Positions 1 to 64,000 of a DNA stretch of 64,000 nucleotides are shown piece by piece. Made by a program: the position numbers and the translations under genes. How positions within the stretch are numbered: position 1 is the first letter of the stretch; every line of letters begins with the position of its first letter. The notes below the pieces were generated by a model. The model did no database searches, had not been told where the DNA came from, and saw only the letters and a program-made list of their open reading frames with translations. The DNA comes from Gammaproteobacteria bacterium (GTDB lineage Bacteria; Pseudomonadota; Gammaproteobacteria; Poriferisulfidales; GCA-002705445). The stretch is from positions 195,588-259,587 of the forward strand of contig JABGXU010000008.1 in NCBI GenBank assembly GCA_018675635.1, given 5' to 3'.

Positions 1-314
1 ATGTAAAAAAAAGAACAAATTTATTAAAAAAAATTTTTTCGCAGATTAATAAAAACGGGATTATTATTGTTACAGAAAAAATATCTCTAGAAAAAGCTTC
101 AGATGACATGTTTTTTAAAAATTTTCATGATTTTTTTAAAGAAAATAATGGATATACAAAGGAAGAAATTGATAGAAAAAAAATAGCGCTTGCTGATACT
201 ATGGAAATAGAAAGTGAGGTAATGCACGAAAAGAGATTTAATTTGATTGGCTGTAATAATTTTTATAAATGGTTTCAATGTTATAATTTTGTATCATGGG
301 TGTTAATCAAATAA
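1..314 (+). CDS. cmoA: tRNA U34 carboxymethyltransferase precursor enzyme CmoA (carboxy-SAM synthase), C-terminal fragment; the gene begins upstream of the window
   Basis: The frame is open from position 3. Its C-terminus ...KWFQCYNFVSWVLIK matches the E. coli CmoA end ...LWFQCFNFGSLVALK. The cmoB gene follows immediately. Confidence 0.8.
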   Translation, partial: VKKRTNLLKKIFSQINKNGIIIVTEKISLEKASDDMFFKNFHDFFKENNGYTKEEIDRKKIALADTMEIESEVMHEKRFNLIGCNNFYKWFQCYNFVSWVLIK

Positions 315-1285
315 ATATACTATCTTTTATAAAGAATAAAAAAATTTATTCAGATAATACTTTAGAAAAATATAATTATTTATTTGATATTTTTATTTCT
401 TCAGAAGCATTTAATAACCATGGTAATTTACCTAAATGGCTTGATATATTAGATTCTCTCCCTGATTTAAATACAGATTTTTTAGATGTTACTTCTGATT
501 CAATAGAAATTGGAAGGACTGATGAAATTAGTAATTCACAAAGAACGATTTTAAAAAAGAAGCTTTTAAAATTAAACCCGTGGCGAAAAGGACCATTTCA
601 TTTATTTGGGTTACATATTGATTCTGAATGGCGTTCAGAAAAAAAATGGAATCGAATCAAAAATTATTTGCCTAATTTAATGGGAAAGAGTATCGGTGAT
701 TTAGGTTGTAGTAATGGATATTACTCCTATAGATTATTAAATTTTAATCCCAAAATAATTATTGGGTTAGATAAAACACCTTTATTTATTATGCAATTTC
801 TAGCAACTAAACTTTATGCTAGGAATTTGCAAAATATAATAATTTTACCTACTACTGCTGAAGATTTTGTATATAAAAAATTTAATTTTGATTTATTATT
901 ATCAATGGGTATTTTATATCATTCAAAAAATTCTGCTACCCATATTGAAGCATTGAATAGCTTGTTAAAAAAAAATGGTACTTTATTTCTAGAAACAATT
1001 ATATCTTTAACAAAAGATAATTTAAATATTACAAAAGGCCAAACATACGCAGGAATGAAAAATATAGGAACAATTTATACTATAGATAATTTAAGAAAAT
1101 TAATGATTGAAAATGGTTTTAAAAATATTGAATGTATTGATGAAAGTTTTACAAATTCTAGCGAACAAAGGTCTACAGAGTGGATGACAGGCAAAAGTTT
1201 TAAAGATTTTATATTGCCAAATGGAAAGACAATAGAAGGTTTTTTGCCAGTGTGTCGTGCTATATTTATAGCTCAAAAAAAATGA
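296..1285 (+). CDS. cmoB: tRNA U34 carboxymethyltransferase CmoB
   Basis: The PWRKGPF...HIDSEWRSEKKWNRI and GCSNGYY motifs are typical of CmoB. It overlaps the cmoA end as in the enterobacterial cmoAB operon. Confidence 0.85.
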   Translation: MGVNQINILSFIKNKKIYSDNTLEKYNYLFDIFISSEAFNNHGNLPKWLDILDSLPDLNTDFLDVTSDSIEIGRTDEISNSQRTILKKKLLKLNPWRKGPFHLFGLHIDSEWRSEKKWNRIKNYLPNLMGKSIGDLGCSNGYYSYRLLNFNPKIIIGLDKTPLFIMQFLATKLYARNLQNIIILPTTAEDFVYKKFNFDLLLSMGILYHSKNSATHIEALNSLLKKNGTLFLETIISLTKDNLNITKGQTYAGMKNIGTIYTIDNLRKLMIENGFKNIECIDESFTNSSEQRSTEWMTGKSFKDFILPNGKTIEGFLPVCRAIFIAQKK

Positions 1286-1325
1286 TTATGTTAGAATTTC
1301 ATAATTATTAAATACAGGATTAAAC

Positions 1326-2492
1326 ATGAATGGAAAAGTTTTTACTTCTGAGTCAGTTTCGGAGGGACACCCAGATAAGTTATGCGATCAGGTTTCTGAT
1401 GCAATATTGGATGCAGCTCTAAAAGAAGATAAGAAAGCAAGAGTTGCTTGTGAAACACTAGTTAAATCAGAGAAAGATTCTCTTGGTGTGGTTGTTCTTG
1501 GTGGTGAAATTACAACTTCCGCAAATATTAATTACGAAGAAATTGTAAGAAAAACAATAGATGAAATTGGTTATAATTCGAAAGAATTAGGTTTTGATTC
1601 TAAAACGGTTGAATTTATAAATAAAATTGGCTTGCAATCAACAGATATAGCGCAAGGTGTTGATAGAAACAATGATGAAGATCAAGGCGCAGGTGATCAA
1701 GGTTTAATGTTTGGATATGCTAACAATGAAACAGATGTTCTTATGCCTGCACCTATAACTTATTCACATAGATTAGTTCATAAACTAGCTACATTGAGAA
1801 AGAATAAAGATGTTAATTGGTTAAGACCAGACGCTAAAAGCCAAGTAACTTTTAAGTATGATTCTAATAAAATACATTCTATTGATACGATAGTTATTTC
1901 AACACAACATTCCCCAGAAGTTAATCAAAAAGATATTAAAGATTATGTATATGAGCAAGTTATAAAAAAAGTATTACCTTCAAAATATCTTAATAAAGAA
2001 ACAATAATTCATGTAAACCCAACAGGATCATTTGAAATTGGTGGGCCAGTAGGAGATTGTGGTCTTACTGGTAGGAAAATAATAGTTGATACATACGGGG
2101 GGATGGCTCGACATGGTGGCGGAGCTTTTTCAGGCAAAGATCCTTCAAAAGTTGATAGATCGGCAGCTTATGCTGCTAGATATGTAGCTAAGAATATTGT
2201 TGCGGCAGGATTAGCGGAAAAATGTGAAATCCAAGTGTCTTATGCGATTGGGGTTGCAAAACCTACTTCGATAAGTGTAGATACATTTGGTACTTCAAAA
2301 GTTGATGAATCTAAAATTGTACAAATTATTAATGAGGTTTTTGACTTGCGTCCATGGGGTATAATTAATATGCTAGATTTATTAAAACCTATCTATAGAG
2401 ATACTGCTTCATATGGGCATTTTGGTAGAAGTGATCTCGAACTTTCTTGGGAAAAGATTGATCAAGTAGAAAGAATAAAAAGTTTAATTTAA
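1326..2492 (+). CDS. metK: S-adenosylmethionine synthetase
   Basis: Full-length MetK with GHPDK, the [27 protein letters not shown] signature and a [10 protein letters not shown] loop. Confidence 0.95.
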
Positions 2493-2503
2493 TGGAGTAG
2501 AAA

Positions 2504-3814
2504 ATGAGCGAAGTAGTAGAAAAAATAGGACCAGATTATAAAGTAGCAGATATCTCTTTAGCTGATTGGGGTCATAAAGAAATGAGTATAGCTGAAACTG
2601 AAATGCCTGGTTTAATGGCTCTTAGAGAAAAACATGGTAAGGCTAAACCATTAAGTGGAGCAAAAATAGTAGGTTGTCTTCATATGACAATACAAACCGC
2701 AGTTCTTATAGAAACTTTAGTGGAACTTGGAGCAAGTGTTAGATGGTCATCATGCAATATATATTCAACACAAGATCATGCCGCCGCCGCAATTGCAGAA
2801 AAAGGAATACCTGTATTTGCATGGAAAGGAGAGACTGAGGAGGAGTATTTGTGGTGTATAGACCAAACAATTATAGGCAATCAATCATGGAAGCCTAATA
2901 TGATTTTAGATGACGGTGGTGATTTAACTTCAATAATGCATGAGAAATATCCTGAATTATTGTCCGAAGTTAAAGGCTTATCTGAAGAAACAACAACGGG
3001 TGTTCATCGCCTACATGAAATGGTAAAAAAAGATGCACTTAAAGTGCCGGCATTTAATGTAAATGACTCTGTTACAAAATCAAAATTTGATAATTTATAC
3101 GGATGCAGAGAATCTTTAGTTGACGGCATAAAAAGAGCTACTGATGTAATGATATCCGGGAAAACTGCATTAGTTTGTGGTTTTGGTGATGTTGGCAAAG
3201 GATCTGCTCAATCATTAAGAAATGCTGGAGCAATTGTATGGGTTACAGAAATTGATCCAATTTGTGCTCTTCAAGCTGCTATGGAAGGTTTTAAGGTTGT
3301 TACTATAGAATCTGTTGCATCAGAAGTTGACATTTTTGTAACAGCAACAGGAAATGCGTCTATTATTTCGTATACTCATATGAATAAAATGAAAGACCAG
3401 GCTATAGTTTGTAATATTGGCCATTTTGATAATGAAATAGATGTTGAATCAATAAAAGATTGTAAGTGGGATAATATAAAACCACAAGTTGATCATATTG
3501 AGTTTCCAGATGGCAAAAAGATTATATTGTTGGCAGAAGGAAGATTAATAAATTTAGGATGTGCAACTGGGCATCCAAGTTACGTTATGTCTGCTTCATT
3601 CACAAATCAAGTTTTAGCTCAAATAGAATTATGGGAAAACGCAAAAAAATATAAAAATGAAGTATATGTTTTACCTAAACTATTAGATGAAGAAGTTGCT
3701 AGATTACATCTTGATAAAGTTGGGGCAAAATTAACTAAACTTACAAAAGATCAAGCAGAATATATAAGTGTAGACCAAGATGGCCCTTATAAGAATGATA
3801 CATATAGATATTAA
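2504..3814 (+). CDS. ahcY: adenosylhomocysteinase
   Basis: Carries the [14 protein letters not shown]-terminus and an NAD-binding GxGxxG ([10 protein letters not shown]). Its 436 aa length fits SAHH, and it forms a metK-ahcY pair. Confidence 0.95.
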
Positions 3815-3821
3815 TTAAGTA

Positions 3822-4559
3822 GTGCGTTTAATAAGATTATATGTTGAAGAATCATTAAATGTTAATACTTCAGTTTTTTTAAAAAAAAATTCTTACCATT
3901 ATTTAGTTAAAGTACTTAGGATAAAAGAAAACCAAAAGATTGTTTTATTTGATAATTCTGGATATGAATATTTTGGTTATGTAAAAAATATTAACAATAA
4001 ATATTTTGAAATTTTTATAGAGAAAAAAAATTACATAGAGAGAAATTTTTCAAAGGTAGAAATCGCTTTTAGTATTTGTAAAAACCCGTGCTCTGATCTT
4101 ATTATACAGAAACTTACAGAGCTTGGAATTGATTCAATACAGCCAATAATTTCAAAAAATTCAATCTTTAATCAAAAAAAATTAGATGTAGAAAAAAAAA
4201 ATTCTCATTGGAAAAATATATCTATTAGTGCTTCTGAGCAATCTGAAAGATCATATTTACCTATTATAAAAAAAATAATTTCTTTCCAGGATTATTTAGA
4301 AAATAATTCGTCTGATCAAAAAATCATTTTAGATACTAGAGTAAACGCAATGTTATCAGAAGTATTTAATAGAAAATTTAAATCATGTTCTTTGTTGGTT
4401 GGGCCAGAAGGTGATTTCACTTCTGAAGAATATGAATATGCTAAAGAACTGAATTTTTCATCAGCAAGTTTAGGTGGTAATATCTTGAGAGTTGAAACAG
4501 CAGTTATTGCGGCCTTTTCATATATTAATATACTTACTAATAGTGATAAATATGAATAA
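3822..4559 (+). CDS. rsmE: 16S rRNA (uracil1498-N3)-methyltransferase RsmE, GTG start
   Basis: The N-terminus MRLIRLYV matches E. coli MRIPRIY. A GPEGDFTSEE motif is present near the C-terminus, and the gene sits upstream of gshB as in E. coli. Confidence 0.85.
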   Translation: MRLIRLYVEESLNVNTSVFLKKNSYHYLVKVLRIKENQKIVLFDNSGYEYFGYVKNINNKYFEIFIEKKNYIERNFSKVEIAFSICKNPCSDLIIQKLTELGIDSIQPIISKNSIFNQKKLDVEKKNSHWKNISISASEQSERSYLPIIKKIISFQDYLENNSSDQKIILDTRVNAMLSEVFNRKFKSCSLLVGPEGDFTSEEYEYAKELNFSSASLGGNILRVETAVIAAFSYINILTNSDKYE

Positions 4560-5487
4560 AAAAGTACTTGTTATAATGGATCCAATTGAATCTATAAATG
4601 TACAGAGAGATACAACTTATTTATTAATGCTAGCAGCGCAAGAGATAGGTTATGAATTATTTTATTTAATGCCAGGTTCTTTATCTGTAAATTTTCTAAA
4701 ACCTGTTGGTAGAATTGCAAAAATTAAAATATTTCATAATAAAGAACCTTTTTATGATATTTCTGAAATAAAAGATACAGAGTTAGGTTTTTTTGATTGT
4801 GTGTTGATGAGAACTGATCCACCTATAAATAGCACCTATATTTACATGACATATATTTTAGACATGTTAGATGAAAAAAATATTAAAGTGATAAATTCTG
4901 GCTCTTCATTAAGAAATTATAATGAGAAACTTATTACGCTTAATTTCCCTAAATATATACCAGATACAATATTAACTTCTGACAAGAGGCAAATTGAAAA
5001 TTTTAAAATAAAACATCAAAGAATTATTTTAAAACAATTAAATCTTATGGGTGGTAGATCAATATATTTTTTAGATAAAGATGATAAAAATTTAAATGTA
5101 ATATTTGAGGACATGACTGATTTTGGCAAAAATTATATTTTAGCTCAAGAATATATATCAGAAGCTAAAACTGGAGATAAAAGAATAATTATTGTAAATG
5201 GCGAAGTTATTAAAGAAGCCGTAATTCGTGTACCAAATGATAAAGATCATCGTGCTAGCGCAGCTGCTGGAGGATCTATAGAAAAGTATTATTTAAAAAA
5301 AGAAGAAATTGAAATATGCCAAGATGTTGCAGATTTTTTATATGAAAAAAATATTCTTTTTGCAGGAATCGATATGATAGGAAATAAAATTACTGAAATT
5401 AATATAACCTCTCCGACTTGTGTAGCAGAAATTAATCAATTTCATAATATTGATCTTGGTAAAAAGTTTTGGGAATGTATTAAATGA
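4552..5487 (+). CDS. gshB: glutathione synthetase
   Basis: The GshB N-terminus MNKKVLVIMDPIESINVQRDTTYLLMLAAQEIGYEL and an ATP-grasp C-terminus are present. I placed the start at ATG 4552, which overlaps the rsmE stop by 8 nt, rather than the upstream in-frame ATG at 4492. Confidence 0.9.
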   Translation: MNKKVLVIMDPIESINVQRDTTYLLMLAAQEIGYELFYLMPGSLSVNFLKPVGRIAKIKIFHNKEPFYDISEIKDTELGFFDCVLMRTDPPINSTYIYMTYILDMLDEKNIKVINSGSSLRNYNEKLITLNFPKYIPDTILTSDKRQIENFKIKHQRIILKQLNLMGGRSIYFLDKDDKNLNVIFEDMTDFGKNYILAQEYISEAKTGDKRIIIVNGEVIKEAVIRVPNDKDHRASAAAGGSIEKYYLKKEEIEICQDVADFLYEKNILFAGIDMIGNKITEINITSPTCVAEINQFHNIDLGKKFWECIK

Positions 5488-5942
5488 AAATAATTAAGGT
5501 TCTTGCAATTGACTATGGCGAAAAGAGAGTCGGGCTTGCTATAGGTGATTCAGAAAATAAGATTGCTATGCCATTAAAAACTATAAAAAATAATGGATAT
5601 GAAAATACTTGTAAAGAAATAGTTGATTTAGTAAAAGAGTGGGAAGTGAACAGAATTGTAATAGGACTGCCTGAAATTCACCCTGATCAAAAAATTAATA
5701 AGAAAATATCCCATTTTAGTAAAATTCTTAAAAAGAATGCGAATGTTAATATTATTTTTTATAATGAGGATTATTCTTCTAATTATGCTCAAACGGAGTT
5801 AACCAGCCAAATGAAAGTGGGTAGAAAAAAAAGTATTAATAAGGAAGAAATAGATAGAATTGCAGCCGCAATAATATTACAATCTTATTTTGAAAATGAA
5901 ATATTCAAAAACGCAGACACAAGATCTACTTCTAAAGATTGA
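5484..5942 (+). CDS. ruvX: Holliday junction resolvase-like RuvX/YqgF (pre-16S rRNA nuclease)
   Basis: The N-terminus IDYGEKRVGLAIGD is the YqgF signature, and the start shows an ATGA overlap with the gshB stop. Confidence 0.9.
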   Translation: MKIIKVLAIDYGEKRVGLAIGDSENKIAMPLKTIKNNGYENTCKEIVDLVKEWEVNRIVIGLPEIHPDQKINKKISHFSKILKKNANVNIIFYNEDYSSNYAQTELTSQMKVGRKKSINKEEIDRIAAAIILQSYFENEIFKNADTRSTSKD

Positions 5943-6405
5943 GAATTCTCTAAGGGATTATCTTTTAAATAACAATATCAAAAATCCAATTATAATAGGT
6001 GTGCATACTGGCGGCGCATGGATTGCTGATTGGTTGCAAAAATCTCTTGGTTTTGAAGGAAAAGCTGCTTCTTTAAATATAAGTTTTTATAGAGATGATT
6101 TTAGTAAAGTTGGAGTAAATCCAAGGGTTGATCCTACAGCAATGCCTGTTTCAGTAGATGATAAGCATGTTATTTTAGTTGATGATGTTCTATTTACTGG
6201 CAGAACAACAAGAGCAGCTATAAACGAAATATTTGATTTTGGAAGGCCGCTTTCAGTTACTTTAGTTGTGCTTGTAGAAAGGAATGGAAAAGAATTACCA
6301 ATTTCAGCAGATATTGTCGGTGAGAAATTAGAATTAGATAATAATAAAAATATTAAATTATTAGGTCCTGATCCAATGATTTTAGAAATTATTGATAAGG
6401 GATAA
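5890..6405 (+). CDS. pyrR: bifunctional pyrimidine operon regulator/uracil phosphoribosyltransferase PyrR
   Basis: A PRPP-binding motif VILVDDVLFTGRTTRAA is present. The start is TTG 5890 or ATG 5896, overlapping the ruvX 3' end by about 50 nt. The ruvX-pyrR-pyrB-pyrC' order matches Pseudomonas. Confidence 0.85.
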   Translation: MKMKYSKTQTQDLLLKIENSLRDYLLNNNIKNPIIIGVHTGGAWIADWLQKSLGFEGKAASLNISFYRDDFSKVGVNPRVDPTAMPVSVDDKHVILVDDVLFTGRTTRAAINEIFDFGRPLSVTLVVLVERNGKELPISADIVGEKLELDNNKNIKLLGPDPMILEIIDKG

Positions 6406-6422
6406 TATAAGAGGTAAATATT

Positions 6423-7409
6423 GTGAATGAAAAAGATGATATGGGCATAAAAAATAAAGAATTAAACCAACAAAATATCGTATCTCAGCAGCATCTCCGT
6501 CATTTTTTAGATATTGAGTATTTACCAAAATCATTGATTTTAGATATATTAGATTTAGCAGAATCATTTGCTGGAGTTTCTGGCCAACCAGTAAAAAAAG
6601 TTCCTCTATTGAGAGGAAAAACAATAGTTAACTTATTTTTTGAATCAAGCACAAGAACAAGAACAACTTTTGAATTAGCAGCAAAAAGACTTTCGGCAGA
6701 TATTTTAAATATAAATTTAGATTATAGTGCAACAAAAAAAGGTGAAACTTTATTAGATACCTTAAGAAATCTTCAAGCTATGCATTGTGATATGTTTATA
6801 GTTAGACACCCATCATCAGGGGCGGCAGAATTTATTTCAAAAAATGTATTACAAAATATTAGCGTTATAAATGCTGGAGATGGTAGACATGCTCATCCAA
6901 CGCAAGCAATGCTTGATATTTTTACAATCAGAAAGTATTTTTCAGATTTTACAAAAATTAAAGTTGCTATTGTAGGAGATATATTACACTCAAGAGTTGC
7001 TAGATCTTTAATGCATGCTTTAAGGATTCTTGAAGTGCCCGATGTAAGAGTTATTGCTCCCAAGACTTTATTACCAATTGGAATTGAAGATATGGGTGCA
7101 ACTTCTTATGTAAATATGGATGAAGGAATAAAAAATTGTAATGTAGTAATAATGCTGAGACTGCAAAATGAGAGGATGAATTCAAGCTTTATACCTAATG
7201 AGCACGAATATTATAATCTTTATGGGTTTACCCCAAGAAGATTAGATCTTTTGGCTAAAAATGGAATTGTAATGCATCCAGGACCTGTAAATAGGGGGGT
7301 AGAGATAAGTTCAGAAGTTGCAGATGGAGATAGATCTGTGATTCTACAACAGGTGTCAAATGGTATTGCAGTAAGAATGGCAATTTTATCTTTATCAATG
7401 CAGCCATAG
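6423..7409 (+). CDS. pyrB: aspartate carbamoyltransferase catalytic subunit
   Basis: The STRTRTTFE carbamoyl-phosphate binding motif and an HPTQAMLD segment are present. The start is GTG 6423, with AAGAGG 9 nt upstream. Confidence 0.95.
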
Positions 7410-7419
7410 CGGAGAAATA

Positions 7420-8697
7420 ATGAATGATATAATAATAAAATCAGGAATTCTTGTGAACCCAGGTGGAGAGATGTCTGGGGAACATGATATCTATATTAAA
7501 AATGGATATGTAGTTGGTATAGATGAAGATAATACTAAATTAAATTCTCCCATAATAATAGATGCTCAAGACTGTATCGTTTGCCCAGGTTTAATTGATC
7601 TTTCGGTTAGATTTAGAGAGCCAGGTTTAGAAAAAGAAGCTACAATAATTAGCGAATCTCATGCAGCTGTATCTTCAGGAGTTACAACAGTTTGCTATAT
7701 GCCAGATACTCAACCAGTTATAGATACACCTGCCCAAATTAAACTAGTGGAAGAAATTTTTAGTAGTGTTGGTTTATGTAATGTTAAGGTTTTAGCTGCA
7801 CTTACTAAAGGCCTTGATGGAGAAAGGCTTAGTCCTATGATGGAACTTAAAGAGGCTGGTGCTGTAGGATTAACTAACTGCCTTAACCCAATAAAGGATT
7901 CTTTAGTTTTGAGAAGAGCTATGGAATATGCGTCTGGTCAAGATATAACAGTATTTTATCAACCTCAAAACAATTATTTGGCTAACAATGGTTGTGTTCA
8001 TGAAGGTAAGATTGCAACAAAATTAGGATTGCCTGGAATTCCTTCTGCCGCTGAATCAGCTGCAGTCGCAGAAGCAATCTTATTAATGAAATTAACAGGA
8101 GTTAAGTTACATTTATGTAGAATATCTTGCCTTGAGTCTTTAATGATTATAAGGAATGCTCAAGCAGAAGGAATTCGTGTAACTGCAGATGTTGCGATAC
8201 ATCAATTATTTTTCGATGAAAATTCGATTAATAATTTTAATAGTGATTTTCATGTTATGCCGCCATTTAGAGCTAATGAAGATATGGTTGCTTTACAAAA
8301 ATCAATATCAGAAAATACGTTGACAGCAATTTGTTCTGATCATCAGCCCCATAATAAAGATGCCAAGCAGGCTCCGTTTTATAATACGCAGCCCGGAATT
8401 TCATCTATAGAATTATTACTTCCATTATTAATGGAACTAGTAAATTTAAATTTTCTAGATTTAAATACAGCAATTTCAAAAGTGACAATAAATCCTGCTA
8501 AAATTTTAGGTATAGAAGCTGGAATTATTCAAAAAGACTCTCAAGCTGATTTATGTATATTAAAAAAAGAAGAATGGCAATTAGAAGGAGATAAAATAAT
8601 AAGTTCTGGAAAAAATAACCCATATATTGGGAAAAAATTTAATATGGTTGTAGCTAAAACAATTTTTAAGGGGCAGATTGTTTATGAAAATAATTAA
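7420..8697 (+). CDS. pyrC: dihydroorotase-like protein, predicted non-catalytic (PyrC-prime type)
   Basis: Belongs to the amidohydrolase/DHOase family. The canonical metal-binding D-x-H-x-H is replaced here by DLSVRF, so both His residues are lost. It lies immediately after pyrB, as the inactive structural PyrC' does in Pseudomonas. Confidence 0.75.
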   Translation: MNDIIIKSGILVNPGGEMSGEHDIYIKNGYVVGIDEDNTKLNSPIIIDAQDCIVCPGLIDLSVRFREPGLEKEATIISESHAAVSSGVTTVCYMPDTQPVIDTPAQIKLVEEIFSSVGLCNVKVLAALTKGLDGERLSPMMELKEAGAVGLTNCLNPIKDSLVLRRAMEYASGQDITVFYQPQNNYLANNGCVHEGKIATKLGLPGIPSAAESAAVAEAILLMKLTGVKLHLCRISCLESLMIIRNAQAEGIRVTADVAIHQLFFDENSINNFNSDFHVMPPFRANEDMVALQKSISENTLTAICSDHQPHNKDAKQAPFYNTQPGISSIELLLPLLMELVNLNFLDLNTAISKVTINPAKILGIEAGIIQKDSQADLCILKKEEWQLEGDKIISSGKNNPYIGKKFNMVVAKTIFKGQIVYENN

Positions 8698-8727
8698 ACT
8701 TAACCAATTTTAATTAGGGAAGTAATT

Positions 8728-9594
8728 TTGAAAGATTCATCAATATATATAGAAAATGCTAAAGTTTTAAATCATCAGCATATGGAAGGTGGTCAGCATA
8801 TAATTAGGTTAGAAAGTGAAAAATGCTCACAGTATGCAAAACCCGGAATGTTTATTCATTTAAAATGTGATGAGAATACTTTAATGCGAAGACCTTTTTC
8901 AGTTATGAGAGCATCAAAAGAAGAAAAATGGATTGAAATTTTGTATAAAACTTTTGGGCATGGCACTAATTCACTTAAATTAGTTGAAGTTGGTGACACA
9001 TTGAATTATATGGGACCTATTGGCAATGGGTTTTCATTAAGTAAAAAAAAAACTATTCCACTTTTAATTGGTGGTGGTGTAGGAATACCTCCGTTAATAT
9101 TTCTTGCTAGCGAAATAAAAGAATTTTGTAATTTTAAACCAATAATATTTTTTGGGTCAGAAGTAACTTTTCCTTTTAAATATTTTCCATCAAAATATAT
9201 GATAAAAGATTTTTTGCCTGAGGTAACAGCTTCTCCAGATTTTATAGAGGCAATGGGATTTGTATCAAGATTAGCTTCGCAACAAGATTACCCTGGCTGT
9301 TATAAAGGCTTTATTCATGAGCTTGCTGAACATTGGATTAAAACTTTAAATACAGATCAATTAGATAAAGTTTGTATATATTCATGTGGACCAACTCCAA
9401 TGTTAGAGGCTGTATCATTAGTAGCTCGAAAATATAAAATTGATTGTCAAATATGTATAGAAGAGCATATGGCTTGTGCAGTTGGCGGTTGTGCAGGTTG
9501 CATTGTTAAAATTAAGGATAATAATAAGATTGTTTCAAAAAGAGTTTGCGTAGATGGCCCAGTATTTAAATCAAGTACAATTTATTATGAATGA
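8728..9594 (+). CDS. PyrK-like FAD/NAD(P)-binding oxidoreductase with C-terminal [2Fe-2S] cluster motif (dihydroorotate dehydrogenase electron-transfer subunit family)
   Basis: An RRPFSV FAD-binding motif, a GGGVGIPP nucleotide-binding loop and a C-terminal MACAVGGCAGC...C cysteine cluster are present. It has a TTG start with AGGGAAG upstream. No pyrD is adjacent. Confidence 0.6.
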   Translation: MKDSSIYIENAKVLNHQHMEGGQHIIRLESEKCSQYAKPGMFIHLKCDENTLMRRPFSVMRASKEEKWIEILYKTFGHGTNSLKLVEVGDTLNYMGPIGNGFSLSKKKTIPLLIGGGVGIPPLIFLASEIKEFCNFKPIIFFGSEVTFPFKYFPSKYMIKDFLPEVTASPDFIEAMGFVSRLASQQDYPGCYKGFIHELAEHWIKTLNTDQLDKVCIYSCGPTPMLEAVSLVARKYKIDCQICIEEHMACAVGGCAGCIVKIKDNNKIVSKRVCVDGPVFKSSTIYYE

Positions 9595-10273
9595 GATTGA
9601 AAATAATATTTTAAATATTAAAAAAAATATTATTAAAGCTGAATTAAATTCAAGTAGAAAAGAAAATAGTGTTATTTTAATGGCTGTTAGTAAAACACAA
9701 TCCGTAGAAAAAATTAAGCATGCCTATAATGCTGGGCAAAAGGACTTTGGTGAAAATTATTTACAAGAAGCTGTAAAAAAAATTTTAGAATTAAAAAATT
9801 TTGATATTATTTGGCACTATATTGGTAAAATTCAGGGTAATAAAGCAAAATTAATTGCGGATAATTTTGATTGGGTTCATAGCGCTGACAAAATTTCAAC
9901 TCTTATAAAAATTGATAATTATAGAAATAAGTTAGAAAAAAATCTTAATGTTTGCATACAGGTAAATATTGATAATGAAGAATCTAAATCTGGCATTGAA
10001 ATTAAAAATATTGAAGAGTTTTTAGAATCTACACATAACCTTCAAAATATTAATATTAGGGGATTAATGGCTATACCTCAATATCAAGAAAGTTTTGAAG
10101 ATCAATTTAATACATTTAAAAGGCTTCAGGATTTATTTAATAACCTTGTAAAAAAAGGATATAAATTAGATACTCTATCAATTGGAATGAGTTCAGATTA
10201 TCATGCAGCTATAGAAGCAGGATCTACAATTATAAGAATTGGTACAGCAATATTTGGTGAAAGAATAAAATGA
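9587..10273 (+). CDS. yggS: PLP homeostasis protein YggS (PROSC family)
   Basis: Carries LMAVSKTQSVEKI...FGENYLQE, with the conserved K of the PLP-binding site. The start is ATG 9587, with ATGAATGA overlapping the upstream stop. It forms a yggS-proC-yggT block. Confidence 0.85.
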   Translation: MNEIENNILNIKKNIIKAELNSSRKENSVILMAVSKTQSVEKIKHAYNAGQKDFGENYLQEAVKKILELKNFDIIWHYIGKIQGNKAKLIADNFDWVHSADKISTLIKIDNYRNKLEKNLNVCIQVNIDNEESKSGIEIKNIEEFLESTHNLQNINIRGLMAIPQYQESFEDQFNTFKRLQDLFNNLVKKGYKLDTLSIGMSSDYHAAIEAGSTIIRIGTAIFGERIK

Positions 10274-11085
10274 AAATAGCATTTATTGGTTATGGAAATA
10301 TGTCAATTGCAATTATTGACGGAATACTGGAATCTAAAAATAATAATTTTTTAGATAATATATATATATTTCATAATAAAGAAAATTTACATTCTAAAAA
10401 AGAAGGTTGTAAATACTATTTGTCTGGAAATAATCAATCTAAAGAAAATTTCGATATTGTTTTTCTAGCGGTAAAGCCAAAAGATATAAATAATGCAATA
10501 AGAGAAAATATTAATATTTTTAAAGATGAGCAAATCATTATTTCTATAGTTGCTGGTATAAATGTAAAAACGATAAAAAGCATTATAAATAGAAATAATT
10601 CTATAATAAGGGCTATGCCAAATTTATGTGCAAAAATCAAAAAAAGCACTTCAATTATTTTTTATTATAATAATCTTAATAATAATTTAAAAAAATCAAT
10701 AGAAAGTTTATTTTCTTGTATTGGAAGCATTATAATAATTACAGATGAAGAGCAGCTTCATAGTTACACAGCTTTAACTGGAAGCGGGCCAGCATATGTG
10801 ATGTATTTTATAGAAGCCATGTATGAAGCTTGTGAAAATTTTAATATTGATGATAGTTTGAAGTTCAAAGTAATTTTGGATATGGCTATTGGTACTTTAG
10901 ATTTAATTGAAAAAAAATCTAAAGGAATTGAGGATATAAAAAAAATGCGTAATGAAGTTACTTCTAAAGGCGGTACAACAGAAGCAGCCATAAAAAGTTT
11001 ATCGGATAATTCATTTTCTAAAATTTTAAGGGATGCGGTCAATGAAGCAAAGATAAAATCTATAGATTTATCAATTAAGGATTAA
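10270..11085 (+). CDS. proC: pyrroline-5-carboxylate reductase
   Basis: An N-terminal Rossmann IAFIGYGNM and a C-terminal SKGGTTEAAI signature are present. The start has an ATGA overlap with yggS. Confidence 0.9.
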   Translation: MKIAFIGYGNMSIAIIDGILESKNNNFLDNIYIFHNKENLHSKKEGCKYYLSGNNQSKENFDIVFLAVKPKDINNAIRENINIFKDEQIIISIVAGINVKTIKSIINRNNSIIRAMPNLCAKIKKSTSIIFYYNNLNNNLKKSIESLFSCIGSIIIITDEEQLHSYTALTGSGPAYVMYFIEAMYEACENFNIDDSLKFKVILDMAIGTLDLIEKKSKGIEDIKKMRNEVTSKGGTTEAAIKSLSDNSFSKILRDAVNEAKIKSIDLSIKD

Positions 11086-11087
11086 AT

Positions 11088-11648
11088 TTGATGTCAAATT
11101 CATTTCCACAATTAGGGTTAAATTTAATAGATATATTTTTTTCTTTTATTATATTTGTTTTTACGTTAAGACTATTAATGTCTTTTTTTAGTACGAGTGC
11201 ATATAATCCAATAACGCAGTCATTAATTAAAATATCAAGACCAATATTAGTGTTTTTTTTCTTTATTCCTAATCTAAATAAATTTGAGTTATCAAGTCTT
11301 TTCGTTATATTTTTATCGCATTTTTTAAATTTTTTTATACAAGGTTCTTTAATAGGAGCAGACATTTTTATTGAGTCTATAATAATATTTTCTATTAAGA
11401 GTTCTATATTTAGCATTCTTAATGTTTTATCAATTATTTTTATAATATTAGCTTTATCTAGTTGGTTTGTTCAATCTTCACAATCTAACAGAAATCCAGC
11501 ATTAGATATAATTTATCAGATATCAACCCCAATTTTATTTTTTATTAAGAGATTAGTGCCTACATCAATAGGTGTAATAGATTTTTCAGTAATAATTGTA
11601 CTTGTTCTTATTATATTTATTAAAAATATCGTTAATATTATTTTATAA
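11088..11648 (+). CDS. yggT: YggT family inner-membrane protein
   Basis: A multi-TM protein in the conserved position after proC, with a short YggT-type repeat. Confidence 0.7.
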   Translation: MMSNSFPQLGLNLIDIFFSFIIFVFTLRLLMSFFSTSAYNPITQSLIKISRPILVFFFFIPNLNKFELSSLFVIFLSHFLNFFIQGSLIGADIFIESIIIFSIKSSIFSILNVLSIIFIILALSSWFVQSSQSNRNPALDIIYQISTPILFFIKRLVPTSIGVIDFSVIIVLVLIIFIKNIVNIIL

Positions 11649-11799
11649 GCTTATTTGTATATTTTTCTAAATTCGTATATATTGCATAAAACACCGATTT
11701 GAAGTCAGCTTGCGGGTGGGAAAATACAGCTAAAGCGAAAAATTTATCAAGCATAGCCAAATTTCCTTTATATATAATAATGATTTCAAATATGAAATT

Positions 11800-12942
11800 A
11801 TGGATTTTATTATGCAAAATAAACTAGATAAAAATTCAGTTGGCATTGTTTCTCCTAGCTCTGTTGAGATAAAGCAGAGTCTGGAGCTTGATTGTGGGAA
11901 AACTATAGAAAATTTTTGTTTGGTATATGAAACGTATGGGAAATTAAATAAAGAAAAAAATAATGCAATTCTAATTTGTCATGCTTTATCTGGGGATCAT
12001 CATGCTGCTGGGTATCATGACATTAATGATAAGAAGCCAGGATGGTGGGACGTATGTATAGGCCCAAACAAACCTTTTGATACTAATAAATTTTTCATAG
12101 TCTCTCTTAACAATCTTGGTGGTTGTATGGGCTCAACTGGGCCAAACACATTAGATAAAAAAACTGGTAATGAATATGGTCCTGATTTTCCAATAGTTAC
12201 TGTAAATGATTGGGTTAATAGCCAAAAATTATTGGCTGATTATTTAGGAATTAATGCTTGGGCTTGTGTTATTGGAGGTAGTCTTGGAGGTATGCAAGCG
12301 TTGCAGTGGGCAATAAGTTACCCAGACAAAATAAGAAATTCAATAATAATTGCTGCTGCAGCAAAACTTTCTGCCCAAAATATTGCATTTAATGAAGTAG
12401 CAAGACAGTCGATAATTACCGACCCAGAATTTCATGACGGGCATTACAATAAATTTGGAGTTATTCCAAAAAGAGGACTTAGTATCGCAAGAATGTTAGG
12501 GCATATAACATATTTGTCTGATGATTCTATGAGGCAGAAATTTGGGAGAGATTTAAGAGAGGGAAAATTACATTTTGGATATGATGTAGATTTTCAAGTA
12601 GAAAGTTATTTGAGATATCAAGCACAAGCATTTGTGGAAAGATTTGATGCAAACACATATTTATTAATGACTAAGGCATTAGATTATTTTGACCCGGCAA
12701 AAGAACATGGAGGAGATTTATCAAAAGCATTAGAAAATACTAAGTCTAGGTTCCTTGTTTTGTCTTTTACTAGTGATTGGCGTTTTTCATCATCTAGATC
12801 ACATGAAATAGTGAAATCATTAGTTAGAGCAAGAAAAAGTGTTTCTTATTCTGAAATTGAAGCAAATCATGGACATGATGCATTCTTAATGCCAATACCT
12901 CAATATTTGGGTGTTCTTAAGAATTTTATGGAGAATGTCTAA
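11800..12942 (+). CDS. metX: homoserine O-acyltransferase MetX
   Basis: Carries [17 protein letters not shown] and an alpha/beta-hydrolase GGSLGGMQ nucleophile elbow, and is followed by metW. An alternative start is ATG 11812. Confidence 0.9.
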
Positions 12943-13541
12943 TGATAAGAAAAGATTTTAAAATAATATCTGATTGGATAAAAAAAGATTCAACTGTTTT
13001 AGATTTAGGTTGTGGTGATTCAACCTTGCTTGAATATTTAAAAATAAATAAAAATATTTCTGGTTATGGATTTGAAAAAGATATTAATAAGGTTCAAGAG
13101 TCTATAAAAAAAAATATTAATGTAATACAAGCAGATTTTAATGTTGGTTTGGCAAAATATTTTAATAGTAACTTTTTTGATTACGCAGTTATGACTCAAG
13201 CACTTCAAGAAAACAAGAACCCAAATCATATAATTTTAGAAATGTTAAGGGTTGCAAGAGAAGGTATTGTAACTTTCCCCAATATGGGATTTTGGAAAAA
13301 CAGGTTTCAACTTGGTTTTCTTGGACGTATGCCAGTATCAAATTCATTGCCAAATAATTGGTTTGATACCCCAAATATTCATTTGTGTACTTTTAATGAT
13401 TTTGAAAAACTTTGTGGAGATTTAGAAATTATTATTTTAGATAAGAAAGTTTTAAATAATAATTATTCCACTAATTTTCTACTTAAAATATTTCCTAATT
13501 TTTTTGGGGAAATAGCTTTATATCGTTTTAAGAAAGATTAA
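12942..13541 (+). CDS. metW: methionine biosynthesis protein MetW
   Basis: A methyltransferase-like VLDLGCGDSTLLEYL motif is present, the start overlaps the metX stop, and the metXW pair is conserved. Confidence 0.85.
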   Translation: MIRKDFKIISDWIKKDSTVLDLGCGDSTLLEYLKINKNISGYGFEKDINKVQESIKKNINVIQADFNVGLAKYFNSNFFDYAVMTQALQENKNPNHIILEMLRVAREGIVTFPNMGFWKNRFQLGFLGRMPVSNSLPNNWFDTPNIHLCTFNDFEKLCGDLEIIILDKKVLNNNYSTNFLLKIFPNFFGEIALYRFKKD

Positions 13542-13973
13542 TTATTTTGTTTTAATTTTTGCCTTAATAAAATCAGTATGACTTAAATGCAGTAATTCTG
13601 ATATTTTTCTAATTCTGTGTTCTTCATGTTTATCAATAATATTATCAACTCTTGCTATTTTCCAAGCCATATTAAGTATTGTTTTTTTCTGTGTATTAGT
13701 AAATTTATCGTTAATTAATTTAATGTACTTTCTAAGACAATTAATGTTCTTATGTAATTCTTGTGCTTCAGCAGTTACCCATTTAGCTTTTTCTTTGTCT
13801 AAATTATATTCTTTTTCAATTAGATTGACTATAGATCTAATTTCAATTTCACTAATTTTAAAGTCAGCATAGCTAACTTCTATTAAAATTATTGCACAAG
13901 CGATGTTAATATCACTTATTGGATCAATATTCTCTGGTGCTTTTTTAAATATTTTTTTTATTAGATTTAGCAT
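13542..13973 (-). CDS. TerB-like (tellurite-resistance TerB family) small protein
   Basis: Two helical half-repeats show the TerB pattern: AIILIEVSYADFKISEIEIRSI and ILNMAWKIARVDNIIDKHEEHRI. It diverges from the downstream cassette. Confidence 0.5.
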   Translation of the reverse strand: MLNLIKKIFKKAPENIDPISDINIACAIILIEVSYADFKISEIEIRSIVNLIEKEYNLDKEKAKWVTAEAQELHKNINCLRKYIKLINDKFTNTQKKTILNMAWKIARVDNIIDKHEEHRIRKISELLHLSHTDFIKAKIKTK

Positions 13974-14082
13974 AATTTATGATATTTTATCATTAATAGA
14001 ATATATAATTTTAATTTTTTCAATATCATTGATAATTTCATTATTAAGATATAAAGTAACATAAAATAATTTTTGATAAATT

Positions 14083-14481
14083 ATGACTAATTATACGGAT
14101 AAAGAATTTATGTACATAACAGAAACTGTTATGAGGATTTTAGATACTTGGAACCTTACAACCCAGCAAATGGTTTTAGTTATAGGACTTCCAACTCAAA
14201 CTAAGAAAAGACAGCTAGATAAATTCAGATCTCTAAAAGCTTTTCCAAAGGATGATCTAATTATAAAAAGGCTAAGTCATATAGTAGGAATATCTGATGC
14301 ACTACGAACTTCATTTCCAAGAAATGAAAATATGTCAGAAAAATGGTTAAAAACACAACATAGGAGATTTGATAATGAGACCCCTTTGTCTGTTATATTG
14401 GAGCAAGGGGTGGATGGACTATGTAAAGTAAGATCTGAATTAGATTGCACTTTTGCATGGGATACATCTGTACAAATTTAA
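14083..14481 (+). CDS. small protein whose C-terminus resembles the Xre/MbcA/ParS antitoxin toxin-binding domain (DUF2384)
   Basis: The C-terminus SEKWLKTQHRRFDNETPLSVILEQGVDGLCKVRSELDCTFAW fits the DUF2384 pattern W-L-x-x-x-N-x-x-l-x-x-x-TPl-x-x-l-x-x-x-x-G-x-x-x-v-x-x-x-L-x-x-i-x-x-g. Its 132 aa length is typical of the family. It lies 12 nt upstream of the SET gene. Confidence 0.5.
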   Translation: MTNYTDKEFMYITETVMRILDTWNLTTQQMVLVIGLPTQTKKRQLDKFRSLKAFPKDDLIIKRLSHIVGISDALRTSFPRNENMSEKWLKTQHRRFDNETPLSVILEQGVDGLCKVRSELDCTFAWDTSVQI

Positions 14482-14493
14482 TCAATTAATATT

Positions 14494-15006
14494 ATGAAAA
14501 AACTTTACACAATAAAAAATTCAAAATTACATGGAAAAGGGTTATTTGCTAATTGCAACATAAAAGCCGAAACAAATATTGTTGAGTACGTTGGTGAAAA
14601 AATAACAAAAGCACAATCAGAGAAAATATCTGATATACAACTAAAAAAATCTCAAAAAAATAAAGATGAAGGGCAAGTATATATTTTCACATTAAATAAT
14701 AAATATGATATTAACGGCAATGTAAATTATAACAAAGCTAGATTAATGAATCATTCATGTAATTCTAATTGTGATACCGATATAATTGATAATAAAATTT
14801 GGATAAGATCGTATAAAGATATTAAGAAAGGTGAAGAATTGACATATGATTATGGTTTTACTTTTGATAAAGATGATTTTAGAGATCACATTTGTAAATG
14901 TGGGTCAAGAAAATGTGTAGGATTTATTGTAACTGAAACAGACTGGAAAAAGCTAAGAAAGTTTCTGTTAAAGCTAGCTAAAAATTGTTTAAAAACTAAC
15001 GAATAA
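14494..15006 (+). CDS. SET-domain protein-lysine N-methyltransferase (compact, with post-SET Cys motif)
   Basis: All SET signatures are present: GKGLFA (GxG), NHSCNSNC (NHSCxPN), EELTYDYG (ELxxDY) and a post-SET CKCGSRKC. A 170 aa SET-only protein is typical of bacterial and chlamydial SET proteins. Confidence 0.85.
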   Translation: MKKLYTIKNSKLHGKGLFANCNIKAETNIVEYVGEKITKAQSEKISDIQLKKSQKNKDEGQVYIFTLNNKYDINGNVNYNKARLMNHSCNSNCDTDIIDNKIWIRSYKDIKKGEELTYDYGFTFDKDDFRDHICKCGSRKCVGFIVTETDWKKLRKFLLKLAKNCLKTNE

Positions 15007-15655
15007 ATTTTTTTGAAAAGCAAGAAACGTTATTTATTGAAGTATAATTTTCTACTATTTGTTTTTCTTTTTTTGAATCCGGATAATTTATCGAGATAAG
15101 ATTTTTAATACCATTTTTTTCAGCAAATTTTAAAACATTTTCATTATCATCAATAAAGAATGTTTTTTCTTTATTATAAATTATATTTTTATTTAATATA
15201 TTCCAAAAATTTTCCGTCTCTTTGGCATACCCATAATCATGAGATGAAATTATTTTATTAAAATACCCCCATAATTTAGACTGTGTAATTTTAATATTTA
15301 GCATTTCTCTTGGGCAATTAGTTATTAGAACTGTATTAATCTGATTTTTTTTTAGAGTTTTAAGGAATTCTATTGTGTTAGGAAGCACTGAAATTTTGTC
15401 TTTGGTATTTAATATTTCTGATTTTAAATTAATGTTCAAAATATTACTCCAGTAATTTATGCTGTACCATTCAATAGTACTTTTTTTCTCCATATACATG
15501 CCTTCAAGTATTATTTTTGCTTCTGCAAATGTTGTTTTTTCTATTTTAGAATATAAATTTGGAATATGCTCATGCCAAAAATAGTTGTCATATGCTAGAT
15601 CAAGTAATGTTCCATCCATATCTAAAAAAAACGTTTCTATTACGCCCCATTTCAT
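14996..15655 (-). CDS. yrfG: HAD-family GMP/IMP nucleotidase YrfG
   Basis: FLDMDGTLLDLAYDNYFWHEHIP aligns closely with E. coli YrfG LLDMDGTLLDLAFDNYFWQKLVP, and WYSINYWS matches WYCLDYWS. Confidence 0.8.
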   Translation of the reverse strand: MKWGVIETFFLDMDGTLLDLAYDNYFWHEHIPNLYSKIEKTTFAEAKIILEGMYMEKKSTIEWYSINYWSNILNINLKSEILNTKDKISVLPNTIEFLKTLKKNQINTVLITNCPREMLNIKITQSKLWGYFNKIISSHDYGYAKETENFWNILNKNIIYNKEKTFFIDDNENVLKFAEKNGIKNLISINYPDSKKEKQIVENYTSINNVSCFSKKFIR

Positions 15656-15692
15656 CTACTCTATTCCTACATTAGTTATTTATTTGATATAT

Positions 15693-16877
15693 ATGATAAC
15701 AGAAAAAAAATATACAGCTTTGGTAAACCTATTATTACAGGTACTGTTTGTTGGTATTTTGCTTGGGTTATTTAGAACTGCTATTCCAGCATTATCAGAA
15801 AGTGTTTTTTTAGTCCCTAAAAATTCATTTATATTTTTATCTACTTTTATTATTGCTTTTGGGATCATTAAGGGAATTGCTAATTATTATGCTGGTGTTT
15901 TTGCTGATAAATATAATAGAAAAACTGTTCTATTATTAGGTTGGTTAGTAGCATTTCCAGTTCCTTTTATAATTTATTTTGCTACAAATTGGTATTACAT
16001 AATTTTAGCCACATTTATTATTGGCATTAATCAAGGGCTAACCTGGTCAGTGACACAAATTTCAAGTGTAGATATTACAAAAAATGAGAATAGAGGATTT
16101 ATTGTTGGGTTAAATGAATTTTCTGGATATTTTGGTGTTGCTATTGGAGGTATTTTAGTTAGTTATATGACATCTTTACTTACAGTAAAAATAGCTTTAT
16201 TTCTTTTTAGTATAATATTTATTTTAATAGCTACTTTATATTGTATATTTTTGGTTAAAGAAACAAAAAGCTATGCAAACATAGCATTTGGTAAAAATCC
16301 AAAAAACGTTTTTTTATATGTAACATGGACAAATAAAAAATTATTTGCTTATTCTCAGGCAGGACACATTGAAAAATTTGTTGATACTTGTATATGGATC
16401 TTCTTCCCTGTTTATTTGTTTAATAACGGTGTAACTTTAATTGAAATTAGTTACATAGTTGGTACATATACTTTTACTTGGGGGATTTTTCAAATTTTCA
16501 CGGGTTTGTATTCTGATTATGTGGGAAGAAACTTATTAATTATATCAGGAATGTTAATTTGTTCTATTGTACTTCCATTATGTTTATTAAGTCTTGAATT
16601 TAGTTGGTGGATGACGTGTAGTTTTTTTCTTGGTTTGGGTATGGCTCTTTTATATCCGTCAATAAGCTCTGCTGTTAATGATAATTGTGATGATAGTTGG
16701 AGAGCTTCTGCAATTGGTATATATAGATTTTGGAGGGATACCGGTTATGCTACAGGAGCATTAGGATTAGGCATAGTAACAAGTTTAGTAAACATTGAGG
16801 CTGGCTTTATTTTTGTTTCTTTCAGCATGATATTGTCAACTTTAATTTTAATTTTTACTTTAAAAAAATATAGTTAG
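15693..16877 (+). CDS. MFS transporter
   Basis: About 12 predicted TM segments and the MFS loop motif GVFADKYNRKTVLLLG. The start was moved to ATG 15693 to avoid the overlap with yrfG. Confidence 0.7.
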   Translation: MITEKKYTALVNLLLQVLFVGILLGLFRTAIPALSESVFLVPKNSFIFLSTFIIAFGIIKGIANYYAGVFADKYNRKTVLLLGWLVAFPVPFIIYFATNWYYIILATFIIGINQGLTWSVTQISSVDITKNENRGFIVGLNEFSGYFGVAIGGILVSYMTSLLTVKIALFLFSIIFILIATLYCIFLVKETKSYANIAFGKNPKNVFLYVTWTNKKLFAYSQAGHIEKFVDTCIWIFFPVYLFNNGVTLIEISYIVGTYTFTWGIFQIFTGLYSDYVGRNLLIISGMLICSIVLPLCLLSLEFSWWMTCSFFLGLGMALLYPSISSAVNDNCDDSWRASAIGIYRFWRDTGYATGALGLGIVTSLVNIEAGFIFVSFSMILSTLILIFTLKKYS

Positions 16878-16940
16878 TATATTAAATAAAAATGTTTTTG
16901 GTGAAACGATAGGAATTTGTAGTTAAGAATACTATGTATT

Positions 16941-18449
16941 CTATTTCACAAGTGGAGGAACCATACCATGGTGAAATATGTATGCTACACCGTAAGCTAT
17001 TGGAGCTATAACTACAAATAAACCAATAGCATATAGAAATGCAAGTTTACCCATGCCTTTTAATTTACTGAAATCAGTTATTACTCCGATGCTAACGAAA
17101 GTAAGCATAAACATCATTTTTCTCATAGGGCTTTGAACAACATTAGCTCCAACTGACGCAGCATCTTTTACATCTGGCGCTAAAATAATAATTAATAAAT
17201 AAAAAAACCAGGTTATAAAATAACCAATCACAAATTTTGGAAAGCGAAACCAAATTTCTGATAAAGGCACATTACTTCCAACCGACCTTTTTTCAACTTT
17301 GTACATCCATATTAAAGCCAATATAAACGCCCAAACACCAATAAAGACATCTATCCATATTTTAGTTAATACGGCAGCAGCAAGTATCCAATCCTCTTGC
17401 CATTGTTCTCCTGTTTCTTTTAGATGTTGGCTAACCATTATTTCATCTAATATTGCTCCTGCAGCCGCATCTGCGCCATCTGTTTTAACAGTCATGCCCA
17501 TAGCAGCACCATTTACTATTGGCTCATTAGGTGCAACAGCTGCATAAAAACCTGGCAATACCACTAATTCAAGCATTGCAAATATTACTATTAACATCGA
17601 AAGGGCTATAGGCAAAATGGGTTTTGCACGAATTGCGCCAGCTGTTGCAATTGCTGCAGAAACTCCACATATTGAAATACCAGATGACAGAACTGCTGCG
17701 GCGTCTCGACTAAGCTTAAATAATCTTCGCGATATAAAATATATAATTGGCCAAAATAAAAGATATGCTACAAAAACTGCGGCTGCACCAGTTAGAGCTA
17801 GATCTATTGCAAAACCTGTTGCTCTCATAGACATTAAGCCAAGCTTTATTCCAAGATAAACAATTGCTGTTTTAATAAACCATTCTGGTTTTGCTGATTC
17901 TCGTAAAAACTTTGCCAAATTTTTAAAAAAATTTCCTATTATTAATCCAATAGCTAAAGCTAGCATATAAGAAAAACCACCACCCAATTGTAACCCCCAT
18001 GTTAAATTATATTTTTCAAAATAATTTTTTCCTTTTACAATGGCATCAACAGATTTGAAGTGTGCTTCATGACCTACAATCCAGCATAGCCATGTAATAA
18101 AAAATATAATGGTGAACCCAAAAAAGAATTTTTTTACATCAAGTTTTTGAAAGTAAGCACCAATGCATGTAATAAATGTAAAAATAAAATAAGTGAAAAA
18201 TAATGAAACTAGAGGATGTAATTGCGCATAGTATTTTGTAGATGGTTTAAGCAACTTTGCCCATGAAAAATTAGACATAAGATCAGTCCATTCCCAAGTT
18301 TTTACTTTTGTCATCCATCCTACTAGGTCAATATCCCAGATAGTAAAAAGTCCTGCAAAAAACATTATTAAACCTAACCAGACTGCCCACCAGTCTTCTG
18401 TTCGCAGCATGCCATCTGACCATTTTCTATTAATATTTTCCATATTCAT
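16941..18449 (-). CDS. polytopic inner-membrane protein, YeiH-like (putative sulfate exporter family, PF03601-like) with N-terminal extension
   Basis: LSSGISICGVSAAIATAGAIRAKP closely resembles the E. coli YeiH GAGSSICGAAAVLATEPVVKAE motif. The protein has many TM helices. It is the last gene of a three-gene operon. Confidence 0.45.
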   Translation of the reverse strand: MNMENINRKWSDGMLRTEDWWAVWLGLIMFFAGLFTIWDIDLVGWMTKVKTWEWTDLMSNFSWAKLLKPSTKYYAQLHPLVSLFFTYFIFTFITCIGAYFQKLDVKKFFFGFTIIFFITWLCWIVGHEAHFKSVDAIVKGKNYFEKYNLTWGLQLGGGFSYMLALAIGLIIGNFFKNLAKFLRESAKPEWFIKTAIVYLGIKLGLMSMRATGFAIDLALTGAAAVFVAYLLFWPIIYFISRRLFKLSRDAAAVLSSGISICGVSAAIATAGAIRAKPILPIALSMLIVIFAMLELVVLPGFYAAVAPNEPIVNGAAMGMTVKTDGADAAAGAILDEIMVSQHLKETGEQWQEDWILAAAVLTKIWIDVFIGVWAFILALIWMYKVEKRSVGSNVPLSEIWFRFPKFVIGYFITWFFYLLIIILAPDVKDAASVGANVVQSPMRKMMFMLTFVSIGVITDFSKLKGMGKLAFLYAIGLFVVIAPIAYGVAYIFHHGMVPPLVK

Positions 18450-18712
18450 ATATCAAAAATTAATATTCTGTTGAAATAGTGTGAATGATATTGATGAAGC
18501 CACTTCGGGAATGTGGAAAAATCATAAACCATATTAACTTTTATTTTTTTTCCTTTTTCTTTTATTAGTAAATTAGTTAGCGTTATTTTAATTTTATCAT
18601 CTAGATCAGTAATCTCTTTTGCTTTCAATTTCAAGAAATTATTTTTCGCAAACCAATAATTATTATTATGGCTAATTTGTAATTCTGTATTTATTACTAG
18701 TATTGTCTTCAT
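18446..18712 (-). CDS. hypothetical 88-aa protein, translationally coupled to its neighbours
   Basis: The ATGA start/stop overlaps on both sides argue that it is translated. It has no recognisable motif. Confidence 0.45.
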   Translation of the reverse strand: MKTILVINTELQISHNNNYWFAKNNFLKLKAKEITDLDDKIKITLTNLLIKEKGKKIKVNMVYDFSTFPKWLHQYHSHYFNRILIFDI

Positions 18713-18873
18713 AATACTAACAAGTTTATTAAAATACCGAGAATAATTAAACCAATAATGGCAATTAGGATACTATAGATTACTAGTTTTGATTCCCAGC
18801 TTTCCCATGGTTCTGGGTTACTTAGTAATTCTTGCGCAGACTCTAATTCAATAGATTTTACTTTATCTTTCAT
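18709..18873 (-). CDS. small 54-aa single-TM protein (MKDKVKSIELESAQELLSNPEPWESWESKLVIYSILIAIIGLIILGILINLLVL), not in the supplied ORF track
   Basis: It has an ATG with GAGG 9 nt upstream. Its stop overlaps the ATG of the 88-aa ORF (ATGA), and it has a hydrophobic C-terminal helix. I translated it by hand. Confidence 0.45.
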   Translation of the reverse strand: MKDKVKSIELESAQELLSNPEPWESWESKLVIYSILIAIIGLIILGILINLLVL

Positions 18874-19012
18874 TTTTAAAAACCTCATAAAGTACTTTAT
18901 ATAATATATGGAAAAATTTGCTAAATTAACAAATTTTTCTTATAGAGTAGTTTAATATGAATAGCATAAAAGTTAGATATGCTAAAGATTTTTTTTAATA
19001 GAATATTATAAA

Positions 19013-19088
19013 TGGTGGCTCGGGGCAGAATTGAACTGCCGACACGAGGATTTTCAGTCCACTGCTCTACCAACTGAGCTACCAAGCC
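19013..19088 (-). tRNA. pheT: tRNA-Phe (anticodon GAA)
   Basis: The minus-strand sequence is GGCTTGGTAGCTCAGTTGGTAGAGCAGTGGACTGAAAATCC...GTTCAATTCTGCCCCGAGCCACCA. It folds as a cloverleaf with a 7-bp acceptor stem containing one G-U pair, the anticodon loop CUGAAAA, the T-loop GTTCAATTC and an encoded CCA. Confidence 0.9.
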
Positions 19089-19276
19089 GTTATTCATTTA
19101 TAATTCATTATGAAAAAAGTGAGTATACACTAATGTATTAATAGATGAAGTTATGTTTTTAATGATAAATTTTTTTATATTTTTTCATCAATATGAAATA
19201 TATTAGATATTCATTATATTCGAATAATGGTATTTATTATAAATATTCAGTGAGTTTTTTTTATTTCTAAATTAAT

Positions 19277-19540
19277 TTATTTTGGTTTAAATTCCTTAGG
19301 GAGCTCTGAACCTCTGCCAAATAAAAATTTTTCCATTTCTTCTTCTAAAAAAGTTCTAGCTTTTGGTTCCATAGGTGTCAGTCTATTTTCATTAATAAGC
19401 ATGGTCATATGCTTCACCCAAAGAGCCCATGCTTCTTTCGAAATATTTTCAAAAATTTTTTTACCTAATTCTCCAGGATATGTAGGTCTATCTAAACCTC
19501 CCAACTCTTTATTAAGCATTAAACAATTTACAGTACGCAT
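19277..19540 (-). CDS. yggX: Fe(2+)-trafficking protein YggX
   Basis: [31 protein letters not shown] aligns with E. coli YggX [31 protein letters not shown]. Confidence 0.9.
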
Positions 19541-19743
19541 TAGGAAAGTTCCTCCGTCATTTTATTATAACCGATTTAACTGGTTTTGAAGATGCAATAT
19601 TATCATAAATATTTTTCCAGTAATATTTATCAATTGTTATATTATTTATTGATTTCGTTTTAATAACAGAAACATTCATTTTAATATGTGTTAAATTATG
19701 TCTGCCATTATTTTTATGACAGCTAATTAAGTTATAAGAAAAA

Positions 19744-20229
19744 TTATTTTTTTGATCTTTTCCATTCACCAGAGGCGCCACCTTTCTTAGATTCAAGCAT
19801 AATATCACCTATAATCATTCCTCTATCGATAGATTTACACATATCGTATATTGTTAACAGTCCTATTTGTACAGCGGTAAGAGCTTCCATCTCCACACCT
19901 GTTTGTCCAGTTGTTTCAACAATTGCTTCGCATGATACAAACTTTTTTGTAGAATTAATTTTAAAAATAACTTTAACTGAAGATAAGTTTATATTATGAC
20001 AAAGCGGTATTAGTTCAGATGTTTTTTTTGATGATGTAATTGCAGCAATTCGTGCGATTCCAAGCACGTCTCCTTTTTTATGTGTTCCATCTTTAATTTT
20101 GTTAATAGAAATTACGGACATGAAGATTTTGCCGCTAGCAACAGCTATTCTATTCGTGATATCCTTATCTTTAATATCAACCATTTGGGCATCTCCAGTT
20201 TTAGTAAAATGCGTAAGGTTTTTTTTCAT
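19744..20229 (-). CDS. moaC: cyclic pyranopterin monophosphate synthase MoaC
   Basis: LTHFTKTGDAQMVDIKDK and the C-terminal KGGASGEW are present. I placed the start at ATG 20229 (MKKNLTHF) rather than the longer ORF start. Confidence 0.85.
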   Translation of the reverse strand: MKKNLTHFTKTGDAQMVDIKDKDITNRIAVASGKIFMSVISINKIKDGTHKKGDVLGIARIAAITSSKKTSELIPLCHNINLSSVKVIFKINSTKKFVSCEAIVETTGQTGVEMEALTAVQIGLLTIYDMCKSIDRGMIIGDIMLESKKGGASGEWKRSKK

Positions 20230-20266
20230 TTTAATAAATTTTATTTTTTTATAGTGTAACAAAAAT

Positions 20267-20500
20267 ATGAATATAAAAGTAATTTACTTAGCAAGATTAT
20301 CAGAAGACTTAGGTAAAAAAGAAGAGTATATAGAATTAACAGAAAACAAGTCTTCAATTAGAGATATTTTTTTAAAACTTAAGCTAGATAAATTTGATTA
20401 TCAGATTTATTCAGCTAAAAACTATGAGCATGCTAGCTTAGATTCTATTGTAGTAGAAAAAGATGAAATTGCTTTTTTCCCAACAATAACCGGCGGTTGA
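20267..20500 (+). CDS. moaD: molybdopterin synthase sulfur-carrier subunit MoaD (ThiS/MoaD family)
   Basis: A 77-aa protein ending in Gly-Gly, divergent from moaC. Confidence 0.7.
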   Translation: MNIKVIYLARLSEDLGKKEEYIELTENKSSIRDIFLKLKLDKFDYQIYSAKNYEHASLDSIVVEKDEIAFFPTITGG

Positions 20501-20505
20501 AAATT

Positions 20506-21873
20506 TTAGTTTATTAAGAGAAAGGCAGTTCTATTTTTTCTTTGAACATGAAGTACTATTCCAGAATCGTTTTTCCCAGCAATAATTTCTAAATCTTTAA
20601 TTTTTTGAACAGGAATATTATTTATTGATAATATTATATCATTGACTCTAATGCCCACTGAGTATGCTGGGCTATCTTTTTTTATTTTAGTAACTTTTAT
20701 ACCACTAATTTTCCCATATTCTGGCATATTCTCTAAAATTTCACTAAAAACCATTCCTTGCAACCTAGGATTTATTTTAATGCCAGTTTTATCTGATATT
20801 TTTGGTTCAACTATTTTTACTTTAATTTTAAGTATTTTTCCTTTTCTATTTACTTCCATAAGAATATTGGTATTAATTTTCAGAAGGCCAATTTTATTTC
20901 TCATTGAAGCAGCATTTTCAATTTTTTTGTTATTTAATTTTGTTATTACATCACCAATTTGTATACCTGCTTTATCAGCAGGAGAATTTTTTTGTACTTG
21001 GGTAACTATTGCTCCTTTTTCTGTATTTATCCCAAATGCTTTTGATAAGTCTTTGGTTAGATCTTGTGCGGCGACGCCAAGATAACCTCTTTTTACTTTA
21101 CCGTATTTAATTAATTGATCGGTAATATCTAGAGCCATATTTATTGGTATAGCTAAACCTATCCCAACACTTCCTGAGCTTCCTCTAGATCCTATTATCG
21201 CAGTATTAATACCTACAATCTCTCCTTTTAAATTAACTAATGCTCCACCAGAGTTGCCAGGATTTATAGATGCATCTGTTTGTATGAAATTTTCATAAGC
21301 CTCAATTCCTAAACCAGACCTTCCTAAGGCGCTTATTATTCCAGAAGTTACTGTTTGGCCAATACCAAATGGATTCCCAATAGCTACGACAAAATCCCCA
21401 ACTCTAGATTTTTCAGAATTTGCAAATTTTAATGATTGAAGGTTATCTGGTGTAATTTTTATTATGGCAATATCAGATGCAGGGTCTGTCCCTACTAAAC
21501 TAGCTTTAAATTCTCTACCATCCTGCAGTTTAACTTTAATATCTTTAGCTTTTGCAATTACATGATTGTTAGTAATAATATAGCCTTTTTTACTGTCTAT
21601 GATAACGCCAGAGCCTAGCCCAGCTCTGTTTTTCTTTTTAGATTGTTGTTGACCTGGAATATTAAAAAATTTTCTAAGAAAAGGATCATCAATGTATTGG
21701 TTTTTTTCTTCAGCTTCTCTAATAGTATAAATATTTACAACTGCAGGCGTAACATTTTCTAACATTGGAGCTAAGGAAGGAACACCAGCACTGAATAAAT
21801 TAGATGTGTTTGCAAATAATGTTGTAGATGTAAGGATCAATACTATAAGTAATAATTTTTTTAGAATTTTCAT
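20506..21873 (-). CDS. degP: periplasmic serine endoprotease DegP/HtrA family with two PDZ domains
   Basis: A signal peptide, the catalytic GNSGGALVNLKGEIVGINTAI motif and two PDZ-like segments are present. Confidence 0.9.
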   Translation of the reverse strand: MKILKKLLLIVLILTSTTLFANTSNLFSAGVPSLAPMLENVTPAVVNIYTIREAEEKNQYIDDPFLRKFFNIPGQQQSKKKNRAGLGSGVIIDSKKGYIITNNHVIAKAKDIKVKLQDGREFKASLVGTDPASDIAIIKITPDNLQSLKFANSEKSRVGDFVVAIGNPFGIGQTVTSGIISALGRSGLGIEAYENFIQTDASINPGNSGGALVNLKGEIVGINTAIIGSRGSSGSVGIGLAIPINMALDITDQLIKYGKVKRGYLGVAAQDLTKDLSKAFGINTEKGAIVTQVQKNSPADKAGIQIGDVITKLNNKKIENAASMRNKIGLLKINTNILMEVNRKGKILKIKVKIVEPKISDKTGIKINPRLQGMVFSEILENMPEYGKISGIKVTKIKKDSPAYSVGIRVNDIILSINNIPVQKIKDLEIIAGKNDSGIVLHVQRKNRTAFLLIN

Positions 21874-21883
21874 TGTTTTTTAG

Positions 21884-22369
21884 TTACGTTTTATTTTCAA
21901 ATTTTCCTAAATCTATATTTTTTCTGACATTATCAGATCGAAATACTCTTCCACTCATTGCAATATAAACACCATTTTCTAAACTTACAGCAGCAGCATA
22001 TGCAAATCCAGAATTAAATATAGCATCTGTTTTTCTAAATCTTGCTGGTTGCATAGAGCCTGTAAGAACTATAGTTTTATTTTCAATGTTTTCTAAGCAC
22101 TTTGCTGTTTCTATCATCGTGTCAGTTCCATGAGTAATTATAATTTTATCTTCTTCGCAATTTTTTACAGCATTTTTTATTATTTCCCTTTCTTCTTGGG
22201 TTATATCTAAACTATCTTTTTTTAAAATTGATTGTACTCGGTAGTCAGAAGTAACGTTTCCTTCATCAAGTATAGATGATATACAAGGTTCGCCAATACT
22301 ATATTCACTATTGGCATCAAAATAAACTTTGTCAAATGTGCCCCCGGTCGTAAGGATTGCTACTTTCAT
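21884..22369 (-). CDS. asparaginase N-terminal-domain-only protein (161 aa)
   Basis: ILTTGGT and IIITHGTDTM are the L-asparaginase hallmark threonine motifs, but the protein ends after the N-terminal domain. The start was moved to ATG 22369 (MKVAILTTGGT). It lies 11 nt upstream of degP in the same orientation. Confidence 0.6.
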   Translation of the reverse strand: MKVAILTTGGTFDKVYFDANSEYSIGEPCISSILDEGNVTSDYRVQSILKKDSLDITQEEREIIKNAVKNCEEDKIIITHGTDTMIETAKCLENIENKTIVLTGSMQPARFRKTDAIFNSGFAYAAAVSLENGVYIAMSGRVFRSDNVRKNIDLGKFENKT

Positions 22370-22484
22370 ATTAATATACTCCAATACAATTAATGCTATG
22401 TTATTATGTCGAGATTGTAATTCTTCATAAAAATAGGAAATAAGCAAATTTATTTTATTTATTTAATAACTTGGAATATTTAAT

Positions 22485-23201
22485 ATGAGAAAAAATGGAA
22501 GAAAGCCTAACCAACTAAGGGATATAAGGATTACTAAGGATTATATTTCTCACCCAGAAGGATCGGTATTAGTCGAGTTTGGTAAAACAAAAGTTATTTG
22601 TAATGCCACAGTTGATAATAATGTTCCAAGATTTCTTAAGGGGCAAAGTACTGGTTGGGTTACAGCTGAATATGGAATGCTTCCAAGATCAACCAATGAA
22701 AGGATGAGAAGAGAGGCAAAAAATAGACAGAGTGGTAGAACCATGGAAATTCAAAGATTAATTGGGAGATCTTTAAGGTCTGCAGTAAATTTGGACAAAA
22801 TTGGCGAAAGAACAATAACAATTGATTGCGATGTAATTCAGGCTGATGGCGGAACCAGAACTGCGTCAATTACTGGGGGCTTTGTAGCGCTTTATTTAGC
22901 CGTCAGAAATTTAGATAGCGAAGATTTTAGTTCGGCTGATGCAATTAAGTCTTTTACTGGGTCTGTTTCGTTAGGTAAAGTTAATAATGAAATTGTTCTA
23001 GATCTTGATTACGAAGAAGATTCAAACGCTGAAACAGATATGAATTTTGTGATGAATGAAGATGGAAATTTTATTGAGATTCAGGGAACTGCTGAAGCTG
23101 GTTTTTTTTCGCAGGATGAATTAAATCAAATGATATCTTTGGCTACTGAAGGTATAAGATCTATTATTGAGATTCAAAAAAATGCTCTAAATAGTGTATG
23201 A
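22485..23201 (+). CDS. rph: ribonuclease PH
   Basis: The N-terminus [12 protein letters not shown] and the C-terminal [14 protein letters not shown] motif are present. Confidence 0.95.
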
Positions 23202-23803
23202 ATAAAATTGTTATTGCCTCAAATAATCAGCATAAAATTAATGAATTTAATAAAATCTTAGGCCGCGAGGATGTGAAATTCATATCCCAGTCTGAGCTCA
23301 ATATTACTGAAGCAGCTGAGACTGGTTTAACATTTGTAGAAAATGCTATATTAAAAGCAAGAAATGCTTGTTTATTTTCAGGTATACCATCAATTGCAGA
23401 TGATTCAGGGATTGAAGTCGATGCTTTATCAGGAAGACCAGGTATTTATTCAGCTAGATATGCAGGTGATAATTGCGATGATTATGCAAACAATAAATTA
23501 TTACTAAAGGAACTTTCAAATGTTCCTTTTGAAAGAAGAAACGCAAGATATCATTGCGCAATAGTTTTTTTAAGTAAACATGATTGTTCAATGCCAAAAA
23601 TATTTAATGCAACATGGGAGGGTGTTATTGGAAGCAAGGAAATAGGTGATAATGGATTTGGTTACGATCCATTATTCTTTTTACCAACGCTAAATTGCAC
23701 CGCTGCTGAGCTCTCAGAAGATGAAAAAAATACAATTAGCCATCGTGGTAAAGCTTTGAATTTGTTTAAAAAAGAAATTAAGGAAATAATATTAAAATAC
23801 TAG
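23198..23803 (+). CDS. rdgB: dITP/XTP pyrophosphatase RdgB (Ham1 family)
   Basis: The motifs [17 protein letters not shown] and SHRGKA are present, the start has an ATGA overlap with rph, and the rph-rdgB pair is conserved. Confidence 0.9.
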
Positions 23804-23880
23804 CTATTTTTTATATAAATAATGTAAATTTTTATTGATTTTTTTAATTTTCTTCTAAATCTAGCATGGAATAAGGTTAT

Positions 23881-24085
23881 TTATTCACAGTTATTTTTTT
23901 GTCAACTTCTTTTATAAATTTATTAAAAATAAATTAGCGTTAAAAATTATTAATTTTTATTTAATAAAATCAATAAGTTATATTGTACAAAAAATGAACA
24001 ATTTAGTAATTATTAAAGAATGTTTGCCGTGTGATTAAAAAACTAAGTTTTTTGCACAGACTTATCCACAATTTTTGTGGATATA
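23881..24085. promoter_or_regulatory. cluster of three DnaA-box-like 9-mers in a 460-nt AT-rich intergenic region upstream of rpmE
   Basis: TTATTCACA lies at 23881-23889 and TTATCCACA at 24062-24070. TGTGGATAT, the reverse complement of ATATCCACA, lies at 24077-24085. The last two form an inverted pair with a 6-nt spacer. Confidence 0.4.
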
Positions 24086-24267
24086 AAAAATATCCTTAAA
24101 AACAGTAATTTATATAGATATATTAAAATTTATTACCAAATAATAGGCTAACTATGGTAAAAATACCTACCAATTCATTATATTATTATTGTCTTATAGA
24201 CGATATTACTTGTAGGTATTTAGTTCTTTAGGTATTATTCACTCTCTTAATTTACAATAAAGATATT

Positions 24268-24474
24268 ATGCAAAAAAATATTCATCCAAAATATAATGAA
24301 ATAGAGGTTGTTTGTAGTTGTGGTAACAAATTTATAACAAAATCTACATATAAAGACTCGGTTCTTTCTATAGACGTATGTTCTCAATGTCATCCTTTTT
24401 ATACTGGAAAGCAAAAGATATTAGATACCGCAGGTCAGGTAGATAAGTTTAAAAAGAGATATAGCAAAACATAA
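24268..24474 (+). CDS. rpmE: 50S ribosomal protein L31
   Basis: MQKNIHPKY... with a CxxC...CxxC zinc ribbon; 68 aa. Confidence 0.95.
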
Positions 24475-24526
24475 ATTTTATCTAATTCTGCTTTATATTC
24501 ATTGTTTTTTTCGGCAATATTAGCTT

Positions 24527-25993
24527 ATGGATAGACGCGGATTTTTAAAAGCTTCAACTTTATTTTCATTATCTGGAATATTGCCCTCCTGTGCAACTAA
24601 TCCAGTAACTGGTGAAACGGATCTAATGCTTTTATCTGAAGATGAGGAAGCAGAATTAGGAAGAACTTCTCATATCGAAGTGATGAAAGCTTATAGGCCT
24701 TACATAAACCCTGAATTGGTAAAATACGTAACTTCATTGGGTGAAAAATTAGCTTCGGTTAGCCATAGAAAGGAGTTAATTTATCATTTTACAGTTTTAG
24801 ATAGCCCGCACGTCAATGCTTTTGCTATACCTGGAGGCTATATTTATATAACTAGGGGTATGATGGCTTATTTAGGAAGTGAGGCAGAGTTATGTGGTGT
24901 TTTAGGCCATGAGCTTGGGCACATTACAGCGAGACATGGTGTAAAACAGTATTCTAAAAATCAAGTTACAAATATTTTTTCAACCGTATTTTCAATATTA
25001 ATTGGTAGTAGGCAACTAGCAAATATAAGTCAATTAGCTACAGCAGCCATATTAAGAGGATTTGGAAGAGAGGCTGAGTTAGAAGCCGATAGAGTAGGAG
25101 CTGAGTATTTAGGAAACCTTGGGTATGATCCTGACGCTTTAATAAATGTTATAGCTGTTCTTAAAAACCAAGAAGAGTTTGATAAAGTTCTAGCCAAAGA
25201 AGAGAATAGAGAACCTTATGCATATCATGGAGTATTTTCTACACATCCTAATAATGATAAAAGACTGCAGGAAGTTATAAAAGCTGTAAAAGATAATTTT
25301 AGTGAAAAAACTATAGATGAAAATAAAGAAAAATATTTAAGAATTATTGATGGAATGCCTTTTGGACCTGGTGACGGGCAAGGTTCAGCAAGAGGCTCAA
25401 GTTTTTATCATGCAGATCTAGATTTTACAGTTAAATTTCCAAAAGATTGGAAAATAGAAAATTTGCCAACTACTGTATTGTCAACTTCAAAGAATAGAGA
25501 AACATTAATAGAATTATCTATGAGAGATTTAAATAGAAAAATTTCTGCAGAAGAATTAGTAAAAAGACTTTATGGCAAACATGTAACTGGGGGTAAAAAT
25601 ATAATTACACCAGATTATAACGGGTATGCAGCAAATGTAGAGCTTGATACTTCTTTTGGAAAAAGTCATAAATGTAGAGTAGCTATATTATATAAAAATA
25701 AAAAAGAGGCGTTTCAATTTATTGCAACTACTAAATCAGAATCTGATTTTGAAAAATACATTGATGATTTTGATAAAACTATTAGAAGTATAAGAAAACT
25801 AAAAACAGAAGAGAAGGAGCTGGGGCAGTCAAAAAAGATAAAAATGTATAAAGTTAAAAAAGGAGATACCTTTAGAGGCCTGTCTGCAAAAAGTTCTTTC
25901 AGTACACATGCAGAAAATAGACTTAGAGTCCTTAATAATATGTACCCATCAGGAGAACCAATACCTGGTAATTATATAAAATTAGTATATTAA
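24527..25993 (+). CDS. M48-family zinc metallopeptidase lipoprotein with TAT-type signal and C-terminal LysM domain
   Basis: The features are an MDRRGFLKAS twin-arginine motif, an LPSC lipobox, the HELGHITARH HExxH motif and a C-terminal YKVKKGDTFRGLSAK LysM-like segment. Confidence 0.8.
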   Translation: MDRRGFLKASTLFSLSGILPSCATNPVTGETDLMLLSEDEEAELGRTSHIEVMKAYRPYINPELVKYVTSLGEKLASVSHRKELIYHFTVLDSPHVNAFAIPGGYIYITRGMMAYLGSEAELCGVLGHELGHITARHGVKQYSKNQVTNIFSTVFSILIGSRQLANISQLATAAILRGFGREAELEADRVGAEYLGNLGYDPDALINVIAVLKNQEEFDKVLAKEENREPYAYHGVFSTHPNNDKRLQEVIKAVKDNFSEKTIDENKEKYLRIIDGMPFGPGDGQGSARGSSFYHADLDFTVKFPKDWKIENLPTTVLSTSKNRETLIELSMRDLNRKISAEELVKRLYGKHVTGGKNIITPDYNGYAANVELDTSFGKSHKCRVAILYKNKKEAFQFIATTKSESDFEKYIDDFDKTIRSIRKLKTEEKELGQSKKIKMYKVKKGDTFRGLSAKSSFSTHAENRLRVLNNMYPSGEPIPGNYIKLVY

Positions 25994-25994
25994 T

Positions 25995-27572
25995 ATGAAA
26001 CTAAAATATTTTTTTTTCAATTTTTTATTTTTTTTGGTTTTATGTCTAATATCTAACAACTCTTATTCAGATAACATTTTTAGTTCTATCAATAAAAATA
26101 CTAAAACTTTTTTAAAAATAGATGATGCGTTTAAAGTGTCTTTATTTCAAAAAAATAAAGAATTAATAATAATTAATTATAAAATTCATAATGGTTATTA
26201 TTTATACAAAGATAAGATAAAATTATTTATTAATGATAAAGAATTTTATGATTTTAGTACTCCAGCGTCAAAAACTAAAGAAGATGAATTTTTTGGCATA
26301 AGTGAAATATATGACTCAGATTTTATAATTTCTGTAAATTATCCAGGAAATATATATTCTCTAGTGGTTCATTACCAAGGTTGCGCAAATAAGGGATTAT
26401 GTTACCCCCCAATGAAAAAAGAATTAATTTCGTCTTACTTAAGTAAAAAAAAGGATTTTGTTAAAATTAAAGTATCTGAGCCTGATTATATTTTTGAAAA
26501 AATATTATCAAATAATATTTTTATAAATATTTTATTATTTATTGGTTTTGGATTATTGCTTTCTTTCACACCATGTATTCTTCCAATGATTCCTATATTA
26601 TCTGGTGTAATTTTGAAATCTAATGCAATAAACACTAAAAACTCTTTTTTATTATCTTTTTATTATGTTCTAGGCTTAACTTTTGTTTACTTATTAATGG
26701 GTTTATTTTTAGGTTATGCAGCAAGTATTTACAATATACAAAGCGTGTTTCAAAAACCTATTTATTTATTAATATTTATTTTTATTCTTATAGCGCTTTC
26801 TTTTTCTATGTTTGGGTTTTATGAAATTAGAATTCCTAGAAACATACAAGGATGGGCAATATCTTTTAGCGATAAAACGAACACTGGGAAATATAGTAGT
26901 TCTTTTGTGATGGGTTTTGTGTCTGCATTAATTGTTGGGCCATGTGTTGCGCCTCCATTAGCTGGAATTTTTTTATATGTTACTGCAGAAAATCCTGGTT
27001 CATTAGTAACAGGTATACTTTTCTTTAGCTTAGGGCTAGGAATGAGTATTCCATTATTAGTCTATGGAACATTTATTGGTAAATATGTGCCAAAAACAGG
27101 TAAATGGATGAAATATATTAATTATTTTATAGGAGTTTTGCTATTATTTGTTGCACTTACATTTATTGATAGATTAGTGCCAATTTTAAAATTCAGTAGC
27201 CAAGAATCTAATTTAATTTTTAAAAAAGTTGAAAATGTTAAAGATCTTAAGAGGTATTTAAGATTAGATAATGATAAGATAACTCTAGTTGACGTGTACG
27301 CAGACTGGTGTGTTGAATGCAAGTTGATGGAGCAAAAAACTTTTAGTAATACTGAGGTAGAAAGTTTACTAAAAGATTTAAATTTACTTAAAGTAGACGT
27401 TACAAATAATAAAAAAGAAGACGTTGAGATATTGAAATATTTAAAAGTTATAGGACCACCAGCGTACAAATTTTTTGATATTCATGGAGATGAAATTAAA
27501 GCATATGGAATTCAAGGATATATGGGGCCATTAGAATTCAAGTTACATTTGCAAGAATTAAAAAATCATTGA
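25995..27572 (+). CDS. dsbD: thiol:disulfide interchange protein DsbD
   Basis: An N-terminal periplasmic domain, a central TM domain with CILP...CVAPP cysteines and a C-terminal thioredoxin domain WCVEC are present. Confidence 0.85.
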   Translation: MKLKYFFFNFLFFLVLCLISNNSYSDNIFSSINKNTKTFLKIDDAFKVSLFQKNKELIIINYKIHNGYYLYKDKIKLFINDKEFYDFSTPASKTKEDEFFGISEIYDSDFIISVNYPGNIYSLVVHYQGCANKGLCYPPMKKELISSYLSKKKDFVKIKVSEPDYIFEKILSNNIFINILLFIGFGLLLSFTPCILPMIPILSGVILKSNAINTKNSFLLSFYYVLGLTFVYLLMGLFLGYAASIYNIQSVFQKPIYLLIFIFILIALSFSMFGFYEIRIPRNIQGWAISFSDKTNTGKYSSSFVMGFVSALIVGPCVAPPLAGIFLYVTAENPGSLVTGILFFSLGLGMSIPLLVYGTFIGKYVPKTGKWMKYINYFIGVLLLFVALTFIDRLVPILKFSSQESNLIFKKVENVKDLKRYLRLDNDKITLVDVYADWCVECKLMEQKTFSNTEVESLLKDLNLLKVDVTNNKKEDVEILKYLKVIGPPAYKFFDIHGDEIKAYGIQGYMGPLEFKLHLQELKNH

Positions 27573-27636
27573 TTTAAAACAAATATCATGTTATTTTAAA
27601 GAAGATAACCGAAATTAGACGAATTTAGAAGAAATT

Positions 27637-28083
27637 ATGAGTACAATCCTTATTCTTAATGGGCCGAACCTTAACCTTTTGGGTGAGCGCGAGCCTGAAA
27701 TATATGGGCATGACTCTTTGAAAGATATTTCAGATAACCTAGATAAAGTAGCAAAAAAAATAGATGTGACTTTAAATCATCAGCAATTTAATTCTGAATC
27801 AGAATTAATTGATACTATACATATAGCGTCAAAAGAAAAAATAGATTTTATTATATTTAACCCTGGAGCTTTTACGCATACAAGTATTGCATTAAGAGAT
27901 GCATTATTAGGAGTTTCAATACCTTTTATTGAAATTCACATTTCTAATGTTTTTGCTAGAGAAGACTTTAGAAAGCAGTCTTATTTGTCTGATATAGCTA
28001 TCGGAGTAATTTCAGGACATGGAATTTACGGATATGAACTAGCCTTAATGTCAGCTTTAAATATTATTGATAAAGGAAAATAA
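27637..28083 (+). CDS. aroQ: 3-dehydroquinate dehydratase type II
   Basis: [21 protein letters not shown] is present, and the gene forms the conserved aroQ-accB-accC block. Confidence 0.95.
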
Positions 28084-28085
28084 TT

Positions 28086-28553
28086 GTGGATATAAGAAAA
28101 GTAAAAAAATTAATGGAGATGCTTGAGGAATCAGATTTAGAAGAAATGGAAATTATAGAGGGTGAAGAATCGATTCGCCTTAGCAAGACATCAAGTAATA
28201 TAGCTGTAAATACCACAAACCCAATACCAGATAATATAAATTCAAATAGCACTACACAGAGTCAAAACAAAGTTAGTAATCTAGACTCTGCAGGTTCGGA
28301 GGAAATTTTACGAGTATCTGGTCATGAAATAAAATCACCGATGGTTGGAACTTTTTACGAAGCAGCTGTACCTGGGTCCAAGCCATTTGTAAGCGTTGGA
28401 GATAATGTAAAGATCGGAGATACTCTTTGTATTATAGAGGCAATGAAAATGCTAAATCAAATTGAAGCTGATAAATCAGGCGTCATAAAATCTATTCTTG
28501 TAGAAAATGCTCAACCCGTAGAATTTAATCAAGTTTTATTCATAGTAGAGTAG
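28086..28553 (+). CDS. accB: acetyl-CoA carboxylase biotin carboxyl carrier protein
   Basis: [16 protein letters not shown] is near-identical to E. coli AccB at the N-terminus, and the [15 protein letters not shown] biotinyl-lysine motif is present. The start is GTG. Confidence 0.95.
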
Positions 28554-28556
28554 AAA

Positions 28557-29912
28557 ATGATTAAAAAGTTATTGATAGCAAATAGAGGCGAAATAGCATT
28601 ACGTATTTTAAGAGCATGCAAGGATCTGGGAATTAAAACTGTAGCAGTTCATTCAGAAGTGGATAGAAATTTAATGCATGTAAAATTAGCTGATGAGTCT
28701 GTATGCATAGGCCCAGCTGACTCTAAAGAAAGTTATTTATCGTCGTCATCTATTATTAGTGCAGCAGAAATTACAAATTCTGATGCTATTCATCCTGGGT
28801 TTGGTTTCTTATCAGAAAATGCTGATTTTGCAGAACAGGTTATAAAATCAGATTTTATATTTGTTGGTCCAAAATCTGAAACAATAAGATTAATGGGGGA
28901 TAAAATCTTAGCGAAAAAAGCTATGAATGATGTAGGTATTACAGGAATACCTGGCTCTAAAGGACCAGTATCTAAAGACAATAAAGAAAATAAAAAAATA
29001 GCTAAATCTGTAGGTTATCCCGTATTGATTAAAGCATCACATGGTGGTGGTGGTCGCGGAATGCGAGTAGTAGAGCACGAACAAAACCTCGAAGAAGCTA
29101 TAAAGCTAACAAAAAATGAAGCCAAATTAGCATTTGGCAATGATACAGTTTTTATAGAAAAATTTTTAGAAACTCCAAGACATATAGAATTTCAAGTTCT
29201 TTGTGATAATTTTGGTAATTCTATATGTTTAGGTGAAAGAGATTGTTCAATGCAAAGAAAGCACCAAAAAGTTATCGAGGAAGCACCTGCTATTGGTGTA
29301 TCGGCCGTGGTCAGAAAAAAAATGATGAAATTGGTTGTTAGCGCATGTAAGAAAATAAACTACATTGGCGCAGGAACATTTGAGTTTTTATATCAAAATG
29401 ATGAATTTTATTTTATTGAAATGAATACAAGAATTCAGGTAGAGCATCCAGTAACAGAAATGATTACAGGTATTGATATTGTTAGGCAGCAATTATTGAT
29501 AGCTTCAGGGGAAAAAATTGGTTATTCACAAGAGCAAGTAGAAATAAAAGGCCATGCAATAGAGTGTAGAATAAATGCTGAAAATTCAAAAACTTTTATT
29601 CCATGTCCTGGAAAAATAGAGCAATTTCATGCTCCAGGTGGACCTGGAGTAAGGATGGATACTCATATATATAATGGTTATACAGTTCCCCCAAATTATG
29701 ATTCAATGATAGGTAAGCTAATATCATATGGTAATAATAGGAATGCTGCCATCAGAAGAATGAGTAACGCTTTAAACGAAATTGTTATAGACGGAATTGA
29801 GACTAATATTGATCTTCAAAAAAAATTAATTGTGGATCCTGAATTTCAAAAAGGTGGTTTTAGTATAAATTATTTAGAAAATAAATTTAAAAAAGAAAAT
29901 GGATCAAGATAA
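28557..29912 (+). CDS. accC: acetyl-CoA carboxylase biotin carboxylase subunit
   Basis: [26 protein letters not shown] and an ATP-grasp domain are present. Confidence 0.95.
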
Positions 29913-30144
29913 GTCAAATAAATTACTTAGAGAATTTGTAAGACAATCAATGAAAGAGTATTTTAAAAAAACTGATGGTTTTCCAATAAATAATATATAT
30001 GGTTTAGTAGTTGGAGAGGTCGAAAAGCCATTAATTGAAGAGACAATTAAATATTGCAAAGGCAATCAGTCTAAAGCTTCAGAGATACTTGGTTTAAGTA
30101 GAGGTACTTTAAGGAAAAAAATGAAGCAGTATAATATTACATAA
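29899..30144 (+). CDS. fis: DNA-binding protein Fis
   Basis: The C-terminal [27 protein letters not shown] aligns with E. coli Fis [24 protein letters not shown]. Confidence 0.9.
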
Positions 30145-30158
30145 ATAGGTACTAGATT

Positions 30159-31712
30159 TTGAGCACAAATAAAAAATTTGCACTTATAAGCGTTTCTGAT
30201 AAATCTAAGTTAGAAGAAATAGCAAAGTTTTTAATTAAAAATAATTTTGAAATTATTTCCACAGGTGGAACACATAAAAAATTAGAAGAATTAAATATAC
30301 CGGTAATATCAATTTCTGAAGTAACAAAATTTCCTGAGATTATGAATGGTAGAGTTAAAACACTACATCCTAATATTCATGCTGGTCTTTTGGCAAGAAA
30401 ATCTGATAATAAAATATTAAATGAACTAAATATACGAAGAATTGACGTTTTAATTGTAAATTTTTATCCATTTGAAAGTACAATTAATAAAGCTAATGTA
30501 AGTTTTGAAGAAGCAATAGAAAATATTGATATTGGCGGACCTGCAATGGTTCGTGCTGCTGCAAAAAACTATAAGAATTGCTGTGTTATCACAAATCCTG
30601 ATGATTATAAAAAATTTATTAAAATCTATGATAGTAATAAATTAATAAACAAGGATTTATATAAAGAAATGTCCTTAAAAGCTTTTCAATGTGTTGCTCA
30701 TTATGATATTTGTATTGCTAATTATTTAGGAGAAAAAATTAGCAATGAAAATTTTCCAAAATTCTATTCATTCAAAAAAATTAAAGATTTACGATATGGT
30801 GAAAACCCTCATCAGAAAGCTTCTTTGTACCAAGATTTTGGACAAAGACAAATAAGTATTGTAAATTCAAAAATATATCAGGGAAAAGAATTATCTTATA
30901 ATAATATTGTTGATGGTGATGCAGCATTGTCATGTGTATTAAACTACGAAAAACCATCATGCGTAATAGTTAAGCATGCAAATCCATGCGGTGTATCAAG
31001 TAATATTACTTTGAAGGAAGCGTATATTAATGCATATGAAACCGATCCGGTTTCTGCATTTGGTGGTGTAATAGCATTTAATAAAATTGTAGATGACGAA
31101 TTAATAAAAAATATTTTAGAAAGACAATTTGTTGAATTAATAATAGCGCCAGAGTTTTCAAAAAAGTCATTAGAGTATGCAAAAACAAAAAAGAATATTC
31201 GTATTATAGAATATAATAGTTATAAAAAATTGGAAAATAATGCATCAAGCCAAATAAAAAATATTAGTGATGGAGTATTGATACAAGAAGTTGACTCATC
31301 AATGGATGACAATCAAGAAAAATATAAAGTGGTTTCAAAAAAAATTCCTACAAAAAAAGAATTATCTGATTTATATTTTGCATGGGTTGTTGCTAAATAT
31401 GTTAAATCAAATGCTATCGTTTTTGCTAAGAATAATAAAACATTAGGTATAGGCGCTGGCCAAATGAGTAGAATTGATTCAACATATATTGCCTCTAAAA
31501 AAGCATATCAACAAAATTTGGAATTGATGGGAGCAGTTATGGCGTCTGATGCTTTTTTTCCATTTTCTGATAATGTTGAAAAAGCTGTTGAGTTAGGCAT
31601 ATCTGCGATTATACAACCAGGAGGCTCACAAAATGACCAGGAAGTAATAGACAAATCAGACGAGTTAAATGTAAGTTTAGTATTTACAGGTATAAGGCAT
31701 TTTAGGCATTAG
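30159..31712 (+). CDS. purH: bifunctional AICAR transformylase/IMP cyclohydrolase
   Basis: ALISVSDKS...ISTGGT...FPEIMNGRVKTLHP are present. The start is TTG. Confidence 0.95.
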   Translation: MSTNKKFALISVSDKSKLEEIAKFLIKNNFEIISTGGTHKKLEELNIPVISISEVTKFPEIMNGRVKTLHPNIHAGLLARKSDNKILNELNIRRIDVLIVNFYPFESTINKANVSFEEAIENIDIGGPAMVRAAAKNYKNCCVITNPDDYKKFIKIYDSNKLINKDLYKEMSLKAFQCVAHYDICIANYLGEKISNENFPKFYSFKKIKDLRYGENPHQKASLYQDFGQRQISIVNSKIYQGKELSYNNIVDGDAALSCVLNYEKPSCVIVKHANPCGVSSNITLKEAYINAYETDPVSAFGGVIAFNKIVDDELIKNILERQFVELIIAPEFSKKSLEYAKTKKNIRIIEYNSYKKLENNASSQIKNISDGVLIQEVDSSMDDNQEKYKVVSKKIPTKKELSDLYFAWVVAKYVKSNAIVFAKNNKTLGIGAGQMSRIDSTYIASKKAYQQNLELMGAVMASDAFFPFSDNVEKAVELGISAIIQPGGSQNDQEVIDKSDELNVSLVFTGIRHFRH

Positions 31713-31714
31713 AT

Positions 31715-33004
31715 ATGAATTTATTAATTATTGGCGGCGGCGGTAGAGAACATGCAATAGTATGGAAGGTATCTCAATCTAATAAAGTAAGTAAAATTTT
31801 TGTTACTCCAGGTAATCCTGGCATAGCAAATGAAAATAAAGTAACTCTTGTTAGTATAGATAATCCAAATATCAAAGATTATGTTCAGTTAGCAATAGAG
31901 AAAAATATTGATCTTACAATTGTCGGTCCAGAAGATCCTTTGGTAGAAGGAATAGTTGATGAATTTAATAAAAATAATTTATTAATATTCGGGCCAAATA
32001 AATTAGCATCACAATTAGAAGGATCAAAAGACTTTTGCAAAAAAATATTAAATTCTGCAAATGTTCTTACTGCGAAACATGAGTCATTTAAAGACCCTAT
32101 ATCTGCAAATAATTATATAAAAAATCAAAACATGCCAATTGTAATAAAAGCTGATGGTCTTGCTGCAGGGAAAGGCGTTTTTATTATGAAAGATAAAAAT
32201 GAGGCATGTAAATTAATAAATGATTTATTTGATGCGAAGATAAATGGCATTAAAACATCTTTGGTAATAGTTGAAGAATTTTTAAAAGGCGAAGAAGCAA
32301 GCTTTATATGTTTAGTTTCTGGAGATACAGTTATACCAATAGCTTCATCAAAAGATCATAAGAAACTATGTGATGCAGACCTAGGGCCCAATACAGGGGG
32401 AATGGGAGCATATTCTCCTACTAAACTTATAAATACTGATATGTCAGAAAATGTTATCAATAAAATTATTTTACCTACAATAAAAGAGCTAAAAAAAATT
32501 AATATAAATTATCAGGGTTTTCTTTATGCGGGATTAATGATAGATAAAAATAAAAATGCATATGTTTTAGAATATAATTGCAGATTAGGTGACCCAGAAG
32601 CTCAAGCAATACTTATGAGGCTTGATAGTGATATTATCAATATGTTTTTATCTACAATAAATAATCAACTAGATAAATTGGAAATAAAATGGAAGAAAGA
32701 AAGCGCTTGTACAATTGTTCTTGCGTCTGAAGGATATCCTGGTAAATATGAAAAAAATAATAAAATTAATGGGTTAGATTATGAAGTAAATGATGTAAAA
32801 ATTTTCCATTCTGGAACTAAATTAAATGATGGCTCTGTTGTTACAAATGGAGGCAGGGTATTAGCCGTAACAGCATTAGGGATAAATCTTCAAATAGCAC
32901 AAGCTAAAGCATATGATAGATGTAGTCAAATATCTTGGGATGGAAAAATTAAAAGAAATGATATTGGAAACAAAGAAATAAATAATAAATTTATCTTTTC
33001 ATAG
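31715..33004 (+). CDS. purD: phosphoribosylamine--glycine ligase
   Basis: [18 protein letters not shown] and an ATP-grasp domain are present, and purH-purD are adjacent. Confidence 0.95.
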
Positions 33005-34247
33005 ATTCAAAGAATTCACTATTTGTTTTTGTTGTTTTTAATTTATCTAACAAAAACTCAACAGCTTCAATTTCATCCATGGAATGCATGAATTTTCTTA
33101 ATATCCACATTCTTTGAAGTTCTTCTGGTGACGTTAAAAGTTCTTCTCTTCTTGTTCCAGATTTATTAATACCAATCGCTGGGTATACTCTTTTCTCTGC
33201 TATTCTTCTGTCTAAGTGTATTTCACTATTACCGGTACCTTTAAATTCTTCAAATATTACTTCATCCATTTTAGATCCAGTGTCAACAAGTGCTGTTGCT
33301 AAAATTGTAAGTGATCCACCTTCTTCTATATTTCTGGCTGCCCCAAAGAATCTTTTTGGTCTATGTAGCGCATTAGCGTCAACACCACCAGATAAAACTT
33401 TTCCAGATGAAGGAGAGACAGTGTTATAAGCTCTTGCAAGTCTAGTGATAGAATCTAATAGAATAACCACATCCTTTTTGTGTTCAACAAGTCTCTTTGC
33501 TTTTTCAATCACCATTTCTGCTACTTGCACATGTCTCGTAGCTGGCTCATCAAATGTACTAGAAACAACTTCACCATCTACCATGCGAGCCATTTCTGTA
33601 ACCTCTTCAGGTCTTTCATCTATAAGTAATATAATTAGATGACACTCTGGATTATTAGTTGTAATGCTTTGTGCAATATTTTGAAGCATTATAGTTTTAC
33701 CAGCTTTTGGTGGAGAAACAACTAATCCCCTTTGACCTTTACCAATCGGTGCGATTATATCTATTATTCTAGCAGTAATATCTTCACTGCTTCCATTCCC
33801 TCTCTCTAATTTAATTCTTTTTTCAGCATGCAAAGGTGTTAAATTTTCAAATAATATTTTTCTTTTTGCATTTTCAGGAGATTCATAATTAATTTGATCT
33901 ACTTTAAGCATCGCAAAATATCTTTCTGTATCTTTAGGAGGTCTAATTTTTCCTGATACTGTATCTCCGGTGCGCAAACCAAATTTCCTAATTTGGCTTG
34001 GTGAAACATATATATCATCAGGACCTGCAAGATATGAACTATTTGAAGATCTTAGAAATCCAAATCCATCTTGAAGAATCTCTAACACACCATCTCCAAA
34101 TATATCTTCACCATTTTTTGCATGGGATTTTAATATAGAAAAAATTACTTCTTGTTTTCTTGCTCTAGCTATATTTTCTATACTCATATCTGCAGCCATA
34201 GTCATTAAATCTGCTGGGCTTTTTTTCTTTAACTCTGTTAAGTTCAT
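32991..34247 (-). CDS. rho: transcription termination factor Rho
   Basis: [15 protein letters not shown], a CSD-like N-terminus and a RecA-like ATPase with Walker A GKT are present. Confidence 0.95.
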
Positions 34248-34400
34248 AATAATTTTTACCTAAGGAATTTTGTAGATTATATAAAGGATTAATGCGTTTT
34301 TTTATAATTTGACGCGTGAAATTTTTTCTTTGAAGTGCTAAATCTACTACTGAAATTGAAAGTTAACATTAATTATAACTTTCGTCTAGCTTTTTTTTAA

Positions 34401-34727
34401 CTAAATATTGTCCTCAATAAATTTTTTTAAATCATTTTTACTTAAAGCGCCTACTTTTGTTCCTACAGGTTCACCGTCTTTAAAAAGCATTAGCGTAGGT
34501 ATGCCACGTATTCCATATTTTGGAGGTGTTTGTGAGTTTTCATCAACATTTAGTTTGCCTACCAATACTCTGCCTTCCATCTCATCAGCAATTTCTTCTA
34601 GTATTGGAGTAATCATTTTGCAAGGCCCGCACCATTCAGCCCAGTAATCAACTAATATTGGTTTTTCTGATTTAATGACTAAATTTTCGAAATCTGTATC
34701 TGTTATTTTTAATATTGATTCTGACAT
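34401..34727 (-). CDS. trxA: thioredoxin 1
   Basis: The WCGPC active site is present in a 108-aa protein, upstream of rho as in E. coli. Confidence 0.95.
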
Positions 34728-34806
34728 AAATTTTCCTTAAATAATTTTTTTGATTAGTTTTTTATTATACATATAATTACTTTAAATCAAGATATTTTCT
34801 TGATTA

Positions 34807-35973
34807 TTATGTATCTTCATAAATAATTCTCCATTTTCCGTCTTTTTCTTTCTTCCAGAATAATTTTTTATTTGTAGCAGTTTTAAAATTATTGCTTTCA
34901 TAAAATTGTCTAAAATCAGCATATATTAAATTTCTTTGCTCAGGATAAAAAAATAAGTTTAGATTTTTAATATTTATTTTAATGAAAGTTTTGTTCCCAA
35001 TTATTCTTAAAATATGCGCAACTCTTTTCTCAAAATCATGTGTTTTACTATTAAAATTAATTGAATGTTGTGCTATAAAAGAGTGTGGATCCAGACTTTC
35101 CCAGCTCTTTTCCCATTCTTTTATGAAATTATTTGCTTCTTCTTTATTTTGGTGCCACTTATTTCTTTTTATCCAATTTACGTTTTCTACTAATAGAACT
35201 GGTGTTTTGCCTATTTCAGTGTATTTTTTTAATTTCTGCAGGGTTCTGTTGCTCGTTACAACGCAACCTTCACTAGTAAGCGGAGGTCTACTATAAACAT
35301 CCCTAGGAACTCCGTGAATCCATATACCGTAACCAGTTTTATTATTTCTTATATCCCATGAGTTTGGATAATTTATAGGGTATGCTCCATTACCATATAG
35401 TTCCGGAAGATCTTCATCTATTAAATGTGAAGTAATCTTATAAACGCCGATAGGGGTTTTATTATCACCAGAGATTGATTTATTGTAACCACCTTTACCA
35501 ATAGAAACATAATAATCTGCAATAATTTCTGGAATCCCACTATTATTTTTTACTAAATATAATCTTGATTTAGATAGTTCAATTAAAAAAGCATATTTAA
35601 CATTATCAGATAATTGAACTATTGATTTAGGTAAAAGATCATTTTTTTTATATACAGAAGTAAAATTTATTCTAGCCTTTGCTTCACTCTTTAAATCATT
35701 TATTTTTTTGTCTTTAGATTTACTACTGAGTACTGGTTTTTTTTGTAGATGTGATGATAATAAATCAGCATAAATTACTTTTCCTAATTTAAAATTTGGG
35801 TAATTTTTACTTAATTTTTCAGCAATAAATAAAGCTTCTTCATTACTGCCATTTCTCATGTAGTCAATTATTTTTAAAAGTTCAATTTCTGCTTTTTCAT
35901 TTGGAGAAATTATTTCATCAGCATAAATATTATTAACAAATAATATAATTAATAAAAGATATAGAGTGCGCAT
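34807..35973 (-). CDS. L,D-transpeptidase (YkuD domain) with signal peptide and C-terminal NTF2-like domain
   Basis: The YkuD catalytic motif IHGVP...SEGCVVTSNRTL is present. Its C-terminal domain is paralogous to the C-terminus of the upstream TPR gene. Confidence 0.7.
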   Translation of the reverse strand: MRTLYLLLIILFVNNIYADEIISPNEKAEIELLKIIDYMRNGSNEEALFIAEKLSKNYPNFKLGKVIYADLLSSHLQKKPVLSSKSKDKKINDLKSEAKARINFTSVYKKNDLLPKSIVQLSDNVKYAFLIELSKSRLYLVKNNSGIPEIIADYYVSIGKGGYNKSISGDNKTPIGVYKITSHLIDEDLPELYGNGAYPINYPNSWDIRNNKTGYGIWIHGVPRDVYSRPPLTSEGCVVTSNRTLQKLKKYTEIGKTPVLLVENVNWIKRNKWHQNKEEANNFIKEWEKSWESLDPHSFIAQHSINFNSKTHDFEKRVAHILRIIGNKTFIKINIKNLNLFFYPEQRNLIYADFRQFYESNNFKTATNKKLFWKKEKDGKWRIIYEDT

Positions 35974-36788
35974 TATTTAAGAATGTATTCTCCAGTTATC
36001 TTAAAACTATTATTTATTATGACTAATGTGGCATGTTTATTAACAACATCTGAAAATGAGTCTGAATTATAATTTTGTGTAAATTGAAGTAATACATTTT
36101 TATTACCAAAATTTATAACTTTAAAATTTAAAATTTTAACTTTTATATTTTTTTTACTTAAAATTTTATTTTTCCTATCTGTTTCCCATAATATTCTAGA
36201 TTTATATTTCTTAGGAAAATAGCCTTTTTTATAGTAATTAAAATATTCTTGATAGTTTTTGTTTTCCCATGATCGAGCCCAATTGTTAATAAACTCTTGT
36301 GCTCTACCAGAATCAATTGACTGAATATTCTCAATATTAGTTTTTTTGGTTACTGTGTTATTTGTTATTTCATTTTTAATTGTCATTGTATCTAATGCTT
36401 TTGCTAATATTAATTTGATGCTATTTTTTTCTGAATCTTTAATTGAGAGTGCTTCCTCATATAAGATATTTGCCTGATAAGCATACAAACTTGTTAAATT
36501 TTTGTAGATAATTTCTATATTTTTATTATTGCTTATAGATTGTCTTAGTATTTTTACTGCAGTATCTATATTGCCTTGTTTTGCTTCTATATAAGCAATG
36601 TTATTTATAACTTGATCATTCTTTGGATGATTTTTTAATATATTTTTTAAAATATTTTTAGCTGCTGAAAAATTCTCTATAAGAATTAATTCATTTGCTG
36701 CATTAAATTTCTCAAAATTATCTACTGAAAATGCTGGGCAAATATTTGAAGCAATCAAGAAAAAAAAAATTACTGTTTTTTTACGCAT
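35973..36788 (-). CDS. secreted TPR-repeat protein with C-terminal NTF2-like domain
   Basis: A signal peptide and TPR-like repeats are present. The C-terminal EFINNWARSWENKNYQEYF resembles the downstream gene's NNFIKEWEKSWESLDPHSF. Confidence 0.55.
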   Translation of the reverse strand: MRKKTVIFFFLIASNICPAFSVDNFEKFNAANELILIENFSAAKNILKNILKNHPKNDQVINNIAYIEAKQGNIDTAVKILRQSISNNKNIEIIYKNLTSLYAYQANILYEEALSIKDSEKNSIKLILAKALDTMTIKNEITNNTVTKKTNIENIQSIDSGRAQEFINNWARSWENKNYQEYFNYYKKGYFPKKYKSRILWETDRKNKILSKKNIKVKILNFKVINFGNKNVLLQFTQNYNSDSFSDVVNKHATLVIINNSFKITGEYILK

Positions 36789-36885
36789 TTAATATTATGT
36801 TAAGTTATTGTATTATTGTAATTATATTACATATCATTATATGTTAAAAAGTGGATAATACAATAATCTTAAAATTGGAAAAGCT

Positions 36886-37776
36886 ATGAATATAACTATA
36901 CTGGGTGGCACTGGTTTTGTGGGAATGAGTATAATTAATTGTCTCGCTAAAACTGAAAACAATGTAACTATTATAACTCGTGATCGTGAAAAAAATAAAA
37001 AAATATTAGTATATCCCCGTGTAAAATTAATTGAGGCAGATGTTCATAATTTAGAAGCTTTAGCTTCATATACTAAAAATACAGACGTTTTAGTTAATTT
37101 AATCGGAATATTGAATGAAAAAGGGCATTCAGGAAGAGGATTTAGAAAGGCACATAGTGATTTAGCAAGAAATATACTAAATGTCTGCAAGCTGAACAAC
37201 ATTAAACGAATATTACATATGAGCGCTTTAAATGCCGATCCTAAAGGCAATAGTCATTATTTAAGAACTAAAGGCGAGGCTGAAAGTTACTTGATGACAT
37301 ATGGGAAAAGATTTGCAAATGTAACTATATTTAAGCCCTCAGTAATTTTTGGGAAAAACGACAATTTTATTTTAAGATTTAGCAATTTATTAAATTTTAT
37401 GCCATTTATATTTCCTTTAGCATGCCATGAAGCTAAATTTGCCCCTGTTTATGTAGAAGAGTTGTCTGAGTTTATTGTAAATTCAATAAAAAATACAAAA
37501 AGCTTTAATAAGAAATATGATTTATCTGGGCCAAAAGACTATACTCTAAAAGAGATATTGGAATTAATTATCCAAACTAAAAAAAGGAAAATTAAAGTAA
37601 TACCCTTATCAAAAAAATTATCTAAATTACAAGCCATAATAATGGAGTTTATTCCAGGAAAACCTTTTTCAATAGATAATTTTAATTCATGTCAGATAGA
37701 TAGTATTTGCAGTTCAGATTATAATTTTTATTCTGACTTAGAAACTATAATACCTACTTATATTAACCCACAATAA
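36886..37776 (+). CDS. NAD(P)-binding epimerase/dehydratase-family (NmrA/NDUFA9-like) protein
   Basis: MNITILGGTGFVGMSII is an N-terminal Rossmann GxxGxxG. Confidence 0.7.
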   Translation: MNITILGGTGFVGMSIINCLAKTENNVTIITRDREKNKKILVYPRVKLIEADVHNLEALASYTKNTDVLVNLIGILNEKGHSGRGFRKAHSDLARNILNVCKLNNIKRILHMSALNADPKGNSHYLRTKGEAESYLMTYGKRFANVTIFKPSVIFGKNDNFILRFSNLLNFMPFIFPLACHEAKFAPVYVEELSEFIVNSIKNTKSFNKKYDLSGPKDYTLKEILELIIQTKKRKIKVIPLSKKLSKLQAIIMEFIPGKPFSIDNFNSCQIDSICSSDYNFYSDLETIIPTYINPQ

Positions 37777-37783
37777 ATTAATA

Positions 37784-38872
37784 ATGAAAAAATATCTTGT
37801 CGGTGGTGCTGTAAGAGATAAATTATTAGGTTTAGAACCCAAAGAAAAAGATTGGGTAGTTGTAAATAGTAGCCCAGAAGAATTGATTTCTTTAGGTTAC
37901 AAACAGGTAGGTAAAAATTTTCCAGTTTTTTTGCATCCAAAAACTTTTGAAGAGTATGCATTGGCAAGGGTGGAAAAAAAAGTTAATACAGGGCACCAAG
38001 GTTTTGAATTTAATACGGAGAAAAGTGTAACTCTTGAGCAGGATTTATTAAGAAGAGATTTAACAATAAACGCGATTGCTGAAGATGGTGATAATAAATT
38101 AATAGATCCGTTTAATGGCTTAAAAGATATAGAAAATAGAGAACTTCGACATGTGTCAGATGCATTCTCAGAGGATCCACTAAGAGTATTTAGAGTAGCG
38201 CGATTTTACGCATCACTTAGTGAATATAATTTTAATATTCATGATTCAACATATATAGCAATGCAGAGTATTGTAGATTCTGGTGAAATAGAAAGTCTTT
38301 CTAGGGAAAGATTGTGGGGAGAATTTTCCAAAGCATTTAGTACGAAGGAGCCATACAAATTTTTTGAAGCATTAATTAATTCTGGTACTGCAAAAAAGTA
38401 TTTTCCTGAGGTTGTAGATAATGAAATACTTAAGAAAAAAATAATTTATTTCGCTAAACAGAATATAAGTAAAGATATATTTATATCATTAATTGGTTTT
38501 TCTGTAGATTTTCTAGAATTATTTGGATTTCCTAAAAAAATAGTAGATTTATATTTTATATTTAATGAATTTGGAGCTAAGTTTTTATCCTTAGAGTTAA
38601 AAAAAGAACTAGTTTTAAATTTTTTGAATGAATTAGATGCATTCAGGCGCCCTGATAGATTATACAATTTTTTGATACAAATTAATTGTTTTTTAGATTT
38701 TCATAACCAAGATGAAAATAGTAAAATTAATATTTTTGACGATATATTAAAAAATATTGAAAGTAAGATTAATTATGGGAATTTAAAAAATCTTAATGTT
38801 GCTCAAATTAAACAAAGTGTAGAAAATACTAATTTAAATATTATTAATAAGATTTTAAGTAAAAATACTTAA
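37784..38872 (+). CDS. cca: CCA-adding tRNA nucleotidyltransferase, short form without obvious HD domain
   Basis: The class II head LVGGAVRDKLLG...KDWVVV is present, but the 362 aa length is short of the ~410 aa of HD-containing Cca. Confidence 0.8.
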   Translation: MKKYLVGGAVRDKLLGLEPKEKDWVVVNSSPEELISLGYKQVGKNFPVFLHPKTFEEYALARVEKKVNTGHQGFEFNTEKSVTLEQDLLRRDLTINAIAEDGDNKLIDPFNGLKDIENRELRHVSDAFSEDPLRVFRVARFYASLSEYNFNIHDSTYIAMQSIVDSGEIESLSRERLWGEFSKAFSTKEPYKFFEALINSGTAKKYFPEVVDNEILKKKIIYFAKQNISKDIFISLIGFSVDFLELFGFPKKIVDLYFIFNEFGAKFLSLELKKELVLNFLNELDAFRRPDRLYNFLIQINCFLDFHNQDENSKINIFDDILKNIESKINYGNLKNLNVAQIKQSVENTNLNIINKILSKNT

Positions 38873-39634
38873 AAGAACTATTCCTAATATTAATCTGTAT
38901 ATCATAAAAGGGTAAAATCCAATTTTATTTACATATAGTATGAAATTCTTTATTACAACATATGCTACTAGAAAAGATATTATTATTGATATAAATGACG
39001 ATAAAATAATTTCAAAATTTATACTAGAAAAATTTAAGGAAAGCGTTTCATAGCACATGGCAATAAGAATTACTGGAAATGCTAGAATAATTGCAATAAT
39101 AATTGAGCTCTTTTTGTTATACCCAAGTAATAATGCCGACAATATAATTATTGCTGATCTAGATGTTCCTGGAATTAATGCTAGAGCTTGAAATAGACCA
39201 ATAATTACCATATCAATATTATTAATTTCACTAATATTTTTTGACTTTTTGCTAAATAACTCTGCTGCTAATAAAAAAAGTGCAACTGCAATAGTAGAAA
39301 TCGCAATAACTTCTAAATTTCTTAAATGATTAATAATATAATCATGAAAAAAATACCCAAAAATTAAGACTGGCAAAGAGCCAATTATAATTTTTTGAAT
39401 ATTTATATAATTTTTTGCATATTCTGTATTTATAAACTCTGTAGTATTTTTAGAATAATAATAAATAATGGCAAGTAAAGACCCAAAATGCATAGATACG
39501 TCAAGAAAAACTCCTTGGTCATTCCAACCTAAAATTTTTGGAATAAGAATTAAATGCGCAGAACTTGAAATAGGTAAAAATTCTGTAACACCTTGCACTA
39601 AAGATAATATTATTACATGAGTATAATCAATCAT
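38855..39634 (-). CDS. uppP: undecaprenyl-diphosphate phosphatase
   Basis: The GVTEFLPISSSAHL motif is present, with about 8 TM segments. Confidence 0.9.
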   Translation of the reverse strand: MIDYTHVIILSLVQGVTEFLPISSSAHLILIPKILGWNDQGVFLDVSMHFGSLLAIIYYYSKNTTEFINTEYAKNYINIQKIIIGSLPVLIFGYFFHDYIINHLRNLEVIAISTIAVALFLLAAELFSKKSKNISEINNIDMVIIGLFQALALIPGTSRSAIIILSALLLGYNKKSSIIIAIILAFPVILIAMCYETLSLNFSSINFEIILSSFISIIISFLVAYVVIKNFILYVNKIGFYPFMIYRLILGIVLLSIFT

Positions 39635-40734
39635 AATTTGTGCCTATAATCTTTAAATGTTACTTGAAATTCTGAATTCATATTGTCACAGAATATCATC
39701 ATTTTAAAATTTTCTCCCATATCCGAAGGGAATAATAATGTCTTAAGAATATTTTGTTTTTCAATAGTATCTGCGATTTTTGTTGAATTATCTAATATAT
39801 TATTATGAATTAAAAATTCACTTTGAGTTGTATAAGCAATAAGTTTTAAATTATTAGCTTGAACAATCCTATTAATTCTAGAAAAGTCTACACTAACTGA
39901 TATATCAAAAGTTCCAGGGCTATTTAATGGGGATATTAATTTTTTATGATCTTTATAATATTGAATAGTCCCTTTATTTCTTTCTTGATGATAAAATTCA
40001 CTTTCACTATAACCGTAATCAATTATTACAAATATAAAATTACTAATATTTTTAAAAATATGTGATAGCCAATTATCATAAGTAATATTAATTTCTGAAC
40101 TATAATTATTAGAAAATGGGGCCCCAAGTCTATTTTCTATATTTTTAATTTTTGTAGATAAAAAATCATTACATGGTATTTTTGAGAAGTATAATTTATT
40201 ATTTTTTAAAGTAATTACTTTTTCAAAAAGTGCATCATCTTGTTTTTTAAATATCTTTGAAGGTATAGCGTCTAAAACCTCGTTAGCAATTAAAAAAACA
40301 TTTTCTATATTTTCTATTTTGTCAATCCATTTAACTATAGATCTTTTAATTTTTGGAAGTTTATTTATTTTTATTTGTTGTTGTTTTTTTAAATAATAAC
40401 TTTTTTCTAATATATAATATTTTTTTGGAAGCATATTATTATTTATGTTTTTAAGAATATTAAAAGCCATTTCTCCACTCCCAGCCCCAAATTCAATAAT
40501 ATTTTCAATATTTTTATTTTTTTTACATTTTATATAAAAATGTAATATTGATTCTGAATATAGAGAAGATATTTCCGGAGCAGTTACAAAGTCTGAGTTT
40601 TTTGGATTTAAGCTAATTTGATCGTTATTATAATAACCTTGATCTGGATAATATAAACAAATATCCATATAGTTATCAAAAGTTATATGTTTATCTTGTT
40701 CAACTTTTGCATGTATTCTTTTTATTAATTCCAC
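39631..40734 (-). CDS. SAM-dependent methyltransferase, MidA/NDUFAF7 (DUF185) family
   Basis: ITFDNYMDICLYYPDQGYY...DFVTAPEISSLYSESI and FGAGSGEMA are the family signature. Confidence 0.75.
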   Translation of the reverse strand: MELIKRIHAKVEQDKHITFDNYMDICLYYPDQGYYNNDQISLNPKNSDFVTAPEISSLYSESILHFYIKCKKNKNIENIIEFGAGSGEMAFNILKNINNNMLPKKYYILEKSYYLKKQQQIKINKLPKIKRSIVKWIDKIENIENVFLIANEVLDAIPSKIFKKQDDALFEKVITLKNNKLYFSKIPCNDFLSTKIKNIENRLGAPFSNNYSSEINITYDNWLSHIFKNISNFIFVIIDYGYSESEFYHQERNKGTIQYYKDHKKLISPLNSPGTFDISVSVDFSRINRIVQANNLKLIAYTTQSEFLIHNNILDNSTKIADTIEKQNILKTLLFPSDMGENFKMMIFCDNMNSEFQVTFKDYRHKL

Positions 40735-40793
40735 GTAGTAGCCTATAATCTAATTGTTAGTAGGGCAGTATAATTATCTAGTATAATGTTTTT

Positions 40794-41546
40794 ATGAATC
40801 AAAATATTAAAAAAAATAGAAAAATTGTTTTAATTACTGGAGCTGCAAGGCGCTTGGGGAAAGCTATTGCATTAAAACTTCATTCTAGCGGCATGGATAT
40901 TATTATTCATTGTAATAAATCTGAAAAAGATGCGAAAAAATTGGTATCTGATATGAATTTATTGAGAGAAGATTCTGCAAAATATATTAGTTTGAATTTA
41001 AGAGATTTCAAAAAATATGAAAATTTTTTACCAAGTCTAGGAGATAGATGGGAAAATATTGATGTTCTTATTAATAATGCTTCTACTTTTTACCCCAATC
41101 AAATAGATAAATCTTCATTAGAGAACTGGAATGATTTACAAGATGTTAATTTAAAATCTACTTTTTTTCTTTCAAAGATATTTTATAATAGTTTAAAAAT
41201 TAATAAAGGCTGCATCATCAATATTATTGATATCCATGCAGATAAACCATTAGGGGGTTTTTCTATATATTCAATTGCAAAAGCAGGGTTAAAAATGTTA
41301 ACAAAGTCTTTAGCTGTAGAATTTGGGCCAGATATTAGAGTTAATGGTATTTCTCCAGGATCAATAATATGGCCTGAAATTAAGGAATATGAAAGCGAGC
41401 ATCAAGCAATAATTGATAAGACCTTACTAAAAAGACAAGGAAGTACGAATGATATAGCTAACGCTTGTATTTTTTTAATAAATTCTGCAGATTATATAAC
41501 TGGCCAAATAATAAATATTGATGGCGGAAGTAGCTTAAATAATTAG
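40794..41546 (+). CDS. SDR-family pteridine reductase (FolM-like)
   Basis: ITGAARRLGKAIA, NNAS and a YxxxK are present. It is convergent with folB. Confidence 0.6.
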   Translation: MNQNIKKNRKIVLITGAARRLGKAIALKLHSSGMDIIIHCNKSEKDAKKLVSDMNLLREDSAKYISLNLRDFKKYENFLPSLGDRWENIDVLINNASTFYPNQIDKSSLENWNDLQDVNLKSTFFLSKIFYNSLKINKGCIINIIDIHADKPLGGFSIYSIAKAGLKMLTKSLAVEFGPDIRVNGISPGSIIWPEIKEYESEHQAIIDKTLLKRQGSTNDIANACIFLINSADYITGQIINIDGGSSLNN

Positions 41547-41547
41547 A

Positions 41548-41898
41548 TTATGCTTTTCTTGTAATAGTAATGCCAACATCTTGAGATCCTCTAATTGCTC
41601 CAGGCTTACTAATCGATATTGTAACATATTCAACTTTAAATTCCTTTAACACCATGTTTGCAATGTTCTCAATTAAAGTTTCAACAAGGTTATGTTGGTT
41701 ATTTTCTACATAATCAATTATCATTTTTGATAATGTTTTGTAGTCTAAAGAGTATTGAATATCCTTAGTATCAGCAGCTTTTTTAATATCAGTACCTATT
41801 TCTACATCTATATTAATTGTTTGGTCAATTTGCTTTTCCCAAGCAAATATACCAATTCTAGTTTTTAATTTAAGATTTTTTAAGAATATTTTGTCCAT
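41548..41898 (-). CDS. folB: dihydroneopterin aldolase
   Basis: A 116-aa protein with FLKNLKLKTRIGIFAWEKQIDQ. Confidence 0.85.
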   Translation of the reverse strand: MDKIFLKNLKLKTRIGIFAWEKQIDQTINIDVEIGTDIKKAADTKDIQYSLDYKTLSKMIIDYVENNQHNLVETLIENIANMVLKEFKVEYVTISISKPGAIRGSQDVGITITRKA

Positions 41899-41989
41899 AT
41901 GAGGCTGATTATAGTGTATTATAGAATTTATTGTTGTATAGATAGCAAATATTTGTTATCTTTTTTCTTTTTAAAGGTTTGAGATTATT

Positions 41990-42214
41990 ATGTCAAGAAT
42001 ATGTGAAGTTACTGGTAAAAAACCAATGTCTGGAAATAACGTTTCTCATGCAAAAAATAGAACAAGAAGACGTTTTCTGCCTAATTTACAAATGCACAGA
42101 TTTTGGGTGGAAGCTCAAAAAAAATGGATTTCTTTAAGAATTTCAAGAAAAGGATTAAGAATTATAGAAAAAAAAGGAATTGAAACTGTATTAAAGGAAA
42201 TAAATAAGATATGA
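41990..42214 (+). CDS. rpmB: 50S ribosomal protein L28
   Basis: [34 protein letters not shown]. Confidence 0.95.
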
Positions 42215-42366
42215 GAGAGAAAATTAAACTAGTATCTTCTGCAAAAACAGGGCATTACTACACTACAACTAAGAATAAGAAAAATACACCAGATAAGATG
42301 GAAATCAAAAAATTTGATCCAGTTGTTAGAAAGCATGTAATTTATAAGGAAGCAAAAATTAAATAG
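42211..42366 (+). CDS. rpmG: 50S ribosomal protein L33 (not in ORF track, 51 aa)
   Basis: I translated it by hand as [51 protein letters not shown]. It has an ATGA overlap with rpmB, and rpmBG is conserved. Confidence 0.9.
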
Positions 42367-42369
42367 TTA

Positions 42370-42681
42370 TTATTCCGGGCAAGGGCAAAAACATTGGCCT
42401 TTAGCATTCCAGCAACATCTTCCAGATTCACCTGTTTTACTTTTCCACATTGCGCAACCAATTCCTGTAGCTCTAGGTCCTAAAGGATCAGCAACCTTAA
42501 CAGCAATTTTATCCTTAATGTTGACAGTAACGTATTCGAATTGTGATTTACTTTTATTTGTAATCACAGTTTCTGTATCTTCTTCGCCATCATCAAAAGC
42601 CCAATCATAAACCTCATTTACTGTCGAACAACCAGAAATCATTAAAAAAGCAATAATTGGAAAAACAATTTTAAATTTCAT
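42370..42681 (-). CDS. small lipoprotein with Cys-rich C-terminus
   Basis: A signal peptide and an ISGCS lipobox are present, and the C-terminus is GRCCWNAKGQCFCPCPE. Confidence 0.5.
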   Translation of the reverse strand: MKFKIVFPIIAFLMISGCSTVNEVYDWAFDDGEEDTETVITNKSKSQFEYVTVNIKDKIAVKVADPLGPRATGIGCAMWKSKTGESGRCCWNAKGQCFCPCPE

Positions 42682-42838
42682 GTTAAAAAAACTCCCTAAT
42701 TTTAAGTTGAATTAATAGTTTTTTACTATTATATCTATATTTGATTTATAATGTACTCTATATTTTTTATATTTACAAAATATATTAGATAAATATACGG
42801 TTGCAATATATCCCATAAATTATGTAAAGAGATCATTT

Positions 42839-43774
42839 GTGTCAATAAACGTTTTTTTATCAAATAAACTACCACTAAAAAAGGATAATATTTTATCAAT
42901 AATATCTTTTGATAATAAAGTAGAACATAATTCCGATATATTGATAACAGGAGTTCCATCTTTAAACGGAAAAAAAATTTATGAGATATGGGAAGTCAAA
43001 GAAAATGTTAAGCAATTAAAATACAATAATATAAATATATCCCAAACAAAGGATTATTTATTTGGAATTTCTATAATTAAAAATTCTGGGACATACGAGG
43101 AGATAAAATTAGAGATACAAAAGGAATATACTAATTTTTTTGAGTTTTCAAAAAAAAATGAAATGAAATTAGTAAAAATTTGGCACTATATTCCTGATCT
43201 ATTAAAAGTTTACAAAAATAAGAAAACAAATTACTCATTACTATGCGAAGCTAGAGAAAATGCATACAAAGTGCATTATAAAAATTTTAATTATCCTGCG
43301 GCGACAGTAATCGGAACAAATAGTGACAAAATATTAATTTATTTTTTTTCAGCTCTTTGTAATAAATACAAAGCCATTGAAAATAGTAGGCAAATAAGCT
43401 CATATAATTATCCTCAAAATATTTTTTTAGAAAGGCCGATGTTTTCAAGGGCTGTAAGCTTCCAATTATTAAATGAACCCCAAAAACAAACAATGATATC
43501 TGGAACAGCTAGTATTAGAGGATATGAGTCTGTTTATAAAAAAAATGTTTTAAATCAATTAAATGAGGCAATTGAAAATTATAAAACATTTATGACTCTA
43601 GATAGTACAGTTACTAATGTCTGCAGAGTTTATATATCAAAATCGCAAAGTGCTAATTTAAAATTTATTACGGAAATGTTAGATAAGGTTATTGGCAGTG
43701 AAAATTATGTTCTTTTAAAAGGCGTCATATGTAGGGAAGAATTATTAGTAGAAATTGAAGGTATTATGAAGTGA
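42839..43774 (+). CDS. possible chorismatase family protein (FkbO/Hyg5/XanB2-like; YjgF/Rid-like fold)
   Basis: The WHYIPDL motif and a Rid-like C-terminus ...REELLVEIEGI are present. The ~310 aa length fits the family. The assignment is from memory of family motifs only. Confidence 0.4.
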   Translation: MSINVFLSNKLPLKKDNILSIISFDNKVEHNSDILITGVPSLNGKKIYEIWEVKENVKQLKYNNINISQTKDYLFGISIIKNSGTYEEIKLEIQKEYTNFFEFSKKNEMKLVKIWHYIPDLLKVYKNKKTNYSLLCEARENAYKVHYKNFNYPAATVIGTNSDKILIYFFSALCNKYKAIENSRQISSYNYPQNIFLERPMFSRAVSFQLLNEPQKQTMISGTASIRGYESVYKKNVLNQLNEAIENYKTFMTLDSTVTNVCRVYISKSQSANLKFITEMLDKVIGSENYVLLKGVICREELLVEIEGIMK

Positions 43775-43954
43775 GCAATATAAAATATAGAATAAAACAG
43801 ATATATCAATTTTTGAAATAAAAAAAGAGTCTCTTGGTTGCTGTTAATGCAGTTATTCAAAAAACTGGTTACTTACTATGGGATAGCCAAATTGAATCTG
43901 TTGATACAAGCTTAGAAATTAAAAAATTGGGAAAAAATCCCTGTTTAATAGAAT

Positions 43955-44977
43955 TTAATATTTATTTTTCTCCATTTTTAGATCATATTTTCCTGAAGCT
44001 GCTAGGCTATTTAGATGTGCCCTATTGCTAATAATTTTTTGAGCTTCTAGAATATTATTATTATTTCCTTGCCATCTTTTCATGGCTTCTAATTGCAAAG
44101 CTCTACCATATGAAAATGTTAATTTCCAAGGATTATTATTAAATTTATTAATATAATTTAAATTATTACTTGCGTCTTGGTCAGTTTGTCCGCCAGATAA
44201 AAATGCTATTCCCGGAACTTCTTTAGGGACATTATTTTCAAGGCATTTTATGGTTAGTTTAGAAATTTCTTCTACACTTGATTTTGAGTTACATTTGTTC
44301 CCCGGGGTAATCATATTAGGCTTTAAAATTATTCCGGAAAAATTTACATCTAGCTTATCTAGAGCTTCGAAAACAATAGATTGAGTTTCGTTAGTAACTT
44401 CAAAACATTTATTTATGTCGTGAGCTCCATCCATTAGTACTTCAGGCTCGACAATGGGAACGATATCCATTTCTTGGCAAATGCTTGCATATCTTGCTAG
44501 AGCTTGAGCGTTAGCTATTATGCATGCTTTTGATGGAATATTTTCACCAATGGTAATAACCGCCCGCCATTTTGCAAATCTTGCTCCTAAAGCTTTGTAC
44601 TCTTCTACTCTTTTAGGAAGATTATCTAAGCCCTCAGTTATCTTTTCATTAGGATGACATGAAAAAGGTTTAGCGCCTGAATCTACTTTAATGCCAGGTA
44701 TTATACCTATGGTATTTAAATGATCTGGGAAAGGTACGTTTTTTTTAGTTTTTTGTTTAATAGTTTCATCAAACAGAATTGCACCAGATATATAATTAAA
44801 TAATGATTCTGCAGTAATTAACATTTCTCTATAAGATCTTCTGCTTTCTTCAGAAACATTGATATTAAGATCATCAAATCTTTTTTTGCATGTTGGATGG
44901 CTTTCATCCATCGCAAGAATACCTTTTGAATTGGCAACCAATGCTATTGCGGTTTTATTAAGTATTTTTATATTCAT
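43955..44977 (-). CDS. fba: class I fructose-bisphosphate aldolase
   Basis: The motifs GILAMDES, IILKPNM and LSGGQ are typical of class I (Schiff-base) FBA. Confidence 0.9.
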   Translation of the reverse strand: MNIKILNKTAIALVANSKGILAMDESHPTCKKRFDDLNINVSEESRRSYREMLITAESLFNYISGAILFDETIKQKTKKNVPFPDHLNTIGIIPGIKVDSGAKPFSCHPNEKITEGLDNLPKRVEEYKALGARFAKWRAVITIGENIPSKACIIANAQALARYASICQEMDIVPIVEPEVLMDGAHDINKCFEVTNETQSIVFEALDKLDVNFSGIILKPNMITPGNKCNSKSSVEEISKLTIKCLENNVPKEVPGIAFLSGGQTDQDASNNLNYINKFNNNPWKLTFSYGRALQLEAMKRWQGNNNNILEAQKIISNRAHLNSLAASGKYDLKMEKNKY

Positions 44978-44994
44978 AAAAATAATTCCTCGCT

Positions 44995-46455
44995 TTATCC
45001 GTCTGTTAAGTGTCCAACTGTAACAACTTTCATAGCATTAGTTCCACCTCGAATTCCAGCAAGATCGCCTTTTGTTATTATTACTAAATCATTTTCCTTT
45101 GCAACTCCAAGTTCAGTTAAAACATTTATTGCATCTTTATTAACAGTTGCATGATTTGTATCTATTGTTTTAATTCTAGCGGGATAGACGCCTCGGTATA
45201 GAGTTACTTTTCGTAAAGTCCCAATATGAGTTGTTAAGGCAAATATTGGTATACTATGGTTTGTTCTGGACATCCATAAAGCTGTTGAACCTGATTCAGT
45301 TAAAGCTGCAATCGCAATAGCGTTTAGATTATCAGCAGTAAGCATACATGCCATAGATATAGCTCTATCAACTTTTTTGCTTTCAATAGAATAATTTGAT
45401 CTTTTTTTAGTTACTGAATTTTCTTTTTCTGAGCCTTCGCAAATTCTACTCATAGCTTCTACTGCTTCGACCGGATGATCCCCCATAGCAGTTTCACTTG
45501 ATAACATTACAGCATCAGTACCATCAAGAACTGCGTTTGCAACATCAAAAACTTCAGCTCTAGTAGGTATTGAATTTGTAATCATAGATTCCATCATTTG
45601 TGTTGCAGTAATAACTGCTTTGTCTTTATCTCTCGCTTTTTGAATAAGTTCTTTTTGAACAGCTGGTAATTGCGCATCCCCAATTTCTACACCAAGATCT
45701 CCTCTTGCAATCATTATTGCATCTGATGCAACAATGATTTCATCTATATTTTCAATAGCTTCCGCTCTTTCAATTTTTGCAATTATTCCACCATTATTCC
45801 CAGATTCTTTTAATAGTTTTCTCGCAAGATTTATATCTGATGCTTCTCTTGCAAATGATACAGCAAGGTAATCTACACCAATCTCAGCAGCCAACTTAAT
45901 GTCATTTATATCTTTCTCGCTTATAGCTGAGGCAGACAGTCCACCACCTTTTCTATTAAGCCCTTTTGAATCGTACAAAAGACCACCGTGAATTACTTTA
46001 GTTATAATCTTTGAACCAGAAATTTTTTCAACACTCAACTCTATTCTTCCATCATCTAAAAGAAGTATGTCTTCAATATTAAGTTCATTAGCAAGACCTT
46101 TATATGTTGTCCCAACGATCTCTTCTGTGCCTTTATCAAACGCATGTTGATCATCTATAGTAAATTTTGCATTATTTAATAATTTAATTTTTGAATTTAT
46201 AAATCTTGTTATTCTTATTTTTGGGCCTTGTAAATCACCCACAATACCGACATGATAACGTTTTTCTTCTGTAATTTTTCTAACTAATTTAGCTCTTTCT
46301 ATATGAGTTTCTTTGTCACCATGAGAAAAATTAAATCTTACTAAATCTACTCCTGCATCTATTAAACCTTCAATTGATTCTCTTGAGGATGTGGAAGGGC
46401 CTAGTGTGGCAATAATTTTAGTTTGCCTATATATGTGATCATTAATTGCTGTCAT
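44995..46455 (-). CDS. pyk: pyruvate kinase
   Basis: TKIIATLGPS and MIARGDLGVEI are present. Confidence 0.95.
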   Translation of the reverse strand: MTAINDHIYRQTKIIATLGPSTSSRESIEGLIDAGVDLVRFNFSHGDKETHIERAKLVRKITEEKRYHVGIVGDLQGPKIRITRFINSKIKLLNNAKFTIDDQHAFDKGTEEIVGTTYKGLANELNIEDILLLDDGRIELSVEKISGSKIITKVIHGGLLYDSKGLNRKGGGLSASAISEKDINDIKLAAEIGVDYLAVSFAREASDINLARKLLKESGNNGGIIAKIERAEAIENIDEIIVASDAIMIARGDLGVEIGDAQLPAVQKELIQKARDKDKAVITATQMMESMITNSIPTRAEVFDVANAVLDGTDAVMLSSETAMGDHPVEAVEAMSRICEGSEKENSVTKKRSNYSIESKKVDRAISMACMLTADNLNAIAIAALTESGSTALWMSRTNHSIPIFALTTHIGTLRKVTLYRGVYPARIKTIDTNHATVNKDAINVLTELGVAKENDLVIITKGDLAGIRGGTNAMKVVTVGHLTDG

Positions 46456-47615
46456 AATTTTTTAATTATTTCTATTCCAGGTAATTTATTTCCTTCTAAA
46501 AATTCTAAGAAGGCCCCACCGCCAGTTGAAATATAGTCTATATCATCAATATTTATAAATTTTTCAATAGCAGAAATTGTATCTCCTCCTCCTGCGATTG
46601 TTGAGCCTTTAGCTTTTCCTATGGATTTAGCTATTTCTTTTGTGCCATTTTCAAATAGAGTTTCTTCAAAAACACCAACTGGGCCATTCCATAATATTGT
46701 ACCAGCTTCTTCAATAAATTTTTTATAAATTGTAATGGTTTTTGAACCAATGTCTTTTATTACTTCTGAAGTATTTATATCATTTATTTCTTTTAAAGTT
46801 ATTTCTGTGTTTTGTTCACATATAACATCAATTGGCAAAGGAAAATTCACTTTGTATTTTTTTGTTAAATCAATAATTTCCTGCGCATCTTCTACCATGT
46901 CTTTTTCAACGAGAGAATTACCAACTGAAAAATTTTCGTTAAGTAAAAATGTATTAGCAATACATCCCCCAACAATAAGTGAGTCAACTTTTTTTATTAA
47001 GGATTTTAAAATATTTAATTTTGTTGATACTTTAGATCCTCCAATTATAGCTAAAACAGGTTTTTTTGGATTATCAAATATTTTATTTATATTTACAATT
47101 TCTTTGATTAAAAGAAGACCTCCGCAAGTCACAGGGATGTATTTTGCTAAAGTGTATGTAGAGCAGTGTCTTCTATGTGATGCACCAAAAGCATCCATTA
47201 CAAAAACATCGCAATTCGTAGCAATGTTTTTTGCAAGCTCATCACTGCCTGCTTTTTCACCAACTAAAAACCTTGTATTTTCATAAAGAGTAATATCATT
47301 TTCGTATGTTGGAGGCTTAATATTTAAAGGCTCTTTTTCAAAGTAGACTTTTAAACCTAAAAGCTCAGATAATCTTAAAGCAATTGGTTCTAAGCTATAA
47401 TCTTTATTATATTTTCCTTCTTTCGGCCTTCCTAAATGAGACAATATGGCTATTTTTGAGCCTTGGGATAAAGCATATTCAATAGTTGGAAGAGCGGCTT
47501 TAATTCTTTTGTCATTTGTTATTTGGTTATTAGTAATAGGCACATTAAGATCTTCTCGAAGCAATATGTGCTTATTTTTTATATCAATATTAACAAGTTC
47601 GTTAAATTCAGACAT
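46452..47615 (-). CDS. pgk: phosphoglycerate kinase
   Basis: REDLNVP and GGGAFLEFLEG are present. The start has an ATGA overlap with pyk. Confidence 0.95.
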   Translation of the reverse strand: MSEFNELVNIDIKNKHILLREDLNVPITNNQITNDKRIKAALPTIEYALSQGSKIAILSHLGRPKEGKYNKDYSLEPIALRLSELLGLKVYFEKEPLNIKPPTYENDITLYENTRFLVGEKAGSDELAKNIATNCDVFVMDAFGASHRRHCSTYTLAKYIPVTCGGLLLIKEIVNINKIFDNPKKPVLAIIGGSKVSTKLNILKSLIKKVDSLIVGGCIANTFLLNENFSVGNSLVEKDMVEDAQEIIDLTKKYKVNFPLPIDVICEQNTEITLKEINDINTSEVIKDIGSKTITIYKKFIEEAGTILWNGPVGVFEETLFENGTKEIAKSIGKAKGSTIAGGGDTISAIEKFINIDDIDYISTGGGAFLEFLEGNKLPGIEIIKKL

Positions 47616-48625
47616 TATTTTGCATTCATTAAAGCTAATGTGGCATCTAGCATCCTATTTGAGAACCCCCACTCATTGTCATACCAGACATAAACTTTTA
47701 CTAATTTTTTTTCCATTACTTTAGTTAGGTTCGAGTCATATATTGACGAAGCTGGGTTATGATTAAAATCTGTAGAAACTAAGGGTATGTCATTAAATTC
47801 AATTATTCCTTTCATTTCATTTTTTGAAGCATTTAAAATTATTTCGTTTATTTCACTTATTGAGGTTTCTTTTTTTGTTCTAATTACTAAGTCAACAACG
47901 GACACATTTACTGTTGGAATACGAACTGCATGCCCATCAAGTTTTCCTTGTAATTCTGGTATAACCAAGCCTACGTTTTTTGCTGCCCCTGTTTTAGTAG
48001 GTATCATGGACTGAGTTGCAGCTCTAGCTCTTCTTATATCTTTATGGTTTGCATCAGTTAATCTTTGGTCATTAGTAAATGAATGAATTGTTGTTATAAG
48101 TCCATGTTCAATGCCTATATTATTATTTAAAACTTTTATAACTGGAGCAATACAATTAGTAGTGCAAGAGGCATTTGAGATAATTTGATGTTCTTTGGAA
48201 AGAATATTTTCATTGACTCCATAAACAATAGTCGCATCAACATTTTCCCCTGGAGCTGAAATTATTACTTTTTTTGCGCCATTTTTAATATGAATCAGCG
48301 TTTCTTCTTTTGAATTGAATTTTCCAGTACATTCAAAAACTACATCAACATTATATTTCCCCCAATTTATTTTACTTGGGTCTCTTTCAGACGTAATGTT
48401 AATTTTATCTCCATCAACATACATAAAATTACCTTCAGCAGTTACCTCTTTATTAAATTTCCCATGCGCAGAGTCATATTTTGTTAAATGCGCACTTACA
48501 GCATTATCTCCTACATCATTGATTGCAACTATCTGAAGATTCTTATGTTGGTTTGATTCATATAAAGCTCTGAGAATATTTCTACCAATCCTTCCGTAGC
48601 CATTTATTCCTATATTAATTGTCAT
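47615..48625 (-). CDS. gap: glyceraldehyde-3-phosphate dehydrogenase
   Basis: INGYGRIGR and ASCTTNC with the catalytic Cys are present. Confidence 0.95.
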
Positions 48626-48640
48626 GATAATTTCCTATAT

Positions 48641-50653
48641 CTATTTTTTAAGCATTAATTTAACTCGGTCTATTATATTCTTTTGTGTGAAACCAAAATA
48701 TTTTAATAACTCACCGCCAGGTGCTGATTCTCCAAAAGAATCAATACCGATAGTATCCCCATTTAATCCAACATATTTGTACCAAAATGAAGTAGACCCA
48801 GCTTCTATTGAGATCCTGTTTTTTATTTTTGCAGGCAAAACCTCTTCTTTATAATCATCATTCTGCTTCTCAAAAATTTCAGTTGATAGCATTGAAACAA
48901 CCCTAGTATTAATTCCTTCTCTCTCTAATTCTTTAGCAGCATTCATTGTTATCCCAACTTCACTTCCTGTTGCTATTAGAATTACATCTAAATTTTTTGC
49001 ATCTTTTAATACGTAAGCGCCTTTGTTAGATAAAGCTATTTGTTCGTTAGTTCTTTCTTGAAATTCACAATTTTGTCTAGACAGTATCAAACATGTTGGC
49101 CCATAATTATTCTCGATTGCATATTTCCACGCTATTGCTGCTTCTATGGTATCACATGGTCTAATTACGGTTGTATTTGGAATATCTCTTAAGCTATTTA
49201 TATGCTCTATAGCCTGATGTGTTGGACCGTCTTCACCTAAACCAATAGAATCATGCGTAAAAACAAAAATATTTTTTAAACTCATAATTGCTGACATCCG
49301 AATTGCATTTTTTGCATAGTCAGAGAATGTTAAAAAAGTTCCACCGTAAGGAATAAATCCTTTGTAAGAACTGATCCCATTCATGATTGCTGACATACCA
49401 AATTCCCTAACACCATAATTAATATAATTACCATCAAAGAACTCTTTAATATCCTTAGACCCAGACCACATTGTTAAGTTTGATGCCGCAAGATCAGCAG
49501 AACCCCCAATCATTTCTGGTAAAATTTTTGCGTATGCTTCAATAGCATTTTGTGAAGCTTTTCTAGTGGCAATATTTTCTTTCTTTTCATTGCAAGCTTT
49601 TATGTATTCTTGTGATTTTAATATCCAGTTGTCTTTTAATTCTGAAGATATTCTTCTTTCAAATTCATATGCATCTTTTGGATATCTTTCTTTATATATT
49701 TTGAAATTATTATTCCATTCATCCTCTAAATTAGAGCCTTTTTCTTTTTTGTCCCAAGATTCATAAACATCTTTAGGTATTTCAAAAGAACCATAATCCC
49801 AACCAATCTCTTTTTTTGTTAATTTTGTTTCTTTATCTCCAAGAGGAGCACCATGTGAACTTTCTTTACCTTCTTTATTTGGTGAGCCAAATCCAATTTT
49901 TGTTTTACAGCATATTAATGTTGGTTTATTTTTTGATTGAAGTGCTTTTTCTAAACTTTTTATTAATTCTTCAGAAGAGTGACCATCAACATTATTTATT
50001 ACATTCCAATTATATGACTCAAATCTTTTAGCTGTATCATCAGTAAACCAGCCGTCTACTTTTCCATCTATCGAAATTCCATTATCATCATAAAAAACAA
50101 TCAGTTTATTTAATTTTAATGTTCCCGCTAAGGAACAAACTTCATGTGAGATGCCTTCCATAAGGCAACCATCCCCAGTAAATACATATGTATGATGATT
50201 TATAATTTCTATATCTTTTTTATTAAATTGAGCTGCAAGTGTTTTTTCTGCTATTGCCATACCAACTCCATTTGATAAGCCTTGTCCTAATGGCCCTGTA
50301 GTTGTTTCAACTCCTTTAGTTACGTGAGATTCAGGATGTCCTGGAGTTTTTGAATGAAGCTGCCTAAAATTTTTGATCTCATCTAGACTTAAATCATATC
50401 CTGTAAGATGAAGAAGACTGTATAGCAACATTGACCCATGCCCATTAGATAATACAAATCTGTCTCTATTGGCCCAGTTTGGGTTGTTTGGGTTATATTT
50501 TAAATAATCGTTCCATAGCACCTCTGCTATGTCAGCCATGCCTAAAGGCATACCAGGGTGCCCAGAATTAGCTTTATCAACAGCGTCCATAGAAAGTGCT
50601 CTTATAGCATTTGCTAAATGTTTTCTAGAATTATTGTTAATTTTTGTTGCCAA
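48641..50653 (-). CDS. tkt: transketolase
   Basis: SGHPG and [12 protein letters not shown] are present. It is the first gene of the tkt-gap-pgk-pyk-fba operon. Confidence 0.95.
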
Positions 50654-51242
50654 TCTTTGTTTCTTTGTTATTTAAAAGGTTGTGAATATTTGTTTTATGC
50701 TTATATATTACTACAACTGTTAAAATTAAATATACTAGCGTTATTAATAAAATTTCATAACTTAACCAAGTATATATCGGTAAAAAAGTAAATGAGACTA
50801 TAGCAGATAAAGCAGAGTACCTAAATAGGAATGCTGTTATTAACCATGTAATCATACAGATTAAGCCTAAGATTATGTCAAATCCTAGAATTGCTCCAAA
50901 AGCTGTTGCAACACCTTTACCACCTTTAAATTTGTAAAAAATAGGATATATATGCCCAAGAACTGCAATGACGCCAGCAACTTGGACATATAATTTATCT
51001 TCTATAATGTAATAAGCTATTAATACTGGTAAAAATCCTTTTAATATGTCTAATAGTAATATAAGAAGAGATAAAATTTTATTGCCAGAACGTAATATAT
51101 TTGTTGCACCAGGATTTTTTGAGCCATAATCTCTAGGATCAGGCAACTTATATATTCTTGAGAGAATTATTGAGCTATTAACAGACCCAATGATATAGCA
51201 GATGGGGAATAGTAGAATAAAAGCAATGAGAATTGTGTTCAA
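50637..51242 (-). CDS. plsY: glycerol-3-phosphate acyltransferase PlsY
   Basis: [16 protein letters not shown] is present. Confidence 0.9.
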
Positions 51243-51280
51243 ATGTTACCTTCTGTTATTTAAAATAATCATTATTTAAT

Positions 51281-52024
51281 ATGTTAGATTATAAAGATAA
51301 AATTAGAGAAAAATATAAAAAAATACTTTTTATTCATGGTTGGGGAGTAACAGATAAGATTTGGATAAATTTTGCTAAAAAATTTTTTTATCTCGATACT
51401 TGCCACTTTCTTAATTTATATAGTTATATTGAGGGTTCCAATGGTGATCTCAAAATTGCCGCAAAAAAGGTTCTAAATGATTACGAGGATGTAGATTTAA
51501 TAGTTTCATGGTCTTTAGGTTGTTTTCTTGCAAAGGAAATAGAGAAAATAAGTAAATCTAGCACTAAAGCAATAATTTATATTTCTTATGCACCAACATT
51601 TATGAAAAGCAAAGAATGGGATTTTGGTTTTGAAAAAAATACCATTATAAAATTGAAGAAAGAATTAAAAAACAACAAAGAAAAGGCTTTAAAAAATTTT
51701 TATTTATTAATAATTGGGCAAGTAGTTAACAAAAAAAATGTATATAAGGAAATAATATCTAATATTAATGAAATGAATTATGTAAGCTTGAAAACTTTAA
51801 ACCTTGGGTTAGATATTATACAAAATTCTAATTACAAAGATTTTGCCACAAATAAAAAAATAAAAAATCTATATATATATGGTGATGACGATAATATAAC
51901 ACCTAAAAATAATATAAAATTATTAGAGCCTTTGTCTACTGTAAAGGTTTTACCTTGTTCTTCGCATATTCCTTTTCTAAGTAATAGTGACGAATTTTTT
52001 AAAATTATAAATGAGTTTATGTAA
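51281..52024 (+). CDS. bioH: pimeloyl-ACP methyl ester esterase BioH
   Basis: ILFIHGWGV, SWSLGCFLA and YGDDDNITPKN align with E. coli BioH LHGWGL, GWSLGGLVA and YGYLDGLVPRK. The gene is followed by bioC. Confidence 0.75.
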   Translation: MLDYKDKIREKYKKILFIHGWGVTDKIWINFAKKFFYLDTCHFLNLYSYIEGSNGDLKIAAKKVLNDYEDVDLIVSWSLGCFLAKEIEKISKSSTKAIIYISYAPTFMKSKEWDFGFEKNTIIKLKKELKNNKEKALKNFYLLIIGQVVNKKNVYKEIISNINEMNYVSLKTLNLGLDIIQNSNYKDFATNKKIKNLYIYGDDDNITPKNNIKLLEPLSTVKVLPCSSHIPFLSNSDEFFKIINEFM

Positions 52025-52812
52025 TGAAAAACGAAAAAAAAATTATTTCTTCTAATTATTTGGAATCTGCAATTGTTCAAAAAGAGGTAATAAGTAGATT
52101 AATGCAAAGACTCTCTCTTATTAATATATCTCCTAGAAAGATTATAGATTTAGGAGCAGGAGTAGGACTAAGCACTGAATATTTATTAAATCAGTATAGT
52201 AAATCAGAGCTTTATATGTTGGATAATTCTTTAGCAGCCCTAAAAAATAAAATTTTTAGTAAAGGTAATGTGTTTTCAATTTGTGGTGATTTTAAAAGTA
52301 TTCCATTAGAAAGTAATACGTTTGATTTTGTTTTTTCATCTTCTGCATTACATTGGGAATTAGATATAAATTTATCTTTTAAAGAAATATATCGTATTCT
52401 AAAACCCGGAGGACTATTTTTGTTTTCAACATATGGTCCAGATACATTGATAGAACTTAGGTCGTCATGGGCACAAATTGACAACAAGAAGCACGTTAAT
52501 GATTTTTATGATATGCATGATATAGGTGATTTAATGTTAAATTTAAACTTTTTGGATACAGTTGTCGATGCTGAAAAAATAGTAATTCAATACAATAACG
52601 TAATTCAACTCCAGAAAGATCTAAAAAATATTGGTTCGAAAGTTGTGCATGATGATAATAAAAATCAAAAGTTATATGGTAATAATCGCATGTTAGCTAT
52701 GTATCAAGAATATGAAAAATTTAGAGCAAAAAATGGCAATTTACCAGCAACTTACGAAGTAATTTATGGTTCTGCCTGGAAAAAATTTGATGTTATGAAA
52801 TTAGTTGATTAA
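52024..52812 (+). CDS. bioC: malonyl-ACP O-methyltransferase BioC
   Basis: A class I SAM-MTase motif LDLGAGVGLST is present, and the start overlaps the bioH stop. Confidence 0.75.
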   Translation: MKNEKKIISSNYLESAIVQKEVISRLMQRLSLINISPRKIIDLGAGVGLSTEYLLNQYSKSELYMLDNSLAALKNKIFSKGNVFSICGDFKSIPLESNTFDFVFSSSALHWELDINLSFKEIYRILKPGGLFLFSTYGPDTLIELRSSWAQIDNKKHVNDFYDMHDIGDLMLNLNFLDTVVDAEKIVIQYNNVIQLQKDLKNIGSKVVHDDNKNQKLYGNNRMLAMYQEYEKFRAKNGNLPATYEVIYGSAWKKFDVMKLVD

Positions 52813-53540
52813 ATATTAGCAATTTCGTAAAGTTTTTTTTTGTTAAGTATAGATATTAAATTATTTTTAATCGATATAACATCTTGTTCGTAAAATTTTT
52901 TTATAAGCCTACTTATAGTTTCTTTACTTACACCTAAATAATTACCTATATCAGTTTTTGTCATTATAAGTTTATATTGGTCAGGTGCAATCCCTCTATC
53001 TATATATCTTTTAGTTAAACTAATAATAAATCGAGCAAATTTTTGTTGAGAATCACACTTTGCCATCATTAATAGCATGTCATGATCACTAGATATAACA
53101 TTGCTAATAAGATTCAGAAGTTGTTTTTGTAAATCCGGCATTTTTACGCACAAAATATTAAGATCTGTGATTGGTAATTCACAGATAGATGTTGGTTCAA
53201 GAGTAGATGCTGAACAACTATGAATCATATTATCTAGCCCATCTAAACCAAGTAGCTCGCCTGGCAAATGAAAACCAAGAATTTGTTCGTCACCATTTTT
53301 TGCTGTCGTAAAAGTTTTTATTGAACCTGATTTTACCGCAAAGATGCTACCTGAGGATTCACCTTGTTTAAAAATTGCTCTATTTTTTGATTTAATTTTT
53401 TCTGTTTTTACAATTCTATCAAGTTTTTCAAGACCTTCAATATCTAAGCATCTTGGAAGACATAAATTTTTTAAAGAACAATTTTCACAACGAACTTTAA
53501 GATCGCGAAATTTAATTTTTGTAGATGTAACATTATTCAT
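52809..53540 (-). CDS. fnr: FNR/ANR-type oxygen-sensing Crp family transcriptional regulator
   Basis: An N-terminal Cys cluster CENCSLKNLCLPRC, a central cNMP-like domain and a C-terminal HTH ETISRLIK are present. Confidence 0.85.
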   Translation of the reverse strand: MNNVTSTKIKFRDLKVRCENCSLKNLCLPRCLDIEGLEKLDRIVKTEKIKSKNRAIFKQGESSGSIFAVKSGSIKTFTTAKNGDEQILGFHLPGELLGLDGLDNMIHSCSASTLEPTSICELPITDLNILCVKMPDLQKQLLNLISNVISSDHDMLLMMAKCDSQQKFARFIISLTKRYIDRGIAPDQYKLIMTKTDIGNYLGVSKETISRLIKKFYEQDVISIKNNLISILNKKKLYEIANI

Positions 53541-53595
53541 ATCATGAATTATATAATAGTTTTAAAAATATTATATCAAAACTTTTCTTTTTAAA

Positions 53596-53609
53596 TTGAT
53601 TTATATCAA
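53596..53609. promoter_or_regulatory. consensus FNR box TTGAT-TTAT-ATCAA in the fnr/GST divergent intergenic region
   Basis: It is a perfect match to TTGAT-N4-ATCAA. It lies about 56 nt upstream of the fnr start and about 60 nt upstream of the GST-like gene. Confidence 0.6.
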
Positions 53610-53669
53610 TAAAACCAATATGAATTTAAGTTATATTTCAAAAAATATATAAATTGAGGAAATAAGGGA

Positions 53670-54269
53670 ATGTTTTTTAAAAAGAAAAAAGAAAAAGATA
53701 AAATAAAACTATATTGTGCAGCCGAGAATCCAGGCTCTTATTCTGCCATTTTTTTATCTTCATATAGACAAATAGATATAGATGTTGAGTGGGTAGATCC
53801 AGCCGAGGGCTCAGAATATAGCGCTTTAATTGGTACGAATACCTTGCCTTCATTAATAGATGGTAAATTTGCAATATGTCGAATATTCCCTGTTTTAACA
53901 TATTTAAATATTATTGGGTCTAAACCAAAAATAGAACCAAGAAAAGCACGTATCTTGGCAAAAGAGAAATACTATATATCTTTAATAGAAAAAGTTTTAT
54001 GGGTAATTAATATTGATAGTGAAAAAGAAAAACTATTATTTTTATTAGATCAGCAGTTGGAAAAGTACAAATTTATCGCTGGTGATGAATTAACTCTAGC
54101 AGATATATATTTATTTGGATTTACTATGATTTCAAATAATGATTTAGTTAAATATAAAAATATTGGTGTTTGGTTAAAAAAAATGTTTTCACTTGTGCCT
54201 AATCAAAATACAGAGTCAATGATTGATGGTGAATTTTATAAACTTCTTAAAGAAAGGAAAATAGCATGA
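53670..54269 (+). CDS. glutathione S-transferase-like protein with Lys-rich N-terminal extension
   Basis: The thioredoxin-like LPSLIDGKFAICRIFPVLTYL and GST-C FIAGDELTLADIYLF motifs are present. Confidence 0.55.
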   Translation: MFFKKKKEKDKIKLYCAAENPGSYSAIFLSSYRQIDIDVEWVDPAEGSEYSALIGTNTLPSLIDGKFAICRIFPVLTYLNIIGSKPKIEPRKARILAKEKYYISLIEKVLWVINIDSEKEKLLFLLDQQLEKYKFIAGDELTLADIYLFGFTMISNNDLVKYKNIGVWLKKMFSLVPNQNTESMIDGEFYKLLKERKIA

Positions 54270-55009
54270 AAGAATTATTTGATGATATTGCTATATCAGT
54301 TGATGCGTATGGAGCTGATGGAGATATGAAAAAAACGCAATATGTTCTAGATTTGATTGGTTCAGTATCAAATCCGGAAACTTACAAATGTATTTTAGCA
54401 GCTAGCGAGCAGGGAATGGAAATGAACTGTTACGCTTTAGAAAATTTAAATGACTCACAATTTGATGAAATGAAGGGCGAAACATTAGCTCTAAGAGAAT
54501 CAGATTTTATAATTAGTGGATCAGAAGCAATTGTGGCTTTTATAGATGCAAGAGGGCTAGGATATTCATTGGAGCTTAAAAACGCTCAACTTGCTGCGAT
54601 ACAAAATTATTGGGTAGATATTGCAAATGTTGCTTTCTCCGATTCTGTTTGCAAACTTATATATGGCAATGTTGGTAAACGAAAAGACAAACATACTTTA
54701 ACAAAAGATTCATTAGAAAAAATAAATTTATATTTAGATGCTCTGGATAAGCAACTTAAAAATAATAAATATATAGTTTGTAACAAATATACTTTCGCTG
54801 ATCTTCATTGGACTGCCTATATTCATTTTATATTAATTAGTGATTATGAGGATTTGATAGATAATAAAAAGAATATTCAGGATTGGCTCCAAAGAATTAA
54901 ATCAAGAAAAAGTCAATGTGGTCAAGAAATCGTTGCTTATGATAATTTGCCCAACAAAACTGATATAGAAAACAAAAAATTATCTTCTGTAAGAATAGGT
55001 GATTTTTAG
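54266..55009 (+). CDS. second glutathione S-transferase-like protein (tandem paralogue)
   Basis: LALRESDFIISGSEAIVAFI and YIVCNKYTFADLHW are present. The start has an ATGA overlap with the preceding gene. Confidence 0.45.
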   Translation: MKELFDDIAISVDAYGADGDMKKTQYVLDLIGSVSNPETYKCILAASEQGMEMNCYALENLNDSQFDEMKGETLALRESDFIISGSEAIVAFIDARGLGYSLELKNAQLAAIQNYWVDIANVAFSDSVCKLIYGNVGKRKDKHTLTKDSLEKINLYLDALDKQLKNNKYIVCNKYTFADLHWTAYIHFILISDYEDLIDNKKNIQDWLQRIKSRKSQCGQEIVAYDNLPNKTDIENKKLSSVRIGDF

Positions 55010-55052
55010 AAACAAGCATTAATTATTGCTAATAAAAGAGAGAAATAAATAA

Positions 55053-56240
55053 ATGAAAAAGTTTTTGATTAATATTAGATATTTTTTAACACCATTGTTA
55101 ATATTTTTAACGGCTATAAGTATAATTATTGGAGGAACATATTGTTGGCTTGGATTATCATTATTAGTTTCATCAATTCTTATTGATTGGGTATCAAGCA
55201 AATTAAGTTTTTGTAATGCACAAGCAGCTGGTACTGATGAAAATGGTGAAAACTATGGCATAGAAAGTTTGTTAAAAACTATGATGTGGTTTCAGTATCC
55301 TGTGTTTGTAGTCATACAATTAGCATTAGCATATAGAGTTTATAGCTATATAAATCATATTGATTTTGAGGTTATAAGTCTTTATGGGTTACCAATACAA
55401 ATGGGTACAACTGGAGCAGAATTAGTAGGTGCAGCTATTTCTTCTGGTATTATTCTTGGTCTTGGAATTATGTTTGGCCATGAGCTTGCTCATACAAAAG
55501 GCCCTACATTCATATTATCAAGATGGATGATGGCGCTAACTGGAATAGCGCATTTTTGTTATGCGCATGTTTATAACCACCATCTAGAACTTGGGTGTGA
55601 AGATGATCCTGCGACTGCACCTAGGGGAAGAACTATTTATTCTCATTGGTTACTTTCTCATTTTGGACAGTCAAGATTCCTTTACGTAATGGAGCAACAT
55701 CGTCTCCAGAGATTAGGAAAACCATTTTTGTCTTTTAGCAATAGATGGCTAAGAGGATATGCAATGAGTTTGCCTACTATATTTTTATTTTGGTTTATTG
55801 GAGGGTGGGTAGGATTACTTATAATGTTGATAACATGGATTATTTCTTCATTTGAATTAGAGGTTTTAAATTATTTAGAGCACTATGGATTAATTAGAGA
55901 GACAGGTTCTCCAATTGACTATAGGCATTCTTGGGATGTTCACAGCTCTCCTTGGACTCAATGGGGTTTTATAGAAATTGGTTTACAGGCCGATCATCAT
56001 GATAGAGGTGAAACTCACTTCTGGGAATTAAATAAATGTGATGCACCTGATACTGGTCTAGGTTATTACGCCATGTTATCAATGATAATAGTGCCGCCAG
56101 TTTGGGAATCTTTTATAAAACCACATCTAGCAAAATGGGACGAAGAAAGAGCTTCTGAGGGCGAGAAAATTATTGCAGGAAAGATGAATTACAAAGCAGG
56201 TTGGACAGACATGCCGTTATGCGAAGGGAGTGAAAAATGA
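55053..56240 (+). CDS. integral-membrane di-iron hydroxylase/desaturase of the AlkB (alkane 1-monooxygenase)/fatty-acid desaturase family
   Basis: The histidine boxes HELAH, HVYNHH and LQADHHDRG are present, with several TM helices. Confidence 0.7.
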   Translation: MKKFLINIRYFLTPLLIFLTAISIIIGGTYCWLGLSLLVSSILIDWVSSKLSFCNAQAAGTDENGENYGIESLLKTMMWFQYPVFVVIQLALAYRVYSYINHIDFEVISLYGLPIQMGTTGAELVGAAISSGIILGLGIMFGHELAHTKGPTFILSRWMMALTGIAHFCYAHVYNHHLELGCEDDPATAPRGRTIYSHWLLSHFGQSRFLYVMEQHRLQRLGKPFLSFSNRWLRGYAMSLPTIFLFWFIGGWVGLLIMLITWIISSFELEVLNYLEHYGLIRETGSPIDYRHSWDVHSSPWTQWGFIEIGLQADHHDRGETHFWELNKCDAPDTGLGYYAMLSMIIVPPVWESFIKPHLAKWDEERASEGEKIIAGKMNYKAGWTDMPLCEGSEK

Positions 56241-56443
56241 GAGTAAAAATTGCTTTATTTGTAATATTAATATTTACATATTCAATATATTATTTGTTAG
56301 AAAGTATAGGAGTGAATGAGCATCATGATGACCTTGTTTGGGCTTTTTTAACTTCGGTTACCTTTTTATTAACACTATTAATTGATGTTTATTTGTTTTT
56401 TGCTATAGCAAAAGAAGATGCATATAAATGGGGTATTGACTGA
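56237..56443 (+). CDS. small 68-aa two-TM membrane protein coupled to the hydroxylase gene
   Basis: It has an ATGA overlap with the upstream stop and is hydrophobic. Confidence 0.35.
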   Translation: MRVKIALFVILIFTYSIYYLLESIGVNEHHDDLVWAFLTSVTFLLTLLIDVYLFFAIAKEDAYKWGID

Positions 56444-56606
56444 GTTTTTTTAAATTAGTTACTATAATATGCCAGATACATTATCCTCGAGTGATTACAT
56501 AGATATAGTAACTTTTAAAATTATTCGATTCATGTAAATTTGATATAATCTTTGTATAATTTTGTTATAGATTAATATTAAGGTTTTTTCTAATATAGTT
56601 AATAAT

Positions 56607-57083
56607 ATGATTGCAAAGAAAATCGATGGTTGTGAAGAATATATAATTAGTGGCAATAACTCATTATCTTTTCGAGACAGCGTTATATTTATATCTTTAA
56701 TAAGCTTTATTTCTTTATCTATTGCAATAGGATTCTCGTATAAAGGTTATTGGGTAATACTCCCATTTGCTGGAGTGGAGATGATTTTATTAGCAGTTAT
56801 GCTATTATATTGCTGCCATAATAATTCAATGTGCGAGAAGATTCAGATTTTTGGGGATAAAGTCAATATATCTTCAAAATATAGGAAAAATAAAGGATTT
56901 TTTGAGGTAAATAAATATTGGTCATCTATAGTTTTGAGTAAACCGAAGCTTAGAGGTCATCCTCATAGGTTGTTTATAAGATATAAAGGAAGGGAAATGG
57001 AAATCGGAGTTATGTTGGAAGACAAAGAAAGATTAAAGCTTGCAGCTATGCTAAACACTTCACTTAAAAAAAGGAATAAATAA
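56607..57083 (+). CDS. small two-TM membrane protein upstream of coxB (DUF2244-like, cytochrome-oxidase-associated)
   Basis: It is the conserved gene immediately 5' of coxB in gammaproteobacterial aa3 clusters. Its stop abuts the coxB start. Confidence 0.45.
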   Translation: MIAKKIDGCEEYIISGNNSLSFRDSVIFISLISFISLSIAIGFSYKGYWVILPFAGVEMILLAVMLLYCCHNNSMCEKIQIFGDKVNISSKYRKNKGFFEVNKYWSSIVLSKPKLRGHPHRLFIRYKGREMEIGVMLEDKERLKLAAMLNTSLKKRNK

Positions 57084-57883
57084 TGCGCTATTTAAACAAA
57101 TTTTTAATTTTTGTGATGATTAATATTTCGGTATTACCTGCTCAAGCTGGCTGGCTGGATCTAAATATGCCTAAGGGCGTTACTGATATTAGTAATGAAG
57201 TTTTTGGTCTACATATGTTAATACTTTGGATTTGCGTTGTTATCGGAGTTATTGTTTTTGGAGCAATGTTTTGGTCTATATTAATGCATCGAAAATCAAA
57301 AGGAGTGACACCAGCAACTTGGCATGAAAGTACAAAATTAGAATTTATATGGACTATTGTTCCTTTTATAATTTTAATTGGAATGGCTGTTCCTGCTACC
57401 AAAACATTAATAAAGATGTACGATCATAGTGATTCTGAAATACATATTAAAATTACTGGTTATCAATGGTTGTGGCAATACGAATATTTAAATACAGGCA
57501 TTTCTTATTATAGTAAATTATCTACTCCATATAGCGAAATTTATAATAAGAAAAGCAAGAACGTTAATTATTTACAACAAGTGGACAATGAACTTGTTGT
57601 TCCAATTAATAAAAAAATAAGATTTTTGTTAACTTCTAATGATGTTTTGCATGCATGGTGGGTTCCAGACTTAGCATTAAAGAGGGATGCAATGCCAGGG
57701 TACATAAATGAGATGTCTACAATAATAAATAAACCAGGAATCTATAGAGGTAGTTGTGCTGAATTATGCGGAAGACATCATGGTTTTATGCCAATAGTTA
57801 TTAAAGCTGTTACAGAGGATGAATATGAAAAATGGTTAACTGCTAGAAAGGTTAAGACATCTGGGGTTGCCAAAATTAAATAA
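57083..57883 (+). CDS. coxB: cytochrome c oxidase subunit II
   Basis: The CuA site HAWWVPDL...CAELCGRHHGFM is present. Confidence 0.95.
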   Translation: MRYLNKFLIFVMINISVLPAQAGWLDLNMPKGVTDISNEVFGLHMLILWICVVIGVIVFGAMFWSILMHRKSKGVTPATWHESTKLEFIWTIVPFIILIGMAVPATKTLIKMYDHSDSEIHIKITGYQWLWQYEYLNTGISYYSKLSTPYSEIYNKKSKNVNYLQQVDNELVVPINKKIRFLLTSNDVLHAWWVPDLALKRDAMPGYINEMSTIINKPGIYRGSCAELCGRHHGFMPIVIKAVTEDEYEKWLTARKVKTSGVAKIK

Positions 57884-57897
57884 AAAGGAGAAATATT

Positions 57898-59469
57898 ATG
57901 AGTTCGGTTGTAAAAGATACGCATCATGATGATCATCCATCAGGTATTATGAGATGGATAAGAACTACAAACCATAAGGATATTGGAACATTATATTTAT
58001 GGTTTGCTATGATAATGTTTTTTATAGGCGGCTTCATGGCATTAATTATCCGTTCAGAACTTTTTCAACCTGGACTTCAATTTGTTGACCCTCAGTTCTT
58101 TAATTCTATGACGACAATGCACGCGCTTGTTATGCTTTTTGGAGTTGTTATGCCTGCATTTACAGGATTAGCTAACTGGTTAATTCCTATGATGGTTGGT
58201 GGCCCAGATATGGCTTTACCTAGAATGAATAATTGGAGCTTCTGGATTTTACCATTTGCATTTTCAATGCTTCTTTCAACATTATGGATGGATGGTGGTG
58301 CACCTGCTGGAGGATGGACTTTATATCCTCCATTAAGCTTACAAACAGGTGATGCGTTTCCATTTTTAATTTTTTCAATTCATTTTATGGGGCTTTCATC
58401 AATCATGGGCGCTATAAATGTTATAGCTACTATTTTAAATATGAGAGCACCAGGCATGACATTAATGAAAATGCCACTTTTTGTTTGGACTTGGTTAATT
58501 ACTGCATTCTTACTTATAGCTGTAATGCCTGTATTAGCTGGTGGAGTAACAATGCTTCTCACAGATAAGTTTTTTGGAACTAGTTTTTTTAATGCGGCTG
58601 GTGGTGGAGATCCTGTTATGTTCCAGCATATTTTTTGGTTTTTTGGCCATCCTGAAGTTTATATTTTAATTCTTCCTTCTTTCGGAGTAGTTTCCAGCAT
58701 TATTCCAACTTTTGCTCGAAAACCTTTGTTTGGATATAGCTCAATGGTCTATGCGACAGCATCTATAGCTTTCTTGTCATTTATTGTCTGGGCTCATCAT
58801 ATGTTCACAGTTGGGATTCCTCTTGCAGGGGAATTATTTTTTATGTTCGCAACCATGTTAATTGCTGTTCCTACAGGAGTTAAAGTATTTAATTGGGTGA
58901 CGACTATGTGGAAAGGAGCGATGACATTTGAAACACCAATGTTATTTGCAATAGCGTTTATAGTGATGTTTACTATCGGGGGATTTTCAGGATTAATGTT
59001 GGCTATAACTCCTGCAGACTTTCAATATCATGACACGTATTTTGTAGTTGCTCATTTTCACTATGTATTAGTTCCAGGATCTATATTTGCAATTATGGCA
59101 GCATGTTATTATTGGCTCCCTAAATGGACTGGGAATATGTACCCTGAAACTTTAGGAAAAATACATTTTTGGCTTTCAACTTTTTTTGTAAATTTAACTT
59201 TTTTCCCAATGCATTTTGTAGGACTTGCAGGAATGCCAAGAAGGATTCCGGACTATTCACTTCAATTTGCAGATTATAATATGATTGCTAGCATTGGTGC
59301 TTTTGGTTTTGGTATTGCACAAATATTATTTTTATATATTGTAATTAAGACAATTAAGGGTGGTAAAAAAGCTACAGACCAAGTTTGGGATGGCGCTGAC
59401 GGTTTGGAGTGGACATTACCTTCTCCACCTCCTTATCACTCTTTTAATACGCCGCCTGTAGTAAAATAA
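57898..59469 (+). CDS. coxA: cytochrome c oxidase subunit I
   Basis: A 523-aa protein with 12 TM segments and conserved heme/CuB His motifs, including WFFGHPEVY. Confidence 0.95.
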   Translation: MSSVVKDTHHDDHPSGIMRWIRTTNHKDIGTLYLWFAMIMFFIGGFMALIIRSELFQPGLQFVDPQFFNSMTTMHALVMLFGVVMPAFTGLANWLIPMMVGGPDMALPRMNNWSFWILPFAFSMLLSTLWMDGGAPAGGWTLYPPLSLQTGDAFPFLIFSIHFMGLSSIMGAINVIATILNMRAPGMTLMKMPLFVWTWLITAFLLIAVMPVLAGGVTMLLTDKFFGTSFFNAAGGGDPVMFQHIFWFFGHPEVYILILPSFGVVSSIIPTFARKPLFGYSSMVYATASIAFLSFIVWAHHMFTVGIPLAGELFFMFATMLIAVPTGVKVFNWVTTMWKGAMTFETPMLFAIAFIVMFTIGGFSGLMLAITPADFQYHDTYFVVAHFHYVLVPGSIFAIMAACYYWLPKWTGNMYPETLGKIHFWLSTFFVNLTFFPMHFVGLAGMPRRIPDYSLQFADYNMIASIGAFGFGIAQILFLYIVIKTIKGGKKATDQVWDGADGLEWTLPSPPPYHSFNTPPVVK

Positions 59470-59600
59470 TGCTAAATATGGGTCAGGAGAATTTTTTGGA
59501 AATAAAAAAGAAAATAAAAATAACAACAATAATTTTAGCTATAGTAGCTTTAACTATATATGTAAGTTTTTATTTCATTGTATCTAATAGGTAAATAAAA

Positions 59601-60143
59601 ATGAAAGACATGAAGATGAACGTAAAAACAGCAAAGAAACTAATTATTGTATGTTTTGGTATGTTTTTATTTTCTTTTGCTTTAGTGCCATTATATAACG
59701 TTATATGTGATGTAACAGGTTTAAACGGAAACACCTCTAATTTAAGAGAAAAAACTGAACAACATTCAGAAAAGATTAGTAATGAAAAATTAAATATACA
59801 GTTTATTTCTAACGAAATAAATAAAGACAAAATAGATTTTAAGCCATCGGAATTTGAAATGACAATTTCTCCTGGCAAAGTATATAGCACTTATTTTTTA
59901 GTTAGGAATAAATCTAGTTCAATTATAGAAGGTCAGGCAATACCAAGCGTTTCTCCTAATGAGGCATCAATATATTTAAATAAGATTAAGTGTTTCTGTT
60001 TTGAAAAACAGATTATCGAACCAGGAGAAGTTGTTAAACTGCCATTATATTTTTCTGTAAGCGAGAAATTACCTGTAAGAATAAAAACATTAACTTTATC
60101 ATATACATTTTTTGATTTAGTTAAAGTTTCTAAAAAAGATTAA
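59601..60143 (+). CDS. ctaG: cytochrome c oxidase assembly protein CtaG/Cox11
   Basis: The Cox11 copper-binding CFCF region IKCFCFEKQ is present. Confidence 0.85.
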   Translation: MKDMKMNVKTAKKLIIVCFGMFLFSFALVPLYNVICDVTGLNGNTSNLREKTEQHSEKISNEKLNIQFISNEINKDKIDFKPSEFEMTISPGKVYSTYFLVRNKSSSIIEGQAIPSVSPNEASIYLNKIKCFCFEKQIIEPGEVVKLPLYFSVSEKLPVRIKTLTLSYTFFDLVKVSKKD

Positions 60144-60167
60144 TTAGAATAAAGGGGATAAATAAAA

Positions 60168-61037
60168 ATGTCAGAGTCAGGAAGTTATTACATACCTCAT
60201 GGAAGTAATTGGCCAATCATAGCATCAATAGGTGTTTGCACTACAATGGTTGGAGGTTCAATTTTATTGAATGGAAGCGATATAGGTAAATATATTTTAT
60301 TTATTGGACTAGCTATTGTTATTTATATGATCGTCGGATGGTTTAGTACAGTAGTATCTGAAAGTGAAAGGGGAATTTACGATTCACAAGTTGATTCATC
60401 TTTTAGATGGGGAATGGTTTGGTTTATTTTCTCAGAAGTAATGTTTTTTGCTGTTTTTTTTGGCGCACTTTTTTATGTTAGATCATATTCTTTGCCTTGG
60501 CTTGGTGGTGAGGGAACAGGCTTAGCAACAAACACTTTTTTATGGCCTAATTATGAAGCTGTTTGGCCTCAGACAGCCAATGGTCCAGGCGAAATTGGTG
60601 GTAAATTTGAACATATGAGTGCATGGGGACTTCCAGCACTTAATACGGCTATATTATTAACTAGTGGTTTAACATTAACATGGGCTCATCATGCTTTAAA
60701 AGAAATGAAAAGAGGTCAATTAATTGCTGGTTTATTCTTAACTGTAGCTCTTGGTTCGGTTTTTATGATTTTTCAGGCGATTGAATATGGGCATGCTTTT
60801 ACTGAGTTAAACTTAAATTTAGGTAGCGGCATATATGGGTCAACTTTTTTTATGTTAACTGGATTTCATGGTTTTCATGTAACTATCGGAACAATTATGT
60901 TGTGTGTAATTTTAGGAAGGTCAATTCGTGGTCATTTTAATCCAAAAAATCATTTTGCATTTGAAGCGGTTGCTTGGTACTGGCATTTTGTTGATGTAGT
61001 TTGGTTAGGGCTTTTTATATTTGTATATTGGATTTAG
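60168..61037 (+). CDS. coxC: cytochrome c oxidase subunit III
   Basis: A 7-TM protein with the conserved GFHGFHV and WYWHFVDVVW motifs. Confidence 0.95.
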   Translation: MSESGSYYIPHGSNWPIIASIGVCTTMVGGSILLNGSDIGKYILFIGLAIVIYMIVGWFSTVVSESERGIYDSQVDSSFRWGMVWFIFSEVMFFAVFFGALFYVRSYSLPWLGGEGTGLATNTFLWPNYEAVWPQTANGPGEIGGKFEHMSAWGLPALNTAILLTSGLTLTWAHHALKEMKRGQLIAGLFLTVALGSVFMIFQAIEYGHAFTELNLNLGSGIYGSTFFMLTGFHGFHVTIGTIMLCVILGRSIRGHFNPKNHFAFEAVAWYWHFVDVVWLGLFIFVYWI

Positions 61038-61244
61038 TTAGTTCTTTATGCCGTGCGGCTGGATATAACCATACTTATACATAATTATTAATATAATAAA
61101 TAATAGGATAGATAACCCTATTCTTATTTTTAGTGCATTTACAACTCTATTTTTGTTACCCTTATCTTTTATTAAGAAAAATAATGAACCAAATAAACTT
61201 ATTATGATTAATAGAAACAAGAATATAAATATAATTTTAAACAT
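61038..61244 (-). CDS. twin-TM small protein (DUF2909/HIG1-like) typical of cox clusters
   Basis: A 68-aa protein with two TM helices, in the conserved position between coxC and surf1 on the opposite strand. Confidence 0.5.
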   Translation of the reverse strand: MFKIIFIFLFLLIIISLFGSLFFLIKDKGNKNRVVNALKIRIGLSILLFIILIIMYKYGYIQPHGIKN

Positions 61245-61259
61245 TAATAATAAATTTTT

Positions 61260-61994
61260 TTGTTTATGAAACTTAAATTACTTTCTAGCATTATTTTTCT
61301 ATCATGTATATCCTTATTTATTAGTTTAGGATTTTGGCAAATAGATAGAGCAAATCAAAAAGATAGTATAGTTGAATTATATAAAGATAGGCAGTTATCT
61401 CCAGTAAAGTCATTACAGACATTTAAAAATAGAGATATAAAAAAGCTACATTTTATAAATTGTAAAATAAAAGGACGATACTTAAATAAAATATTTCTTA
61501 TAGACAATAAGATCAAGAATAATCAACTAGGATTTAATGTAGTAACACCATTTCAGCTTGAGAAAGGGGGTGAAATAATAATTGTAGACAGAGGCTGGCT
61601 GCCAATTAAAGGTGCGCGGTCTGAAATAATTAATAATTTTAATTATTTAAATAATCAAAAAATTGATAAAAATGCACAGGAAATTAATGGGTATATTTAC
61701 CCAAAAGATGAGAGTTATACTATTGGAGAGATATCAACAAATAAAGAATGGCCAAGATTATTGCAAGCAATTGATTTTCAAGAAATTAATAATGATATTT
61801 CAGAAAAAGATTTATTGCTGAGTGGAGTAATATTTAGACTTGGTAAAAATAATGAATTTGGTTTTAATAGGGAGTGGGAAATAGTTTATATGGATAGCAA
61901 TAAGCATCTAGGATATGCATTTCAATGGTTTAGTTTAGCACTTGTATTTCTAGTTATGACAATAATATTTTTTTTAAGAAATAAAGATGGATAA
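61260..61994 (+). CDS. SURF1 family cytochrome oxidase assembly protein
   Basis: GFWQIDRANQK and IIVDRGWLP are present. Confidence 0.85.
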   Translation: MFMKLKLLSSIIFLSCISLFISLGFWQIDRANQKDSIVELYKDRQLSPVKSLQTFKNRDIKKLHFINCKIKGRYLNKIFLIDNKIKNNQLGFNVVTPFQLEKGGEIIIVDRGWLPIKGARSEIINNFNYLNNQKIDKNAQEINGYIYPKDESYTIGEISTNKEWPRLLQAIDFQEINNDISEKDLLLSGVIFRLGKNNEFGFNREWEIVYMDSNKHLGYAFQWFSLALVFLVMTIIFFLRNKDG

Positions 61995-62559
61995 AAAAAC
62001 AGATTATTATCTTCAAGTAAAAACAAAATTATATTTGTTACTAATTATACTGTCATTTATAGGCCCACTTATACTTGCAACAATAATGTATAAATATAGT
62101 GATGCTCTTCCTGTTGCCCCACCAAAATCATATGGAAGTCTTATTAATCCTGTAATAACAATTAGTAAAAAAGATGAATTTAATAACATATTATCTATAA
62201 AGAAATGGACGTTAATGTATGTATATGGGAGTAATTTATGTGATCTTTCATGTGAAGCTACTTTATATATGATGCATCAGGTTAGGGAATCATTAGGTAA
62301 AGACATGCAAAGAGTATCTAATATTATTGTTACAAATACTGATTTTAATAATAATGATAATAAAAGGATTATTAAAAAATATAAAAATTTAAAACAATTA
62401 GATTTAATAAATAAAAATTTATTTAAAGTATTAAAGCATAATCATCTTTATATGGTTGATCCTTTAGGTAACATATTTATGTATTACGATAAAAATTTTA
62501 AAGCTAAAGGCTTAAAAAAAGATATTAAAAAAATATTAAAAATATCAAGAATTGGTTGA
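61987..62559 (+). CDS. membrane-anchored hypothetical protein with CxxxC motif (possibly distant SCO/thioredoxin-like)
   Basis: An N-terminal TM helix is present. YVYGSNLCDLSCEATLYMMHQV resembles the SCO FGFTHCPDICP region. It has an ATGGATAA overlap with surf1. Confidence 0.35.
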   Translation: MDKKTDYYLQVKTKLYLLLIILSFIGPLILATIMYKYSDALPVAPPKSYGSLINPVITISKKDEFNNILSIKKWTLMYVYGSNLCDLSCEATLYMMHQVRESLGKDMQRVSNIIVTNTDFNNNDNKRIIKKYKNLKQLDLINKNLFKVLKHNHLYMVDPLGNIFMYYDKNFKAKGLKKDIKKILKISRIG

Positions 62560-62568
62560 TAAAATTTT

Positions 62569-63594
62569 ATGATAAAAATTAATTATTATTTGTTGTTTGT
62601 TATATTTACTGCATTTGCTGTTATTACATTAGGAGCATATGTTAGATTATCTGACGCTGGTTTAGGTTGTCCAGATTGGCCAGGCTGCTATGGCCATTTA
62701 ATTGGGATACCAAATAATACTTCTGAGATTGTTGCGGCTGAAAATAATTTTTTTGGAACAACTTTTGATGTTATTAAAGCATGGAAAGAAATGATTCATA
62801 GATATCTTGCTGGTTTTTTAGGTATTTTAATATTCATTATATCGCTTATATTTTATAAAAATAATGTTCATAATATTTTTAAATTGTCTGCAATAATATC
62901 TGTTTTGGTAATAATGCAAGCTATTCTTGGAATGCTTACAGTCACTTTTCAACTTCAGCCATTAATTGTAATGTTTCATTTATTAGGCGGTTTAACAATA
63001 ATAACTTTATTATGGTTAATTTTTTTAAGGTTCAATAAAAACAGTTATTTTAGTGAAAGTGAGTTTGTTGTTAATGCCATGAATTACCAAATTAATATGC
63101 TATTAATGTTTGGATATGCAACTCTTATTGTTTTAGTAATTCAAATAATGCTTGGTGGGTGGACTAGTACAAATTATGCTGCATTAGCATGCCCTGATTT
63201 TCCAAAATGTAATACATTTTGGTGGCCTGATATGAATTTTAGTGATGCTTTTATGGTTCAATTTACCACAGGATTAAATTATGAATTTGGCAGACTAGAT
63301 AGCCCTGCACGAGTTGCAATACATTTTAGTCATAGAATTTGGGCAATTTTAGTAACTTTTATGATTTTAGCATTATCAGTAATTTCCTATAATATAATTA
63401 AAGTTTCGTACCAAAAAATTATTTCATATTTATTAGTATTTTTTTTATTAATTCAAGTTTTACTTGGAATACTCAATGTAAAGATGAGTTTGCCAATATA
63501 TATAGCAGTTGCTCATAATGGAAATGCTGCTCTTTTATTGATGTGCTTAGTAACGCAATTATATTTCATAAGAAATGTAAAAAATAATTTATAA
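62569..63594 (+). CDS. ctaA: heme A synthase CtaA/COX15
   Basis: RLSDAGLGCPDWPGCYG and a multi-TM body are present. Confidence 0.9.
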   Translation: MIKINYYLLFVIFTAFAVITLGAYVRLSDAGLGCPDWPGCYGHLIGIPNNTSEIVAAENNFFGTTFDVIKAWKEMIHRYLAGFLGILIFIISLIFYKNNVHNIFKLSAIISVLVIMQAILGMLTVTFQLQPLIVMFHLLGGLTIITLLWLIFLRFNKNSYFSESEFVVNAMNYQINMLLMFGYATLIVLVIQIMLGGWTSTNYAALACPDFPKCNTFWWPDMNFSDAFMVQFTTGLNYEFGRLDSPARVAIHFSHRIWAILVTFMILALSVISYNIIKVSYQKIISYLLVFFLLIQVLLGILNVKMSLPIYIAVAHNGNAALLLMCLVTQLYFIRNVKNNL

Positions 63595-63602
63595 AATTTA
63601 AA

Positions 63603-64000
63603 ATGGTTAATTCTAAAATTATTAAAGCATACATTGAATCTTCAAAACCTAGAGTTGTTTTACTAATGATATTTACTTCTTTTATTGGAATGCTTTTAGC
63701 AAACCCATTATCTATTAATTTAAAAGTTTTAATTTTAGGAAATCTTGGAATAGCTATGATGTCATTATCAGCTGGCTCTATTAACCAATTACTAGATCAA
63801 AGAATTGATAGAATTATGTCTAGAACTAAAGGCAGGCCTTTACCTGCAGGAATATTAACTACAAAAAATGTAGTTATTTATTCTTTATTAATGTCAGTTA
63901 TTGGATTTTTTATATTATTTTATTATATAAATATTCTTACAGCTTGGCTAACTTTCGGCTCTTTAATTGGATACGCTTTTATATATACACTTTATTTAAA
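63603..64000 (+). CDS. ctaB: protoheme IX farnesyltransferase (heme O synthase), 5' fragment running off the window end
   Basis: MVNSKIIKAYIESSKPRVVLLMIFTSFIGMLLA... is the UbiA-family CyoE/CtaB N-terminus. The frame is open to position 64000. Confidence 0.85.
   Translation, partial: MVNSKIIKAYIESSKPRVVLLMIFTSFIGMLLANPLSINLKVLILGNLGIAMMSLSAGSINQLLDQRIDRIMSRTKGRPLPAGILTTKNVVIYSLLMSVIGFFILFYYINILTAWLTFGSLIGYAFIYTLYL

Follow-up and report, generated by a model that had tools for sequence, protein, structure and literature searches.

Is a SET-domain protein encoded in a small, AT-rich gammaproteobacterial genome directed at the chromatin of a eukaryotic host, or does it act on a protein of the bacterium itself? 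A gene in the window, i.e., the whole stretch of 64,000 nucleotides that was analysed here, raises this question, and a preliminary description had suggested a possible host-directed effector. In what follows, we describe the gene and its product, its carriers, its chromosomal setting and its relatives, and then weigh the explanations that these data allow.

The gene is real and intact. An open reading frame running from ATG to TAA fills the interval given in Table 1 exactly, stop codon included, and its 170-aa product is identical to GenBank MBT7543410.1 and MBT7603818.1. Pfam assigns a single domain to this protein, SET (PF00856; 82.9 bits against a cutoff of 22.4, E 2.5e-23), with residues 14-121 aligned to the full profile (positions 1-105). 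A phmmer search of the PDB matches the SET domains of KMT2D, KMT2A and SET1 (E 8e-20 to 1e-18), and the alignment extends through the post-SET CxCxxxxC. The AF2 model (pLDDT 85.3, pTM 0.76) has the beta-fold of solved SET domains: Foldseek returns 357 PDB matches at E <= 1e-3, the best of which are the SET domains of MLL1, MLL3 and MLL4 (TMq 0.61-0.71, 30-34% identity), with NSD and SETD2 also among the best.

Table 1. Positions of the SET gene, its motifs and its neighbours in the window.
Feature	Position	Strand	Basis
DUF2384 / Xre-MbcA-ParS antitoxin-fold protein, 132 aa	14083..14481	+	Pfam PF09722, AF2 and Foldseek
SET and post-SET protein-lysine methyltransferase gene (predicted activity)	14494..15006	+	ORF, Pfam, PDB matches, AF2/Foldseek, GenBank identity
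H13-G14-K15-G16, GxG AdoMet-binding motif opening the SET domain	14530..14541	+	Alignment, model
N86-H-S-C-N-S-N-C93 (NHSCxPNC motif)	14749..14772	+	Alignment to homologues and to NHSC of KMT2A/D
E115-L-T-Y118-D-Y120 (ELxYDY motif)	14836..14853	+	Alignment to ELTYDY of KMT2A/D
Post-SET zinc cluster, C134-K-C136-G-S-R-K-C141	14893..14916	+	Alignment with KMT2A post-SET
C-terminal basic amphipathic helix, residues 148-168, DWKKLRKFLLKLAKNCLKT	14935..14997	+	AF2 model, alignment
Convergent neighbour, HAD-family GMP/IMP nucleotidase-like gene	14996..15655	-	ORF, Pfam HAD_2, PRK14988

To the motifs in Table 1 can be added V62-Y-I-F65. Conservation was assessed in an alignment of 40 homologues, down to 51% identity. 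In this alignment H13, G16, Y63, N86, H87, S88, C89, C93, E115, Y118, D119, Y120, C134 and C136 are invariant, and G14 and C141 are conserved in at least 90% of the sequences. Every position of the AdoMet-binding and catalytic signatures (GxG, NHxC and ELxF/YDY) belongs to one of these two classes, and the post-SET zinc site, which consists of CxCx4C and the Cys of NHSC, is present and conserved as C134, C136, C141 and C89. The SET domain, the full set of catalytic signatures and the post-SET Cys cluster reported earlier are thus borne out, and the alignment revealed no loss of a key catalytic residue. We take Y120 to be the catalytic Tyr and Y118 to occupy the Phe/Tyr-switch position, equivalent to Y3942 of MLL1, as in the MLL1 and DIM-5 literature; a Tyr at the switch position predicts a mono- or di-methylase. 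From what is established about SET-domain structures (Dillon et al. 2005, cited in PMC3980110), we assign cofactor binding to N86 and H87, and to C89 the role of fourth ligand to the post-SET zinc.

The window has a GC content of 29.0%. The carrier clade is likewise at about 29% GC, with contigs of 1.06-1.15 Mb in related Gammaproteobacteria records, so that the small, AT-rich genome of the preliminary description is confirmed. The host-associated lifestyle that had been read from it is not: two MAGs of the clade derive from Tara 0.22-1.6 and 0.22-3 um fractions, and further carriers come from a seawater SAG and from Mediterranean and Saanich Inlet water-column MAGs. The carriers are free-living, genome-streamlined marine planktonic Gammaproteobacteria. 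All of the 58 ORFs of the window that were scanned are either housekeeping or unassigned; they cover the synthesis of Met, Pro, purines and pyrimidines as well as glycolysis and aerobic respiration (aa3 oxidase), a gene content that is complete in biosynthesis, and no histone gene was seen within the window. AT-richness and small genome size reflect oligotrophic streamlining, as in SAR11 and SAR86, rather than host dependence. For comparison, SAR86 has a GC content of 31-40%.

The gene order metX-metW-TerB-DUF2384-SET-HAD-MFS is common to nine species-level genomes of the clade. A relative with 66% identity has it too, as do at least 40 sample blocks that contain the exact protein. When dN was compared among seven genes of the locus, synonymous sites being saturated, the SET gene had the lowest value (0.095; metX, 0.106; HAD, 0.299). 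The SET gene is inherited vertically on the chromosome, is under strong constraint and behaves as a core housekeeping gene. Downstream, the HAD-family gene (Pfam HAD_2 match; NCBIfam PRK14988, 171.6 bits) overlaps the 3' end of the SET gene with its own 3' end by 11 nt, and this convergent arrangement bounds the transcription unit. Promoter-like sites over 13500-15800 were not above those in shuffled sequence and no terminator was found there, although such searches are uninformative in DNA this AT-rich. The Xanthomonas SET gene, too, has a TerB-family gene nearby, at a distance of about 2.5 kb. Linkage between TerB and SET was considered and set aside as a coincidence, because TerB remains in a sister lineage that has no SET gene.

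The nearest relatives of the protein are SETs of the Pelagibacterales type (55-64% identity), whose genes occupy another conserved chromosomal context, followed by SETs of marine phages (42-45%); marine bacterial copies overall are 55-86% identical to it. In the tree of prokaryotic, phage and KMT2 sequences, the gammaproteobacterial and SAR11-type sequences form a clade with 86% bootstrap; resemblance to characterised effectors was gauged with the NCBIfam LegAS4 model and not in the tree. As judged from the sequences in the tree, the window SET falls together with the SETs of further free-living plankton (Pelagibacterales type), and not with those of eukaryotes or Burkholderia (BtSET-like). 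This placement among free-living bacterial SETs is the outcome that the preliminary description had itself named as speaking against an effector. The phage copies belong to the same subfamily and lie beside phage replication genes, which suggests targets inside bacterial cells. Note that uncultivated viral contigs of IMG/VR are the only source of the phage matches; a tblastn search of the cultured phages in INPHARED was negative for SET.

Taken together, we consider it probable that the protein is a cytoplasmic, SAM-dependent lysine methyltransferase of the mono/di type that acts on an endogenous bacterial substrate and belongs to the core genes of free-living plankton. The data above show the fold, the intact active and zinc sites, the conservation, the synteny, the free-living source and the phylogenetic neighbourhood; that the protein is an active enzyme, its product state, its place in the cytoplasm and its substrate class are what we infer, as follows. 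A small stand-alone SET enzyme in the cytoplasm would transfer methyl groups from S-adenosylmethionine to the epsilon-amino group of a protein lysine, and the reaction would halt at mono- or di-methylation. The substrate is most likely an endogenous bacterial protein, because the gene is a constrained, vertically inherited one of free-living plankton. Our leading guess, made by analogy, is an abundant basic protein associated with nucleic acids, either nucleoid-associated or belonging to the ribosome or translation. Precedents for endogenous substrates are chlamydial cpnSET, acting on Hc1/Hc2, and archaeal Go1-SET, acting on MC1-alpha (PMC3980110).

The C-terminal helix, which follows the post-SET cluster, may serve in docking the substrate or nucleic acid. 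It has no counterpart in the matched KMT2 SET-domain chains, which stop at post-SET; its residues W150 and K153 are conserved across the gammaproteobacterial, SAR11-type and phage copies, and many cluster representatives and phage copies match the query to residue ~160. The tail carries 7 K+R against 3 D+E. Domain fusions were considered as a further clue to function. However, the partners in long representatives (flavodoxin, MnmA, Rdx, GNAT, CinA, Ham1, HhH-GPD and MraW) are eight unrelated domains that most likely represent neighbouring genes merged in metagenome gene calls, and are therefore uninformative. Among the sampled SET loci, no neighbour or domain fusion that points to a substrate recurs across lineages.

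The upstream neighbour offers a different account of the protein. The DUF2384 gene ends 12 nt before the SET gene on the same strand, and the two are probably co-transcribed. Its product matches Pfam PF09722 (Xre_MbcA_ParS_C) with 27.9 bits against a cutoff of 24.5, while the NCBIfam Xre_ParS score (25.3 bits) is below the cutoff of 90. The AF2 model (pLDDT 89.4) matches, along its full length, only antitoxins of RES toxins; the best Foldseek matches are NatR (TM 0.74/0.85), MbcA, VPA0769 and Xre-RES antitoxins. The co-transcribed DUF2384 protein might accordingly bind and regulate, or neutralise, the SET enzyme, which would then fill the slot of the RES/ART toxin in the Xre-RES, MbcTA, ParST and NatRT systems. 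The adjacency holds in 9/9 species (loci L001-L009) and on every contig with the exact protein, and profile searches found no RES or ART toxin nearby: DUF2384 is flanked by SET downstream and by TerB, on the other strand, upstream.

The pairing is nevertheless restricted to this clade. In the sister lineage, DUF2384 at the equivalent syntenic site is followed by a CxxCxxCC protein and there is no SET gene; elsewhere DUF2384 is partnered by a conserved upstream ORF of ~100 aa. DUF2384 thus occurs without SET (L018-L025). The reverse, SET without DUF2384, is seen at SAR11-type and phage loci and at every other SET locus sampled (L010-L015, L028-L042 and those of Burkholderia and Xanthomonas). 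In addition, PADLOC gives no defence-system match for SET, DUF2384 or TerB, both genes belong to the conserved, syntenic core whereas typical toxin-antitoxin pairs are mobile, and a literature search found no paper with both DUF2384 and SET. We have rejected DUF2384-SET as a general module; a functional link between the two proteins is not supported, and we regard it as unlikely within this clade as well.

The next alternative is the effector of the preliminary description, i.e., a SET protein exported into a eukaryotic cell, whether of a host or of a grazing protist, where it would methylate histones like LegAS4/RomA, NUE, BtSET and BaSET. The nearest solved structures are indeed eukaryotic H3K4 methyltransferases, and the characterised bacterial SETs are mostly nucleomodulins, some of which are small or lack signals. 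In particular, BtSET and BaSET are small SET proteins that were reported to be secreted, BaSET without a recognisable signal, so that small size and an absent signal are compatible with export. There is also a weak local match to the NCBIfam LegAS4/AnkI model (NF043024), but it scores 24.7 bits where the cutoff is 550, and covers only profile positions 32-140 of 439; ankyrin or NLS architecture is absent, and LegAS4/RomA is not among the best 60 PDB matches of either the window SET or the Burkholderia SET. An N-terminal signal would find no place in the fold, since the first beta-strand of the model already lies at residues 5-9, without an N-terminal extension. The 58 ORFs scanned in the 64-kb window of this ~1.1 Mb genome include no secretion component. 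When the free-living source, the synteny across nine species, a dN below that of the six other locus genes compared and the relatives in SAR11-type bacteria and phages are added, the effector explanation is not supported, and we hold it to be very unlikely.

The resemblance to KMT2 could also mean that the bacterium recently acquired a KMT2/SET1-type domain by horizontal transfer from a eukaryote. The best PDB matches are KMT2/SET1 at 30-36% identity; however, the protein is about as close to human KMT2 (36%) as to the SETs of Burkholderia and Xanthomonas (34-35%), and far closer to the marine bacterial and phage copies. The prokaryotic and phage sequences separate from KMT2 in 86/100 bootstraps, the family is large (7,486 cluster representatives at E <= 1e-3), the gene is native in GC content and synteny, and a prokaryotic origin of SET is now preferred in the literature. 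Of the label "eukaryote-like", the part that refers to the nearest solved structures holds. The resemblance to KMT2 itself is generic, as the SET of a soil Burkholderia outscores the window SET against KMT2A, and this weakens the effector explanation. We give a recent transfer hardly any credence. Just as improbable is a SET-fold protein that is catalytically inactive or not a methyltransferase, e.g., a binding module: S91 replaces the near-invariant Pro of NHSCxPNC, which is P in at least 90% of the homologues, but we take this position to be non-catalytic, the cofactor, catalytic and zinc residues are invariant over the 40 homologues, and dN is very low.

With a cytoplasmic methyltransferase of an endogenous protein as the preferred reading, its retention under strong purifying selection in planktonic genomes of ~1.1-1.3 Mb, together with its capture by marine phages, argues that the endogenous substrate is important. 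A bolder extension, which we offer as a rather doubtful proposal, is a housekeeping system of protein-lysine methylation in the most genome-streamlined free-living bacteria of the ocean, comprising the ~1.1 Mb gammaproteobacterial clade, SAR11-type Pelagibacterales and possibly HIMB59. In such a system, SET would mark one of the cell's own nucleoid or translation proteins by methylation, and in this clade the antitoxin-fold protein of the co-transcribed DUF2384 gene might modulate SET. During infection, marine phages would rewrite the mark with the SET copy that they carry. If true, the system would amount to a bacterial counterpart of the writing of chromatin marks, kept despite extreme gene loss. 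[quoted passage not shown] Cultured SAR11 strains and their methyl-lysine proteomes are a practical place to seek the substrate.

Compared with known systems, the window SET is a further member of the known bacterial SET lysine methyltransferases. It resembles the environmental stand-alone SETs surveyed by Alvarez-Venegas in 2007 and 2014 (PMC3980110) in having a single SET with post-SET, a length of ~140-170 aa and all motifs; those are chromosomal or megaplasmid genes of non-pathogens, with the NCBI product name "SET domain-containing protein-lysine N-methyltransferase". Unlike the Burkholderia and Xanthomonas SETs, to which it is 34-35% identical, the marine subfamily has an additional conserved basic C-terminal helix, and persists both in planktonic genomes that are extremely streamlined and in phages of the sea.

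KMT2/MLL/SET1 proteins (PDB 2w5z, 7w67, 4z4p and 6chg) are the best match in sequence and structure (30-36% identity, TM ~0.7), and share with the window SET the GxG, NHSCxPNC, ELTYDY (with Tyr at the switch) and post-SET CxCx4C motifs. However, members of KMT2/SET1 (COMPASS) are multidomain proteins activated by WDR5-RbBP5-ASH2L-DPY30, whereas the window SET consists of SET and post-SET only, in 170 aa, without the large multidomain context or WRAD/COMPASS partners, and with the C-terminal helix in addition. With LegAS4/RomA, NUE, BtSET and BaSET it has the SET catalytic domain in common, and BtSET and BaSET are likewise small. Those nucleomodulins belong to host-associated pathogens and involve T3SS/T4SS delivery, NLSs and, in LegAS4/RomA, ankyrin repeats, whereas the window SET comes from a free-living organism and has neither extra domains nor secretion genes in the 64-kb window. 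The DUF2384 neighbour resembles the Xre/ParS/MbcA/NatR antitoxins in its full-length all-helical fold and its Xre_MbcA_ParS_C domain, but it has no adjacent RES/ART toxin gene, scores far under the NCBIfam cutoff and is highly conserved and syntenic, with the unrelated ~100-aa upstream ORF as its partner in other lineages. Although neither an Hc1 nor an MC1 homologue was identified in this analysis, the functional model that we prefer is provided by cpnSET of Chlamydia pneumoniae and Go1-SET of Methanosarcina mazei, in which a small SET protein methylates a basic DNA-binding protein of its own cell.

The product of the gene under study belongs, by every sequence and structure criterion, to the SET-domain lysine methyltransferase superfamily. 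PF00856 (SET) matches at full length over residues 14-121 (Pfam; 82.9 bits, E 2.5e-23, cutoff 22.4), and phmmer against all PDB chains matches 117 distinct chain sequences, the top ones being the SET and post-SET regions of KMT2D, KMT2A, KMT2C and yeast Set1 (E 8e-20 to 1e-18), with alignments that extend through ELTYDY and the post-SET CxCxxxxC. Across 40 aligned homologues, down to 51% identity, H13, G16, Y63, N86-H87-S88-C89, C93, E115, Y118-D119-Y120, C134 and C136 are invariant, and C141 is kept in at least 90%; among these are both cofactor motifs (GxG and NHxC), the catalytic Tyr and every one of the four post-SET zinc ligands. Codon 91 specifies Ser in the window protein (NHSCN-S-NC) versus Pro in at least 90% of the 40 homologues. 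An AF2 model built on this alignment (pLDDT 85.3) finds its best Foldseek PDB matches in the SET domains of MLL1, MLL3 and MLL4 (query TM-score 0.61-0.71, identity 30-34%). The preliminary description of a SET protein with all catalytic signatures and a post-SET Cys cluster was thus right in every detail. The protein is stand-alone, with the first beta-strand of the model beginning at residue 5, and it carries a basic amphipathic C-terminal helix (residues 148-168) that is conserved among homologues, whereas the matched KMT2 chains end at the post-SET and have no counterpart.

Features of the SET locus and of the loci compared with it
Locus	Feature	Position	Strand	Remark
Window	metK and ahcY	1326-3814	+	adjacent
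Window	DUF2384 gene	14083-14481	+	132 aa; ends 12 nt before SET start codon
Window	SET gene	14494-15006	+	170 aa; ATG start (ORF listing)
Window	SET codon 91	14764-14766		Ser
L009	SET gene	6001-6511		JAYQIN010000002.1, long-read MAG
L011	bacteriorhodopsin-family gene	7681-8436		237-kb contig
L012	SET paralogues	1421-1912; 2660-3148		Pelagibacterales-type, 444-kb contig
L018	95-109-aa ORF upstream of DUF2384	3153-3440
L021	95-109-aa ORF upstream of DUF2384	3161-3448
L023	95-109-aa ORF upstream of DUF2384	3202-3498
L025	95-109-aa ORF upstream of DUF2384	3175-3504
L018-L022	CxxCxxCC gene	~4007-4447	+	138 aa; YkgJ-like
L026	H-NS family gene	1216-1536		Burkholderia savannae plasmid
L027	TerB-family gene	5899-6444		Xanthomonas sacchari
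L030	phage SET gene	4004-4492	+	3 nt downstream of helicase gene
L037	SET paralogues	1043-1573; 3501-3992		groundwater contig

The carriers are marine. GenBank already holds the exact protein (MBT7543410.1 and MBT7603818.1; on a 678-kb MAG contig), which occurs in at least 40 sample blocks, each time in the same context. Copies 81-86% identical are found in nine species-level GTDB genomes, all uncultured marine Gammaproteobacteria. Two of the carrier MAGs were assembled from Tara size fractions, 0.22-3 um (run ERR598965) and 0.22-1.6 um (run ERR599095); others are a seawater single-cell genome and water-column MAGs from Saanich Inlet and the Mediterranean (Gammaproteobacteria-LRMED-300), and carrier contigs reach 1.06-1.15 Mb. 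These seawater sources and size fractions speak against the host-associated lifestyle first proposed. The genome is indeed AT-rich, as had been noted (29.0% GC in the window, versus 31-40% in SAR86, whose study lists none of these genomes among its identifiers, so that the clade is not obviously SAR86), and small size and AT-richness fit the streamlining of free-living oligotrophs, not host dependence.

The window has the content of an ordinary chromosome, including metK, ahcY, gshB, pyrBC, proC, metXW, aroQ, accBC, purHD, rho, RNase PH, tkt-gap-pgk-pyk-fba and coxABC/ctaA; the 58 ORFs scanned in its 64 kb include no secretion-system component and no rhodopsin. In the 66%-identical relative (L011), a bacteriorhodopsin-family gene lies 3 kb downstream of the SET locus, consistent with a photic-zone planktonic lifestyle. 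The genes for SAM synthetase (metK) and SAH hydrolase (ahcY) lie about 10 kb upstream of the SET gene, and the window also encodes other SAM-dependent methyltransferases (cmoB-like, rsmE, metW, Methyltransf_28 and Methyltransf_11); these genes are not taken to be connected with SET.

All nine species have exactly the order metX-metW-TerB-DUF2384-SET-HAD-MFS, as does the 66%-identical relative. Between the window and eight of the nine species (Nei-Gojobori), SET has the lowest dN of the seven locus genes (0.095), followed by metX (0.106), metW (0.118), MFS (0.123), DUF2384 (0.155), TerB (0.282) and HAD (0.299); synonymous sites are saturated (pS 0.64-0.76). In this SET behaves as a core gene under constraint and unlike an arms-race effector. 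In the long-read MAG, SET falls into two overlapping tblastn pieces; the reading frame seems to shift near codon 19, which is probably a homopolymer error in the assembly. The preliminary description was correct as an observation, but its interpretation as a host-directed effector is unsupported, given the low dN, the core synteny in nine species and the water-column sources.

The next-nearest relatives are Pelagibacterales-type proteins (55-64% identity; one is so named by NCBI) from loci of 25-26% GC, whose context differs but is likewise conserved and chromosomal (Wzy_C-SET-...-rhodanese-HhH-GPD-SCP2). Searching 1.84 billion cluster representatives exhaustively with HMMER gives 7,486 proteins at E <= 1e-3, of which only 43 reach E <= 1e-30. 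In a neighbour-joining tree (53 taxa, 152 shared columns, 100 bootstrap replicates), support is 100% for the gamma clade, 96% for gamma plus 'gamma2', 98% for the SAR11-type group and 99% for a phage clade. The gamma sequences group with the SAR11-type ones (86%), and all prokaryote and phage sequences stand apart from human KMT2A/D (86%), a placement that lends the effector reading no support. The window protein shares 34-36% identity with the SET domains of Burkholderia, Xanthomonas and human KMT2 alike, and a soil Burkholderia SET scores higher against KMT2A (83 bits) than the window protein does (71-75 bits). "KMT2-like" is thus generic to small bacterial SET plus post-SET proteins, and does not point to a recent origin from eukaryotes or to eukaryotic targets.

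The SET contexts in groundwater, archaeal-looking and betaproteobacterial-type loci have nothing in common, and apparent fusions involve eight unrelated housekeeping domains; neither offers a guilt-by-association clue to the substrate. On two contigs, paired SET paralogues lie within a few kb of one another, and P0251 (352 aa) is a tandem double-SET protein. P0025 (176 aa, 1153-bp ENA contig) is of gamma-clade type in its N-terminal two-thirds and of phage type in its C-terminal third (…KQYPCTCG…VREGSRWRI…), which reflects either recombination or chimeric assembly. Anecdotally, the Burkholderia savannae SET has an H-NS family gene 1.5 kb upstream, and that of Xanthomonas sacchari a TerB-family gene about 2.5 kb away; the latter is probably coincidence, since TerB stays put in the SET-less sister lineage.

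Nine IMG/VR viral contigs (15-89 kb), from uncultivated marine phages, encode a 162-aa SET plus post-SET protein with 42-45% identity to the window protein over residues 1-160; tblastn with the window protein finds no match in cultured phage genomes. In L030 the gene sits directly after that for a DnaB-like helicase (phrog_19; 52% identity to the helicase of Pseudomonas jumbo phage PA5oct), with genes for a DNA primase and an auxiliary metabolic carbamoyltransferase alongside. Genuine marine phages thus carry this subfamily, which is in keeping with a target within the bacterial cell and provides a means of transfer among lineages of plankton.

The gene immediately upstream of SET encodes an Xre_MbcA_ParS_C (DUF2384) protein (Pfam), whose AF2 model (pLDDT 89.4) has full-length Foldseek matches only to antitoxins of RES-type toxins (NatR, TM 0.74/0.85; MbcA, VPA0769 and Xre). 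As no RES or ART toxin lies beside it, SET might fill a toxin-like slot and be functionally linked to DUF2384. This is improbable. In the sister lineage (39-40% GC), DUF2384 holds the same syntenic position, preceded by a 95-aa ORF and followed by the CxxCxxCC gene in place of SET before HAD; the usual DUF2384 partner is an ORF of about 100 aa, 55-62% identical across three lineages and absent from the window; and DUF2384 neighbours SET at no other SET locus examined (SAR11-type, Burkholderia, Xanthomonas, phage and other-branch loci). The adjacency is thus specific to the gamma clade: co-transcription is likely, a functional link unsupported, and a literature search found none described. The neighbour is an orphan antitoxin-fold protein with 24 positions invariant across lineages. 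Elsewhere, DUF2384 and the unannotated upstream ORF of 95-109 aa (no Pfam hit) form a conserved two-gene unit without a RES toxin, and this ORF may represent an undescribed DUF2384 partner family. The CxxCxxCC gene in the sister lineage's slot indicates that SET was gained, or the CxxCxxCC gene replaced, there; the sister lineage also has HU and YccV-like genes inserted near TerB.

The SET protein is very probably an active lysine methyltransferase, which would use SAM to methylate protein lysines. Tyr118 aligns with MLL1 Y3942 (phmmer PDB alignment) at what we take to be the Phe/Tyr-switch position described for DIM-5, SET7/9 and MLL1. Tyr at this switch gives mono- or di-methyl products, and mono- or di-methyl lysine would be expected here. 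Given a free-living organism and a core gene, the substrate is most likely endogenous, and activity and endogenous target taken together make a reasonably probable reading. The precedents are cpnSET, which acts on Hc1, and Go1-SET, which acts on MC1-alpha (PMC3980110); by analogy, an abundant basic nucleic-acid-associated protein would be favoured, with the C-terminal helix aiding docking; a substrate specifically of the nucleoid or ribosome class is a tentative suggestion.

In the literature, SET genes of streamlined marine bacteria receive only a passing mention, in a figure legend on HIMB59. The interest of the present finding lies in strong retention in minimal free-living genomes together with carriage by marine phages. 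Compared with secreted nucleomodulins, the window protein lacks the LegAS4 architecture (24.7 bits versus a cutoff of 550); it is one of the stand-alone SET proteins already known from environmental bacteria.
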